Part shown: positions 1 through 64,000 of the stretch, in pieces
Layout: the number at the start of each line of letters is the position of its first letter
Position numbering within the stretch: position 1 is the first letter of the stretch
Source of the DNA: Setoptus koraiensis
Taxonomy: Eukaryota; Animalia; Arthropoda
Direction: 5' to 3'
Assembly (NCBI GenBank): GCA_048013815.1
Contig: CM106585.1
Location: 4,402,001 to 4,466,000, forward strand
Length of the DNA: 64,000 nucleotides
Program-made: the position numbers and the translations under genes
The notes under the pieces: model-generated
What the model saw: only the letters and a program-made list of their open reading frames with translations
Told to the model about the DNA's origin: nothing
Databases searched by the model: none

Positions 1-630
1 GTAGAATATGAAGGCCGAATATAATAGTTCCTGGTGCTTGCTTGCCTGCGTGTGTTTCTGGTGTATTGCCTAATGTTTTGCTAAATTTAAAAAATGTCTC
101 GCAATGGTTATTGGTTCTGGTGGTTTATCTATGATTTTGTGTCTCCAATGGAGCCCGTGAGTTGTGGGGTGCAAGCGAAGCTGATGGGCGGTCGGGCGGG
201 TCGGTTGTTCAATCTAGACTGTACACAATGACATGTGTGTCTAGCAATGGTTGCTATACGAGGAGCTTCATGGTTTTTGTGGGCACCATCGCTGCTCGGA
301 TTGAGGCAATTGAATGAGTAATAGTGCAAATAAGTGAGCCAAAAATTAGTTAGCAAACAACGATTCGTTGTGCTGGTGCCGCTGCCGCTGCATCCACTGT
401 CCTTTGTATTTATCCTGGGGTTGTTGTTGTTTTTTGATAATAATTAATATTAGTGTGGTGTTTGTATCATAGGTCCGTCGGATTAAATTGAATTAGCGGC
501 CAATAATATTGCTGTGTGCCAATAGGGACCTGTGACAAGCCCATGATGATAAAATAGAATAAAATAAAATAATATTAAACGATCATATGCTGGCTGGCTG
601 TCTGGCTAGCTGGCGCACTGGTGCTAGCAG

Positions 631-633
<3 letters not shown>

Positions 634-663
<30 letters not shown>
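634..663. repeat. (CA)15 microsatellite
   Basis: Perfect dinucleotide run. Confidence 0.95.
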
Positions 664-666
<3 letters not shown>

Positions 667-1668
667 GGTCAGGCAAACAGGGAGGGTGAGGCAGGCCTAC
701 GAGCAGCTTACATAATGTGTGTGTGTGTGTTTGTATGAGTTTGAGTGCGTGCGTGTGTTTGTGCGGCTATCTCACTGGGTGCGTGCGTGTGCCTGTGTGT
801 GCGCGTTAGTGCGATGTGATGTTGATGTGAATTGGATCGGATCGGATCGTATTTTGTTGGATTTTGTTGCCGCCGCCGCCGTCAGTATTGAGACGGCGAG
901 ATGTGATGTGATGTGATGCGATGTTGCGCGATGGCCATAAATGTTGTTGTGGCGGCTGGTTGTTACATTCACTGGCAAAGTGGCTTCTCTATCGTCGATT
1001 GCACTTGGTCATTTTCAATAGCGCCAGTCAATGGTAGTTATGTGTCATCTGGTCGCCTGTCCGATCTGGTATTTCAAATCCGGTGTTGGCACACGACCAT
1101 TCATGTGAGTGTGTGTGTGTGTCGTTCACTAAAAGCTTGCACTGGCTACACCGAGTATACCGAGAATTTTGTGTGAGCCGAGTCTGGCAGTCTCGCACAC
1201 GTCACAGTGCTGCTCGCTGGCGGGTTTCTGTATCGGCGGCGACGGCGCCGATTCACACAAACGCCCAAAGTCCGACAAGAGGATTGCAGCTCGTCGTCGG
1301 AGTTACACGCCGTGCAACAACGGATAAAGCTGCTGCAAGAGTGTGCGACGAGCAGAACAACCAGCAACAACTGCTATACGCTATGCGTTGTACGCTCCTG
1401 GTTGCGAACGCTCAAACGATGTGTGTTACGTAATGCCCTGGCTTCCATCGCCTGCATGCACCATGATGATGATGATGGTAAACAAGTAATGGCGAGCGAG
1501 GGCTAGGTTGGCATCACCACGGTTGCCTGGGTGGCAGCCACCAATACCATGCCAGGCCATGTTAGCAACCACGCAGACTGGTTCATTGAGGTTGCTCCCT
1601 GTACCATGGCCGTGTCGATACCATCATCGCCGCTACCAACAGCAACACACAACCACACGACAACGAAG

Positions 1669-1670
<2 letters not shown>

Positions 1671-1706
<36 letters not shown>
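1671..1706. repeat. (AC)18 microsatellite
   Basis: Perfect dinucleotide run. Confidence 0.95.
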
Positions 1707-1708
<2 letters not shown>

Positions 1709-3725
1709 GCATGCATAAACCTGTCGTAACCTGTGCGTCTCTCTATATTTCTAGTCGTAGCGCGACTGGCGTACAAGCTAACCAGTCTTATGGAACAACG
1801 CACACATGCTCACGGTCAAACAACAACAACGAGAAAAAAAACAACATACACATTTCATTCTGGGCACACACACTCCGACGGAATCAACACCGACACAAAA
1901 CAGGTACGAACTAACGGTAACTACAACATCTGGTGCTGCATTCTACCCACGCTACCTGCATAACGCGCTTGTTAGTGCCCCAATTGTCGGTCGGCCATTT
2001 GGCCAGCTCAATTGGCTCAGTTGGCTCAAATGGCTTGCACTGTTTCGCTTTAGCGCTATTACGCTATCAGAGCTTGGCTGCTCATAATGCTCTGCGGGGT
2101 GATACGGTGCAAAGAGGGCAGCCAGTGGATTGGCCGGCCGGTTTAGTTACCAACTTTGGCTGTGATTTGGCGAGCCAATCGCCACTTAGATACCTGTGCA
2201 CCACCCGGGGCGCGGCCCGCCTGGCGCACAGTTCGCATCGGCCGGGCCGCCCGTGCGACCTGCTTGGCTGGACGCACTGTGTGTTGCATACGGTGGTGGT
2301 ACATGTAGTATGTAGTCAATTGGGTGGCTCCACTGACCACCAATATATGTGTGTTGTTAATTTATTTAGGCCTTTATTTGTCAATTAGCGAACATTCTCG
2401 CAGCGAATGACACTTGTGTGTTATTCACTGGTGCACTTGTGAGATTCAACTTACAACTTAAACTGGCGAGGAGAATCGGTGTTTGTCAATGGCTAACGTG
2501 CCATTGACAAACAGCTTGCCAATGACAACCAACATTATGCAACTTGCAATGGCCCACTCAAGATGGCGCTACTGTTGCGAGCGAGCAAACCACGTTGTGT
2601 GTGTTTATCTGGTGCAAAATTCGCTTTGTTATTGTTTACAGCGAAAACAGTGTTCGCAGATACAATGTGTGATATATGGACAGTGCGTGAACAATGTTGT
2701 TTTTCGTTGTCCATACACTGACACAGTGACATGCCGCTAGTGTCTAGGACACGAGGACTTTGGGCATTGCGTGTATTAATTAATTGATCCGAGCGACTCG
2801 CTCGAAGCGAGCCGTGCAGCCGTAGCATTTATCTGATAAATCTTGCAGCCGAGCGAGATGCTCCAACTGTTAGACTCTAACTGTTAGAGTCGAACAATTG
2901 TGAGACGGCTGAAAATTGTTGGAAATGCGCCCGGCGTGAGCGTGCACGCGGAGGAAATGATTGATTTTTGGCGATTGGTCGGCCCGTGAGCGCTGACAAA
3001 TTGCGACATGGGTGCATATCGTTGGCCAGACCGAGCCAGCAATATGCTGGCCAGCAGCACGCGGACGGGCCTAAAGTGAAGTGTCGGCCGGGCCGCATCT
3101 TGCAGACGCAGCAACATTGCCGGACAGGGCGCCAGCGGCCAGCGCATTGTCTGCATGGTGCAGACTGCACGGGGTCACTTTCACTTTCACTCTGGCTGGG
3201 CGCGCGAACGCGCGCCCGTCCGACCCATAGAACCCGTGTAACGTTCGACAAGAACGCTCCATGGGTTCGACAGAACGTTCTACGGGTTCGACAAGAACGT
3301 TCGCTGTGCTCGCTGGCTTCTACGGGTTCGCTGGCTACGTTCGCAGCAAGGTTCGTCAGTCGGCCGGCCCGAGAGGTTCGCCAGTTGGCAGGCCCGAGAG
3401 CTTGGACCGTCCAGCGCGGACGGTTCGCCAGAGGTTCGCCAACGGTTCGCCGTGGCGCGACGGCTCGCGCAAGATGGTGGCCGGAGGTAGCTGGGCCCGT
3501 GGGCTGTTGTGCGCTGGGGCGGCCGAAAGTGCGCAATGGTGGCCCCATGCGAGGCGCAGTGAGCGTAGTTTGCGGAGGACACGCCAGGGCGTCAGCGTGA
3601 TCGCAACTGCGGGCGGCTGCATCAGTCACTGATGATCAGTGGAGTAGCTGCCGCTGCCGCTGCTGAGATTGGCGGTGTGCTGCTGCTGTTGCAGTTGCAT
3701 TGGCATGCCATGGTGCACCACGGTG

Positions 3726-3769
3726 CAATGGTGAGCCAATGGTGAGCCAATGGTGAGCCAATGGTGAGC
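3726..3769. repeat. 11-bp tandem repeat CAATGGTGAGC x4
   Basis: Four exact copies. Confidence 0.9.
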
Positions 3770-4535
3770 ACCAGCCAGCAGCCAGCAGCGGCGGCAGCAG
3801 TCAACAGCGGCAGCGGCAGCAACGCTGCCAACGCTGCTCCTTTGTTGCTGCTCGCGAGTGTCGCTGCTGCTGCCGCTGCTGGGTCAGCGACGCCGTCGCG
3901 TCGTCTTGTGGCGCTGCCGATGTTGTCGTCGTCGTCGTGCCGCCGCCGCCGCCTTACGTTCTCTGGCTGTTCCATAGAATCAGATATGTGTTGTGAGTCG
4001 CAAGCAAAAACTCACGACATTTATCACAACGCAAACCATGGCTGATGAGACGCGACAAACAACCGCAACATCAGCAGCAACAGCCACAGCCAAAGACACA
4101 GCAATAACAGCGTTACTACCACCAAAAACAGCGACATCGTCAGCGACAGCACATAGAGACACCACACTGCTCATACACATATCTCTCGCATATCTATTAT
4201 CACTATTGCCACCATCGTCGCCACTATTATTACCGCCGCTACCATCGAGCCATCGGCACCCGCTCGGCCGGCCACTCGGATAATTCGAACACGCTCCCAT
4301 CGAACTCCTGCTCGCATCACGCTCGAATCGAGCCTCGGATAGCCCCGCACTCGCGCAATTCGCCAGCCGCATCGGACCCAGCGAACACACAGTCGGACCC
4401 ACACAGTCGGGATCACTCACAGTCTGCTAGAACCCAGCAAACGGTCGGATCGGATCGAACCAAACCGAACAAGGGAAATAATTTAATCTTGCACCTCATA
4501 CGAAGCAGCAGCCATTTAATTAGCCAGTCGATACC

Positions 4536-5693
4536 ATGAGCATGGCCAGCAGATCGCCCGTGCCCTCAACCTCGGGCCAGGCCCCATCACTCAATTTGGG
4601 CAACATGAGCAGCAAGGACTTCAAGAGGCTCCTAGACACACAGTCACTCGTTGATGTAACGCTCGCTTGCGACGGCGGACAAATATCGGCCCACAAGGTT
4701 GTACTATCGGCCTGTAGTAGCTACATTAACAAAATACTCGAAAGTCATCCAGTCGAACATCCAATAATCATATTACCAGAACTAAATATTAGAGATATTA
4801 GAATACTAGTAAATTACATGTATACGGGAGAATTGTTAACTATGAACGCACCCTCGCACAGTCTGCTCAAGACGGCAGCAGTTTTAAATATCAACAGTCT
4901 CAATGATTTCTTCAACGAATCATCATCTTCACCAAGTCTTACCACTTCTACTACTTCAACTACTGCTGCATCACTGCAACCCACAATAAACAACAAATCA
5001 CCAGCGACCAACAACAACAACAACAGCAACAACTATAACAACAACAACAACAACTACAACAATTTGAAAAATAGCAACAATCACACTAAACAAACTCGCA
5101 AATACAATTTCAAAAATAAACAAAATGGCATCAATAGCAACACAATCTTAGCCGCTAATCGCGATGATGCGCCAAACAGCGACATTGTTGCTGATAACAA
5201 CATCAACGTCAAATACCTCAACATCAACAATCTACAGGAATTTCTCGGTTCCAATTACACTAATCATTTGGACGACGACGATGACGACGATGATGTTGAT
5301 GACGATCTAGACGACGACGATCTGGACGATGATCGAGACGCCCTAATGGACGAAAGTTCTGATCTCCATTTAGATGATGAAATGATGATGCTGCCCCAAC
5401 ATGACACTACAATTAATAGCCAATTTGATGGCGCAACCAATGGCGCCAAAAATCAAAAGGCCTCCTCACTAAATTCTTCTAAAAATAGATTGCATCTGGA
5501 CATGCAATTCAGATGCCCCGTTTGCGAGCAAGACTTTTACACTATTTGCAGTTTTGAATACCATATGCAAAGGAATCATTTTGTTAGCTCGTTTGGTTGC
5601 GAAATTTGCGATAAACCCTTTGCAAGCCTGCGATATGTCCTAACCGATCACATGAGGCGCTGCCACGGCTGGCTGGCTGAACAAGAAGTTTGA
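4536..5693 (+). CDS. BTB/POZ (tramtrack-type) domain + two C-terminal C2H2 zinc fingers, 385 aa, apparently single exon
   Basis: LVDVTLACDGGQISAHKVVLSACSSY...HPIIIL...LVNYMYTGE matches the ttk/broad/bab BTB core. CPVC-x12-H-x4-H and CEIC-x13-H-x4-H fingers at the C-terminus. Poly-N and poly-D linker. Orthologue not assignable by eye. Confidence 0.9.
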   Translation: MSMASRSPVPSTSGQAPSLNLGNMSSKDFKRLLDTQSLVDVTLACDGGQISAHKVVLSACSSYINKILESHPVEHPIIILPELNIRDIRILVNYMYTGELLTMNAPSHSLLKTAAVLNINSLNDFFNESSSSPSLTTSTTSTTAASLQPTINNKSPATNNNNNSNNYNNNNNNYNNLKNSNNHTKQTRKYNFKNKQNGINSNTILAANRDDAPNSDIVADNNINVKYLNINNLQEFLGSNYTNHLDDDDDDDDVDDDLDDDDLDDDRDALMDESSDLHLDDEMMMLPQHDTTINSQFDGATNGAKNQKASSLNSSKNRLHLDMQFRCPVCEQDFYTICSFEYHMQRNHFVSSFGCEICDKPFASLRYVLTDHMRRCHGWLAEQEV

Positions 5694-5829
5694 AAATGTT
5701 TGAATTGATTAATCATCGTTTTGAACCCCAACCCTAAGATACTATTACTATTATTGCAACTATTATTATTATTATCATTATTATTATTAATTATTATTAT
5801 TATCAACAATACTAATTCTCCTGAAAAAA

Positions 5830-6939
5830 TCAATTGCTCCTTGTCTTTAAATCTGGATCACGTTTGTGTCGAGGCTTGATATACCACGTCTGATATCTGT
5901 TGACACGGCATTTCTCTCTGATTTCTTCGTACACTTCTGGCCAAGATACCTTCTTAGACTCTAGTTGGGCTCTTTCAATTGCCTTTCTTGCGTACTCTTT
6001 TGGATCGAACTCTTCTGCGTCACGAATCATACTCAATAGCTCAGTCCTAAATGTTTTCTCTTTGATGATCTCACGTTTAAATCTTCTCTTTGCAATGAGT
6101 GTCTTGAATTTTTTCCTGAATTTCTTTAATTTGTGCTTCTTCATCTTTTGTCTCCTTATAATCTTCAGATGAAGGCGCAGATGATTGGTTCTGAACTTGT
6201 GTCTGAAGTCCAGATATTTTTTTATGGAACCTTCAGCATGAAAACCACGTGTTACAGTAAGATTGATATTATTTGTTTTGGATGTCATCAGATTTGTAAC
6301 ATGCATATTGTTAGGCGTAGAAGTTGAAGCGCCGATGTGCCAATGACGCTTGATATTGTTTGTTCTGTTCAAGGCTTTTTTAGGTAAAGGTTTAGAGAGG
6401 TCAGTTTCGTAACAACGTCGACTTGATGTGCCTATTGCATCGAGGATAGTCATCATCTCAGTAACAGACAGTTCATACATATTGTTGAAATTGAATTGTT
6501 GTAACTTGACTGGATCGTTCCAAACCTTTGGCCATAGCTGGTGAACCATTTTGTATTGATCATATAACAATGCGTATTCCTTGCGATTATCAAGACATTC
6601 TGGATAAACGAGAGAGTCGGCATATAATTTGCCAACAAACATATCTTTGGGCAACGATCCCGATGTGTTCATCTTTTTCATCTTATCCGTTATGTCGAGA
6701 GAAAGCAATGGCTTTCCTGCGACAATGTCCGGCCTCTCAAATCCTGATATTCCCTTTTCCTGCTCCTTGATGTCATACTTGTGGTCATCGTTACTGATAT
6801 CCTGCAATTCCTTATTTTCCTCGGTGCCTTGTTTTTGATTCAAATGGGCAATACTCCTGATTGTTCTCTTGTGTTGGCTAAATAGACCGTGTCTCACGGC
6901 CGAGCCAAGACATAGGTGGTGTCCCAGACGGGTGAACAT
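5830..6939 (-). CDS. Mitochondrial protein, 369 aa: presequence + ACAD9/VLCAD-like N-terminal fragment + mitoribosomal small-subunit mS38 (AURKAIP1/COX24-like) domain
   Basis: aa 256-325 LKIIRRQKMKKHKLKKFRKK...REIIKEKTFRTELLSMIRDAEEF matches the arthropod mS38 motif (IRRRKMKKHKLKK..R..RKEK.F...L...I.DAE.F). aa 94-170 SLPKDMFVGKLYADSLVYPECL resembles the ACAD9/VLCAD start ([45 protein letters not shown]). aa 1-39 are Arg-rich with no acidic residue. The ORF is uninterrupted. Confidence 0.8.
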   Translation of the reverse strand: MFTRLGHHLCLGSAVRHGLFSQHKRTIRSIAHLNQKQGTEENKELQDISNDDHKYDIKEQEKGISGFERPDIVAGKPLLSLDITDKMKKMNTSGSLPKDMFVGKLYADSLVYPECLDNRKEYALLYDQYKMVHQLWPKVWNDPVKLQQFNFNNMYELSVTEMMTILDAIGTSSRRCYETDLSKPLPKKALNRTNNIKRHWHIGASTSTPNNMHVTNLMTSKTNNINLTVTRGFHAEGSIKKYLDFRHKFRTNHLRLHLKIIRRQKMKKHKLKKFRKKFKTLIAKRRFKREIIKEKTFRTELLSMIRDAEEFDPKEYARKAIERAQLESKKVSWPEVYEEIREKCRVNRYQTWYIKPRHKRDPDLKTRSN

Positions 6940-7621
6940 TTTGAAATAGGATAAATTATGATAAAACTGAGGAATCCATAGGTTAGAATGGGGCTCGATG
7001 GAACAATGATCCCATGAACATGTGACCCGAGAGATCTCGTTTGCACCATGTGTGTTGTGCTTGTTATGCTTGCCTGCGCACGCCCACTCATTCCGCCGTT
7101 ACCCGCCAAATGCCACACCCATTCAGTGAGTATTCCAGAATTTGAATTTGAAATCTAAAACAGGTAGCAATAATGACACAAAAGGGTTGTCGTTTCAGTC
7201 GGAATTCAAGGATGTAGTGAAGAAAAAGAAAGGTGTCGACAGAGTGAGACAAGCAAACAAATATCTCAATAAAACGAGTTGTCTGTCAATCGGCAGCGGA
7301 CCCGTCATGCAACAAGAGGCATGGCGCCACCTTCGTCGAAATGGTTCGTTGTGTTCACTGACAAAGTGAGAAAAAGTTGACAATATTGAAGGTGAATAAT
7401 ATTGAAGAACGATTCAAAAGCGGAAACCATATATAGATAAATCAGAGAATGCCTCAACCAGGCAGTCTTAGACGGAACTAGAAACTGAATATTTGCACTG
7501 AATACCGTGTAAAAAGCATAATCGAAATAAAATCTTCGGAAGTGATTGCAGTGCTTCCGGCCATTCAGCACCATTTATCTGAGCCCTTTACTCATGAGCC
7601 TTTCACAAACTAATTTTTCAA

Positions 7622-7627
7622 TTTATT
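7622..7627 (-). terminator. Putative polyadenylation signal (AATAAA) of the SIFaR gene
   Basis: TTTATT on + strand, about 40 nt downstream of the SIFaR TAA stop (7666-7668), in AT-rich context. Confidence 0.5.
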
Positions 7628-7665
7628 CAATTAATTAATAATAATCATTATTTATACAGTTGTTG

Positions 7666-10345
7666 TTATTGTAATATCTGACTTGTGGTAATAGGCTGAA
7701 GTTTTGTATTAGATAATATTTGTTCATGATAGGCGATTATTGACTGGTTTTGGTTTGCAATAATGGAAGAGGAGCCATTTGAGTTATGATTAGAGCACGA
7801 TGACGATGACGAAGAATTTGATACGGACTGTGATTGGTGTCCCGAACGATCGGATAAACTGTCTATTTGTTGTGCTCTGCTATTGTTGAATTGTCTAGTC
7901 AACGTTTCACTAGTTTGTCTATTTGAAAGTTGCTCACTCCTTAGATCACTTCCAATTGCTGATTGTTTTAATCTATTGTTTGCATCACATTCATTGTTAT
8001 GACTAGTATTATTATCATTATCTACTATGATATTGACATTGTCTCCATAGTCAATGCCATTAACAAAGTGACCATGATTATTCGGTTGTCTCATTGTTCT
8101 ATTAGTTATTATTTGATAATTGTTCGACGACATTAGGCTATCGTCATCGTCATCACTTAATTTATGATTATTATATTGACTGTTACCAGTATTGTGTTTG
8201 GAAATATTTACACTATGAGAGTATTTTGGCTGCTGCTTCAGTTGTTGTTTGATGATTGTTTTTATATTTGATTCGCTTTGATTGAAATCGCTCTGTGATA
8301 TTTTGATTAATGAACAATTATTGCTAATATTATTACTGTTGTTGTAATTGCGATTATTATTAAAATCGTATTCATAATCACAATCATTATTACTATTGTT
8401 GTTGTCACTGCTGTTGTCCGACATGAGACGATGATTACTATTAGATGCTTGATATTGACGATTTTGCTCATTGGCTGCAGTAGTGTATGATTCTTGTGAT
8501 GATTGCCGGGGCGAAATGGATCGTACTGTCAATATTTCACCTGATGAACTGAAGCTATCCTCGTTACTACCGGTATATTTACATCCACTGCAATCATGTT
8601 TGTTGTTGTTCCTCGATTGCTTTCGCTCCGCTGCTGCTGACGTTTTAATAATATTATTCAAGTTATCCTGTCTCTTACAATCTCCATCTAGAATCATCGA
8701 GTGGTTTATGTGCTCGTCCGAAGGTGTCTCCACTGACGAATGAATACCCGATGATGAGCCCTGATTTGTTTTGAGCGATATACTAGTGGCAACCGAGGAA
8801 CTGTCCGAGGGCTGCCTGCCAATTGCTATATTATGATGACGAGATTGCTCCGGTGACTCAGTCTCATATATAGCGGTTATGTTATTAACAGGTTCTGAAT
8901 TATTTGTTGCACTTAATACCTTGCTGGTATGCCTCATCGACGACAGGTCGTCGACAAAATTGTTCACTGTTGCGGTGTTTGCTAGCGAATTGCATCTAGC
9001 TCTCGATTTGTTGGCCTCCTTTATTCTTTTGCCATCAACCTTCCAATGATCATCTTGTTGTTGCTGTTGTTGTTGTTGTTGTGTATAATTTAGAACACTT
9101 TCGTCAAAAACAATTGCATCACCATTGCTAGTGTTTATCACTGTCGCATCATCATATTCTGTTATTAACGGTACCCATGTCTTTCTCCTCTGCGTATGTC
9201 CCGATGAAAGATCCATTTTATCGCATTTCAATCCTTTCATTTTATAGTCTGTCATGGGTATATCGACTATTCCGTTCATCGGATTGCTGTTGTTGTTGCT
9301 AGCGTTGTTGTGGCTACCTCTTATGACATATCTGAATGTTTTGTCATCATTACAATCAGTATTCCTCCTACACCGTTCAATTCCTGACCCAGATGGCCTA
9401 TTGGCCTCATTGTTTGACCGCAATGATTGTGTAATGAGTGCATGGTGACCAGTGTTTCCAAACTGTTGTTGCTCGATAATTGTATCATTATACCGATGAC
9501 CGCTCGACGATTCGCAGTCGTAGACATGGATATCCGAGTTATTACTCATTGTCTCTTTGTCTAAGTCTCTGAGATTGTCTGACTTGTTATTATTTTCATC
9601 TGACGCAAATACAATTGTACCAGATGGCGCGTTCATCAAGGAATGTATCTCACAAATTGATGGTGAGTTGCTCTTGCTACCATTTGATGTTGTTGTTGTT
9701 TTCATCAAAATTGTGGTTGTTGTTGATGGTGCATTCTCAACAGTAATTGGTATTGTTTGATGATTAAGATTAATTTTATCAGAATTATACAAATTGGTAT
9801 TTTTGGTCATTTGATGATTCATTCCGTGCAATATAGTGAAATTGTCACTTAGATTGTGATGGTTATGTTTTGTTTTTTGATAATAATTGTAACTGTCCCG
9901 ACCCGAGCCATTATGGTGTATTACTCCATTTATACCCACTACAATGGAATGATTTGTTTGATTGGTATATTTTGAGCTCAGTGGGAATTGTAGACAACAG
10001 GATCTAACTGGGCTGTCATCATTATGTAAATCAAATCTTTGTTTGGTGTCACCATTTGATATCTTGTGCCGTTGCAGGGACTGAGCGTTGTGATTGTTTG
10101 AATAGTTATTGTGAGTATGATCGTGATTGTGGCCATTCCCTGCACCATTTGGGTGCTCTTGTGTCAGTCCGTCAAGTCCGTTCTCTGTACCATAGTTTTT
10201 ACTTAATGTCGTTGTGTTAGTCCGATTTGAGCGCGATCTGCCCCAACATTTGCTTGCCTTTAGCATCTCTGCAAAGCCCTTACGATACTTCCTATTGAAG
10301 AATGTGTACAATATTGGATTGATGCAACTATTCGAAGCGCCCAGC
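7666..10345 (-). CDS. SIFaR: SIFamide receptor exon 4 (TM7, helix 8, ~860-aa C-terminal tail, stop)
   Basis: Acceptor ttgctttttctctatctcgcttAG. Phase-2 join TG|G gives [26 protein letters not shown], matching SIFaR/NPFF-receptor TM7 ([16 protein letters not shown]). Open to TAA at 7666-7668. Confidence 0.93.
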
Positions 10346-13300
10346 CTAAGCGAGATAGAGAAAAAGCAAGATGTTGATAGGAACAGGGAGCAGATAAACA
10401 AGAAAACATTGATTAATAATTGGTAGAAAGTTTGTGTGCAATTAATTCATTTCGACCTTTGCGCCATCAGGCTGCATGGGGTAGATTTGTGTTTGAATAA
10501 ACAAGTTTTTCCAATAAACTTGCCGGCCTGCAAACGTGCCGGCAAGCCGAGCATGTCCCAGCACTCAGGTGAGCCAGAAAGAAACAAACAAACAATCAGA
10601 CAATCAAGCAAGCAAACAAACGAACAAACAAACTAACTCCTCTCCAGAGTGTTTATCTGAATTCTGTTTGATGATGAAAAAGCGCTTAGGTTTTTGCGAG
10701 ACACACTTTATATCTGGTGCACTTGTGCACTTGATCTTGACAAACGATAAAAGCGCCCCTCGGGGAGGGGCCAAAAGAACACGATTAGACAAACAGTCCA
10801 ATAAGCTAATCTTTGCTTATACAACAGCAACTAGCTCACTTTGTCCCTCCGCCAACCACTCCCCGGCGCCGAGCACTAATAAAGCACTTGTGATAACTTG
10901 GTATCTTTTGCCCGAGAAACACGCTGTCTTGTGTGTTTGCGGGACGTGTCTCGGGCCGGCATGTTGCGCATCTGATACTCGCAGATAATAAAATCCCGAG
11001 CCCCATCGCCAGAGTAGCCAAGAGGCTGCCAATGGAAATTAAGTTGCCGTCCCGAGCCATGCTCATACTAAATAATACTATATTATATAATCCATCTTGT
11101 GTTGCATTATTCCATATAATATTATGGTGTCACTGCGAGACGTTGTGCCCGCTGGCTAGATCGTTGATCAAGTTGGTCGCGATAAGTGGGCGACTTTTGC
11201 ACGAGCTGCCTCAGTGGACTCGTGCTTTCATTTGCATCGGGGGATATGCGCGCTCATTATGTCATTTTGTTACTGCCACCTGAGGTTGTAAGAGCGCGCT
11301 AAAAAACAGCCGCTCCAACTACTCAACTACAGCATAGATTCCATAGCATTTGCTTGGACGAACCACGACAACGATCTCATAACTCCGCGCCACTCTCAAT
11401 GAGATTCTCGTCATGCCGCTAATTAGCGACCGATCGGCATGCTCAATTAACCAACTAATCAGTCAAACTAGTTTCTCTCAGTCTATTGTGGCATGCCGGT
11501 CGACTGGCGGTGAACCAGTCACCCAATAGCACATGGCGCCACTCGAAGTGCTTCGGGACCGCCATTGTTATTATTGCATGGCCATCATTATGAGCCCGTG
11601 CTTGTTTGGGCCCCAAATTTGGGCCCCAAACTGATTGCAGCCAGGTGCAGTTGGAGCGATAACAAAAACTGCTTGCTATTTTTGCTCAATCCATCTCGGA
11701 CGCACCCTCTACTAGAGAGTATCTAGTCTCTCCATAGCTGCAAGGAGTAGAGCTCGCTCTGGCTTTCTGAGCTGCCCCCGTAAGGGCCCCGTGGCTCGAA
11801 ATCGGCAGTTTACACCGGGCCACTGACAACATTGTGAGAGCACCCCAACTCGGATAGAATTTTCAAAGTTTCTCAAAGTTTGCCGAGTTCGCGAGCCCAG
11901 CTCGCTAAGGTATGGCGATTTGCTGGACCAGTTTGTGGGGCCCCAAACGCGGGTTATTTTGTGGGCCCCAAACGTGGGCCAATGATAAAAGGGCGACGAG
12001 CGAAACACTTATGATGAGCAACCCACCAAAACCAGCAATCAGAGGTCGGTACCTGGGGCCAATTTTAAGCCGTGACTGCAGCGATTCTCAGAGAGAGAGA
12101 GAGAGAGCTCTGTTGGTCGTGCGAGTTTGTTGGGCCGCAGACAAACAAACATTGACTTTTCCATTGAAGTCAGGGGTGTTCCGAAAGATCTATATCGGGC
12201 CTATCTTTATGGCAACTTTGTCAATAGGCAAGCTCGGCCCGACTAGCTAATGAGCCAGCCAGTCGCCACTGTGTGACATGCTCATTAACTGGATCTGGCT
12301 AACGGATATTCATTATGGATCATTAGATACCGGGGAGTGTTGCGTTTGTTTGCAATGGTTACACCATTCAACTGATATCATCAAGTGGAGTGCGGATGAT
12401 TAGGGCCCGCAACAAAAGTCATGTTGTTTCCTCTTAGACGGCTCCACTTTGAGACGATCGCCGTAATTGAATTGGCCACCGCTGATACACACCTATGAGT
12501 CATAGGCTATGACCCGCATAGGCGGCTCGCGAGGGTCCGCTCAGGGGGCCCCGAAAGGCTCTCAGGCCAAAAATCGGCTCAGCCGTAAGCGCTGGTCTCG
12601 CCGGCCGAGATTATCTGGTGTGTATGAGAGGTATTTTTTCCGTGCATTAGCTTGCCGTCGCGATGGGCCCCCAAGAGCTGGCCGGCAAATTAGCCGATGG
12701 TCTTCGGTATTGGGTTGTACTGGCTATTTTTGCAAATGTCGTTCGTTGCTCTCAATGACAATAATGCTCAATGTCAAAGTACAAAGTCCGCTGTCCGTCT
12801 TAAAAGCCCGCCCCCCTCTAATCCGCACTCCGGCGGGCCCAGCTCGCCCTGAGTGACTTGTCGGGCGGCCCAGCAGGGCAGCACTGATTTAGAGAGAATT
12901 AGAGAGGAGAAAAAATCTATCTAATGATGATGAGTTATAGCGGTTTGCGCTGCGAGAGTGGCGGCACGGTGTCTCGAAATCGCCAAGCAGCGCGTTGTCA
13001 ATGAACTCTCGGTGTCGGTCGGCTTCGAAGCCGTCCAGTCGGGCCGGCTTCGAAACGGCGCACTCTTTGTCGGTTGGCAAGTTAATTCCGACAAAATACG
13101 ACCACTATCTATCGGTAACAAAGCGCGTTTCGTTGGTTGCGGGGCATAGATGGATAGATACTATCTATTGGATAGGCGCACCAGAGATAGCTGCACCGAT
13201 TACAGTTGCCGGCGCGCCAGTGTAATTATCGCCAGACACCTCGCCCGGAGCATTAGGGATGTTGTGAGCGTTTTATTATGCACAAACAGCGCGGCTCCTG

Positions 13301-13480
13301 GGGGCTCCAGGGTCAACAGACTGGCGCCCGTGTCCAAGTGGGCCCCTCCGAACCATTGGTGCTTCGCAATGCTATCGCAAGCCTCGATAATCGAGGGCCG
13401 CGAGGCGACAATATAGAAACTATAGTGAGCGAGCGATAATATGGATGCGATAATATAGAAAGATAGCAGCGTGTACTTAC

Positions 13481-13999
13481 CATTGGGCGAGCGGCAACAA
13501 GGTCAAAATGATGCTCTCCTCCAGGGAATTCTGTTCTATTTGGGGGCCCAATTTAACTCTGGCAAATATGGCGTATAGGGGCGCCCATGAGAGCACAAAT
13601 ATGACCACCACCACGAGCATCATTTTGACCACTTTTAATTTGGACTTTTGCATTATCAATTCAATTTTTAGACCTTTGGGCCTGTCGCCGGGTATGTTGC
13701 GGCGCCATATTTTGTACCATATACCAATATAACAAATGGTGATCACTAATAATGGAAACAGGTAACACAATATTAAATTGGCACAAATAAAATATATTGT
13801 GTCCATCTGTTGGTCTGGCCAGCGTTCCTCGCACAACAATATTGGCTCGGGCCAATGCTCCGATTGATACGGCTCCAAGGTGAAAAACATGGCCCACGGC
13901 ATGGCGATAGTGGACGAGAATAGCCAAATAATGAATATCGTCCATCTTGCGCCCCTCCTCGACATGTGCCAATCCAGGGGAAAGCAAATAGCCAAAAAT
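13481..13999 (-). CDS. SIFaR: SIFamide receptor exon 3 (ICL2 to start of TM7)
   Basis: ccAG|A completes the DRF motif (DRFLAICFP). Encodes TM4, CEERWP, TM5, KVVKMMLVVVVIFVLSWAPLY (TM6). Donor TG|GTAAGT. 519 nt, phases 2/2. Confidence 0.95.
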
Positions 14000-16365
14000 C
14001 TGGCGATGCGAGATTGTTGATTGTTTGTTTGCGTATTAGTGGCCCCATAATGCCCATGATGCCCATTGAACAGGATGGCGCCCCATTCCACGAAGCGCGG
14101 GCGTCGTTGCCAATAGGTGCAAATTGGCAACAATTGTCGTCGTCGTCGTCGTCGTCGGCGTCGGCGTATTTGTTTGTTGGTTGATGTTTTGCACGAGTGT
14201 TTCGCAAATTGGCCATTCATTATGATTCAATATTGATGTTGTTCGCAAATATTTGCCAACAGCACAACAATAACAACAATATTACGAGCCGTGCCAGCGC
14301 GTCAAATGGGCCAATGGGGAAATGAGACATGAGAAATTAAGACATGAGTATATTAGTTGATATTTGTTGTTATCATTCGAGTCGATCGTTGGGCGTTCGC
14401 TTCCGCGCTCGCCCAGCCAGCTCGCCAAGGAAGCTCGCCCAGCCAGCTCGCGTCTTCAGGCGCCTCTCTCGTCCCTAAATATAGCAACACAAAATTTGGC
14501 TGGCCCATGAATAAAAGTCGCAAATATCGCATATATTTAGCTGTGTTCAGTTGGGGCCCGGCCGAGGCCCGGGTAACTCGATATCGGCTTGCACGCAGGC
14601 GGCCTCGCGGGCTCTTGCAGGCGGTTTTGCGGGCTCTTGCAGGGGCCCACGTGAGGCGTTTTATGCGAGTCGCCGTTGGAAATTGTTTGTAATAAAATCC
14701 GCCGGCGCATGTAGCGCCCCATGTCAGCCAAAATCAAAGCCCAGCTACTACATGAGACTACAACTGTGGATGACCATTAGGCCGGCCACTTGACAAACAC
14801 AAGGCCCGATATTGAGTGAGCGGGGGTCATCATTAATGACCGTTGTAAACAGTGTTTAAAATAAAAGTTGTTGCTGTTCCACTTTGTTTGTTGCTTTTAG
14901 CCACTCTGATTTTCGCTGGCTGCCACTGGCAAGCCAGCGAACACAGGATCATTTGCATAATAGTTCGTTGAACCAGCCGATGGTAGCCAGATAGTGAGAG
15001 ACACTCTGAGAGTGAGAGAGACCTCACAAACAGCGTGACAGAGCCTCACAGGGGCCCCAATCGAGCAGAGGTCAATCCACCTAAACGCATAGACTAACTA
15101 ATCTAATAATACAACTCACTCGTGGTTTGCCTTTGCCGCCGCTGATGAACTCCCATTGGTCTGGCCAACTGTCTTTGCATCTTTGCGTATCTGGCCTGCT
15201 GTACGATAAACTGTTGTTCGCGTACATGTCCCGCTGCTCGCCTTGTGGGGCCAGAGCCTTGCGGGGCCCTTTGTGTGCACGGGGGCCCCACAAGCAGATA
15301 TAGCGTGCCTAGGCGTCATAGTTGATTGTTCGGCGCCTCTCTGGGCCGTGCATGTCATTTAGCATTCGGGTGAGCTTGTGTTTGTTAATAGTTGTTGCCA
15401 GTTGCCGCCGAATCCAAATGATCCGAATCTCTTTATCTCTCTCATGCATGCTTTCCATGATTGATGGTGTCCCCGGCACACACGCACACACACACACATA
15501 CTAGCACAAGTGCCGGCTCTTCGATGCTGATGTAATTAACACTTAAACGGGGGGCCCGACGGCGCAGCGGAAGGTCAACTAACCGAGCGGGCTACCGAGC
15601 GACGGGGCCCGCCGGCGGCCGGCCCGACAGCCCAGCAGCATAACAGCCCAGCAGCATAACAGTGAGGCGGCCCGAGCAATAACCAATTACATGACAACAA
15701 TGAACTTGATGGCTGGCAGACGGCGCAAGAAGCCAACGGCTTATTGTCGCAACGGCTTATTGTCGAGCCAGCAACTAACTATAGCTAAAATAATAAAACG
15801 CCGGCCCCATTTTTGTTGTGCGCGGCGCTGCGTGGCGTGGCGTTTTTAGCTGCGGTTGCGCGTCTGACATTTGATAATTGCCCCGGGCTAATGCTCGACA
15901 CTTTGGCCACATTCGAGTTCAATTGCCGCCACTCATGCCCACCAGTTGGCATGGCAACTGGCCGGGCCGGTTGTAACGGTTTGTTTGCCGGCCCGGCCCG
16001 GCCGATTGTCGCTGCTCGGTGGCTCCCAATTGTTCTCTGAATATTATTGTCTGAATTGTCTGACTTGTCTGACTTATTATTGTCGCCAATGTTGGCTGCC
16101 GTGCCATGGATAGTTACAGCGAGTCATGCGATGTTTAAAATTAATATCATCAGTCGGCCACCTACTAATGATAATAATGATAATCTAATAGTCGGCCACC
16201 GTTAACCGCCCGCTCTTGCCATTTCGGCTTAGCCAATTTGCAAATTTGCATATTCAATGCGATCATCATCTTGACATCATCTGTGTGTGAGCGGGGGGGG
16301 CCTCATTACCAAACTACGCTACCTATCTCTGTCATGTGCGACCGGCCTGACATTTGCTCGCCTGG

Positions 16366-16402
16366 GCCGCTATATCTGGCACCTTGCGCCAGATATAGCG
16401 GC
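16366..16402. repeat. Perfect inverted repeat, 15-bp arms, 7-nt loop
   Basis: GCCGCTATATCTGGC accttgc GCCAGATATAGCGGC. Confidence 0.9.
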
Positions 16403-16953
16403 GGCCAGATGAGGGGCCCGGATAAACGGGGGGCTGCCAGACAGACGGGCGGCGAGATAGAGCAGTGGAGCGGTTGCACAAACAAGCCCGAGATGCCCCT
16501 GGGTGCCGCTAATATTGTTGTCAGAGGGGCCGCTTGGCGTGCATCAGTCACGTAGCGCGGGCCAAATTATAAATGCGTCAATGGTCGCTCGTGCCGCTCG
16601 CGGACACTCGGATCAGAGATGATTGGCCGCGTCGCTGGGGCTCCCCATGCGAATGGTCGCCTCTCCGTCGGGCCGTCGTCGGCCGCTTCGTTGGGCCGTC
16701 GTCGGCTTTTGCGTGGGGCCGCGTTCGGTCGGCGGCGGCGGCGTGCAATTGGCGGGACACTACTCAGCTAATGAACTGCCGCATTGGCGCTCATTAGGCG
16801 CCCCGATGAATGGCGAGCGCGGCTCGGCGAGTAACCAACCGAACCGAGCCGCGCCGCGCCGAACCGCACCGGACCGCATCGAGCCGAAGATAGTGGCCGC
16901 GTGCCGCGCGCCAATCTAGAGGCGAAACGCGCGCATTCAAGTCATTCCAAGCG

Positions 16954-17453
16954 NNNNNNNNNNNNNNNNNNNNNNNNNNNNNNNNNNNNNNNNNNNNNNN
17001 NNNNNNNNNNNNNNNNNNNNNNNNNNNNNNNNNNNNNNNNNNNNNNNNNNNNNNNNNNNNNNNNNNNNNNNNNNNNNNNNNNNNNNNNNNNNNNNNNNNN
17101 NNNNNNNNNNNNNNNNNNNNNNNNNNNNNNNNNNNNNNNNNNNNNNNNNNNNNNNNNNNNNNNNNNNNNNNNNNNNNNNNNNNNNNNNNNNNNNNNNNNN
17201 NNNNNNNNNNNNNNNNNNNNNNNNNNNNNNNNNNNNNNNNNNNNNNNNNNNNNNNNNNNNNNNNNNNNNNNNNNNNNNNNNNNNNNNNNNNNNNNNNNNN
17301 NNNNNNNNNNNNNNNNNNNNNNNNNNNNNNNNNNNNNNNNNNNNNNNNNNNNNNNNNNNNNNNNNNNNNNNNNNNNNNNNNNNNNNNNNNNNNNNNNNNN
17401 NNNNNNNNNNNNNNNNNNNNNNNNNNNNNNNNNNNNNNNNNNNNNNNNNNNNN
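16954..17453. other. Assembly gap of exactly 500 N inside SIFaR intron 2
   Basis: Run of n; the round length suggests a placeholder size. Flanked by GC-rich pentamer repeats on the left and (GT)n on the right. Confidence 0.99.
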
Positions 17454-20297
17454 CCACCTGAATGGAGCCAGATTCACGGTGATTCCCATTTACCGTGTCA
17501 AAGAGTGTGTGTGTGTGTGCGTGGGTTCAAGCTAATGCACCGACGCAACTACAAATATCCCATGCTGATAATTAATAAAGGCCCCGTCCATTCATCATCA
17601 CCGGCCCGACGTCACCGGCCCGACGAGCGCGGCTTGCATCATTAACGGTTGGCTTGTGCCCATCGCTCGCTGGCCGCGATGCCGGCTGCAAGGCGGCGAT
17701 GATCTAACGGTATTGTAACGGTGCGCACTCACGATCGGGCCTCGATTTCACTGCTCCCTTGGCCCCCCCAAATCTCGTTTGGGACGCACTTGCGCTTCAG
17801 ACAATGCACCGACAGCGGCAGCCACGACAACAACAACAGCAGCAACAACAACAGCCACAACAACATCACCGACAGTGCCGACAACGGCGAGGGCGGCGAC
17901 CCAGCACAAACGATGCACGGCGAGTCACTGATTCGTGCGGCCAGCGCGCAGCGGGATTATGCAACCAAAAAAGTGAGAGGTCAATGGCCATCTACATAAA
18001 TCGTGGCAGGCAATAGAGATGCCAACTTCGAATGAGCGACTTCGAACGGGCAGCTTCGAACGGGCAACTTGGAACGGGACAGAGGGGCCCCTCCCCCGAA
18101 CGCAACGCACAATGGTGCGTTGCATGATGACACAAACAAGTCGCGAGCAATCTAGGCAAGCGGAACAATGTATGCAACAACTGTTGTTGCGTGCTTGTGA
18201 TTGATATTTAATAAAAACTTGTGTCATTTCGATCACACTCGCTGCATCGATCAAACTTTGATATTATCCCATCGGCTGGTATCGCGCTAACGTGCTCACT
18301 TATGATGCATAATGGCAGCGTTGCACGCTCCAATTCGAATTCAGACACAATATATGAAATTAGATTCACAAACTGATACTTTGCATCTAGCGCGCTGTGC
18401 CTCTCTGGCCAGCAACGCCGGTCACTCGCACATCACTGACCAGTGACTCAGTCCGACTGACCTCTCACTCAACTCTGACCGCTCGGCCAATCGCTTGCGT
18501 AAATGTCGATTGTTGCAGCGGCGCCACTGTGACCTGACCGAAATGCTTAAAATGTTTCTCACCTTACAGTATAATGTTTATAATACTCAAAGTACAGTAT
18601 AATGTAATACTCAAAGGCTCTTACACAATCGGGCCGGATAACAAGTGCACACAACAAAAGTTCAATGGCGATGCTGCCATTCAATAACGACTCGCCAGAG
18701 CTCACTTATATTGTAATGATAGATGGACAATTCTGGCTCGAACGAGAATCGCATCATTTGATTTCACGCCTCAATGGGTGCTACCACTGGCCGGCTGGCA
18801 AGCTACTTGGCGAGCGAGTTGCAACAAACAAGCTATCAGCACGGACGTGTCGCCGGATAGAAGTGCTTCCGATAGAGCGCTGCGTGTGTGTGCTGTCGGT
18901 ATTGGGCTGTAAGTGTCCAATCTGAATTTAATACAAACAATAGACAGGCTTTTATATATTGCCTATTGTATATATAGTATTAGTGGTGTATATTATATAT
19001 TACATAATATTGGACAGTGGACAGATATTGGTCAGATGAGTGCGGCCAATTGTGCGATAACAGATAACAAAACGATTCGATTTTGTGGGCAACGTGATTC
19101 CAATCTAAAGCGCACTTTTTCCATCCATTATTTTTGTTTCAGTTCAGCGCCATAAGCTTGCCATTTTTAAATCGTCGACAGCATTTTAAATCCGGCCACC
19201 AGCGACAGCATAACGCGGCGGCGGCACGTACAACACTAATGGCTGCCGTGAGGCCGCCGAAATATTGTTTTTGTTGGCATTGTCAAGTGTTGGCGAGCGA
19301 AATGAAAGAACTGACCCGTTTATCATTCGCCATACTATGCTTAAATGGCCCCCCCCCTCCCCGACTCTGTACACGATGCCTGATAGCAAGACATATGTGT
19401 GATCTAGTGGCCGACTGGTGCGGCCACCATGCAATCAACGGCCCACGTTGACCAGGCACTAAAAGCACTGAAAGGTAAATGAGGTGCTTGACCTCGGCTG
19501 ACATTGAACTTGAACTTTTAATTGATCAATAAAAATCATCTGGCGCTTTTGTCTTGGAATGAAATGAACGGGCACTGACAATGAAGAAAATCCAAGAAAA
19601 CACTAGCTAGTTCGTTAATGCAAACAATTGTTAGTGTGTGCTGATTACGTGTTACGTAACTTGCACGTAGTGTAGTAACACTTGTCTCCACGAACACCAT
19701 GTAACAAGCTCAGGTGAGCCCGGTCTAACGGTTTCTGTAGTGGTCAGTGGTGTCGATGGAACGGTGTGCCTACGTGACGTCGTGTGTCCATCACCAGTGC
19801 CCATGCTTTCAATAAGGCCCGGGAGCGGCGTCTCATATGAAGGCTAATTGTTTTCATGGAAAAAAATGGCCTTCGATGGGCGAAAAGTTGACTTTTTCAG
19901 TTTGCGCCGCTTTTTCATCTCGATTTCGAGTGACGCTCGAAAATATGCGCACTGTAGCGAATGCTCTCCCTGTTGGTTCGTGCGTTCACATTTGCGAGCA
20001 CAAACGCTCATCATGGAGCAGAAATTTATCGCCAGCTCCCGTCGTCGCGAAGGACAAAAAAACACTTATCAGCAATTTTTAGTAGAATGATTTCCGGTAT
20101 TCAGCTATAGAAAATCACTGATTGTTATTTCGCAAACAAAAAATGCTTCACAAGCAGAGGTTTCGGTTTTCATTTCCTCACATATTAATTTTTCTATCTT
20201 GTGTTTTGATAAGAAAAATCGCTCTCTGCTAGCACCAAAACTCAAGAAAAAGCTTCGCAGTACATAAATGGACAATATAGATATATGTCTGACTTAC

Positions 20298-20397
20298 CTG
20301 TCCAATGTAACGGCCACCATTGTGTTTATAGATGCGCTAACAGCCACTCCTTGCAAGTAAGACACAATTTTACATACGAACAATCCGAGCAAATAAG
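20298..20397 (-). CDS. SIFaR: SIFamide receptor exon 2 (ECL1 and TM3), 100 nt, absent from the ORF track
   Basis: tttgcAG|CT TAT TTG... translates (P)YLLGLFVCKIVSYLQGVAVSASINTMVAVTLD(R). Donor AG|GTAAGT. Phases 1/2 fit exons 1 and 3 exactly. Confidence 0.93.
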
Positions 20398-22303
20398 CTG
20401 CAAATCATTGTAAACAGTTGGTACAAGTAGATGATTGTGTCGTCATGGTAACCATTGGGTTTGTTGATTCAGTCAAAGTTCATCCAGACACGGCACCGAG
20501 CAATAGAAAATAGGTGTAGATAGAATAGAAAAAAAAATTGTAAGTGTTAGTCGCTTTGCAAGTTAATAAGTTGCAGTTCAAATTGGCAGAGTTTGTCAGA
20601 GATTGGCAGAGATAGATTCAATCGAAACGAATCATCGTCTTCGTCACGGCACGCGGTCATTGAGATCGGAAACCTTTGTTATCAATCCCATTGGACGCGA
20701 TGATGGGTTTTCCATTTATCCATTCGGAGCGCTTTATCTTGGCTGGCGAGCCAGCCGATTGTATTGTTGACGCTATTGCGTGGGCATTCATAGTAAATTC
20801 AATAAATGTCCGTAGAGTAACGAAAAAGAGAATAAAAAACTCACACCGACGCCTCTGGCGGACAATTATTGAGCTTTCAGCGAGCCGTACATTTTTAACT
20901 GTTTCCTTTTGTGGTATTTTAATCAGCTCTATAGAATTTCGCACTCCCTGCAGCTTGGCCACCCGATTTCTGAGCTGACTGCGTGTTCGCAGTTTCGCCC
21001 TAACCGTTTCACCTTATCCGTTTGCTTTAGTTTCGTGTTAACATAAATTTACTCTCGGCAACAGCAAGCAAGTTGGCGAATTTGAAGAAGAAAAAAAAAC
21101 AGTATACAGAAAAATCGGGTTCTCTCTGGGCTTTATTTCACGGTTTACGTGGCCAGATGTTTCTGTTGGATTCATGTCTGACATGGCTGAATTTCAGTGA
21201 AAATCCGACACGCAACAATATCTGGACGGCCGGATTCGTGTTTCGTTTACACCTCAGAGTGGGGGGTTTTAAAGCTGCTGAATAAACCGAATTATAATAT
21301 TATTTGCAGCAGACGAGAGAGTGAGCCGATTTGAATACGATTTGGCTCAAATTATCTGGGGCGCCTGAAACAGCAGTCAGCACGTCAGCCGCTGAAAGTA
21401 TCTGAACCATGAGATCGTGCAACAATATCTGCATGTGACATTCGCCTGAGATATCGTCATCATCAAGTGAGCGAAAACGGGCGAAATTTGTTTGACACTT
21501 CCGACGCGCGGCGTCAATCTACATCTACGGTTGCGAATCGCGATCGATTAGAAACTGAGCGCGGATCAATAACTCGACAAGCATCGCCACAGGTGACATC
21601 ACCGAAAATAGACAAACAATAAGCCTGGCACAATCAATATCTCGGACGTTATTTATACCTGGCATGTTGTCGCATATCGTTTCGCTGGCGCGATGCACCG
21701 ACGCAATTTCAACGCAATCAGTCCCATTGTTTCGCATGACATCTCTGTTGATGTCCAAATGCGCCATGGTCACTATCGTCGATGCCAATTTATTGGTCGG
21801 CACGGCCAACCAATAATACATTCGGAAGCCATTTCTAATGCGCCAGAAATAGCCAACGGATCTGTGTGTGTCGTAAATGGGCGCCGGCGACATAAAAACG
21901 CGGTTTGCGCGTTTGGTTTTTGCGTCAGAAGCAAATCGTAAACGTTGACTTGGCAGATTCTTTGGATAATGCAACAATGTGTATCTTGCATATATATATA
22001 TATATATTTGTTTCGACCAATATAAAAGTTGCGTAAAATCAAAAAACAAACTTGTGCGCCCCTGGTGGGGGCTGGGGGCCCAACTGTGAGCAACAACTGT
22101 GAACAAGCTAGCTGTATCGTCGAGTGACACTAAACACGAAATGGCTAACGAGCGTTGCACTTGACACACTTGGACATGACTTAACAATAATGATGACATA
22201 ATGACGCCCAAGTGTGTAGCGTGTGTAGGTGTGTGTCTGTTGACCTTGAGGCGACACTGTGACAAGATTGTGCGATGTTGTTGTTGGCCAGCATCTATGT
22301 CGA

Positions 22304-22334
<31 letters not shown>

Positions 22335-22335
22335 G
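22304..22335. repeat. (TGT)n microsatellite
   Basis: About 10 perfect trinucleotide units. Confidence 0.9.
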
Positions 22336-23293
22336 CTGTTGTCAGTGTTGGCAGCAGTGACACACTGGCCTAGAACCGGCCCGCAACTAGCTAGCATGAT
22401 AAGTTCGAGCTTGCCAGCAAGGTTTGCAGCAAAATCTGCGGTGTGCTTAAGTAAACAAAGCGGTCCGATCAATATTTGTTGGCGCTGTATGGCGCCACAC
22501 ATTACGTAACATTACTACGCAACACTACGTAACATTACTACGAAACATTGCGTAACATTACGCGACAGCGACATAACGAGGCCTAATTCAAATAAAACCA
22601 TATCAAAAGTGCTTGTAATTTTATCATACATGCCGTTGTTTGATGTTGTCGGGAGTCACCTCGTACGTTCAGCTACATTCATACAACATATAACCAAGTT
22701 CATATACATGTACTTGGCGTGTGTACATCAACGGGCACAGATACAATGAAGCCAACGAGATGCCTTGCCGTCTCTGGGCGAATCAGCCCGGCTAACAGTG
22801 TTAGCTGGGCAAGATAAGTGGCACAAGTGGCACGACCATATCTTGTCGTTTACATTGTATTATTATATCATTGTTGCTGTTGTTTCGCTGATGCTTGATA
22901 GTTATGCAAATTTGTCGGACGCTGCTGCTGCTGCATTGTGTGTTTGTGGGCCACTAATGGCTCTTTTCCAAGAAAACAGCTGACAAGATGGTGGCCCAAG
23001 AATGTTTGCGGGGGCACCGCTTGTCAGGCGGGCACAAAAAGTAAAAATGTCGACGCTAGCGCGACACACGGCAAACTGGTGCTTGCTCATTTGCATTATT
23101 GTTTGCAAAGTGCACACACACACACTGTGTATTAACGTGATTATGTCGGTCGCGTCAGGCGCTGCCTCGTTACAACAAATCATATCACTGCTGCCGGCTT
23201 GCGTAATCTTATTTCTGTCTCTTGTTTATCATTGTCCGATCCCGTGGCCAATTTGTTCGATCCGGTTGCGCTGAGCCGCAACAGTGACGACGT

Positions 23294-23373
23294 CAACAGT
23301 AACGAACGTCAACAGTAACGAACGCCAACAGCAACGAACGCCAACAGCAACGAACGCCAACAGCAACGGACGC
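23294..23373. repeat. 16-bp minisatellite CAACAGYAACGAACGY x5
   Basis: Period 16 from 23294, 23310, 23326 onwards. Confidence 0.85.
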
Positions 23374-26300
23374 CGCCAACAAGAAAAACGACGCCGAGAT
23401 TAGCATCGGCAAGAGTTACGCAACTATTAGAAGCGGTGGCGCGAGGGAGGCCATACGAAAATAATTCTTCCGAGAAAACAACCCGTTGACAGGTAGTTTG
23501 CCAGTCGGTAGATAGGAGGCGCAGCGCAAGTTGACGTTTGGTGTGCGCTACTGGTTCGCGCCAACACACACCAGCCATGCAACAGCAACAGCGCCAGTGT
23601 TTGTGTTTACTGCAACTTTTGTCAGGGGCCCCAGTATGCACGACAGTGGCAGCCATGCACATGTTGTGTGTATATACATGTCACACTGGCTTGCAACGAG
23701 ATATGTGTAGCTCTGTTTACTCGAAGCATAAATATTTGGACAGCGACGTCTTACGTGACAGTGGCGATTTATTTTCGGTGCGCAACACTGGCGACTGACA
23801 GCGACGACACGCAGAGCTTTTCGCTTCGGGCCTCAAATCGCCAGAGAATCGCCTTCGGATCGCGCTCGAATTGCCTTCGGATGGGCCGAGAATCGGCTCC
23901 GAATCGCCGGACAATTGCCAGCCAATTGCCGGTGTCAGGTTCGAAAGGAACGCTGCAGCGGGCCCTGGTTGAGGGTCAAATTGAGGCAATTGATTTATGT
24001 TGGGCACGATATTTTGCGTCGTATCGATTAGAACGGGGCCCAGCTTAACTATGCCAACTTGTCTGGCAACCATTTCGTGTTTGTCCTGTGTTGCTTTGTT
24101 GGGGGGCCCGTGTTGGCACAGGCGGGCGCGCATGTTGTGCATAGTCAACAAAAGTGTCTCTAAAATTGTGTCACTATTATGCTCTAGTTTTTTTTTTCGC
24201 TTTTGTTCGTCATTGTATCGCGCCATGATGGTTGGTTGAAAATTGTTGTTCATTGTTAATCCACTTGGAGTAGAGTGTCGCATGCGCCCGCCAGCTTCTG
24301 CGAAACAATCAATTGAGCCGGCCCCAGTCGATCATGAATCGAGCATAATGATTGACATTTAATCGTGTGCTCCTGTCGCGCCTCTTTTCATTATCATCGT
24401 CTCACGCAAATAACTTTTGAAATGGAGAGGCCGCTGAGTAGGCTGGCGGCCTGTTTTTTTCCTGGAACTGATGCAAATAGAATTAATATCCTGAGTGGGC
24501 TTTGTTGGCACCACAAAAGAAGAATCGCCCGTGACTGTCGGTGGCGGCACAACGTAAACAAGCGCACAATATGATAGGAGCTGGATATTTTATTTTCTTC
24601 GTTCATCATTTTCATCGTTTTTATTTTTAGATAAAGATTGAATCAATTAAATTCGTTCGTTATGCAACTACTCGCAGGCTCGCTGCTAGATTCAGGCTGT
24701 GCATAATAACAAACTGAATATTATTAATAATGTAAAGTTGATTGAAAGGAGAGCCTCGCATCGTTCATTGTTGTGGGCCGATATTTATTGCTTGTTGCAA
24801 TGTGGTGTTGCCACTTTTAATTGTGTCATGTCTACCATGACGACAAAGCCAACAAGACACATACGCTCCATCATAATGGCCCACGCCAAGTATGTGTCGT
24901 CGTCGTCGTCGTCCCCAGGCTGACCCAAGTCATATCAATTGTGACTTGGGCCATCTTTGGCTATTGCTGTTGCACAATGACTGCAACAATAATCGGACAA
25001 GAGAAAGTCATAATCAAGGTCGCCGACAGCTAGCTGTCATTAGCATAAACACAGACGAGTTCAACGGATGCACAATTGATAGATTATAAATTTATCGTAA
25101 CTACATGTCTGTATTGATCAGACTGACAGTTATTTTTATGCCCTGCCGTTATCTCAGTGCTGGCAGACAGTCATTTCGCCGTTATAATGCTCACATTTTT
25201 TTTTTCTGCTAGCTTGCCTAATAGCCTGCACAACAAAGAGATGCATCACCATTACAAGCAAAGTTGAGGCCATCAACAATTTTTTTCTGTAACAATTGCT
25301 GGCAATATTTCTGGCGCGAGCCATTGTACGGGCACTAATGGAAACGGACCCACTGTATTTGTCTGCAAATTTCATGGGCTATCGGTGCAATGAACTCCCC
25401 ACAACAAATAACTCGGCCATTTCCGTCATCACTTGCGATTGGCCACTGTTTTTGTTGGCTATGTTGCAACCAGCCGGTTATGGCCTCAAGCTATTTGGCT
25501 ACTATCATTTATCGGTTGTATAGGGTCGCAGTTAATTGTGTTCTCGTTCAATTAGATATCGCTGCCATCTATTAATGGTGCTTCGGGCCATGCACCATCG
25601 GTATATCATAACGGCAGCTATCATAGACGGTCAATGGCACGTTGCGATGAGTGCTCGTTACGTTGCGCTTGCTCTCGATCAGGTTGGTGGTGATGCAATT
25701 ATGATTGTGTGCAAGCAAAGAATTCACTGAGTCAAATTGTCGATACAAACTCTTTATTCGTTGCAAATTTTCTATTTAGCGCAAACTTGAACTTGAACCT
25801 CTGGAACGGATGATTTCCGAAAGAAAAGCCAATTAGAATTGATTCGATGTAACTGACCAACCGATTTGTTCGTATTATTGGTTTCTATCAATTTGCTTTT
25901 ATCTCTAGTTTCGATCGATCATTTTTTATGTTTTTTCCTTTATGTGCTCATGCTTTCGTTCAGCCCAAGAAAACATATCAAATCCGTTTGACCTTTGCAG
26001 CGGTCGTATCAAGCATGCAAGCAAGTCATGAGACTATTGCATCCTTTTTCTTGATTGAATCAAGTGATAAAAGGAGAGAAAAAGAGGTCTCAAAGTTCAC
26101 GGCAATCTGCTCGCTCCATCGCCCAGTGGTTCTCCGATTAAGCGGATGTCAGAATTTCTGACTCAGAAATCGAATCACTCTGTATGATGATGGGTAATAA
26201 CTTCAGTGTAACTGAAGTAGATACCAACATTTGTCGAAATCCAAAGTGGCCCAAACTTGGTTGATATCTGATAGCCCGATCAATTGATTGACCTAAACTA

Positions 26301-29300
26301 CTTAACAAATCCTCTCTGATTGAATCTTAATATGCGGTGTGATCAGCACAAGTTCAGAGCAAGCCCTAGATCGGATGCTTGTAATTAGCCTTTAGTTGGC
26401 ATTATGTTCTCTGTACCGATTGGCGGGTGGGTGGTTGACGCATTGCCTCGAATAAGTCCCAGTTATAATTATCTAACGGGAATGAGGCTCACTCGACAAA
26501 CTTCTTACTCATGCATCGTAACCCATATCAGAAAGGTCCAATTAGCCTATTTTCTGGGAAGCTTCTAATCAAAATCTGCATATTCTATTCAAAGAGGGTC
26601 GGAAATAGGTGAAATTCCTCTATGTTTAAGATGATAGACAACATATTACTTAGGAGTGATTAGGGTCGAGGAAATCGGTCAACCGAACTTCGTTTTCCAG
26701 CCAATCGAAAACTTATGAGAAGACAAAAATTCGGGTCGTTGTTTGCTAGGCAGTTAGGGTGGTGGCTTTAATGGTTTAAACCCGTTGTCCAAAATAACCG
26801 ACACAATGCCCGACTAGGCATAAAGTCCAAGAGAATTTTGGCGCGGCTCAAAATACTTTTTGGAATAGTGAAAATCCATCGAAAAATTTCTAACAAAAAA
26901 ATCTTCAAAAATAGTTAATCCTAGATGGGGCATTCAGTGTGCCGTGCACGGTGATAAATAATGCATCCCCATCTGAGAGGAATGGAAATTTTCGGTTTCT
27001 CTCACTAGTGAGATTGTACTGAGAACATCTCATAGGGTTCGAGTTTCTCTAACTAAATATTCGGTCTACTAAAAAATCACACCACCCGGAAAAATCGTCG
27101 GGGGGGGGGGCGAATAAAACTTGGAAACTCGAGATTGTGTCAAATTTTTGCTAACAAGGTCACCGAGTTCGCGTGGGCGAAACCACTGATATTGCTGACA
27201 CTTAAGATCGTGATTGCGGTAAACTCTAGACTTATGCAAACATAAAAAGTATGTCGAAAAGACAATAATCGGAAGAACAACCAAACCAAAGAAAAATCTG
27301 GGACGAGCCCTGTTCTTCAACCAAACGAGCGTATTTTGATGGAAATAGAGGCGGAAATTCCATGATGATATGACAACACAAGTGGTTACTGCTAACCGTA
27401 TCTACTTTACATTGTTCGCCTCCCATTTCTATCTAGTGTGAATAGATAAATAAACGAAAAGAAAAACTCGAATGATCCGTTTCTTCATTCATGTAGTTTT
27501 GCATGCCTTCAGTATGCGCTGAGCCCATCACGGTGGCTCTTTGTGGATTCTGTGGCTTCTTCCTAGTTCCTTCTCTTGTTCAATAAATAGGAGATGGGCC
27601 GCCCGATGGGAGCGAACTTTGATAAACTAAACTGAATTTCCCTCACGCCGATAGACGCATACGAATGAAGATTAAGCTGCGGCAAGTGTGACACTTTTGT
27701 CGCGCTGCATTAATCGAGGGTCCCCTGTTCGGTCGTAACTACAAAGCTTTATGCGGCCCACTTCCTCTCTATCCTCCGACGCAGCACTATGTGTTAGGTA
27801 TCATTAATTTTGGAATATTCAGTAGATGGCACACAGCTAGATCATGTTGTCATTGAGGTCGATGATGAGCTCAGTTTGCAGCGAGGCGCCGGCAGAGACG
27901 ATCAATGAGCAAAGCGACAGTAGTCGAATAGACAAAGAGATTGATAAAGCTAATAGAAAGCGTTTTTCGATAAGAAGAAGAATTTTCCTGGCAAGACCTT
28001 GGAAGAAGAACAAGTACAAACTGAGGCTGAGAAAGTGCAAGTTATTTAGTTATAGGCTCAGTGCGGCTGACGGGCCATCATCAATTCTCAAGAGGCATCA
28101 TATAGCGGTATCAATAAGCAGTGTCGCCAGAACTAGCAGTAGCTTGGCAAAAAGAGGGAGAGAGGAAGTGAGAGGATATGTGTCACTGTGACAGCGTGTG
28201 TAAGTGCGGCTGTAAGCACTGTCAAGAAGCAGAAAAGTTTGCTGGTTGGCTGGCAAGCTCAGTGGGCCACTCCAAGTGATTAGTTATTAGTTGGCAAGCT
28301 AGTGAGAGAAAGAGAGTTGCTTGGGATCGGTACTTTGGGGTGCTTTTTTGGATTTTGACCACTTGACAAGTGTGCGTGCATGCAATTGTCAAAATGGACT
28401 TGGAGCCCCAACGGAACAGTGAAGAGCTGTTTACACCAGTATGGACCAGCACGATGCCGATAATTTCAATATTGGCTCTCGCACCAAATTCGGACTCGAC
28501 GTATCTTTGCCGGATAGTTGATGCATAAAGAACTTTGCAAGTGATAGCAGCTTTTGCAGCTAGCGACCCATGTCTAGACCGTTCTCTAGACACCGACTTC
28601 ACACATGGCCAAGTGCAAGTGACTCGGAATGGCCATGCACTCAGGTGTTGTCGAAAGCTACTAATGATAATTTGTCACATTAGCTATACAGGAAGACAAG
28701 TACACACAATAGATCGGCAGTGAATTCAAGTGCCGACTTGAGAGTCACATTCAGACATACACAGCAAGACAGTGCTTTGTGCGGGGTGCTCAGGTAGTTA
28801 CCTGAGATGCGAATTTGTTGGTTGCGACAATCGCCAGCACCAAAACGACAGACTTTTCAGCTGAATAAATAAACGGATTGCAAATTGGCGGTTGATTTAG
28901 GTAAAAAGTTGAAGGCAAACAAATGGAAAGACTCGCAAGTTATTGTTTATAGTGTGCAAGATCTCTGAGGCTGACATTCAAACCGATCCTCTCTCTGGTA
29001 TCTGAAGGTTATTTGGCGCTGCCATTGACATATCTAATAAATTTGCGACGAAAGCTCTGACGCGAATTTGGCAGCTTCAAGTTCGCACAAGGCCCCGGCC
29101 TGACCTCAATCTGGACGCTAATGATGTCATACAGCGCCGAATTATTGCGCTGAAACTAAACAGATTACTCTGATCATTAGTAGCTCGTCGCCCTGACGTA
29201 TCCAGACGCTTTTCTCGTTTCTGACGTCCATCTGAATCAGATGATATCGCGATCCCCCATGTCTGACGTCCGTCTAGACACTATTAATCGGACTTTGTTG

Positions 29301-32300
29301 GCATCGGCAAAGAAACAACAAAAAACAGCAAGCAAACAAGCAACAAACAACTGGAAGAAAGGGAACGAATAGATTTTATCAGTGCACCAAAGAAACAAAT
29401 TAAGGATTTCAGCTGAACAGAAAAGCCATAAGCACTAACTGTGTATGAGCGAGCAATTGTTTATCGCGAACATTCCTTTCAACCCGTTTCAATTGCGCCC
29501 CAACCGGCCAGTCTTGCCAGAGAGGCCACCACAAGCTCGTGCCTGCATGTATGCAACCGACTGTAATAGCTTTAGTATTTTGGTTGAAATGAGCCGAAAT
29601 GTAGACGTTGCTGCTCATCTAATCTCCTGTTGACTTACTACCCCTACATTGCGAGAGTTGAAAACAAATTTGCATTTATAATATGAGTGAAAACTCACTC
29701 TATGAATTATCCGGATAATAAGTTGAGTATGCAGTAGCAGTAAGCGATGGATTGAAATGATCTAACTCGCGATGATGTTGCATTTGCGAAGATTTTCATT
29801 GAATTTCGGCTTACAATTGAGCGAGCGCAGCTAGTCGCTCAATATTGATAGTTTTCCTAGATTACACAATTCACTGGAAAGAAAATCATCCAAACATCCG
29901 GAAGATACTTAGAAAAGATTTCTTTTTTGCTTGTGTGTGCTTCTTTGCACCCCTTTGGACATATGTAAACACGATCAACAACAACGCATTGCAACTGCTC
30001 TGATTTGTTTTATTCGTTATCATTTAGCCATTTAGGTATTCAGCCAGATATTTCAATGCCCAACAGGCCTATCTATGGGCAATTTTAGCTAATGTGAGCT
30101 GATGACCAACTTAGTCGACTGTGACATAATTTGCTGCTCGTTGGCCCACAACAAAAAATGTCGGCGGAAACACAAAGCCACAACATTGGAAAGAGTTCTG
30201 CTGCCGGGCACGTACTCAGAGGCGATCCTCGTTGTTACTTTTCTCTTTTCGGCCTTTGATGCACATCTTCTAGCTAATGACAGATGTTTTCGGTTTGGGT
30301 TCAGTGGTGATCACACTTAAAGTCTCGAAATCAATTGGTCGGCCCCACGTTGGTGTACTTGACGAGTTCAAACTAGTTCACAAGTATGCAAAAAACTTTA
30401 GACCCTGCATCAAACTGCATGGCTCTAGATGTAAATTTCGCTCGTGGTTAGACTTTGAAGTTCATCATCAGGCTTGATCGCGCTTTTCGAACAAGCCGAA
30501 CAGCCAACCGACCAAAAGTAGTCAATTTAAACAACTTCGTTTTCTTCGGGCGTTCTCTATACTTTTTCGTGAAACCGAGCGCGCCCCTTGGTGGGCGCCG
30601 AAAATCATAACTGCTCATATCTGCTCTCCCCCTGACATTGCTATCGTTAGATGTGGTCCAAATCACAGTTGATCTTGAACCTGTTCATCTGAGGGCAGGC
30701 ACATCTACTCTTATGTAATATTTGATTTGTGTGCAATAGAGGTATGAGCGGCCCGACAACAGTAGTGGCTGTAACGCGATTACAGTTATGGTTTGCACTA
30801 TAACTGTATTTTCTGTTCGGCTCTCCGATTTTCAAGCAACTTCATCCGATCCAAACTTGCTTGTTAGGCGTTTATCATTAGCCGACCGCTTATGATGATG
30901 GTGTGCCTGTCCATGACAAAAAAGGAGGCTCAATTGCCAATTGCAGCTCGCCAAGAGGCAGGCCGTTGCACTGACTAACGACCTTCAACATTCAATCAGT
31001 TCGGTTCAACTGCCGTTCAAACGTGCTAACGTTTAGTGACATTTCAGTTTCAGTTTTCGGCGTCTGCAATTTTCTTTCTTCAAGTTCATCCGCCCCTCAC
31101 TGGTAGCTGAAAATTCTTTATGGTCCAATTCACATTGTCGCCTCTCGCGTCGTTGCTAAGCTCAATATTGAGATCGAGATATTTTTGTATTGTGATTTGT
31201 GTGAGATACAGACACATTCGACAGATGTAGAAATTTATTGATTTTGAGCAATTGACTGCTGGCTGGCACATCGACCTCGCGCTCACTCTCAGACGACCGT
31301 ATCCATGCAGCTTTACGGTTGACAGTAAAACAGTGCCGTCGCTAAGCATTAAATTCGGAACAAACGAACAGTGTATAAACCATATATATATATATAAATG
31401 TAATGGTTGGGACATTTAAGTCAACTTTAACTGCGCTCACGCAAAGTCGTGACACATTGACGTAATAGCAGCGGAGGTGATGAAGCAAGCAAGCGACGAG
31501 GCTGCCAACGAAGTTTATATATTGTAATTTGGCTAAATCTTATCTTACTTTCGGTCCATTAGAATTGCTTCGAGCAGTAATCAAGCCGGGGGCCGGCTGA
31601 CTCTGCCGTGCAGATTGTCGCCGTTGTTGTCGTTAGTTACGAGCAACTATTCAGCGTGACCATAAACATGGATATAGCAACTATAATACAGTTTATGTTG
31701 AGCCAACTTTTGCGGCCACGGTCCAACAAATAACCAATAAAATAAAATAAATAAACATTTTATAAACACAGCAAGTCCATTATATTTGTATAATAAACAT
31801 GTCGCAGCAGCAATTCGTCCCAACGGTGCCGACTGTTGTGTCGGACCATCCCATGGGGCCCAACCGAAACCTTTTCGCATCATTCTGTGCGACATCTTGC
31901 ACCATCTGGAATCGCAAACTGCTCGATTGCTTTGATTTTTTCTGATGCACATCTCAAATCTCTATCAGATCGAATATCGTGTTTGGAAATTTTCAGTGTA
32001 TCCAGGTGAAGTTCGCTTTCTCAGATCAACTTGTGTGTACCACAAGTCTGTCAACTATACAAATCTCCACGAGCGAATCGGCGGGCAAAAACTTCCTTGG
32101 AGAACGAAGAAACATGAAGCATTTTCTGCCCGTGCGGCAGCTCGGCTAGCGTCTAGATGGGCATTTCCTTTCTTAATTGCACTATTGTTGCATCGATACA
32201 TAGCAAGAAATCATCAATAATTCATGAGTGGCTAAAATGAGTGCAACGATATGAGACTTGATTGTGTTCGGAAGTTCCGAAAATGAACAATACAGACTAA

Positions 32301-35300
32301 TAAAAATGAATAGAAATGAATGAAATTGTAACTTTTGTGGCTTTTTCCTTTCCACTACCGTGAAACACTAACCAGTATACAATAGCGCCCGGAAAACTAA
32401 CGGATAAAGCAGCTATGTGTACATATTGCTATATTAGCTAGCTAACAATTTATTGCGGCAGTTGCTCTAGATTAGACACCTAGAAGCGGAAGAGGAATCA
32501 CTTTATTTGTGTGCGAATGCCGCCCTTACTAAATTTATTTATTGGAGCCCATCCAGGAAAGTTATTCTCAAATGGCAGAAAAAATAACTACTTAAACATA
32601 ACTAAATAATTTCTTTTCAAAGCAAACAGATTGGCAGAGTGAGGCAACAGAGGGATGCGCCCACAGTGCGCTTCATATCCCTTCATATGGCTTTGGTACA
32701 TATCAAATATAACATGGCCAGTATAAAAATTTGCTTGGTAAAAAGGGAACTCTTTATTGGATTTTGTTATGTAAGCAAACACACCCACGCTAATTCGACA
32801 ACGATTTCTGGTTTTTTGGTGGTTTCTTCCATCTTTGTCGTTTATCATTCTTTTCATTGAAAAGAAACACGAATCTGTTACCAAGTTTTGCTCGTTATTT
32901 GTAGTAGTTCCACCTCAGGTCAACACCATTTTGTGTTATGCGCACAATTAATGTCTACTGTTTTGTGAAGAAGCTGTCCACTGAATGAACTCCCACTCTT
33001 CGCATTTTTTTTTGTCATAAATTATGAGAGCAGATTATTATTGGTGAAAATGCTGACCTATAGACCGACTGATATTTCGGGAATGAAATTCGGTTTCTTT
33101 TTTTTTTGTCACAGGAATTCGTTGCATCAATTTTTTCCAGCTTTCCCCATTTTCTCATCATTTTTCTTAGAATTTCAAACATAACGACAGCTCAGTTCAT
33201 CGCTTTACTTCCGCTTCCTTTTCAGCTGTGAAGCAATCAGTCAGGCATTTCAGTTGGAAATGACACTTTTTCTCAGTATTCGAACTCTGTTGGATCGTTC
33301 TGCTCTCGTTCCGACGGGGCCCCTATGTTTCCCTGTTTGAGATCTCGAGACAAACCCACTTGGCACTCAATTGCAAGCCAATATTCGGTGATTTTTGGAA
33401 GCAAAAATAAATCTTCGATGCATCATTGGGTCAAGTGACGAGTTTCTAGGTTTTCGCGAAGGCCGAAATAAGTCACAGTGCAAATCATTTTCACTGTTCA
33501 CTTCTAATGCCATGCAATTAGTCATTCTAACATTTCTGCAGAAATTATCGGAAATAGTTAGAAACTCATTTTCGCGAACTCGTTGCGTTATAATAGAAAG
33601 TTCATTCGTTATTGCCTGCTATTGTTACCTAGGATGTCGATATTTTGCCTCTGACGACTCACGAACTACGCCTCGCAAAAAAGTATTATCGTAGTAGTAT
33701 TTTCGTAATAGTAAATAGTATTTTCGTGCAGCCAAAACGTTAGTTAACCAACGTCAACCATAATCAATAACTGTCACTGAACTAGGTCACGAGCTTTCCG
33801 TCATCGACTGCTGCTCGGCCCAGTGCGATTCCATTGACACTTAGATTCCGAAATGCATCGCACAAGGCAACAAGTGCACTCGGTTTGGAAATTAAAACGA
33901 GTGGATAACGGTGAATTAACTGTGCCACAACTGTCGCATTCAGATCAGGCCTGGGACCAGTCGATTATAGCATTTTCGCACGGCTTGTTCATTATTCACT
34001 TAACGTGGGGGCAAATAAATCACATAGTGGCCATTTGTGCCAGTCAGACGGGGCGGTTTGGGTGTGATTTTGTCAGTTCAATTGTGATACCAGTGAGAAT
34101 CGTATCATGCTGGCAAGTGCAGACTTATGGGTGTTAACTATCGAGCGGAAGTCCGCATTTCCTTATCTCTCGAATGTGCTGTTAATGCTGAGCTAATTAT
34201 GCATCAGGGAACTATGAGATATGAGTACACTGTGCGTGTTTTGTCTAGCTTGTTTGTTTGTTCTAGCTTATAAGTGGAGCCAGGGGCGCCGTAATAAGTC
34301 ACGTAAATTGATGGAATAATCGCTACTGCTAATTGGCAAACAACTGGAACTAGCAGATTCGCAGTGCCGTCACACAGCGAGTGGTTTGAATTGGCTGCAA
34401 ACAAACGATTGTCAACAAAACACTTCGAGCCGCTTTGCTGCCGCACAACTCAGCTAATACTTTGATTAATTGTCGCTGTTACACCTATCGAGGGCGATGG
34501 GGCCGTTGCGCGCTCAAATTTGTGCCCACGCTTAGGGGTAAATTTGCTGTGTGCGAGTGAGAGAGCTTCGCACCCTCGAAGGACAAACAATCATTTTTTG
34601 CTTCATCATGAGAGCGAACCAACTTGATGAAGACTGTGTGCACTGCATTCATCATGTTTATTTTCTCGTTAAACTGGGCCACTGATTGGCCCCTTTCAGT
34701 GCCTATCCAAGTCGGCGAGGTAGCCCACTGGCGGTTGAGAATGCACATTCGGTGTCGTTACAATACAGCGCCCAATGTTAAAAAACACGCACACATGGTA
34801 TGTTGTGTGAAAAATCTGCGCCCAATGAACTCCGAAAACTGTTTACGTAATTTACGTAACGTAAATTAAGCAAATACTAACACACTGACGCCCACACAAA
34901 TACACACTCAAACTCACAGCGCGTAAAGCTGTTTATTATTATATTGGAAAACTGTTATGTAATCCTTTCTTCCTTCCTAATGCCATCCATAGAACAGGCT
35001 GGATTTGAAGTGTAAACTTTGGAGTGGGCTCTACTGGGCAGTTTGTTTTTCTGGTGAACACCGAAACTAAGCTGTCACGAAAATCTACATGAGGCCACAT
35101 CCAGGCAAACAATTGTAGTTAGATGCGACTATTTGTACAGAGATAGATTAATGCTGCAACGCAAAATTGTCTCATGCTGGCGATCGGTGCAATCCGGATG
35201 CAAGCAAACACGCAACTGGGCCCCAGTGATTTCCGACCAGCCAAATAATGCCCATGGTTGAGCCAATCGCCCGTTGGTCAGTCGATTTCTAGCGACTTGT

Positions 35301-37923
35301 TTTGAGCGGCTCATTTCGAGCTGCAAGCACTGTCCGAATGAGTTCCGAGAATCGCACCGAGCAATCGCCTGTCATTAGGACTTCTTCCAATATTGTGTTT
35401 ACCGAAAGGGGCCCGCCAACACTCATAACTTGCTAATATAATGATAATAATTGATTCATCAATCAACATCATCAAACAAAACTGATTTGGCCAATCAAAG
35501 CGACAGGCGGCGCTTTGAACGGATAGGAGCGCTCGTGCGGCAGTGTGGCAGTGGAGTGCTTTTCAGAAGCGTCGGCAAATATCCGCGAGGCCGATTGTCT
35601 TTTCTTTCCCGCCACGGCCACTGCGGTGGCTTCATTCACGGGCGAAACCACCAGAATTGAACTCACACATTTGACCATGTATTTGGCATCAACAGAAAGG
35701 TGCGTTACAGACGCCCGTGGCGAGTATTTTCGCCAAATCAAGTGAACAGATCCCGTGGACAACAGCGCATTCGCTCGTTGCAATTGCACGCGAATTGCCA
35801 GCTCTTTTTCTGCCGTTATTTATCTTTATTATCTTGATTTAGTTGTAATAAACTAGAGCTGCCCACTAAGCCACTGTAGACAGGGCGCGTCACCGAGCAC
35901 GAATAAAGCATCCAGCACGTTACGCCATATGATTCATTGCGTCAAGATTGCTCGCGAAGCTCGATAAGCTCGGCTGGTGGTGCTGAGCCACTAGCGGCAG
36001 CGGTATATCCATTGGCAGCTTTCAAATCCGCGCCACTCGCATCATACTGATAGCTTGGCAATGCGGCCCGCATCTACATCGATTTCGCTCTACATGAGAA
36101 TGCTTCTTATTCGGTGCGCTGTTTGTTGGTCTTGTTGGCCCATCCGATTGTACCTATGCCATCGATGATTTTAATTAGCTCGGGGCTCGTGCCACTATTC
36201 ATCTGTCGGATCTCATCGTTAGAGACGCCAGAAAGTGGGCGACAATGAGCGCGGGGCTTCGGGCCAAAAGTTTGCGCCACTTCGTTTCAGTCAATGTGCG
36301 CCACGATAACACGATTCGGGTATTAAAAATTGATTGAACGGTGCATCATTTTTATCATGGTAGCTGAAATTCAACGGGGCGAACAAGGGTGCACATCAAT
36401 AATAAAATGATGCCGACAATCCTTTGTTTCATGCCCATTGTTTCGATTAGTTGATAATGTCTTTATTCCGTCGAAATCCCATTGACGTGCCGGGCGCATT
36501 TCGAGGAAATGAGGACACTGGCTCGGCATATTTGTCGCGTTTAACCGCAATAATGCCATACATGCCGCAATAATATCTTACTTTACTCCTTCGTTCACTT
36601 TGCGTTCCGTTCAATGCGCCGAGGGCAACATTCAACTTGAATTATTCGAGTGGTTGGCCGGCCCAGGTGAGAGCCAACGACTACTTTTGTTTGCAGCGCC
36701 CAAACAAATCAAATGAGCAGCCAATAATGTTTCAATGAGCAGTGCGCAAGATTATCCGCACTTCAGAGAAATTGCTGCGCTTTTTCCCAGGCAAATTCTT
36801 TCGTTTCGCCCAGAAAATCAGATCTGCCCGACTACTATGTACATTGAAACGAAAGGTTGTTACTTTTTGCCATATAACGAGTGGTCATTGTGCAATTAGT
36901 GCGCTAGGATTACGTGTCAATGTCAATATCAAGCTTGCACTCTCGCAATGGTTGTGTTATTATTTTATCTATTTATTTATTTACATAATAGCGAGCTTTG
37001 TTATTAGGCGAGGAGCATGTAGTAACGAGTTGATAGTTTATAAGATGCTTATTAGCAATTCTCTGCACCTTAGTTGGTTGTAGCTGCACAGTTGGGTGCA
37101 GATATAACTAGCATAAGCTGCCATTTGGTCTGGCTCCAATTAGCCAATTCGACAACATTTACGAAGGGGGGCCTTTCGTGTAATGTATGCGAGTGTGTGT
37201 GTGTGCACCATTAAGTGGGCGACTGATGATTTTCAAATGAGTTTTTCTCGGAAATTCCAAGTCGGAATATACATCTCGCATGGAATGTGTTGGTTGGTGT
37301 TGTGCAATTGAGTGGGCACGTTATTTATGCAACAAACTAGCCAAATGTATATATCTAGCCATATAAGTCAGACAGAACATTAACAGATTAATGACACACA
37401 GTCTTAAGCATTGCGCAATTCAAGTCAACAAACATTTTTTGGGGGCACCTGTACCCCTTGTTGTATTAGACTGCATTACATTATTTGGGCCTGCTACTGC
37501 TACTATTGCACCGTATCACGCGCCTCCAGATGATTGATGACATAGCCAGCGATTACCTAATGTTTACTTGACACACTTTTGTTATTTTTATTATTGATAT
37601 TATTTATGTGCTAATAATTGCTTTCTCTAATATCAGCAGCAACAACAGCAGCCACTGTCTTAACTCTTCTGTTTTCCTCGACTTAGCAAATATAGCAAAC
37701 TAGCGAAAGCAGTCACACACGAACCACCCAAATGCTACCAACGTAAACAAACATCATATCATCGTCTATATTCTCAACGAGGCTTCACGTTTGCCGGGCC
37801 GGCCTCTAGTTTCGCATGGAAGCGCGTATTGCGAACGATCAATTAATCACCTGTGTACAATGTTCAACCTGTTTACTGTTTACTGTTACTGTAACACGAC
37901 ATTATCTTACGTAGCTATGATTA

Positions 37924-38146
37924 ATTACGTAACTGTAGCTATTAGTGATTATGTAACGACATATACAGATAGCCAATGCAATCAATGATGAGCTCAAGTA
38001 GTTGCAAAATTGATCAGTGACCGATGAAATTTGTTTTGGTTGAACTAGTTGTCGACCCGACTGGTAAAAAATTGTTAATTGTGTGTCCCGATCATGCCAA
38101 CTATTACATAACACTCTGTGCCTATTTGTACTGTATGTTATGTAAC
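37924..38146. promoter_or_regulatory. Cluster of four perfect PAR-bZIP consensus sites (RTTAYGTAAY) in SIFaR intron 1
   Basis: ATTACGTAAC 37924, ATTATGTAAC 37948, ATTACATAAC 38103, GTTATGTAAC 38137. Function inferred from the motif only. Confidence 0.45.
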
Positions 38147-40731
38147 TACTTGATATAAATGTCAAAGCAAGCCACTGTGTTATTACTACTGTTAATTTAT
38201 TATTACTAGGCCAAGTCGCACTCACATTGTGTGTGTGTGTGTCGTCACGATAACGGATGATAATAACATAATCATTAGCAGGCAACTCACGACGATTCTT
38301 TATGGCTTCGTGGGCAAATGTCGCATTCATTCACATAATCACTTGTTCACCTGGTTAGCCCATTGGCTGCACACCAACAACGACGATCGCCAATATTGAT
38401 TCACCTGGGCATAATACACAATATACAAACTTCATTAGTATTGTCACTGTGTACGGGCTGTACGCGATTTCGTTGTTCTGTCTCACACAAATACATAACA
38501 TTAAACTAGCACAAGATATAGATCAATGCGCCGTTATGTCACTACAGTTTGTTATTATTATTCTTATCCAGCTCAAAGCGAAAAGTGCGCGCAAAGTCTT
38601 TTTTTTTATTGTGTAATAATTGCCATAGAGTTCAATTGAGTTTTAACTCACTCACTGTGTCGCCGTTGCACGCGCTGCGCCTATCAAATCCGTTATCCGC
38701 CTAAGCGAGTCAGCTATCCTTTTTGTTTGGAAAAGTTGTCGCAATTGCCAACATAATTGCCCCTTTATCCCTTTTGTATTAATCATCAGCGTCATCAATG
38801 GCCCAATGGCTACACTACATTTTGAATGATCAACACACAATTCTTTTTTTCCTAGAATTTGTTTGTTTCCCCCCCCCTCTACCTGTTTGAAAGCCATTTC
38901 CGCAATTCAGCCGCTTGCCTGTGTTCGGGCCCCAGCATTTTCTGCCAGCCACTGGAACTGGGCTCAGGGATTTTGTTGGCTGCTGCCCTTTGACTGTCAG
39001 CCCCCGGGATGCGCCAGGCCCACTCCTGAGGCAATATCGCCCAGACACACAGGTTTTTGCGAGTCTAGACAGTCTAGATGGTGACTGGAATGACTGCAAA
39101 GTTGCCTTTGTTTTCATTGCAACGTCAGCAACGTTTTTCGGCCATATCTCAGGCCAGCTTGCATCATGCAAGTTGCATGTGATCGCGAAGACACACTTCA
39201 CACGACTGCCAGTCGGGCCTCCAGTTAATATCGGCATCGTCACAATCAGCTCAACGTCTCTGTCTTGACGGGACGCTCACCTACTGTTCGCCTCATACAT
39301 ACTCGTACTGTGAGTATGCTCATGGCGTTCAGTTGGTCCCCCATTTCGCCCGTATGTGTCACAGCCAGTGGCCACTTTTTTGCTGTCGACAGTGCTGCAA
39401 ACCTTGAGCAAATAAACAACAAAACATATATTGACAGATTGGCGTGATGTGGGCGCCTGACAATGCTTTTGTCATTAGAATGTCAATGACAATCGCAATG
39501 ACTAACTGTAACGGGCCGCCTACGACAATTAAGCGCGACGGTAAGACTCAAATCGCATTAGCGCTTCGTTTTTGGGCCCTGTTTCGGGCAAGAGTTGCGC
39601 CGCTGCAAATTGGGGCCGGCGCCCAAGCAGCTGATAGCTGGGTGCGCTGTGTGGCTGCTGATTGATTCAACTGTAGATTATGATCATCTAATATCAAACT
39701 AATGCACCGAGAATTGTCAAATGAGCCACAACGAACCGGTTCGGTTTTTTCCGCTTTTCACCGCTTTTCAATCTGGCTAACGTTTTCAATTCGCACAAAT
39801 TTCAACACACCCAGATCGAGCGAGATAGCGCCGTTTTGCCGTTTGCTGTTGCCCTTGGACAAACTAATCGCATTAATTATCATCGCTCTCAAGCGACGGC
39901 CTCGAAAGCAGAAGCATTAATTAGATTAGTAGTACCTATTGCATAACGTAACAAGCGCATTGTTTTCAGCAAAGCGGTGCGCTGTTGAGACCAGACGCAC
40001 AAACAAAAGAGCGTGACAATTTCTTGGAAATTCTCATCCGATAATTACCGCTACGTGCAATATCTGGGCCCCAATGCTGTGCGCGCTTGTGACGATTCGC
40101 AGAACTCAATCACTCGACAGCCTACGCCGCGCAGCCAGTTTAGCTCTAATTGACTAAATTTAGCTCAATTTCGTGCGAGATTTAGGTCGAGGTGGGCGCT
40201 CAGTCTAAATTGTTTTTCTCCTAGCCTGGCTCGTGGTGAAACGCGAATGGTGGCGCGCTCTACGCAATTTCCGTCATTTGTCATGTTTTCCAGCGAAGCG
40301 AGCCAGCGAGCGAGTTACGTGAGTCACGTGAATCATTTGGTGAGTCGTCGTCGTCGTGGAGAAATATGACAAATGAAAAACGACAACGACGCTGACAGCT
40401 GGTAGTGGGGCCGCCGGTTAAAACAGATAGCGCCAGCGGTAGATAGCGGCAAACGTCAAGTGGTGCTCGTGGCAGCGCACAATCCAAAGATATTGTTTCG
40501 GAGAAAACAAAATTTAATGCGGGTCGTGGCTACAATTTTGCAGTTGCCACTGACAAACGGAGCCACTAGTGCGCGCTGACTGTTCGGGCCGCACTCAAAT
40601 TGATGGCTCGGCAGGCCGGGTATGCTAATTCATTATTATTACTATTATCATTATTGTTTGGCTCGCCAATGTTGTTTGGCCAGTTTGTGGCGGGCCGCGC
40701 AACTCGCGCGCATCGCAATACGCGGATTTAT

Positions 40732-40793
40732 TCTAGGCCCGAACAGTTGGCCGGGCCGGGCCGGGCCGCGCCGCGCGGCTGTTCGGGCCTAGA
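40732..40793. repeat. Perfect inverted repeat, 15-bp arms, 32-nt GGCCG-repeat spacer
   Basis: TCTAGGCCCGAACAG ... CTGTTCGGGCCTAGA. Confidence 0.9.
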
Positions 40794-41052
40794 CACTAAA
40801 TTATTCGGGCCCCCAAAACTGGCAAAATCAGAGTGCCTGTAGCTGGTCTAATGGAAGCCATAAGAGTGGGGGCCAATTTGCGCGCGCGTTTTCATTCATG
40901 CAACAACTTGCCGCGAACGGGCCGCTACACATATTTGTTTTTGTATTTGTCGCCGAGTATTTTGATTATATTTGCGGGACGCTCGGTATGAATCGAGTGC
41001 GGATAATTGTGATAATTGCGCCATGTCGGCGTGTGTGTGTGTGTGTACTTAC

Positions 41053-41502
41053 GGACAAATAGGTTGCTGATGAGAGTTGCTGGCAAACAAAACAGTAAGA
41101 CGAGAATGTCGGCCAAAGCGAGATTGGCTATGAAATAGTTTGTCACTGTTCGCATTCGGGGCGATCTGTACACTATGGCCACGACAAATCCGTTACCTAT
41201 TATGCCGATAATGAACACAATTGTATAGGCGAGCGCCAACAAAGTGCTCACGCTCAGCGAATGTCTCAGCCAGGGGATATCGGTGTGCACAACGGAGGCC
41301 GCCGATGTGACAACTGAATTATCTTCGTTTTTGCGCTGCTGCTGTTGCTGTTGCGTAACCGCCGCCGCTTCCACAATGGCCGTTGACAGGTTGCTGTTGG
41401 TTGTTGGCTGCTGTTGCTGTTGCATTGTTGTCACTGCTGTCGTTGATTGAATTTCCGCCCTGTCGCTGCTAATTGACGCTAATGACACCGCCTCCAGTTG
41501 TG

Positions 41503-41536
<34 letters not shown>

Positions 41537-42007
41537 TTGTTGCTGCTGTTGTTGTTGATTGTCGAGCGATGCTGGCGTACCTGTGACGACCGCCATGCTG
41601 TCGCTAGAAATGGCCGATTGCGTGGCGACGATAGTGATTGATTGCAAGTTAGTAGTGCTACTGCTATTGTCTTGGCTGTCCAATGGCGGCTGCGAATTAA
41701 CTGCCAACAACAATGCAATTGGATTACTGTTGTTGCTATTGTTGCTGTTGATCACTAGTCCGCTTGACAGCAACACCAACACCAAGTGCCAATACAATGG
41801 GCCCCATCGCAAACATAATGAGCCTCGTGCCAACACTGTTCTTGTCACCTGTTTTTTCGAGTATGGCTTCACTGGGACACGCAAAAAACAGCGCACCGAT
41901 GATCTCATGGGCGAGCACACAATCCGCTGCAAGCTGGTGGCATTGTCGCTGGCGCTGGCCTTGTCGCTGGCGTGCCAACAACAAACCGATTTCTTTTGGG
42001 TAGCCAT
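41053..42007 (-). CDS. SIFaR: SIFamide receptor exon 1 (long N-terminus, TM1, TM2)
   Basis: [60 protein letters not shown] is class A peptide GPCR TM1-2 of SIFaR type. Donor C|GTAAGT. Four exons sum to 4,254 nt = 1,417 aa + stop. The exact start ATG is uncertain (M1 versus M34). Confidence 0.9.
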
Positions 42008-42021
42008 AATGGTGTGTTGCG

Positions 42022-42729
42022 ATTATGTAATTGTCAACTGGTTACTTTTTACTGCATGCACGCCACACGCGCACTTGTTGTAGTTGCGTAATTATGCGTA
42101 GCTATTGACACAAGTCGTCGCTGCCTAATTAGGCCACTTATGCTGTCGATGCTATCAGCTGTCTGCTAAATTAAATCAGCCATTCACGCATCTGCTCCTC
42201 TCGACGAGATGGGTATGTGTGTTGCGTAATATTTGCTTGCTGCGCAATAGTTAACAAGTTTTCTAGCTAGCTGCAATATGATAATTGACGATAATGACGA
42301 TTTTTCTATGCGATAGCTGGATGCATTTTGCGTCGTTTATTGCGTGAGTCAAAGCTTGCCAGTCGCTGTCGGACAGACAAAGTCGCTATGTGTTGTCGCT
42401 ATGCGTTGGCGCTATGCGTTGGCGCTATGTGTATGAGCTAGCTGTGTATGCTAATGAACATTATGTAATCTGTCTAACTGGCTGCTAATGATGATGCTAA
42501 TGGCAACGGCAGCATCAAATGTCGCTTGCGTCATTACACAAACAACCGGCTCATTGTTGCTTGAGATGCTGCACATATCCTTGCTCTGTCAGCGCTAAAC
42601 TTGAAATGACAAACCTCGAATGCCAACTAGCTTGCCAGTGAAATGTTCCGTCAGTTTGGACAGTTTTTCACTAACGCACACATGCCATGGGGTCGCACTG
42701 CGCCTGTGCGCGCCTTACTATTACGCAAT
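42022..42729. promoter_or_regulatory. Five PAR/C-EBP-type bZIP sites immediately upstream of the SIFaR start codon
   Basis: ATTATGTAAT 42022 and 42460, GTTGCGTAAT 42083 and 42221, ATTACGCAAT 42720. Confidence 0.4.
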
Positions 42730-45123
42730 ACGCGCGCCTCAACAACTCACAGGCACACGAATCACCTAGCAGAATACCTCAATGGGCAACGAATGCGCGC
42801 CAACTACTGACGGCCATGGCGATGATTCAATTGATGATAAAATACCGCATGTTATATCGGCACACTAATTAATTATTTGAGTCCAATTGCGACAGTGAAT
42901 CACCGCACTGAAAACCCTCACTACTGACTGGCCACAACTACAATAACTGCACTCATATCATGCCGAGTAGTATCATTTGCTCAAACGCGCTTCTCGATTT
43001 CTCGCGCGAATTGTACCCCGAACAACAATCACAAATAGAGACTGGGCACTGATTGCTGGCCAGACGACTTCGATTTCGAACTCGGGTGTGGTTTCAGAGG
43101 GCGTGCACCGAGTGGGTGCCCCAAAATTTCTGGTGGGCCACGCATGCGTGCCCTTAAGCACAAATATTTGCCCAAGAGTTATGCTCAATTCATCGGGGTA
43201 TGCATACCTGTATGTCTGCGTTCAACTGTCTGGCCAGAACTCAGCGAGAAGGCAGGTCAAGGTTAAATATTCGGGTTTTCATTGAAAGACTTTTCCATTG
43301 AAGGAGTGGAAAAAAAGATTTCGCTTAGGCCAGCTTCGCAATACTAGCCAAAAACAACGATTTTTGCGGAAGTAAGTGCTCAACTCATGATTATGGGGGC
43401 CCATGGGGAATACTCGAAATGGTCGCTATTGTATCATTTGGAAAATATCAATCATCTGATTCATCTGAAGTATATAGCCAAGATCTCTCGAATCTGCTAT
43501 CTACCTTATCCTACTTTTGTCAACTTGACAAACCCTAAACGCTTGCTATAAGTGAAAAAGGTTGAGTTTCAGCTCCACTTTGATGGGTTCAACACAAATC
43601 GACACTTCATCCGATGAAGTTCATCGATCCAGATCGCCCGACGATTGTTAACCTCTCAGATGCTCGAGTGCGAGCCAGACCAACTCGATTGAGTTGTGGT
43701 AAGAACGGCCCAAATTTGCAGAATAGTGTTGAAATTTTCAACCTGAAAAACTCTTTCGAGCCATAAATCTGAGTTCTCATCACCAACGAAATACATCTAA
43801 TGGAAGCCGAGAGTAAAATGAGGCTACCCTGAAATCAGCCAATCTGGTTATCTGGTTCTTGCTTTGTCATTTTGTCTCTATTTTCCGATAAGCGAATAAG
43901 GGAGACAGCCAAGAAAAACAATTCGTATTTAGGTGACGAAAAGTGCCTTGTTTTCTAATCTGTTCGGAGAGAAATCTAGCTTAAAAGTTTCAGTTGGAGA
44001 AGAGGTACCAGAGGGACTAGTGTGCCTGAAAAATGTTTTTTCCTATGTATTCAATGTATTGAAAATTCGAGCGAAAATTGTGGCAGAAATCATCCAATTA
44101 TTGCAATTAATTAAAAAAACTAGACGATTGTTGCCACTTCGATACACTTTCAGCATTTTAATTAAAACCTTTTCTGTATCAAAGTGCCACAAAGTGTCAG
44201 AAAGTTTGAATTTCTTTCCGAACACTACCCGAGACTCGTATTTCGAGATGGATACAAATATGGCATAATGGAACGTATTTCACAATGCCGAACCCCGAAA
44301 GTTGTTTGTTCACCCAAAAAATTACATCCTCACCCAGCCCTAGAGCGTGAAATAAGGATGTAGTAGTATTGCCAAGGCAAATGAGAAAAACAGAATGGGA
44401 TTTTTTCATCCGTAGCGTGAAAGTTTTCCTTCAGACGCACCAACCTTTTGAGGTGATTTTTCTCGCATTGAGCACAATATCATGACTAGTTTTAAAAACA
44501 AGCAAACAAACAAAACTAGAGCACGAAGAGAGAAATTGTGGTGTTCGCCCAATGTGTTTCGTTCATGCACTGCTCTCTTATCACCGACAGGGTGCAGTTG
44601 ATACAAACAGAAACGGTTGGAATAACCGTCATTTATAACCGCGTTATAATGCGGTGAGGCGGCTTGATTGCTTGTGCCCATCTGCGAAATAATGATAAAA
44701 CACGTTCGCCCATGAATGTTGGCGAGATTCGCATTGCTTCGAAGAGCGAAAAACCTATTCAGGCTGATTGAAACGCTCGAGGGCGAAATTTCTGTTTTTC
44801 TGTTCTTCTGTTCCATTCTGATTCGTCGAGATGGATTTCGAGCGAATCCAACAAGCGACTTGGGCCTCGCCAACGAGCGAGCGGCAACGAAATTCGCCGA
44901 GGCGAAATTTTCTAGACAAGATTAATGGCGGGTGTAAAAGAGCAAATTTTCGAGATCAATCAAAGTGCACGATAAAAGTTTTGGCGTGTTGTGTGTGCAT
45001 AATCATTAATTGAGTGTTGAAATGCAGATGCAGCTAAGCTGTCCAGCATCAATTTCGGCTCGCGAGCGTCTTGAGACGTTTTTCGTGCGCCATATTGTTG
45101 GCTTGCTAATTGATTGTAGCGAC

Positions 45124-45177
<54 letters not shown>
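45124..45177. repeat. (ACG)18 perfect trinucleotide microsatellite
   Basis: 54 nt uninterrupted. Confidence 0.95.
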
Positions 45178-45179
<2 letters not shown>

Positions 45180-45736
45180 ATACGTGATATGTGATATATG
45201 GTTATAGGTGCTTGATTGCCGGCGCACCGTCGAGTTCATTGACACGGCCAGCCGGCATTGGCTACTTGTAACCTGTTATCTGGTATTGGCCGGCGCGGCA
45301 AGACATGTGTGATGATGCTGATGAGAGTTGAATGTCCTTAAGTGTGGCCACTCTTGAATGTCAGTGAATCCTATTTAGTCGGCTGTCTAGTTAATTTAAA
45401 CAAGTTGATTACATCGACAACATGATGCTTGTTGGTTGCATTGGGCTGCCGGCCAGCTGATCGAATCGGGGATCCGCTGACCAGTAGTGCACTTTGTTGT
45501 TATAGACTAGCGGTGTTTATGTCACAACAAACAAGCGACATGGCGGCGGCGATATAGCGAGTGAGATAACAACAATGATTGTGCGTATTGCATAATCAGT
45601 TGGTGAGGCGGCGTTCATCCGTTCGCGCAAGCAGCACGGACAACACGGACAGCACGGACACAGACGTCATTAGAGGCAACAATATTGCATCATAATTATC
45701 ATCATTGTCATCATGATGCGATCGTCAGATAGAGCG

Positions 45737-45767
45737 CGAAACTTTCGCTTCGAAAGCGAAAGTTTCG
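45737..45767. repeat. Perfect inverted repeat, 14-bp arms, 3-nt loop
   Basis: CGAAACTTTCGCTT cga AAGCGAAAGTTTCG. Confidence 0.9.
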
Positions 45768-45962
45768 AGTCGCCCGCTCACAAAGTCCGACACAAAGCGA
45801 CCGTTGATAATTTCGCTTTTAGCTTTGGTTGGCTCTCACGCCGCCCCAACAAATAAATAAATATATATATATGCAACATTTGTATTGTTACGCAAGTTTC
45901 ATTTGCGCGAGTGACCGTTATTGTAGCGCGTAACGGCAATAGCCATAACACTGACACGGGCT

Positions 45963-46022
45963 CTGGTCGGTCACATTTACAGCTGGCCGGTCACATGTAG
46001 AGCTGACCGGTTACATGTAGAC
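45963..46022. repeat. 20-bp minisatellite x3 (CTGRYCGGTYACATKTASAS)
   Basis: Three diverged copies. Confidence 0.8.
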
Positions 46023-46133
46023 TGGCTGGCGAGACTTGGCAGCGAGCGCGCCATGATACGCGCCGAGTGCGGTCAATTGACAGATACGTATGCACGGCCA
46101 CTTGAATCTAATTGAATATTTATTTATGCCCGC

Positions 46134-46184
46134 CACTGGTCAAGCGCACTGGTCAAGCGCACTGGTCAAGCGCACTGGCCAGTG
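46134..46184. repeat. 13-bp tandem repeat CACTGGTCAAGCG x3 ending in palindrome CACTGGCCAGTG
   Basis: Exact copies at 46134, 46147, 46160. Confidence 0.9.
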
Positions 46185-46547
46185 TAGTGTAGCGTGGCCA
46201 ATTGCGTTGTGCCAATTCATCTTGCGGCGTTGCGGCAAATCTGCACATGGCGCATTCTTTGGCGAGACCGTGCTCGGTTGTCTCGGTGTGGCCGGCTGGC
46301 GGGCACAAGAACGCGGCCCGAGAATGGGGCCCCACAACGAGAGCCCACAATGGGGGCCCACAGCGCCAGACACAGTCGGTCTGATTCTTGTCGCGGGGGC
46401 CCGATAACGTCATTGTTGGCACGTTTAGCCGGCCGAGCGGTCAGCGTGGGCCGCGCAAGCAAATGGCGCCCACTGGGCAAACAAAGGCCACTTGTCGAAA
46501 ACTGGCCACTCGATGCATCAGCAACAGCACCACCAACGCCAGCAACA

Positions 46548-46633
46548 CCGACAACCACGACAACGCCGACAACGCCGACAACGCCGACAACGCCGACAAC
46601 CACGACAACAGCGACAACAGCGACAACAGCGAC
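46548..46633. repeat. 9-bp minisatellite CGACAAC(NN), about 9 units
   Basis: Related array in the opposite orientation at about 62935-62980. Confidence 0.85.
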
Positions 46634-49600
46634 ACGGCCAGAAAGAGGCCAGAAATAGAAACAACAACAATGGCCAGGATGATACATGATTTCGCGGGCC
46701 CCATCCACTCCATTATCGAGCATAATAATAATAACAAAGTTGCTGTCCGTCTGTCTGTCTGTTTGTTTGTTTGCTGGCCCCGTGCACCTCGGCTACCTCA
46801 GTCGACCGTCGGGCGCCACGCAGAGGCCGCAACAACTGATGCAGCGGCGGGCGCCAGCACCGCCAAAGAGCGGCCTCCGCGCCGGAGATAACGGCTCGCT
46901 CGCTCGCTTGTAGCTCAAGTGCGCGCCTACTGTTCGCGGGACCGCAAATTAGATTTGGCCATCGATCTAGCCGCTAGATTGTAGCGGGTGGAAGTGCCGC
47001 AACGGATGCGATCGGATTTAGTACAGTGCAGACCGGTTCAGTCCGGTTCGGCCGCGCCGCGCGCCAGCCGCATAGAACTGAACCAATCGAATCGAATCGA
47101 ATTGAACCGATTCGATCGATCCATCTAGCTAGGATTTGCGCCACTAAACAACTAGATCAAATGCCACTCGACACCGTGTTCTCGAATGCACTCCCGGCTG
47201 CCGGGCCCCAGCGCAGATGCCCGTCGAGGGGCCCGCGCAGACGGCAACGAACCAAATCGATGCCACAACAACACGAACAGGTTCATATTTTATGTATGTT
47301 GTTTCTCTGCTCTATTGTTTCGGCGCCAGAGAGCGTTGCTTGGAGTTTTTGTGTCCGTTTCCGATCGTCCCTATAGCTCCATTAGCTTACCATTATTTCC
47401 GCGGCTCAGGTAACCAGAACCATGAAACAGTTAACCGAACACCCGACACAATGTTGTCGGCGCTGGTCAACGGTGCGCCGGGCCTCGCTGTTGGCCGGCC
47501 ACCGATCGAAATCGAAACGAGTTTGTTGCACCTTGCGGCAAATCGAGCAATTGTTTTGTCGCGCCCTGCAGCAAACTGACCAATTGTTTTGTTGTATCGC
47601 TGTTGTTTTGTGACAAAAACAACGACGACACAACCAGTGCGATGCACAGATCAAATGGACATCCAATGTTAGCGGCTTGATCGGTGGCAGGTGACGGTAA
47701 CGGTCAATTGGCAATTGGAGCCAACGCTTGCAACAATCTTTTTCGCGCATTGTTTTGACGGAGGCGCCGCGATATTGGCGCAACCAGATATTGCCGTTGC
47801 CCGATACCGCCGCCACTTGGAGCAATGGCCGACAAATGACAGTTGGCCCAGTGCTTGTTGTTGTCGTTGTTGTTGTTGCTGTTATCACCGTTATGTAGCC
47901 CGCCAGGTAAATCACAAAATGTTTGTGTGTGTGTAAACGATAAAGCCCAAGTACAGTGTGAGTGTCGTGTCATCGCGGCTAACGCGCCGGCCTCGACATA
48001 ATAATGACAACACTGTTACATAAGAAACAATTTGCACACAGCGACACGAAATCTGTAGCGTTCACGAGAGTAACTGTTATGTTATGTAACATAACAAAAC
48101 AGCTGACCGGCTAACTGTTTCCAGGCTGTACAAGTAACTTTTTGCGTGCAAACACTCCGCTGCTATCTTATACAATCGCCCAGTTATTGTATTGTTCCAG
48201 TTACATTGCTGTTTGCTGGCAAACGAGCAGTAGTAGTCGGCTAATGAGACTACTGGACATTAGCGCTTGTGACATTGGCACGTATCATGTATAATTAGTT
48301 TGTTGCGACTTGGCCGCTGACATGGGGCCCGTTGCAAGTCAGGCGATTCGAGGTCAGGCGATTCGAAGTCTAGCGATTCGAAGCGAACTGGCCATAAACT
48401 GAGCGCAAAACTAGAGAACGTTCGCGAGCACCAAACATGGCCCAAGTGACCGAATGACGCGTCAGATATAACAAGAGCATTGACAAGAAGCATTGAACTT
48501 GTCACTCAGGCCTCTAAACTATAAACAATTGCCTTTCATCATAAGTTGCATCATCACGGCCTCTTATGTAACCCTATGGTTTGCCTCTATGAGTTATATA
48601 AGAGCTTGCAAGTTGCAACAACATTAGCGCTCCAAGGCCATAAAGCCATCTGCTGGTCGGATGTCACGGCACTGTTTGTCGGACGTTTGTTGCACTGTTG
48701 TGCTGCTGCCAACTGGCGAGGTCACTCACTGGACAACTAACGACGCCAATTGCTCAAGTGACCAATGGTCATTCGAGCTGCCAGCATAGGGTGCAATGAT
48801 CTTTTGGGATCTATTAAATATCATTGGAGCGCATCATCAACGGGTTGAGTTTAGTTGAAATGACCAGTTAGCTGCCAATGACAGTTAGTTAACTGGTCAA
48901 CTGTCAGTGTGTTGTTATGTATTAATGCATGCAGTAGTGTCAAATAGCGGCTACCAGATGGCAGATCTTGAGCCGGCCTGAAATGTACCTGATAAGAGTT
49001 TTATCACACTATCATCACTTGTGACACCACCAACGGTGACGTAACAGCCATCGCCAATGGTGTCGGTCGGTTGGGGCCAGAGTGTTGACCATAGTGCCAA
49101 TGTAACTCAACTGGCGACAGCGGCAAACAGTGACGCTGTCGCCTTACAGGCTTAGAGCGCAGGTGAATATTAATTAGTTTGAGCCGTGTTTCGGCCGGAC
49201 ACAGTTACTAACTTTTAACTGTCAGCTAGGTGGCCGGAAAAATGCGACATTTATACTATTTATCGTGGCCGGTATTGTGACATAAAGTTGCCTGATCAAT
49301 TAATATAAAGTGGCCAATTTAATGTCAGTGTCGTCATCGTATGAGCTTGTTGGCTCATTTGTGCGATGAGCTGACAAAAATCATACTAATTATTGGCCCC
49401 TGCAAGTCGCTAATTGATTCACTCAATCTGAATGTCGTCGCATGTGATGCCCGACACTGCGACAATTAATTATCCGAGTGGTCACTTCGTTAATGCGCCT
49501 AAGCATCCATGCAGCCCTCGTATATAGCCTCGCGTCAAGCAAACCAACTCGGTCTACATAAATATGAATATATACAAACTACGGATAAGGCTAGACATTT

Positions 49601-50901
49601 TTCCGGAAGTGAATCTTGATCTGAAGATGAGTTGTTGACGGGCCGTAGCTCACTCAAGGCTGCATGAATATCAATCAACGATTGAGATAAATCAATATCT
49701 CGATCGTTTCGTCGACGTGCGACTTGTGTTTGCCCAAACAGCATTGCGTGCACCGTTATTTCATCGAATGACACATAACGAATCGCTGACAATATTCGTT
49801 CCGGTGCACCGAATGCACATTGCGGCCATTCTCTTCGCGCCAGCTCGACGCTGATCTCGTGACAGTTTATCTGCTCTGGCGCGCGCACCATCCCATTTCG
49901 AAATCCTCCTTCGAAATTGTTCGGCGACAACAGCATGCAGATTGTTTGTCAATCATTGGCTACAATTTACGAGTGCTCGCTTAGCTTCTCAATTTTGGCT
50001 CGTTAGTTTGATGTTAGAACGCAATTACTATTGACTTTTCTTCGCCAATGGCGCGCTGAGTATGCACTTGAGCCTATGGCCTTTTCCAGGAAGGCCCAAA
50101 TTGCTGTCGTCGAGACCGTGAAAATGCCATGCCACTCGCCTGCTTTATCTTGCCATTTACCTGGTCTAGTGCATGGCATATATGAGCTACTTGCTGTCAG
50201 TGTTCGTCGTGTTTTTTTTCTGGGGCCCACTCAATCACTGGAACGCCCTATTGACCGTTTGCATCAACAACTTTTGGTCAATATTTCGTTGGAACACACA
50301 CCAACTGGGCAGCTAAAGTCAACGAGCGAGTCATTAAGTTCAAGTCTTGTGCCGTCTAGTCGCTGAATGGCATTTAGAAATCTATTGAAAATTTCAAACG
50401 GCTAATTATCTGACTGGGCCAGTTTAGGTCAGCCGCAACTAATGAATAACCGAATATGATATTACCATATTATGTGTGGTATAAAAGGCTTCACCTGTGC
50501 TGCCAATCCAACACGGACAGCACCAATGGCAGATGGCGCCATCTATTTGGCCACGAAAAAAATCAAATTGTTGTGGAAACCCGGCATTGGCATTTAGCCG
50601 GCACCAATTTGCTCGGCAAAAAGGCAAGCTTGCGAGATTTTTCTCGTGAATTTTCTATCGGGCATCGAAATTCGGAGCGACCGAGGTAAATTTTTTGCTT
50701 CGTTTGCTAGTTTTCCAGGAAATCCACTCAAAAATGGGAGCTTGCCCGCTCGAAAGATGGCGCTTGACGACTGAAGAGTGATTTCAAATAAAAACATGAA
50801 CTGCACAACTGGCATACGAGAATTACGAACATTTTATCGAGTAGTCAGTCCCGAATTGGAGAGTGAACTAGCGCAACCGAATGACGCAGTTATAAAATAA
50901 T

Positions 50902-50907
50902 TTTATT
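50902..50907 (-). terminator. Putative polyadenylation signal (AATAAA) of the Wnt gene
   Basis: TTTATT on + strand about 245 nt downstream of the Wnt stop. Confidence 0.35.
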
Positions 50908-51151
50908 ATTTGTGGTTCGATATAGTGGAGTTCAAATTAGTGGAGTTGAGTTTAGTTTGAAGGATTATCTTTGAAAAATATAAACATGATTCATAGGCTG
51001 TTGTTGTTGTTGTTGTTGTTGTGGATGTATCACAGTCGGTGGATCTTTTTTAGTTGTTGTCACACGATGGTGAGAGGGCGCGATGGTAAGATAAACATTG
51101 CACATTGCAAGTGCATGCGTTGTTCACCTGGCCAAATTGAACTAATTAGTA

Positions 51152-52063
51152 CTAATTACAGGTGTGCAGTTGTTTTTCTGTTTTGCAAATAAAACAGGTT
51201 GTATGGCAACAATAATGAAATTTACAATGACACATTTCGCTATGACTAATAACGCGCGTTTTGTAACCACGTCCGCAGCACAATTTGTCACAGGAATCGG
51301 GCGCGTTAGGATGAGCGTTTGGGTCGCATTCTCTCGCTTGGGTGCCCGCGATGCCGAGCCTGGCATCCGGCTGACAATAATCGGGCGACTTGTGCAAATG
51401 TATCAGGTCCTCTTTGTTGAGGTACTGGAAATTTTGTTGCTGGTAGTTGTAGTTGTTGTTGCTGTTGCTGTTGTGAGCGGCCGAGCTGGCGTGCGACCTC
51501 TTGCCGTAACTGGCGCTGCTCTTGCCGTTGTGATAATGGTGACTTCTCGCCGTGGGCCCCATAGAGGACACAATTTGCGTGGTGCAATTGTGCCCGTCGA
51601 TCAGTATGAGCGTGGTGTTTGAATTTATAATTAAATTATGTTCCGTGGTGGCGTTATTTGTAGCTGGCGGCAAATCGCCGCCACTTGCAACAACATTGGG
51701 CTCGTCGTTGACAAAATGGTTGTCCATGTGATTCAGTTTGTTGCTGTTGACGGCGGCCACCACCGTCTGATTGCTCGCTGCGCTCTGCTGTTGGTTGTTG
51801 CTGGCCACTTCCGGTTGCTGGTGCTGCTGTTGTTGTCGTTGGTGCTGGTGGCGCGTAAGAACGTTGATAATCTCGCCCTTGTCCATCATGGCTATGAGGC
51901 GATGCGCCTGTATGGACGGAATGTGAATAGAGGAGTCGTATTTGCGCTTCAGATAATCGCCCACCACGGAGAACGTGGGCAGCGTTCGCCAACAGGTTGT
52001 GAGGGCGCAAGAACCGGACACGCCGTGACAGCGGCACTTGAGCTCCATGTTGCGAGCCACAGC
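51152..52063 (-). CDS. Wnt16: Wnt ligand terminal exon, Wnt16-like
   Basis: AG|GCT GTG GCT gives AVARNMELKCRCHGVSGSCALTTCW (lipidation motif CHGxSGSC intact). KYDSSIHI resembles Wnt16 KYENSIQI; KSPDYCQPDARLGIAGTQAREC resembles Wnt16 [22 protein letters not shown]. Full C-terminal Cys pattern CCGRGY...CHCKFHYCC..C..C......C. Wnt family certain, subfamily probable. Confidence 0.85.
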   Translation of the reverse strand, partial: AVARNMELKCRCHGVSGSCALTTCWRTLPTFSVVGDYLKRKYDSSIHIPSIQAHRLIAMMDKGEIINVLTRHQHQRQQQQHQQPEVASNNQQQSAASNQTVVAAVNSNKLNHMDNHFVNDEPNVVASGGDLPPATNNATTEHNLIINSNTTLILIDGHNCTTQIVSSMGPTARSHHYHNGKSSASYGKRSHASSAAHNSNSNNNYNYQQQNFQYLNKEDLIHLHKSPDYCQPDARLGIAGTQARECDPNAHPNAPDSCDKLCCGRGYKTRVISHSEMCHCKFHYCCHTTCFICKTEKQLHTCN

Positions 52064-52426
52064 CTAATTGTTTGATTGTTGATCATGGTCAGCGTTGAGA
52101 AAAAATTGAAAAAATTAGATAAATAAAAATTGAAATTGTTAGATTGGTTTGTGTGTCGCAAACATTTGCGAGCGCGTAATATTGTTTGTGCGCGATATGA
52201 CATATGGGATATGTGAGAGGCGATGCCCAACCAAAATCCACCCTCAGGCCACCAATTTATTGGGGTTCGAGTTAATGTGGGGCGCAGTTTCTCAATGACT
52301 CAACTGATCTTCATCAGCTGATCTCCTTCGGGTCGGCGGCTTTTCCGCCACCAAACAAATCGCGGCGGCGGCGCCGAGCCGCAAACAAATTCGGGCGCTG
52401 CAACGCGCAGCGGACAAATCTCGCAC

Positions 52427-52490
52427 AAAATCTCGCAAAAAATCTGGCACAAAATCTGGCACAAAATCTGGCACAAAATCTCGCACGAAA
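52427..52490. repeat. 12-bp minisatellite CACAAAATCTSG, about 5 units
   Basis: Direct reading. Confidence 0.8.
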
Positions 52491-52621
52491 ATTTCACTCA
52501 AAACCGGCTGTTGCGGCCGGCACAGGTGAGCGAGGTCAAGTTCGGGCCGGTGCAACAGCGACTGCGATTTCTGGACGAAATTCTAGCTGTTTGCATAGAT
52601 TTTGTTCGCTGCCGCTGTTGT

Positions 52622-52681
52622 TTTCTGGCAACATGATTTCTGGCAACATGATTTCTGGCAACATGTTCTCTGGCAACATGT
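52622..52681. repeat. 15-bp minisatellite TTTCTGGCAACATGA x4
   Basis: Direct reading. Confidence 0.85.
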
Positions 52682-55542
52682 TTTCGGCCGCTAATAAGCT
52701 AGGCACGCAATAAAATCATAGATCATCGTCGGAGATTTGATGATCACGTCAGCGTTCGCGACCAATGGGCCTTTCTGCAGCTTGTCTGCCAAATTGATGC
52801 CGTCGAGTTGAGCGCATCACAACAGATTGTGGTGCATTGTTGGTTGGCGCGGGCACAAGTGGAAATTGGCCGATCGACAGCTCTCAATCGCGTCACTATG
52901 ACATTATCTGTTCGTTTCCATCTCTCTCTCTCTCTCTCACTTGTTGTTGCTGGCAATAAATTTTGTGTGTGTCCATTTCGACACACACACAAATACGTGA
53001 ATCGGCCACATGAGCCAGTTTGATTTTGGCTTGTCGCTCGGTGCGTCTCATTTATTATTTATTATCATGTTTGCATTATGTTGTTTTGTTGAATTTGTAA
53101 TAATTTTGCGAACTCGCAATTGTACGAATTGTGCGCTTTGGAATTGCACCAATTCTGTGCATTCGAAATTGTACTAATTCTGCGAATTTGAATTCGCTCG
53201 GCGCGATCCAAGTGAACGAAACAGGATCTGGCGCGACCATGGGCCGATGGTGACGACTACCGGCGACGAGCTGTTGACCTGATAAACAAGAATGGCGGCC
53301 GAGTGGCGAGTCGCGACAGCAAAATGACAGACGATGACAGATGATCAGATAGGCAAATGAACAACAGGAGAACAAGTGTGGTCGGCCAATAGCAATGAGA
53401 GATAATTGAGCAGTAATAATCAGCGATGCGAGCGATGTTTTATGGTGGCAACACACATAAAACACGGCGCTGGCGTCTTGCGACTTGATGCCACTTGTTG
53501 ATCTGGAACAATTTTTGGCTTGTTACACTGTTTGCGAAATTAGAGATTTTATTGATCGAGCGCAACTCGCCGGGCAACTTGTTGCTGTTGCTGTTGTTGC
53601 TGCTGTCGTTGTTGTTGTTGTTGCTGCTGTGGTTGTTGTTGCTGTCGTGGTTGCTGTCGCTGCCGTTGTTGGCGTCGCTGCTGCTGCTGCTGTTGGGCGA
53701 ATCATCATCTCATATCTCACCCGAAATAATCGCGGCACAAATTGGAAACAGGTGCGCTGATAAACATCGTGCTCATGCGCCGGTCACTCGATGTTTGCGG
53801 CGAAAGGCGCAGCCAACAACAAGTGTCTCTATTAGCCACTAATGGCCGCAGTCTGTTAGCGGCCTAATGAATGGTCACTCTTCCTCTGATTACATCATTA
53901 GTTGATAGTCCTCGCAAGCGTGTGTGTGTGTGTGTGTGCGTTTGAGTGGCCAGTTGGGAGATTAATCATTTCGCTGCTGACACAAGTCGTGGCCAGCGAC
54001 AGCCAAAGAATGATTCTATTTTCATCTATTTCGCCAGCCATTTCGCCATCTATTTCGCCATCAAGGTCACTAATGGCTCCTGACGCGCAACCACTGACAA
54101 TGCCACAACCTGTCCCACCAAACACTGTTAAACGGTCAGACACTGGCCAGCCGCTCATTATTAACAGCCAGTGTCGTGCTCGCCGATGGTGTGAAGACTA
54201 CCTGTGGTGCCGATAATCAACAACTGATTACATAACGCAAAGCGAGCCATTAATTAATAATAATGTTGTTGTTGTTTCATGCGCGCTTGTTGGCCACAAC
54301 CAATTGGCGCACAACAACAATATTGTTTTCTTTATTTTTCTCTTAGTTTTCTCTATTTGAGCAATGCAATCACGACGCGTTCCGTGCCACTCGGCGGGGC
54401 CAACACATTTCATTGCATCATTGCATGATCACGGCAACTTTCACAAACTGTATCACATGCACTGGACACATCTAATCTAATACGGCTAATCTAATATACG
54501 CGCCAGAGGTGCCAGTGAGCGTTCGTTCAAGTGAGAGCAACACTTGTTGCTCGCGCTGGCTCGCAACTGGCGGGCCGGCGCTCGCAACTGTCGGGCCGGC
54601 GCTCGCAAACTATCGGCAGTTGCGATGGCTATTAGTTAATACCCGCCACTTATTAGTTATTAGTTATTACATATCGTGACTGGTCGTTTTGGCACTTCTT
54701 TAATGGCCTGCACACATACGCTCCGTTTGGCCCGATGATGGAAGGCATTCTTGGCCGCTAGTTGCGCTGCTCAGGTGGCTCATCACCACGACATCCATCA
54801 CTTTGGCCCGCGGAATTCCGCCCTCTACAGCACGGTCACCGCTCACACCGCATTCGGTCGGCCGGGGCGCCGCTCACACGCCTCGACGCACCGAGTGCCC
54901 GGCCGATCGAGTGCCCGGCGGATCGGGTGCCCCAACGAGCGGATGCCCCACCGATTGGATGCCCCAACGAGCGAATGCCGCGCCACACCGAAATCAATCA
55001 GATTTGCTCGAAATTCGTTTGTTGTGTGTTCGCTGCAAAACAGAGTGTGTCCGCGTGCGGCCCGCATCTTCGCGGGCCGATTCTTCGGATTCTTCGCGAA
55101 CGCGGACAGTCCGCGGCGGACGGGCCAGGGGCGGACGGGCGAGCGGCGGACGGACCGCGGACTGGCCGGCGGAATTTCGCGCCAACAGTTGCCACCTATG
55201 GCAGGTAGAGTGCGCCAGATGGAAACTGGAACCCGCAAGCGGGCGTTCGCAGCGACCGATCTGTGCGCAAATGGAGATTGCTGCCAGTGTGCCACTGTTT
55301 TTCGCCTGTTGTGCCCGTCATTGGCCGGCGCGGTTCGAGAGGGAGAGCGAGAAATCCGTTGTTTCTATCACGATTTTCGTTCTCGCTGCTGGTGTGCCGA
55401 CAGCAACCATGATTTATCTGATCCATTATTTCTCGGCTATTCAACTATTCAAATTTCGCCAGCTACGTTGCTCGCCGCGGCCAAATTTGCCAGCGCCGCG
55501 GCCAGCGCGAATCGAGCGAGCGGCGAGAGGCCCAGAAAGGCC

Positions 55543-55610
55543 GAAATCGCCGAAGTCGTCGAAGTCGGCGAAGTCGCCGAAATCGCCGAAGTCGCCGAAG
55601 TGGTCGAATC
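55543..55610. repeat. 9-bp minisatellite CGAARTCGC, about 7 units
   Basis: Direct reading. Confidence 0.8.
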
Positions 55611-56215
55611 GCGGTGAGAGTGTGCGCGCGAGGGCGCCGGCAACAGGTTGCCGGCCACTGGAATCGGGCCTAAGTTTGATTACGGTTCTCGAGTCGCCAC
55701 TGATCAAACATCAGCTGACCACGGTCAATGGCAGACGGGCGAAACTGTTAAAAAAGTGCCGGTTAAAAAACTTTAGGTGCGAGCCACGGTGCAGCCAATT
55801 GCGCTGCCGCGGCCGTGCACCGACTGGTCGTGCGTATCCAATGGTCACTTAAGAGGCTGCCAAGAACAAAAACAAGCGGCCCATTCTCTGGCCGTTCTCA
55901 TGCCGCGCCAGTGATAAACTCCAATAATAAACTAAAATAATAATAATAATAATAGTAATAAATAAATCGATTGTGAGCGGCTGGCTTCAGTTACATGCTT
56001 GTTTGTTTGACTTTTGCACCGCGCTTTCGGCCGCACTCTGCACCGTCAGGCCTGCACCGTCCGGCGTGGCGCTGCACCAGGCGCTTGTTGGCCGGTTTTA
56101 GTGCGGCTAATTCTATTACTGATAATTGGTTAACCGGCCACTGGCAGCAGCATGATAATGATGTTGCTGCTGGCGATGATTAAATGAGTTTTCTAGAATA
56201 AAAGAGTTGATGCCG

Positions 56216-56271
56216 ACCGACTGATCGACCGACTGACCAACCGACTGACCAACCGACTGACCAACCGACTG
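56216..56271. repeat. 12-bp minisatellite CCGACTGACCAA, 4-5 units
   Basis: Direct reading. Confidence 0.8.
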
Positions 56272-57802
56272 GCCGGCCGAGCGACGGCCAACAATTCATT
56301 TCGCGCTCTCACGGCGCAAAAAATCATCATCGCCACTGGTCACTCGGTGCAGCCGCTCGGTGCAGCCACTGGACGCGGCCACTTGGTGCAGCCACTACTA
56401 GTGGCCAGACGAGCGGCGGTGCTGCGCCGCTGCAAAGGTGCAGAGGTGCAAAGGTGCCGTGGTGTCGCCTCACCTGTGTGTGTGTCGTTGTTGTTGTGCT
56501 GCTGAGAGTGGCTGCATTTGCATTTGGGCCGGTCACTCGGCCCGAATACGGGCACGATTGACACACACAAACGGCGGCTTGCGACACCCGACTGTTCGAA
56601 CTGCGAGTTGGCGGCCGCTCGACGCAGATTCGGAGCCGGCCGAACGGGCCGCGTTCGAACCGGGGGCAGCGCGTTCGAAGGGCTCGCTCCGAAGAACAAC
56701 AACAGTATCATTATCGTCGTCTTTGTTGTTTGTTAGCACGCGTCGTCAGCGCACAAACAAAGTCAATTCGGCACCAAAGTCAGGTTGGCCCGACGCGAGC
56801 GCCGTCGCTCAAACGTGCCCAAACGAGCCCGACACGTCGCTGTCGGGGCTTGCGGGCGACGGGCGACCTTGCGCGAGTTCTTGTGAGTTTGGGCGAGTTC
56901 TTGTGAGTTTGGGCGAGTTCGGGCGAGAGTGGCGGCCAGCACACCGATAATCATAAACAAAAGTCGATTGTGGCACAAATAATATCATCTCGGCCAGTAT
57001 GATTGAGCGCTTTGGCCACTTTTCTCGTTTGCTTTGGTCGGCTTGCGGCGGCCACTTGTTGCACGCTCTCGAACGGCCGGCTCGTATTGTTCTCATGCTG
57101 CCACAGACTGATTAGTGGATATTCCCGTTCTCATGGCAAACAATCGAGTGAGGTAATTAGATGGATGGATTAGTTTTGTTGTGCCACTTGTGCTCACAAG
57201 TTGCGCCGCCCGTCCCACAGCAAACAATCGGATTCACAAACAAACTTTTCCGATTCGATCCGCCACCGCGACTCGGCCGGACAGCAACAACAACAACGAC
57301 GACGGCAACACCAACGACGACGGCAACAACAACGACGACGGCAACAACAACAACAACAACAATCTGAAAAACAGCAACGACAAGTGCCATTCTCACGCTC
57401 GTCGGGCACAGTCTCGCGGCGGCTTTTCCGACGCGCTAGCTGAGTTCGGTCGGCCGCCGGCGGTCAGCATTCGACATGGGCATTTCTCGGTTTGTGCGGC
57501 TCGGTTGGGCACGCCGAGCCGGGCCCGGCCGGCCGGCCGCGAGATGGAACGCGTGACAGCGGGCGCTGTAATTGAGATGTTGACAGCAACATCATTTGAC
57601 AATTTCTGCGAATGTTGGCGCTGCTGTCGATGCATTGTGGCCGGCGTTGTCGGCGGTTGGCGCTGGTTGTTGGCTGTTGGTGTTTGTTGTTGGCGTGGCC
57701 GGCGCTGTTGGTGTTGCGGGTGTCGTAGGTGGCGCTCATGACGAGCGTAACGGTGCTGGCCAGGACCGATTAAAATAACTTGCACGACAGCGCCGCTGAC
57801 GA

Positions 57803-57864
57803 CACTTTTACCCGACGGCCATCGACGGCCATCGACAGCCATCGACAGGCGTCGGGTAAAAGTG
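57803..57864. repeat. Perfect inverted repeat, 15-bp arms, 32-nt spacer of ATCGACRGCC repeats
   Basis: CACTTTTACCCGACG ... CGTCGGGTAAAAGTG. Confidence 0.9.
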
Positions 57865-59768
57865 CAAAGTCGCCCAACAAGGCAAACCGGCCCAAATGAA
57901 CCGGTCAAACACCGGCGGTTTGTCGTCCGCTAATGATGGCCCCACAGTAACAAGACAGCGCGCATTGTGGTCGTTAGTCGTTTGTCGCCCGTGTGCCGGT
58001 CAACAATGGACCCGGCACTCTGGTTCAGGGTTGCCCGTAGGTGTCCCGGCGCGACCGCCGCTGACACTAATGTAACTGACACGAACGGAATGTCACGTTT
58101 CCGAGCGGCCCGGTTGGGCCGGCGATCCGCTGCCCGAACGGTGGCCCGTTTGTCGCTGTTTGTTGCGATTTGTCGCTGCTTCGGCGACGTCGTTCCGAGT
58201 TTGCAGTTTCCAAGTTTCGACGGCAGTTTCGAGCGACGCGACCAATCAATAAATTCACGTTATCACCATATGTCGACACGCTGTCCGTTGGCCTGGACAC
58301 AAGGCACAAGGGCCTGTCCGGTTGGCCGAAATCCGGCCCGAAATTGGCCAGCCAGCCGCCGGGTCGCGATTGGCGGAGTTGTCAGCGAAACGCGGGAGCA
58401 AACGCGGCGACAATGCGCCAGCAATAATTACATGTACGCCAGTGTATATAACACACTTGAACGGATTGATGCAATGCGAGGGGACCCGGCGGACTTGCGC
58501 TCGATTGAGCCCAGTTATGCGTGCTCGGCCGCTAGCTGTCACCACTGGCCCCATGATGGCCGGCCAGTGGGCCATCGGGCCATCGGGCCGGTTGTCGTCA
58601 CTTGGCTCTCTGTTGACTCTTTTGTCGCCCTCTCTCGGGCCGCTTTCGCGCTCCCGATTACATGCGCCCAGCTTCAGAATGAAACTGAATTCAGGCGAGC
58701 GCGCACCCGTGCCCAAGCCGCCCCCAGGTGAAGTGTCCCGTTGCATTGTGTGAGTGTCGGTGTCGTCGTCGGCGCTGTTGGCGGTGTCGGTGTCGGTGTG
58801 AGTGTCATTGTTGGTCGGCGAAAGGCCAAATCGGCTCTTGGAAACGAGTCTCGGCTTTGTTTGCCTTGATGTCGGCACACATCCGAGCAGCGCGAGTTTG
58901 TTGTCGCTGTCGTTGTTTGCCGACGCTTTCTCTTTTCTCGAAACAACAGCGACGACAACAACGACATCAACAGCAACAGCAACAGCAACACCGACACCGA
59001 CAACAGCACCGACAACAACAATAACTGCGCCACGAATATGGAATAGTTTGCACTCGTGGCCGTCACTTGGCTTGTTTGCTTGTTGGCCGCGATTTGCCAT
59101 TTACTCGGGGGCAGCCAGCGATAATGATAGCGCCAGATATTCAAATGATTCTCTGGCGCTCTCTTGTGATAAACCGACGACACAAAGCGCATGAGCGAGA
59201 GTGGCATTTATCTGAGCTGATGTGATTTATCTGAGCGAGTCGCATCATGTCGACAAGCGCACGACATGATGATAGACCACAAATTGATGACGATATCAAT
59301 ATATCATCTCTCGCGACAGTCGGCCCACATCATTGATCGGCCGCTATCGTGGCCGCGAATGGCCAAAGAAATGAAAATGAACGGACAGGATAAAAAATGA
59401 ATGGATGGTTTGTTCGCGACCAACGACGCGTAAGAACTTGCATTTGTGTGTGTTGCCGCGACTTGTCTCATTGTGTTCGAGCCAGCGCCACCGAAATATC
59501 CCTGAAATAGCATAAACCTATGAATATGACACATCTCTTGTTTGTCTGCCTGTCGCGCCACCTATAATAAACAACCTATCATTCCGTATAACAAGTATAC
59601 AATCGACCCCATTTTTATATCAGCATACATTTGATAGTGAGCCGGCGCTGATTGTGGCGGCCACTCTCGCATTTATTATTATTTGCTGCAACTGGCCAAA
59701 GTGCACCACTCAATTAGGATAATCACTAGTGACCGCTAGTGAAATGCTAAACTAGTGGCCGAAATGCC

Positions 59769-59821
59769 AACTTGGCCCACTAACTTGGCCCACTAACTTG
59801 GCCCACTATTTTGGGACCACT
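59769..59821. repeat. 13-bp tandem repeat AACTTGGCCCACT x3 plus one degenerate copy
   Basis: Direct reading. Confidence 0.85.
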
Positions 59822-62404
59822 AACAGTTGCAGATTAATTGCCGGCTCGGCCGACACGCGGCGGCTACCTGTTGAATAACGGATCAATTCCGAAATCGGTT
59901 TACAGCGTTTCGAGCGGCCACTTTCATGCGCGACCATAAAAATATTTGCACACTCATTTGGAGTATATTTAATTCAAATGATTTCTTATTTTTATGCCCA
60001 TTGGAACATTGGCGCTGCAACTGTCTATTATTTCGCCTTGATTGTTGTGGGCCGCTTGTGCCACTTGTTGCTTGTTTGCGAGCTGCCCCGAGTCGCCACA
60101 ACCACAAAAACCGAACCGACTCACACTGATGCACTTAAGCTCTCTCACGTATAATATTGGCACAATCACGACGCTTCGCTGGACCTCACCTCGGCGTTCT
60201 TTTTCACCTGACCTAACGTAACTGTGCCCTGTTCTTCTGTTCCTCCGTTCCTCTGTTCCTCTGTTGCTCGCCCGTCGGAGCTGCCGCGATGGCTTCTCGG
60301 CCGCTTCTCTGGCGGCTTCTTGGCAGCCTCGTTGGCACGAGAGCCGCGCCGAGAGGCTCCATGATATCATATCATGATAATTGTCTCTAGCGGCGTTGCG
60401 GCTTTTTATCGGTGGCGCTTCTTCGCTCACAAAGTGAACAAAATATTCTCTTTATTATTGTTTATCAATGTTTATAGGGCAATAATACAGTTGCTGTTGT
60501 CTCTCATTACTGGCTCAATTGGCGTGCTGGTGCCGATTGAGCCGGCCAACAAAAGCCGACATTAAATAAACAATCGTTAAAAGCACTCCCCGATACCCCG
60601 TGCCCTGCGTGCCCCGGTGCCCTGTACAGAGTGCATGTGATTATCGTGTCCGTGCGACCGGACAACTGAACTGTATCATACACGACACTTCGCTTGACCA
60701 GTGGCAACTGTTTGAATTGCCCGTGCCACAGTCCGCAGACAGTCTATGCACGGGCAAACGCGGCCACGGCGACACGAGGGCGACGATAAAACACTTTACG
60801 ATGGGCACGCTCATTTGTTTGCGCCAATAATACACCTTGCCGATGATTGATTCGGCGGCGCTCGGGTCGGCGCGGCGCGGCCACCGCTGCCGGACGGCGA
60901 CCATTTTCAATTACTTGCGCCACCGCTGCTAATTGTAACACTGCCATTGTGACGCTACTATTGATGCGCTCTGCTTACATCGGTCCGCTTGCGGGCCGAC
61001 CGGGCGACGGGCACCACAATAAATTTTTTCCTCTCTCGCCCATTCGGCTGTCATTGTCGAGGCTGCGGCCAGTGCGGCCACTCTGTTTAGTGCGGCCGAA
61101 ATCGGGGCAAAAATAACATGGGAGTGCAATGGGCAAACACACGAAATGCAATGCAAAATGAGTTGATCGCGGCCGTCATTAGGCGAGGTCAACAACTGCG
61201 GCCAATTCAATTAATTGGCGCTGCTGGTGCCCATTTTTGCATATTGGCAGCGGGCTATATATTATATTATTGCCGCCGCCACCGCCAGCGCCACCGCCAG
61301 CGCCACTTAAGCCTCTTAAACGGCTCTTAAGCTCGAGGAGTGCACCGGCGAAGGTCGTTATCGGGCGCTCGTTAGTGACCAGTAGTCCGCACTGGATAGC
61401 GCCACCGCCGATAATATTATTAGCCCAATATTAATATTATAGCCCCAGAGACAGAGAGAGAGATTAAAATAATCGCTGGCTAATAGACTGTTGTGACATT
61501 AACCTGAATCTCGGTTGCTGGCGTCGTCGCTTATTAAACTTGTCGCCGTCAGTCTGTCGGTTGTCACCACTCAACTACCTGACCATTGGTGGTCACATTT
61601 GAATATTTTGCATTTGCATACTGTGCGTTATTCGCCCCTACGCATACCTGGTCCCGTGCATGCGTACCCGGTCTCGTGTACAAGCGAATATTGCACCGGC
61701 AGTGGCCAGGTGAGTCGGCTGGCCAGGTGAGTCGGCTGGCCAACTCGAGCGAGCCCGAAGCGGAGTAAATAAAACTGTCAATGGATTAGTGTGAACAGAT
61801 TTGTGGCGCAGATAAACGCTTAGACCAATTGCGAGCGTTCGGCGAGCACCGATTCGGCACCAACTCGATTGAACGCACGCCAAAACAATGCCGGCGACCG
61901 TAGAAGACAGGGAATTCTTTGCGCATTCCTTCCATACCTGGTCTGCGTCGCTATTCGGTTGCTATTCGGTGCACGCTGACCGGATAAATCACCGGCCAGC
62001 ATGCACCAGCGGTCGGCCTGCACCAGCGGCCAGCCGAACAACCGTCGGATTGGCTGGCGTGCGTTTGTCAGCGACCGGCCGGCGCAACGGCCGGTAACGA
62101 GCATCATCATGAGCCACCAGCACTGGTGCTGACGCTGGTGCCGAGGCTGGTGCCGAGGCTGGTTTAGACGCCGGTATCGACACTGGTGGCGCTGCCCATC
62201 CGCAGGGGCGTCAGGTGGGCGTTTTGCACGAGTTTCAATCGGCGTCGTGATTGCAATTTAATATTTATTGTGTTTTATCATCATGTTATGCGTGCGCCAT
62301 GATGAAGCGATCATCGATTGTTATGGTCGCGGCGGCCGCTGGCCGAAAAGTGGCGCTTCTCGCGTTTGTTATTGTTTTTGTGGGCTTGCTCCATCGCGCC
62401 GTAC

Positions 62405-62460
62405 CTGGCCACTGCACCACAGACTCTGCACCACAGACTCTGCACCACAGACTCTGCACT
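62405..62460. repeat. 14-bp tandem repeat (CTGCACCACAGACT), 3-4 units
   Basis: Direct reading. Confidence 0.8.
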
Positions 62461-63591
62461 GCACACTCTGTAGACCGGCATGGGCCGACACGGACCGCTG
62501 CGGGCCGGCCTCTCGCAAACCAGAGTGGACCCGACCAGAATAAACCGGCGTGCACCGGTACGGGCGGGCCGGTATGGCATGCGAGCGCCATGAGCGAGCG
62601 AGCAGGCCGGCGAAACGGGCCGGCGCTATAAGCGAGCGAAATAGGCGAGCGAACAGGCGAGCGCAACAAGTGGAGACTTCGCGCCGAGAAGCGCCGGACG
62701 ATAATTATGATTACACGGCGCTGGGCGATATCAATGGCTTCGGCGGGCGCAACAAGTGCGCGAATTGGCGCAACCCGGTGTGTGGTCTATCAGAAGTGGC
62801 CCGTTGAATTGATGCGTAACTAATTGCATTTGCATCGCGGTGCAGCGCGCCTCCCTCGACTGCAACCTGTCGTCTCACTTTCACACAAGCGCCGGCGCGG
62901 TTGTTGCCGCCGTCGATGTTGCTGTTGCCGTTGTTGTCGGTGTTGTCGGTGTTGTCGGTGTTGTCGGTGTTGTCGGTGTTGTTGCTGTTGTTGCTGCTTT
63001 TGTAGTGCTGTTGCCGTTGTGCGGTGCGGCGCAAGCCGCAACAACGCGCCCAGCGAGCCGGCGACAACAACACAACGGCACCGCAACAGCAACAGCAGCA
63101 CAACAACACAACAACAACAGCAACAGCAGCAGCAGAAACAACAACACGCAAACAACAGGGCAACAGGTGCATGTTGTTGTTATGTTGTTATTTTGTGTTG
63201 CGTTGCGCGCCTAATTGAGACATCCAGTCGGTGCGCGATGGCCACCATCAATGATAATTACTTTCGCTCGCTTCTTTTCTCATGAGAACAACGGCGGCGC
63301 TTTTGCAAGCCGCTTCGCTGCGTTACAACTTCATTAGGCCTCTCGCTAAATCGCCATTCAATGGCTATTCGATGGCGATCCAATGGCAATCCAATGAGAG
63401 ATCCGATGAGAGATCCGACGAGCTCGCATGGCGGACGACGAGCACTATTGACGAGCGGCCGTTGCAGTTGATGGCCGATGGTGCTAATCAATTAGTTATA
63501 GGCGCCGCACAATCGAGCTTCATTATTCATTATGTTTGGCTCGATGAGCACAATGCGCCGGTCGCCGACGAGCGGCGATAAAACGTCGGAT

Positions 63592-63687
63592 ATGCTCATG
63601 TGTTTATATATTTATACGCTCATGTATTTATATACTTGTGTGCTCATGCATTTATCTGTTTATACGCTCATGCATTTATATGTTTGT
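63592..63687. repeat. 24-bp minisatellite x4 (RYGCTCATGYRTTTATMTRYTTRT)
   Basis: Four diverged copies with period 24. Confidence 0.85.
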
Positions 63688-64000
63688 TCGGGGCTTCGTG
63701 CCACTCCGAGCGGCCAGCCAATGGACACGTCCGACAGAATTGAGAGTGAGCGCCGACAGCGCCGAGCGGCTGCAAATGCGCAAATTTACGCAAGTGGAAT
63801 TGCGCCAATTCGGACGAGTCGAGACGCGAAATCAAACACGCCGGACACTGGATAGAGAGAGAGAGAGATACTGCGATTGCGATCGCAAGTGTTGGCATTG
63901 TTCGCGTTTGTTCGCGTTCGTTCGTGTTTGTTCGTGTTGCCTCGCCAAACATATGCCGCCGGGCCGGTCTCAAATGGCAAGCCACACTGCATGCCGCAAA

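What the first reader, a model, noticed from the sequence alone, without database searches (positions are those of the whole stretch)
5830..6939. Chimeric ORF: acyl-CoA dehydrogenase (ACAD9/VLCAD)-like fragment fused in frame to mitoribosomal mS38
Seen: one uninterrupted 369-aa ORF with no evident splice donor between modules. aa 94-170 (nt 6430-6660) resemble the first ~80 residues of mature ACAD9/VLCAD/Egm; aa 256-325 (nt 5965-6174) are a clear mS38/AURKAIP1/COX24 domain. The FAD-binding and C-terminal ACAD domains are not seen anywhere in the window. Established: ACAD9 is a complex I assembly factor (MCIA complex with ECSIT and NDUFAF1); mS38 is a small-subunit mitoribosomal protein. I know of no described fusion of the two. 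Inference: a lineage-specific chimera (mS38 captured an ACAD9 promoter and presequence) or a bifunctional precursor linking mitochondrial translation to complex I assembly.
Basis: partly seen in the sequence, partly recalled or inferred. Interest (0 to 1): 0.85.

Follow-up and report, generated by a model that had tools for sequence, protein, structure and literature searches.

The report
Egm/ACAD9 leader fused to mitoribosomal mS38
A mite gene joins, in one unbroken reading frame, the start of a complex I assembly factor (Egm/ACAD9) to the mitochondrial ribosomal protein mS38; the fusion is real in the DNA and found in no other sampled species, but whether it is made as one protein could not be tested.

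Summary
Window 5830-6939 (minus strand) is one 369-codon ORF.

- **N-terminal part (aa 1 to about 190):** homologous from the start codon onward to the N-terminus of the acariform-mite Egm/ACAD9 family. The best hit is a 706-aa protein at E 7.6e-28. A family profile built without the window gives E 2e-40.
- **What that part corresponds to:** a structure model of the best hit aligns with human ACAD9 and VLCAD from their first mature residue.
- **What is missing:** nothing else of the ACAD protein is found in the 64 kb.
- **C-terminal part (aa 229-369):** a conserved mS38 core, 88% identical to its nearest relative, with dN/dS 0.03.
- **Linker (aa 181-232):** free of acidic residues and ends in an R-x-F motif conserved across mS38 homologues.
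- **Other species:** none of 26 mS38 homologues or 8 mS38 loci carries the Egm block.
- **Assembly check:** sequence words across the junction occur in six read sets.

Best reading (0.55): a lineage-specific chimeric mS38 precursor that uses a borrowed Egm targeting leader, which is cut off after import.

Transcription, the real start codon and processing are untested, because my single read-mapping call returned no reads. First-reader notes list many similar N-terminus captures in this genome; none has been checked.

The parts
5830..6939 (-). Whole chimeric ORF: 369 codons plus a TGA stop at 5830-5832. The first ATG is at 6939 in a CAAAATG context.
6823..6939 (-). aa 1-39: N-terminal targeting-type leader. 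It has 6 K/R, 5 H and no D/E, and the highest helical hydrophobic moment of the ORF. It aligns with the N-termini of mite Egm proteins.
6661..6822 (-). aa 40-93: acidic, variable linker. It has a counterpart in mite Egm proteins and is predicted to be disordered.
6400..6660 (-). aa 94-180: Egm/ACAD9-derived block, equal to the first ~85 residues of the mature ACAD N-terminal alpha-domain. Predicted helices are 96-101, 119-139, 143-148, 151-156 and 159-180. It keeps all 4 invariant and 4 near-invariant family columns.
6244..6399 (-). aa 181-232: spacer free of acidic residues and presequence-like (8 K/R, 3 H, 12 S/T, 0 D/E). It contains the fusion breakpoint, somewhere between aa ~190 and 229. 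There is no AG dinucleotide between 6350 and 6240, so no splice acceptor lies directly before the core.
6241..6249 (-). R231-G232-F233: R-x-F motif at the start of the conserved core. R is invariant and F is present in at least 90% of homologues. It has the form of an MPP R-2 / Icp55 processing site (inference).
5833..6255 (-). aa 229-369: mS38 (AURKAIP1/COX24) conserved core. It is 87.6% identical to the nearest relative (L006), with dN/dS 0.03. The K/R-rich COX24_C-like stretch is aa 259-282 (nt 6094-6165).
5740..5814 (.). (ATT)n-type microsatellite just downstream of the stop codon. No transposon or target-site-duplication signature flanks the gene.

Best explanation
This is a real, lineage-specific chimeric nuclear gene of an acariform mite. 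The complete 5' coding end of an Egm/ACAD9 gene is joined in frame to the conserved mS38 core. That 5' end comprises the start codon, the mitochondrial targeting leader, an acidic linker and the first ~85 residues of the mature N-terminal alpha-domain. The join is a ~50-residue spacer with no acidic residues.

Inferred mechanism. The protein is translated from M1 and imported through the borrowed Egm leader. It is then cut at the conserved R231-x-F233 site. This releases a ~137-aa mature mS38, which enters the small mitoribosomal subunit. The Egm piece acts as a long, dispensable propeptide and cannot act as a dehydrogenase.

Shown: the ORF, the origin of both modules, the absence of the rest of ACAD from the window, strong purifying selection on the core, and the absence of the fusion from all sampled relatives.

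Inferred: transcription as one unit, initiation at M1, import, and internal cleavage.
For: - ORF continuity.
- Egm homology from the start codon to aa ~190. A profile built without the window gives E 2.2e-40.
- The block keeps every invariant family column. It is sister to P0017 with a similar end branch, 0.69 against 0.52. It is therefore not an old decaying relic.
- mS38 core. dN/dS is 0.03 against L006.
- The R-x-F-H-A motif is conserved. Homologues carry N-terminal parts of 54-177 aa (median ~95) that are variable and mostly poor in acidic residues, as long cleavable leaders are.
- Mature bovine/human AURKAIP1 runs at ~16 kDa against a calculated 22.4 kDa (PMC3726836). The N-part of yeast mS38 is divergent and unresolved in the ribosome structure (PMC6582356).
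- Junction words are present at 0.94-1.00 in the Logan contigs of six runs from five studies.
- If M1 is on the mRNA, its CAAAATG context and the stop-free frame make the fusion the default product.
Against: - There is no transcript, cDNA or peptide evidence. The only read-mapping call returned zero reads, so it was no test.
- The exact protein, and any near-identical protein, is absent from the 15-billion-protein collection.
- A start at M162/M163 would give 208 aa, the usual family length.
- The nearest relative (L006) has an intron acceptor and a stop 23 codons before the core, and no Egm block within its 346 upstream bases. The fused arrangement is therefore not shown to be shared or old.
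- The intact Egm part could simply reflect a very recent duplication.
- No cleavage predictor was available.
Confidence: 0.55

Rival explanations
1. The Egm part is an untranslated or non-functional relic. A recent partial duplication of the Egm 5' end landed upstream of mS38. The working mRNA starts inside the ORF, and mS38 is translated from M162/M163 (208 aa) or from M212/M218.
For: - M162 gives the family-typical length.
- aa 181-232 look like a presequence in their own right.
- There are no expression data.
- ORF integrity proves nothing if the duplication is young.
Against: - 161 upstream codons are intact and in frame, with all family-invariant residues kept and no excess branch length to speak of.
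- M162/M163 lie inside the Egm-derived TEMM motif, so this product would still be chimeric.
- M212/M218 leave only 13-19 residues before R231, against at least 54 in homologues.
- The hypothesis needs an internal promoter, for which there is no evidence.
Confidence: 0.2
2. This is a shared-first-exon locus, like grass sdh2-rps14. The Egm block is exon 1 of a full Egm gene whose other exons lie beyond the start of the window. Splicing would give Egm, and read-through would give the mS38 precursor, so both proteins would use one promoter and one targeting leader.
For: - A documented precedent exists for a mitoribosomal protein (PMC1543663).
- In tetranychid-type Egm genes, ORF fragments stop shortly after the IG.S motif, which is about where the window's homology ends.
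- Gene density in the window is low, so long introns are possible.
Against: - No ACAD remainder is found anywhere in the 64 kb, including the 5.8 kb downstream.
- That downstream stretch holds an opposite-strand BTB-zinc-finger gene and GC-rich non-coding DNA.
- No convincing GT donor follows aa ~180-195.
- The sister gene P0017 is intronless.
Confidence: 0.12
3. The protein is a tandem bifunctional precursor. Both halves would be functional after cleavage, with the Egm fragment acting in complex I assembly or regulating the MCIA complex.
For: - Family-invariant residues are retained and the block has confidently predicted helices (pLDDT above 90 for aa 120-170).
- The spacer looks like a second presequence (first-reader note s1-318773).
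Against: - The fragment covers only about five helices of an alpha-domain that normally packs against the missing domains.
- Folded alone, it matches no solved structure.
- No relative shows such a free-standing fragment.
Confidence: 0.08
4. The join is an assembly artefact that connects two unrelated loci.
For: Chimeric ORFs can arise from misjoins, and X25/X26 may be the source sample of the assembly.
Against: - Words across 6150-6480 are held at 0.94-1.00 by six runs with three organism labels from five studies.
- No repeat lies at the junction.
- An in-frame, stop-free join is unlikely by accident.
Confidence: 0.03

Closest known systems
Grass nuclear sdh2-rps14 (rice, maize, wheat): a mitoribosomal protein expressed behind the first exon of a respiratory-chain gene (PMC1543663, citing Figueroa 1999 and Kubo 1999)
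   Same: A mitochondrial ribosomal protein is made as a chimeric precursor. Its N-terminus, including the targeting peptide, comes from an unrelated mitochondrial OXPHOS-related protein.
   Different: In grasses, rps14 sits in the sdh2 intron and the chimera arises by alternative splicing, with full sdh2 still made from the same locus. Here the join is a continuous ORF and no further Egm exons are in the window. The grass case followed an organelle-to-nucleus transfer. Here mS38 was already a nuclear gene, and the organism is an animal.
Canonical mS38 / AURKAIP1 / Cox24 (PF08213)
   Same: The C-terminal K/R-rich core is conserved. The N-terminal part is variable, and in mammals it is apparently removed (22.4 kDa calculated against ~16 kDa mature, PMC3726836). 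The N-part is divergent and unresolved in yeast (PMC6582356).
   Different: The N-terminal part here is 230 aa, against 54-177 in 20 measurable mite homologues. It is recognisably derived from another gene.
Mite Egm/ACAD9 (P0017; D. pteronyssinus 'complex I assembly factor Egm-like' P0042; Sarcoptes ACAD9 P0036; Tetranychus P0020)
   Same: The leader, the acidic linker and the first five helices of the N-terminal domain are homologous.
   Different: The window lacks the rest of the alpha-domain, the beta-domain, the C-terminal alpha-domain and the ACAD9/ACADV C-terminal domain.
Tandem mitochondrial precursors cut internally by the processing peptidase (yeast Arg5,6; recalled from my own knowledge, not checked here)
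   Same: One imported polypeptide with an internal presequence-like stretch and an R-2-type site.
   Different: Those precursors yield two complete enzymes. Here the upstream part is only a fragment of a domain.

Membership tests
mS38 / AURKAIP1 / COX24 (PF08213) | C-terminal K/R-rich COX24_C domain | tested here: met
   The window alone scores E 0.048, below the Pfam cut-off. It is 57-88% identical to a family in which 12 of 17 members hit PF08213 (best E 6.9e-5). The Atlas nearest clusters are 'mS38 C-terminal domain' proteins (score 0.92, 189 shared features). A family profile against PDB gave nothing, probably because of the strongly basic composition.
mS38 / AURKAIP1 / COX24 (PF08213) | Purifying selection on the core, as expected of a working ribosomal protein | tested here: met
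   dN/dS is 0.03 against L006 over 137 codons; dS is saturated.
mS38 / AURKAIP1 / COX24 (PF08213) | Residence in the small mitoribosomal subunit along rRNA h44 | not testable with these tools
   Known for yeast and mammals (PMC6582356, PMC3726836); inferred here.
ACAD9 / VLCAD / Egm | Sequence descent from the family | tested here: met
   aa 1-190 match the N-termini of mite Egm/ACAD9 proteins at E 7.6e-28 and E 2.2e-40 with a profile. The P0017 model aligns to ACAD9 and VLCAD from their first mature residue.
ACAD9 / VLCAD / Egm | Complete three-domain ACAD fold plus the ACAD9/ACADV C-terminal domain (PF21343) | tested here: not met
   Only HMM positions 18-186 of the family are present in the 64 kb. 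The window protein has no Acyl-CoA_dh or PF21343 hit.
ACAD9 / VLCAD / Egm | FAD and substrate binding, or MCIA partner binding | not testable with these tools
   The regions that carry these functions are absent, so enzyme function is excluded by anatomy. Partner binding by the fragment is unknown.
Chimeric mitochondrial precursors with a borrowed targeting leader (sdh2-rps14 type) | N-terminal leader homologous to that of another mitochondrial protein gene | tested here: met
   Homology to Egm starts at the initiator Met and covers the leader.
Chimeric mitochondrial precursors with a borrowed targeting leader (sdh2-rps14 type) | The donor gene's remaining exons are at the same locus and reached by alternative splicing | tested here: not met
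   None in the window. DNA beyond the start of the window could not be read.
Chimeric mitochondrial precursors with a borrowed targeting leader (sdh2-rps14 type) | Internal processing that frees the mature ribosomal protein | tested here: inconclusive
   A conserved R-x-F motif preceded by 50 residues without acidic residues fits an R-2/Icp55-type site. No predictor or experiment was available.
Chimeric mitochondrial precursors with a borrowed targeting leader (sdh2-rps14 type) | Expression of the chimeric mRNA | tested here: inconclusive
   Four RNA runs labelled with a co-occurring organism gave zero reads on 5000-8000, which is no test.

The most novel reading that the evidence does not exclude
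This gene may be one instance of a genome-wide process in this mite. In that process, the 5' ends of genes (promoter, start codon, targeting leader) would be repeatedly copied onto other genes, especially genes for mitochondrial proteins. First-reader notes on the same genome list more than a dozen such cases, including POLG-OPA3, LRPPRC-STOML2, ZnT9 and SCO1 with an mRpL22 leader, CISD3-SCOT, NDUFAF4-NDUFB11, NDUFS8-citrate synthase, IleRS-MRPL14 and COQ3-MRRF. The one case checked here proved accurate. If the pattern holds, the lineage would show wholesale re-equipping of mitochondrial precursors by leader capture, and here it would place mS38 supply under Egm regulatory control.
Probability: 0.2. 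Interest if true: 0.75.

Novelty: new variant of a known kind. Interest (0 to 1): 0.5.

Why it matters
Chimeric genes that borrow a targeting leader are well documented in plants, after organelle-to-nucleus gene transfer. They are rarely described for animal genes that were already nuclear.

A natural mS38 precursor with a 230-residue foreign N-terminal part would show how tolerant mitochondrial import and processing are of long, partly folded propeptides. It would also give a dated example of exon or leader capture between two OXPHOS-biogenesis genes.

If a full-length Egm is missing from this genome, the locus would also mark the loss of a complex I assembly factor.

If the many similar notes on this genome hold, the larger question is what mechanism copies 5' gene ends so often in this lineage.

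Tried and rejected
- **Direct recognition of the ACAD block.** Pfam, PDB phmmer and a profile search, and Foldseek on a model of aa 1-200 all gave nothing. The link needed the exhaustive search plus a structure model of a full-length relative.
- **mS38 against solved structures.** The mS38 family profile against PDB gave no hit.
- **Read mapping.** Read laying on four RNA runs of 'organism A' gave zero reads. That label is probably a co-occurring or host species.
- **Exact-protein look-up.** The 369-aa protein is not on record.
- **Synteny.** The Egm contig (L002) and the mS38 contigs (L004, L005) share nothing with the window apart from the two modules.
- **Metagenome scan.** It returned only distant mS38 loci without an Egm block.
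- **P0032.** This hit shares LWPKVWN with the window but lies on a microbial-looking contig. I rejected it as chance.
- **Extent of the Egm-derived part.** Similarity of aa 194-223 to P0017 217-241 is marginal: p about 0.04 locally, and not significant against the rest of the protein.
- **Repeats and RNA families.** Searches around the gene found only a microsatellite.
- **Taxonomy.** A search with the Wnt exon gave no close named species.
- **Literature.** No paper describes an ACAD9-mS38 fusion.

Full report
**1. The observation**

Window 5830-6939 on the minus strand is a single ORF of 369 codons.

The flanks are as follows.
- An opposite-strand BTB/C2H2 gene lies at 4536-5693.
- An (ATT)n microsatellite lies at 5740-5814.
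- About 725 bp of non-coding DNA lie upstream.
- Beyond that, the stop codon of a long low-complexity ORF is at 7666.

**2. The C-terminal module**

Sixteen proteins of 208-312 aa share only aa ~229-369 with the ORF (E 1e-46 to 1e-30). Their N-terminal parts cannot be aligned.

By itself the window protein gives only a weak COX24_C hit (E 0.048). However, 12 of 17 family members hit PF08213 (best E 6.9e-5). The nearest ESM Atlas clusters are arthropod 'ribosomal protein mS38 C-terminal domain' proteins (score 0.92). A family profile found nothing in PDB.

A second search with the C-terminal part alone found a closer relative, P0058, on two 650-nt metagenome contigs, L006 and L007. It is 87.6% identical over 137 aa. 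Nonsynonymous changes are rare against saturated synonymous change (dN 0.07, dS about 2.3, ratio 0.03). The core is therefore a working gene under strong constraint.

**3. The N-terminal module**

Pfam, PDB sequence searches and a fold search of a model of aa 1-200 do not recognise it.

The exhaustive search of aa 60-200 against 1.84 billion representatives gave 19 hits.
- The best hit is P0017: 706 aa, E 7.6e-28, 46% identity.
- The long hits carry the ACAD9/ACADV C-terminal domain, with weak Acyl-CoA_dh domains.
- Cluster members are named by NCBI as D. pteronyssinus 'complex I assembly factor Egm, mitochondrial-like', Sarcoptes 'acyl-CoA dehydrogenase family member 9', and an uncharacterised Tetranychus protein.
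- The Dermatophagoides protein matches human ACAD9 at E 1.6e-14 and VLCAD at E 2e-4.

An AlphaFold model of P0017 (pTM 0.77) aligns to VLCAD (Z 31, model 101..699) and to ACAD9 8phe_A (Z 29.7, model 104..699 to chain 38..613). P0017 aa ~101-190 are therefore the first ~85 residues of the mature enzyme. BLASTP puts window aa 94-178 on P0017 103-187.

Homology actually begins at the start codon and includes the leader and the acidic linker.

**4. What is missing**

tblastn with all 19 hits finds only the first ~190 residues of Egm in the 64 kb. A profile of 15 full-length family members, searched against the six-frame translation, also matches only that part (HMM positions 18-186, E 2.2e-40; every other hit has E > 0.2). 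Positions 1-4500 look non-coding and are GC-rich.

**5. State of the Egm block**

It keeps all four invariant and four near-invariant columns of the family alignment. In a tree of the block it is sister to P0017 (SH-aLRT 99), with end branches of 0.69 and 0.52.

An old, untranslated relic would be expected to show stops, frameshifts and lost invariant residues. The block is therefore either constrained or young. The data cannot tell which, because no close relative of the block exists in the collections.

**6. The junction**

aa 181-232 contain no acidic residue, 8 K/R, 3 H and 12 S/T, with a high helical hydrophobic moment at aa 183-200. The stretch ends in R231-G-F233.

R231 is invariant and F233 is present in at least 90% of homologues, as R-x-F-H-A. 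This has the form of a processing-peptidase R-2 site followed by removal of one residue by Icp55. That reading is inference from established knowledge, not a test.

Homologues have N-terminal parts of 54-177 aa before this R. These parts are mostly poor in acidic residues, as long cleavable leaders are. Published data agree: mammalian AURKAIP1 is 22.4 kDa by calculation but ~16 kDa when mature (PMC3726836), and the N-part of yeast mS38 is divergent and unresolved (PMC6582356).

**7. Gene structure**

- No AG dinucleotide lies between 6350 and 6240, so no acceptor precedes the core, and no good donor follows the Egm block.
- In L006, by contrast, the frame hits a stop 23 codons before the core, just after a good acceptor. 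None of its 346 upstream bases encodes anything Egm-like.
- The relative therefore has an intron where the window has continuous coding sequence. Its first exon is unknown.
- Short ORF fragments of tetranychid-type Egm genes end shortly after the IG.S motif. This suggests an exon boundary near the point where the window's homology ends. P0017, however, is intronless.

**8. Is the join real?**

Sampled 31-letter words across 6150-6480 are held at 0.94-1.00 by the Logan contigs of six runs under three organism labels from five studies. No repeat lies at the junction. Misassembly is unlikely.

**9. Distribution**

None of 26 mS38 homologues scores above 3.3 bits with the Egm-N profile. None of the mS38 loci (L001, L004-L010, with up to several kb upstream) holds an Egm-like exon. 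None of the Egm hits carries the mS38 motif. No synteny links the relatives' contigs to the window. No paper describes such a fusion.

**10. Expression**

Expression is untested. The four RNA runs offered under the label 'organism A' gave zero reads on 5000-8000, and the tool itself calls that no test. The exact protein and any near-identical one are absent from the protein collection.

**11. Interpretation**

The simplest reading is a chimeric mS38 precursor that took its start codon and targeting leader, and probably its promoter, from Egm. The Egm-derived part would be removed at the conserved R-x-F site. I put this at 0.55.

The rivals are:
- a young relic with an internal start (0.20);
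- a shared-first-exon locus like grass sdh2-rps14 (PMC1543663) (0.12);
- a truly bifunctional tandem precursor (0.08);
- an assembly artefact (0.03).

**12. Context**

First-reader notes on the same genome list many other genes said to carry a copied N-terminus or presequence. They are unchecked and were not used as evidence. Since the one examined here proved accurate, a genome-wide test seems worthwhile.

Noticed in passing
same genome, other windows (notes s1-318714, s1-330763, s1-330784, s1-330798, s1-330813, s1-318754, s1-325845, s1-325846, s1-318719, s1-325852, s1-322706, s1-330760): More than a dozen first-reader notes claim that other genes in this genome, mostly for mitochondrial proteins, carry an N-terminus, presequence or promoter copied from another gene. 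This could be a genome-wide pattern of 5'-end capture. None has been checked.
   Followed up: no
L009:4653-5504 (283-aa ORF; shorter form is P0001) and P0013: Two divergent mite mS38 homologues share an acid-rich N-terminal motif (K-V/I-D/E-LPDFDKMR ... DEREL-F/Y-N) ahead of the core. Pfam and the Atlas do not identify it (Atlas score 0.79, unnamed clusters). It may be another recruited N-terminal module.
   Followed up: partly
L006:1-346 and L007: The nearest mS38 relative has a clear 3' splice acceptor (..tctattctcag) and an in-frame stop 23 codons before the conserved core. An intron therefore sits where the window has continuous coding sequence.
   Followed up: partly
P0017, P0020, P0036, P0042 (mite Egm/ACAD9 family): The Pfam Acyl-CoA_dh middle-domain hits fall below the curated cut-off (21.6-23.1 against 33.3 bits) and the C-terminal-domain hits are marginal, at or near it (20.4-26.1 against 22.4 bits). 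No N-domain hit is found. Even so, the predicted fold matches ACADs at Z about 30. The family looks like a strongly diverged, possibly non-enzymatic ACAD9.
   Followed up: partly
window 51155-52060 (-), 40928-42007 (-), 4536-5693 (+), 7666-10401 (-): Other coding pieces in the window: the last exon of a Wnt gene (PF00110, E 1e-48), a piece of a rhodopsin-type GPCR, a BTB plus C2H2 zinc-finger gene with long poly-N/poly-D tracts, and a 911-aa low-complexity ORF with no Pfam hit.
   Followed up: partly
window 2900-4600: A GC-rich stretch (50-57%, against about 35-40% around it) with overlapping ORFs on both strands, upstream of the BTB gene. It looks like non-coding promoter or leader DNA.
   Followed up: no
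runs X8, X11, X12, X13 ('organism A'): Four large poly-A RNA runs gave zero reads on 3 kb of the window, although DNA-type runs with the same label hold 39-94% of its words. The label probably belongs to a host or co-sampled organism rather than the mite.
   Followed up: no
L012:6001-6726 (P0032): A 241-aa internally duplicated ORF shares the heptapeptide LWPKVWN with the window (E 3e-5). It lies between GMP synthase, MoaA-like and MetE genes on a microbial-looking contig. I take it to be a chance match.
   Followed up: yes

Follow-up and report, generated by a model that had tools for sequence, protein, structure and literature searches.

An intronless open reading frame on the minus strand of the window, i.e., of the whole stretch of 64,000 nucleotides that was analyzed, encodes a protein of 369 amino acids (5830..6939) in which an Egm/ACAD9-like 5' fragment precedes the mitoribosomal protein mS38, as judged from homology. 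At odds that we put at about even (probability roughly 0.5), this protein is a chimeric precursor that is imported by means of a borrowed presequence and loses its front part at R231-G-F/H-A (the slash marks the putative cut), such that mS38 of ~17 kDa would be freed and the front part would represent a disposable pro-region. Beyond the existence of the ORF and its family homology, this is what we infer.

The frame is open across all 1110 nt with 0 internal stops, and M1 lies in the context CAAAATG with A at -3. The ORF is flanked by a rhodopsin-type GPCR gene of equal orientation (7666-10401, minus), whose last exon adjoins it on one side, and by a convergent BTB/C2H2 zinc-finger gene (4536-5693), whose 3' end adjoins it on the other. 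An assembly artefact is rejected as its origin, as the stretch is held by sequencing runs from three independent studies, in which 95-98% of its sampled words are present. These runs are not RNA and stem from other organisms than that of the available RNA runs, four in number and labelled as from a related organism, which had 0 reads in every bin of positions 5500-7900 of the window (2401 letters) and constitute no test of expression. Searches with the whole protein of 369 aa gave nothing significant in Pfam or PDB. Neither the exact chimeric product nor an orthologous fusion has a record in the protein collections, and a metagenome scan yielded no further mS38 loci.

Origin of the two parts of the protein

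The conserved C-terminal block (aa 231-369 plus stop, 5830..6249, minus strand) is defined by homology to 16 proteins of 208-312 aa, retrieved in a word-based search, that align with aa ~229-369 only. Identity to the window protein amounts to 45-61% for 15 of these 16 homologues (E down to 2.4e-46), and P0016 is a weaker homologue with 51% identity across 18% of the query (E 3.7e-10). In the resulting alignment A1 (17 sequences, 16 of them homologues of the window protein), nine of the 17 sequences match COX24_C (PF08213) with a best E of 6.9e-5, while the window protein alone arrives at E=2.7 and 8.4 bits against a cutoff of 23. The "mS38 domain" named in the initial annotation thus holds by way of the relatives and not by the protein's own match. 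When the A1 profile was compared with PDB, the top rows were human mS38 chains (6nu2_A3, 9ojm_3, 3j9m_A3), yet at non-significant E values of 1.6-3.2 and with no match at E<=0.01. The COX24_C/DUF1713 core motif RRQKMKKH (aa 262-269, 6133..6156, minus strand) aligns with "RRRKMNHHK" of human mS38, the modelled part of which starts at "NVLKIRRRKM", corresponding to aa ~258 of the window protein. All 31 family positions that are invariant in the C-part are kept, and the AlphaFold model features a long helix at aa 251-309 with a pLDDT of 97-98. The predicted product, aa 234-369, has 136 aa, a mass of 17.1 kDa and a pI of 10.5. Based on its homologues rather than on a direct family match, we identify the C-part as the mS38 (AURKAIP1/Cox24) of an arthropod lineage.

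The N-terminus carries an acid-free presequence (aa 1-39, 6823..6939, minus strand) with 6 K/R and the candidate site R28-S-I/A-H. Presequence-likeness was assessed by a crude log-odds score that was trained on the N-termini of relatives and ranked against control windows. By this crude in-family measure, windows at aa 11-31 fall within the top 0.3% of control windows, i.e., the N-terminus is strongly presequence-like. The first acidic residue of the protein is at position 40, in agreement with the initial description of aa 1-39 as an acid-free presequence.

The adjoining segment (aa 40-185, 6385..6822, minus strand) is acid-rich, with 25 D/E, and corresponds to a truncated N-terminal helical region of Egm/ACAD9-like proteins. 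Egm/ACAD9, a member of the acyl-CoA dehydrogenase family, is a complex I assembly factor. A phmmer search with aa 40-230 returned 18 matches, the best of which, P0017 (706 aa), is 43% identical at E 2.4e-30 and aligns aa 51-189 with its residues 60-195. Overall, homology covers aa ~34-190, so that the label "ACAD9-like" originally given to this part is well founded. The full-length matches bear ACAD9-ACADV_C and acyl-CoA dehydrogenase domains, and those with names are mite proteins, from Tetranychus urticae, Sarcoptes scabiei ("ACAD9") and Dermatophagoides ("complex I assembly factor Egm-like"). By these mite matches, the host of the window is probably an acariform mite or close to one; a Wnt exon used as a further query gave no named match that was informative. 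In tblastn, similarity to P0017 starts five codons upstream of M1 (LSYFKMFTRLGH vs. LSYIRNFLIRGH), and LSYxxxFxxxGH is common to the N-termini of both proteins. Because this similarity begins upstream of M1, the N-terminal presequence was apparently inherited from the Egm-like gene, and aa 1-39 appear to derive from that gene's own targeting peptide.

The fragment spans about residues 60-195, i.e., about a fifth to a quarter, of the ~700-aa Egm/ACAD9-like proteins. The acyl-CoA dehydrogenase middle and C-terminal domains, the ACAD9-ACADV_C domain and the FAD-binding and catalytic domains are all absent from the ORF, in which homology is limited to the N-region and gives no Pfam ACAD match. In the 64-kb window, tblastn with full-length P0017 and P0020 revealed no other pieces of an Egm-like gene. 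The hydrophobic helix "SIxxLIIxNxL", conserved in Egm relatives, is likewise missing from the fragment. All nine conserved positions of the Egm family are kept, which may mean that selection maintains some function of the fragment itself, or only that the fragment is young. AlphaFold predicts confident helices at aa ~119-178, and part of the fragment is modelled with a pLDDT of 87-91. Neither Foldseek (best E 0.74) nor VIA-align (best Z 5.0), both within noise, recovered the acyl-CoA dehydrogenase N-domain fold for the model of the N-part, an outcome that probably reflects truncation of the fragment and a shallow alignment. A word search with aa 1-180 gave no match and an ESM Atlas feature search no usable match for aa 40-180. 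Judged by its sequence relationships, the N-part goes back to the 5' end of an Egm/ACAD9-like gene, of which it is a truncated copy without catalytic domains.

The junction and the exchangeable modules upstream of it

Between the two parts lies an acid-free linker (aa 181-235, 6235..6399, minus strand) that is rich in N/T/S/K (9 N, 8 T, 5 K, 4 S, 3 R, 4 H) and predicted to be disordered (pLDDT 37-55). It comprises exactly 55 residues, more than any other acid-free run of the protein, and ends in ...NLTVTRGFHA, followed by E236. The ORF translation hence agrees with the initial account of an acid-free, K/S/T/N-rich segment of 55 residues with a TRGF-HA end. In 20,000 composition-preserving shuffles, the probability of an acid-free run >=55 was p=0.027, and that of such a run plus a second run >=39 was p=0.003. 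A third acid-free run, aa 245-289, comprises 45 residues of the K/R-rich mS38 core, and absence of acids alone is for this reason a weak signal in the window protein. By the crude in-family presequence score, aa 181-211 rank among the top 3-5% of control windows and aa 201-231 among the top 22-32% only. The last 30 residues before R231 contain one basic residue besides R231 itself and are N/T-rich, not R/L/A/S-rich. Of the second internal presequence that had been proposed here, an acid-free segment with predicted disorder in front of a candidate site therefore stands, while the segment is not complete and is moderately presequence-like on the crude score.

Local alignments against shuffles assign the linker to neither neighbor. 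The comparison of aa 186-230 with the collinear part of P0017 is marginal (z=2.1, p about 0.05), that with the pre-regions of 15 close mS38 proteins is non-significant (p 0.10-0.88), and that with P0016, a distant bee protein, gave p=0.04. The last ~15 residues look like those of P0002 and P0005 ("LMTSKT...TVTR" vs. "MLPHKTSKTITKR"). Derivation from the Egm-like gene and descent from the mS38 pre-region are both compatible with these values, and neither is favored. A complete ancestral mS38 presequence was considered for the linker and rejected: homology to Egm extends to about aa 185 and leaves at most ~45 residues, while relatives have 75-110. The linker would accordingly be at most the C-terminal part of the ancestral mS38 pre-region. 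As part of our best explanation, and with the same even odds, we regard the segment singled out in the initial annotation as the normal "pre-site" region of the family, which in the window protein terminates a chimeric pro-region of unusual length.

The linker ends in R231-G-F-H-A (6235..6249, minus strand), which opens the conserved block and stands out by family conservation. Column conservation was determined for 16 sequences anchored on the Arg of R-x-F. It amounts to 12-50% at positions -25 to -1, then to 100% for R, 100% for F, 93% for H and 87% for A, and stays high beyond. The spacing from R-x-F-H-A to RRQKMKKH is 31 residues in 15 of 16 relatives. Family-wide, the 40 residues upstream of the Arg contain 3.6% D/E and 20% S/T. 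In ordinary relatives the part preceding the Arg is 75-110 residues long, acid-poor throughout and has a typical presequence start (MFRxLA...). The sequence R-G/F-H-A suits the classical R-2 motif of the mitochondrial processing peptidase MPP, or R-3 if an Icp55-type peptidase takes off the Phe. The candidate internal R-2/R-3 site proposed at R231-G-F/H-A is thereby reinforced, with R and F invariant in all 16 aligned sequences, always at the opening of the conserved block and at a sharp conservation boundary, which attests to the presence of the motif and not to its cleavage. The R-2/R-3 reading draws on what is established about these motifs and on the literature on internal MPP sites (PMC8734313). 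R-x-F-H-A is a family feature at which conservation begins and a candidate processing site; the invariant R and F could instead be rRNA contacts.

What precedes this motif in the relatives is variable: its length ranges from 75 to 230 aa, and its sequence and origin differ as well. In P0005 (299 aa), a fragment of succinate-semialdehyde dehydrogenase lies upstream of the site, as matches to Pfam Aldedh (E 1.1e-5, which passes the cutoff) and to PDB 4v6h (E 3e-10) indicate. The native N-terminus of the enzyme is apparently part of this fragment, from the last ~70 residues of which the parent's acidic residues have disappeared. P0002, an orthologue of P0005 with the same downstream neighbor gene, has an unrelated, plain N-terminus, and the two proteins share 81% identity over the part that starts 21 residues ahead of the Arg and runs through the end. 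Since the orthologue has a plain N-terminus, the replacement in P0005 is recent and independent of that in the window protein. P0013 and P0001 (the true ORF of the latter comprises 283 aa, L007:104-955) have in common a third, acid-rich module that is conserved between two species, and P0008 contains yet another module upstream of the site. Neither Pfam nor PDB identified the modules of P0013/P0001 and P0008, and an ESM Atlas feature search with the P0013 module gave no usable match. In the loci with genomic context (L002, L003, L005), the relatives' ORFs are intronless as well.

A tentative generalization, to which we assign somewhat less than even odds, is that mS38 in an arthropod, probably mite, lineage has repeatedly swapped its targeting region for 5' fragments of other mitochondrial genes. 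The fragments observed are Egm/ACAD9-like in the window protein, succinate-semialdehyde dehydrogenase in P0005 and another module in P0013/P0001. At least the last ~20 acid-free residues ahead of the site and R-x-F/H-A itself, where MPP would release mature mS38, would have been kept in each case. If so, the family would provide both the first animal counterpart of a borrowed-presequence precursor of the plant SDH2-RPS14 type and a series of internal MPP substrates made by nature.

Proposed processing and rival explanations

In the proposed route, the borrowed N-terminal presequence would drive import through TOM/TIM23 into the matrix, where MPP would take it off. A second cut at R231-G/F-H-A, with R at -2, possibly followed by trimming of F233 by an Icp55-type aminopeptidase, would free a basic mS38 of ~17 kDa (136-137 residues, pI 10.5) that may then join the small mitoribosomal subunit. 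The Egm-derived piece of ~200 residues would be a disposable import/pro-region and would probably be degraded. MPP is known to cut internal presequence-like sites given a strong N-terminal presequence (PMC8734313). For bovine/human AURKAIP1, the mature form runs at ~16 kDa as against a calculated mass of 22.4 kDa, a size relation with which the predicted 17 kDa product agrees; the authors propose that the signal peptide exceeds its predicted length (PMC3726836). The targeting signal of human mS38 must sit at the very N-terminus, and even a short masking extension abolishes mitochondrial targeting (PMC12718117); an extension must therefore bring its own signal, as that of the window protein does. 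In yeast, the N-part of mS38 is divergent and not seen in structures, yet functional, so that upstream sequence need not be removed (PMC6582356).

This last observation speaks for the reading that internal cleavage does not occur and that, after presequence removal, a protein of ~40 kDa joins the mitoribosome with the Egm helices and the linker as a lineage-specific peripheral extension of mS38. Mitoribosomal proteins frequently acquire extensions, the stretch right before R231 is weakly presequence-like on the crude score, and the Egm fragment keeps both its family-conserved residues and its confidently predicted helices. We nevertheless consider this unlikely. The wholesale exchange of upstream sequence between P0002 and P0005 and the differing origins of the modules are hard to square with a fixed structural role, conservation sets in sharply at the Arg in an R-x-F context, and the mature form of mammalian mS38 is far smaller than its precursor (PMC3726836). 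Cleavage could, conversely, yield two useful products, as supposed in the initial annotation, in which a tandem polyprotein releases mature mS38 and a stable, functional ACAD9/Egm-like mini-protein. The junction would look the same as for a disposable pro-region, no position that is invariant or nearly so in the alignment of Egm N-regions has been lost from the fragment, its model is partly well folded, and conservation of the P0013/P0001 module in two species means that N-modules are not always junk. Against this, the fragment breaks off within the N-terminal helical region and is without the "SIxxLIIxNxL" helix, the FAD-binding, catalytic and ACAD9-ACADV_C domains are absent from the ORF and from the rest of the window, its model has no structural match above noise and an orthologous fusion is absent from the protein collections. 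In relatives, a different fragment, a different module or nothing takes its place, which is easier to reconcile with a replaceable pro-region than with a second product that has a function. The mini-protein is on these grounds distinctly improbable, and this element of the original proposal is not upheld.

Translation of mS38 might also begin within the frame, at M212, M218 or M162, either because the transcript is shorter or because ribosomes initiate internally, and the Egm-like part would then be a relic that is untranslated or translated separately. In-frame Met codons are indeed present at 131, 154, 162, 163, 212 and 218, and the M162 product would have 208 aa, a length inside the range of the relatives considered here (208-244 aa). 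However, three acidic residues among the first 20 after M162, and one K and one R with a score in the top 32% only after M212, would make poor targeting peptides, while that at M1 is excellent and its codon has the A at -3. Leaky scanning to M212 would have to bypass ten upstream AUGs and is therefore unlikely, and the frame is open for 211 codons upstream of it at about 39% GC. We consequently rate an internal start as quite unlikely. Least probable, in our view very much so, is an unexpressed duplicate, i.e., a young pseudogene or retrocopy beside a canonical mS38 gene elsewhere. The chimera is intronless, has on either side an unrelated gene whose 3' end faces it, and is outside the synteny seen in L001-L003. 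Its ORF is nevertheless intact over its full length, the C-part has retained every invariant family position, and the coverage by runs of three studies speaks against an assembly artefact.

Significance and comparison with known systems

If the chimeric precursor is cleaved as we propose, an essential animal mitochondrial protein would be seen to swap its import signal by capturing gene pieces. Capture of import signals is, to our knowledge, a process reported to date for plant genes that moved out of the organelle, and the documented cases of internal MPP cleavage come mainly from fungi and plants. For animals, a paper from 2020 calls it merely a potential property (PMC8734313). One conserved site behind interchangeable modules would furthermore constitute a natural test set for what MPP needs far from the N-terminus. 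The finding also bears on the start of mature mS38, which is not visible in structures. Should the site be uncleaved, the protein would instead show how a piece of an enzyme can become a mitoribosomal extension that is specific to one lineage. The literature searched contained no animal example of such a chimeric precursor, which is no proof of absence.

With Egm/ACAD9, the window protein shares homology of aa ~34-190 to the N-region of the mite members (E 2.4e-30), but it is devoid of all their catalytic and C-terminal domains. Like mammalian mS38/AURKAIP1 and yeast Cox24, it has a C-terminal K/R-rich motif of the COX24_C type (RRxKMxxHK in the profile), a long, in its case predicted, helix and a divergent N-part, which in those proteins is unseen in structures (PMC3726836, PMC6582356); the mature form of bovine/human mS38 is ~6 kDa below the precursor (PMC3726836). 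Unlike mammalian mS38, the mite-type family adds a conserved block of 27-31 residues, R-x-FHAxGSKxxYLDFRxRFxTxHLR, upstream of the part modelled in the human protein, and the window protein in addition a foreign N-part of ~190 residues. Resemblance to the fungal composite precursors Arg5,6 and Atp25 of S. cerevisiae and Rsm22-Cox11 of S. pombe consists in a strong N-terminal presequence combined with an R-2/R-3 motif at the junction, where the fungal precursors have an internal presequence-like segment (PMC8734313, PMC5063612) and the window protein a candidate for one. In the fungal precursors, however, both halves are complete and functional. The site in the window protein is not flanked by two complete proteins, as its N-side is a truncated fragment in place of which relatives bear unrelated modules.

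By analogy, the closest known case is the SDH2-RPS14 precursor of grasses (rice, maize, wheat). As described in PMC1543663, which cites Figueroa et al. (2000), the first exon of a gene for a mitochondrial enzyme is joined there to a mitoribosomal protein; the product is imported with the borrowed presequence and processed between the parts to yield the mature ribosomal protein, and the fusion is counted among the MPP-type composite precursors (PMC8734313). The arrangement is the same in that a small-subunit mitoribosomal protein follows the N-terminal part of an enzyme together with that enzyme's presequence. The grass fusion arises by alternative splicing from a functional sdh2, whereas the window contains a single intronless ORF with a partial Egm/ACAD9-like copy. 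It also followed a transfer from mitochondrion to nucleus, whereas mS38 is an old nuclear gene that already had a presequence of its own. Processing is reported for the grass protein and predicted for the site in the window protein.

Start region of the chimeric ORF and its closest Egm/ACAD9-like relative

Upstream of the start methionine (M1) of the chimeric Egm/ACAD9-like–mS38 ORF, the frame has no stop codon over a minimum of 53 codons and contains no ATG there (window 6940-7098, minus strand). Because similarity to P0017, the closest full-length Egm/ACAD9-like relative, begins five codons upstream of M1, the original start codon of the parent seems to have been lost in the copy. P0017 itself (706 aa, L005:2159-4279) is encoded by one ORF without introns, and the genes to either side lie on the other strand. 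For the acyl-CoA dehydrogenase core of P0017, the Pfam match was weak (E about 1e-5), which suggests that the protein belongs to a divergent, possibly non-catalytic ACAD9-like family.

Other genes in the window

The chimeric gene is convergent with a plus-strand gene for a BTB/POZ and C2H2 zinc-finger protein of 385 aa (window 4536-5693), which bears long poly-N and poly-D tracts; of the 136 bp from stop codon to stop codon, much is an AT-rich simple repeat of the ATT/AAT type. A GPCR of the rhodopsin family (Pfam 7tm_1) has exons on the minus strand at 7666-10401, 13477-14220 and 40925-42007, which extend across more than 30 kb; the last exon of the gene (7666-10401) encodes a low-complexity, N/S/Q-rich C-terminal tail of about 900 residues past the NPxxY motif. 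On the minus strand at 51152-52060, an exon of the Wnt family (Pfam wnt, E 1e-48) shows 79% identity to the closest database protein.

N-terminal parts of mS38 relatives

With regard to the region preceding mS38, the relatives P0013 (L003:483-1421) and P0001 (L007:104-955) have an acid-rich N-terminal module in common, 'K(I/V)xLPDFDKMR...ERELxNxST', that is located after an MTS-like start and before the R-x-F site and had no identifying match in Pfam, PDB or Atlas. For P0001, the gene call began 48 codons too late compared with the full ORF of 283 aa.

The mS38 genes for P0005 (L001:67-966) and P0002 (L002:7264-7992) reside at orthologous loci of two close relatives and share their downstream neighbor gene. 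From 21 residues before the conserved R-x-F-H-A motif, the candidate processing site, to their ends, the two proteins are 81% identical. The N-terminus of P0002 is short and plain, while the N-terminal part of P0005 is a 5' fragment of succinate-semialdehyde dehydrogenase, in the last ~70 residues of which the acidic residues of the parent are gone.
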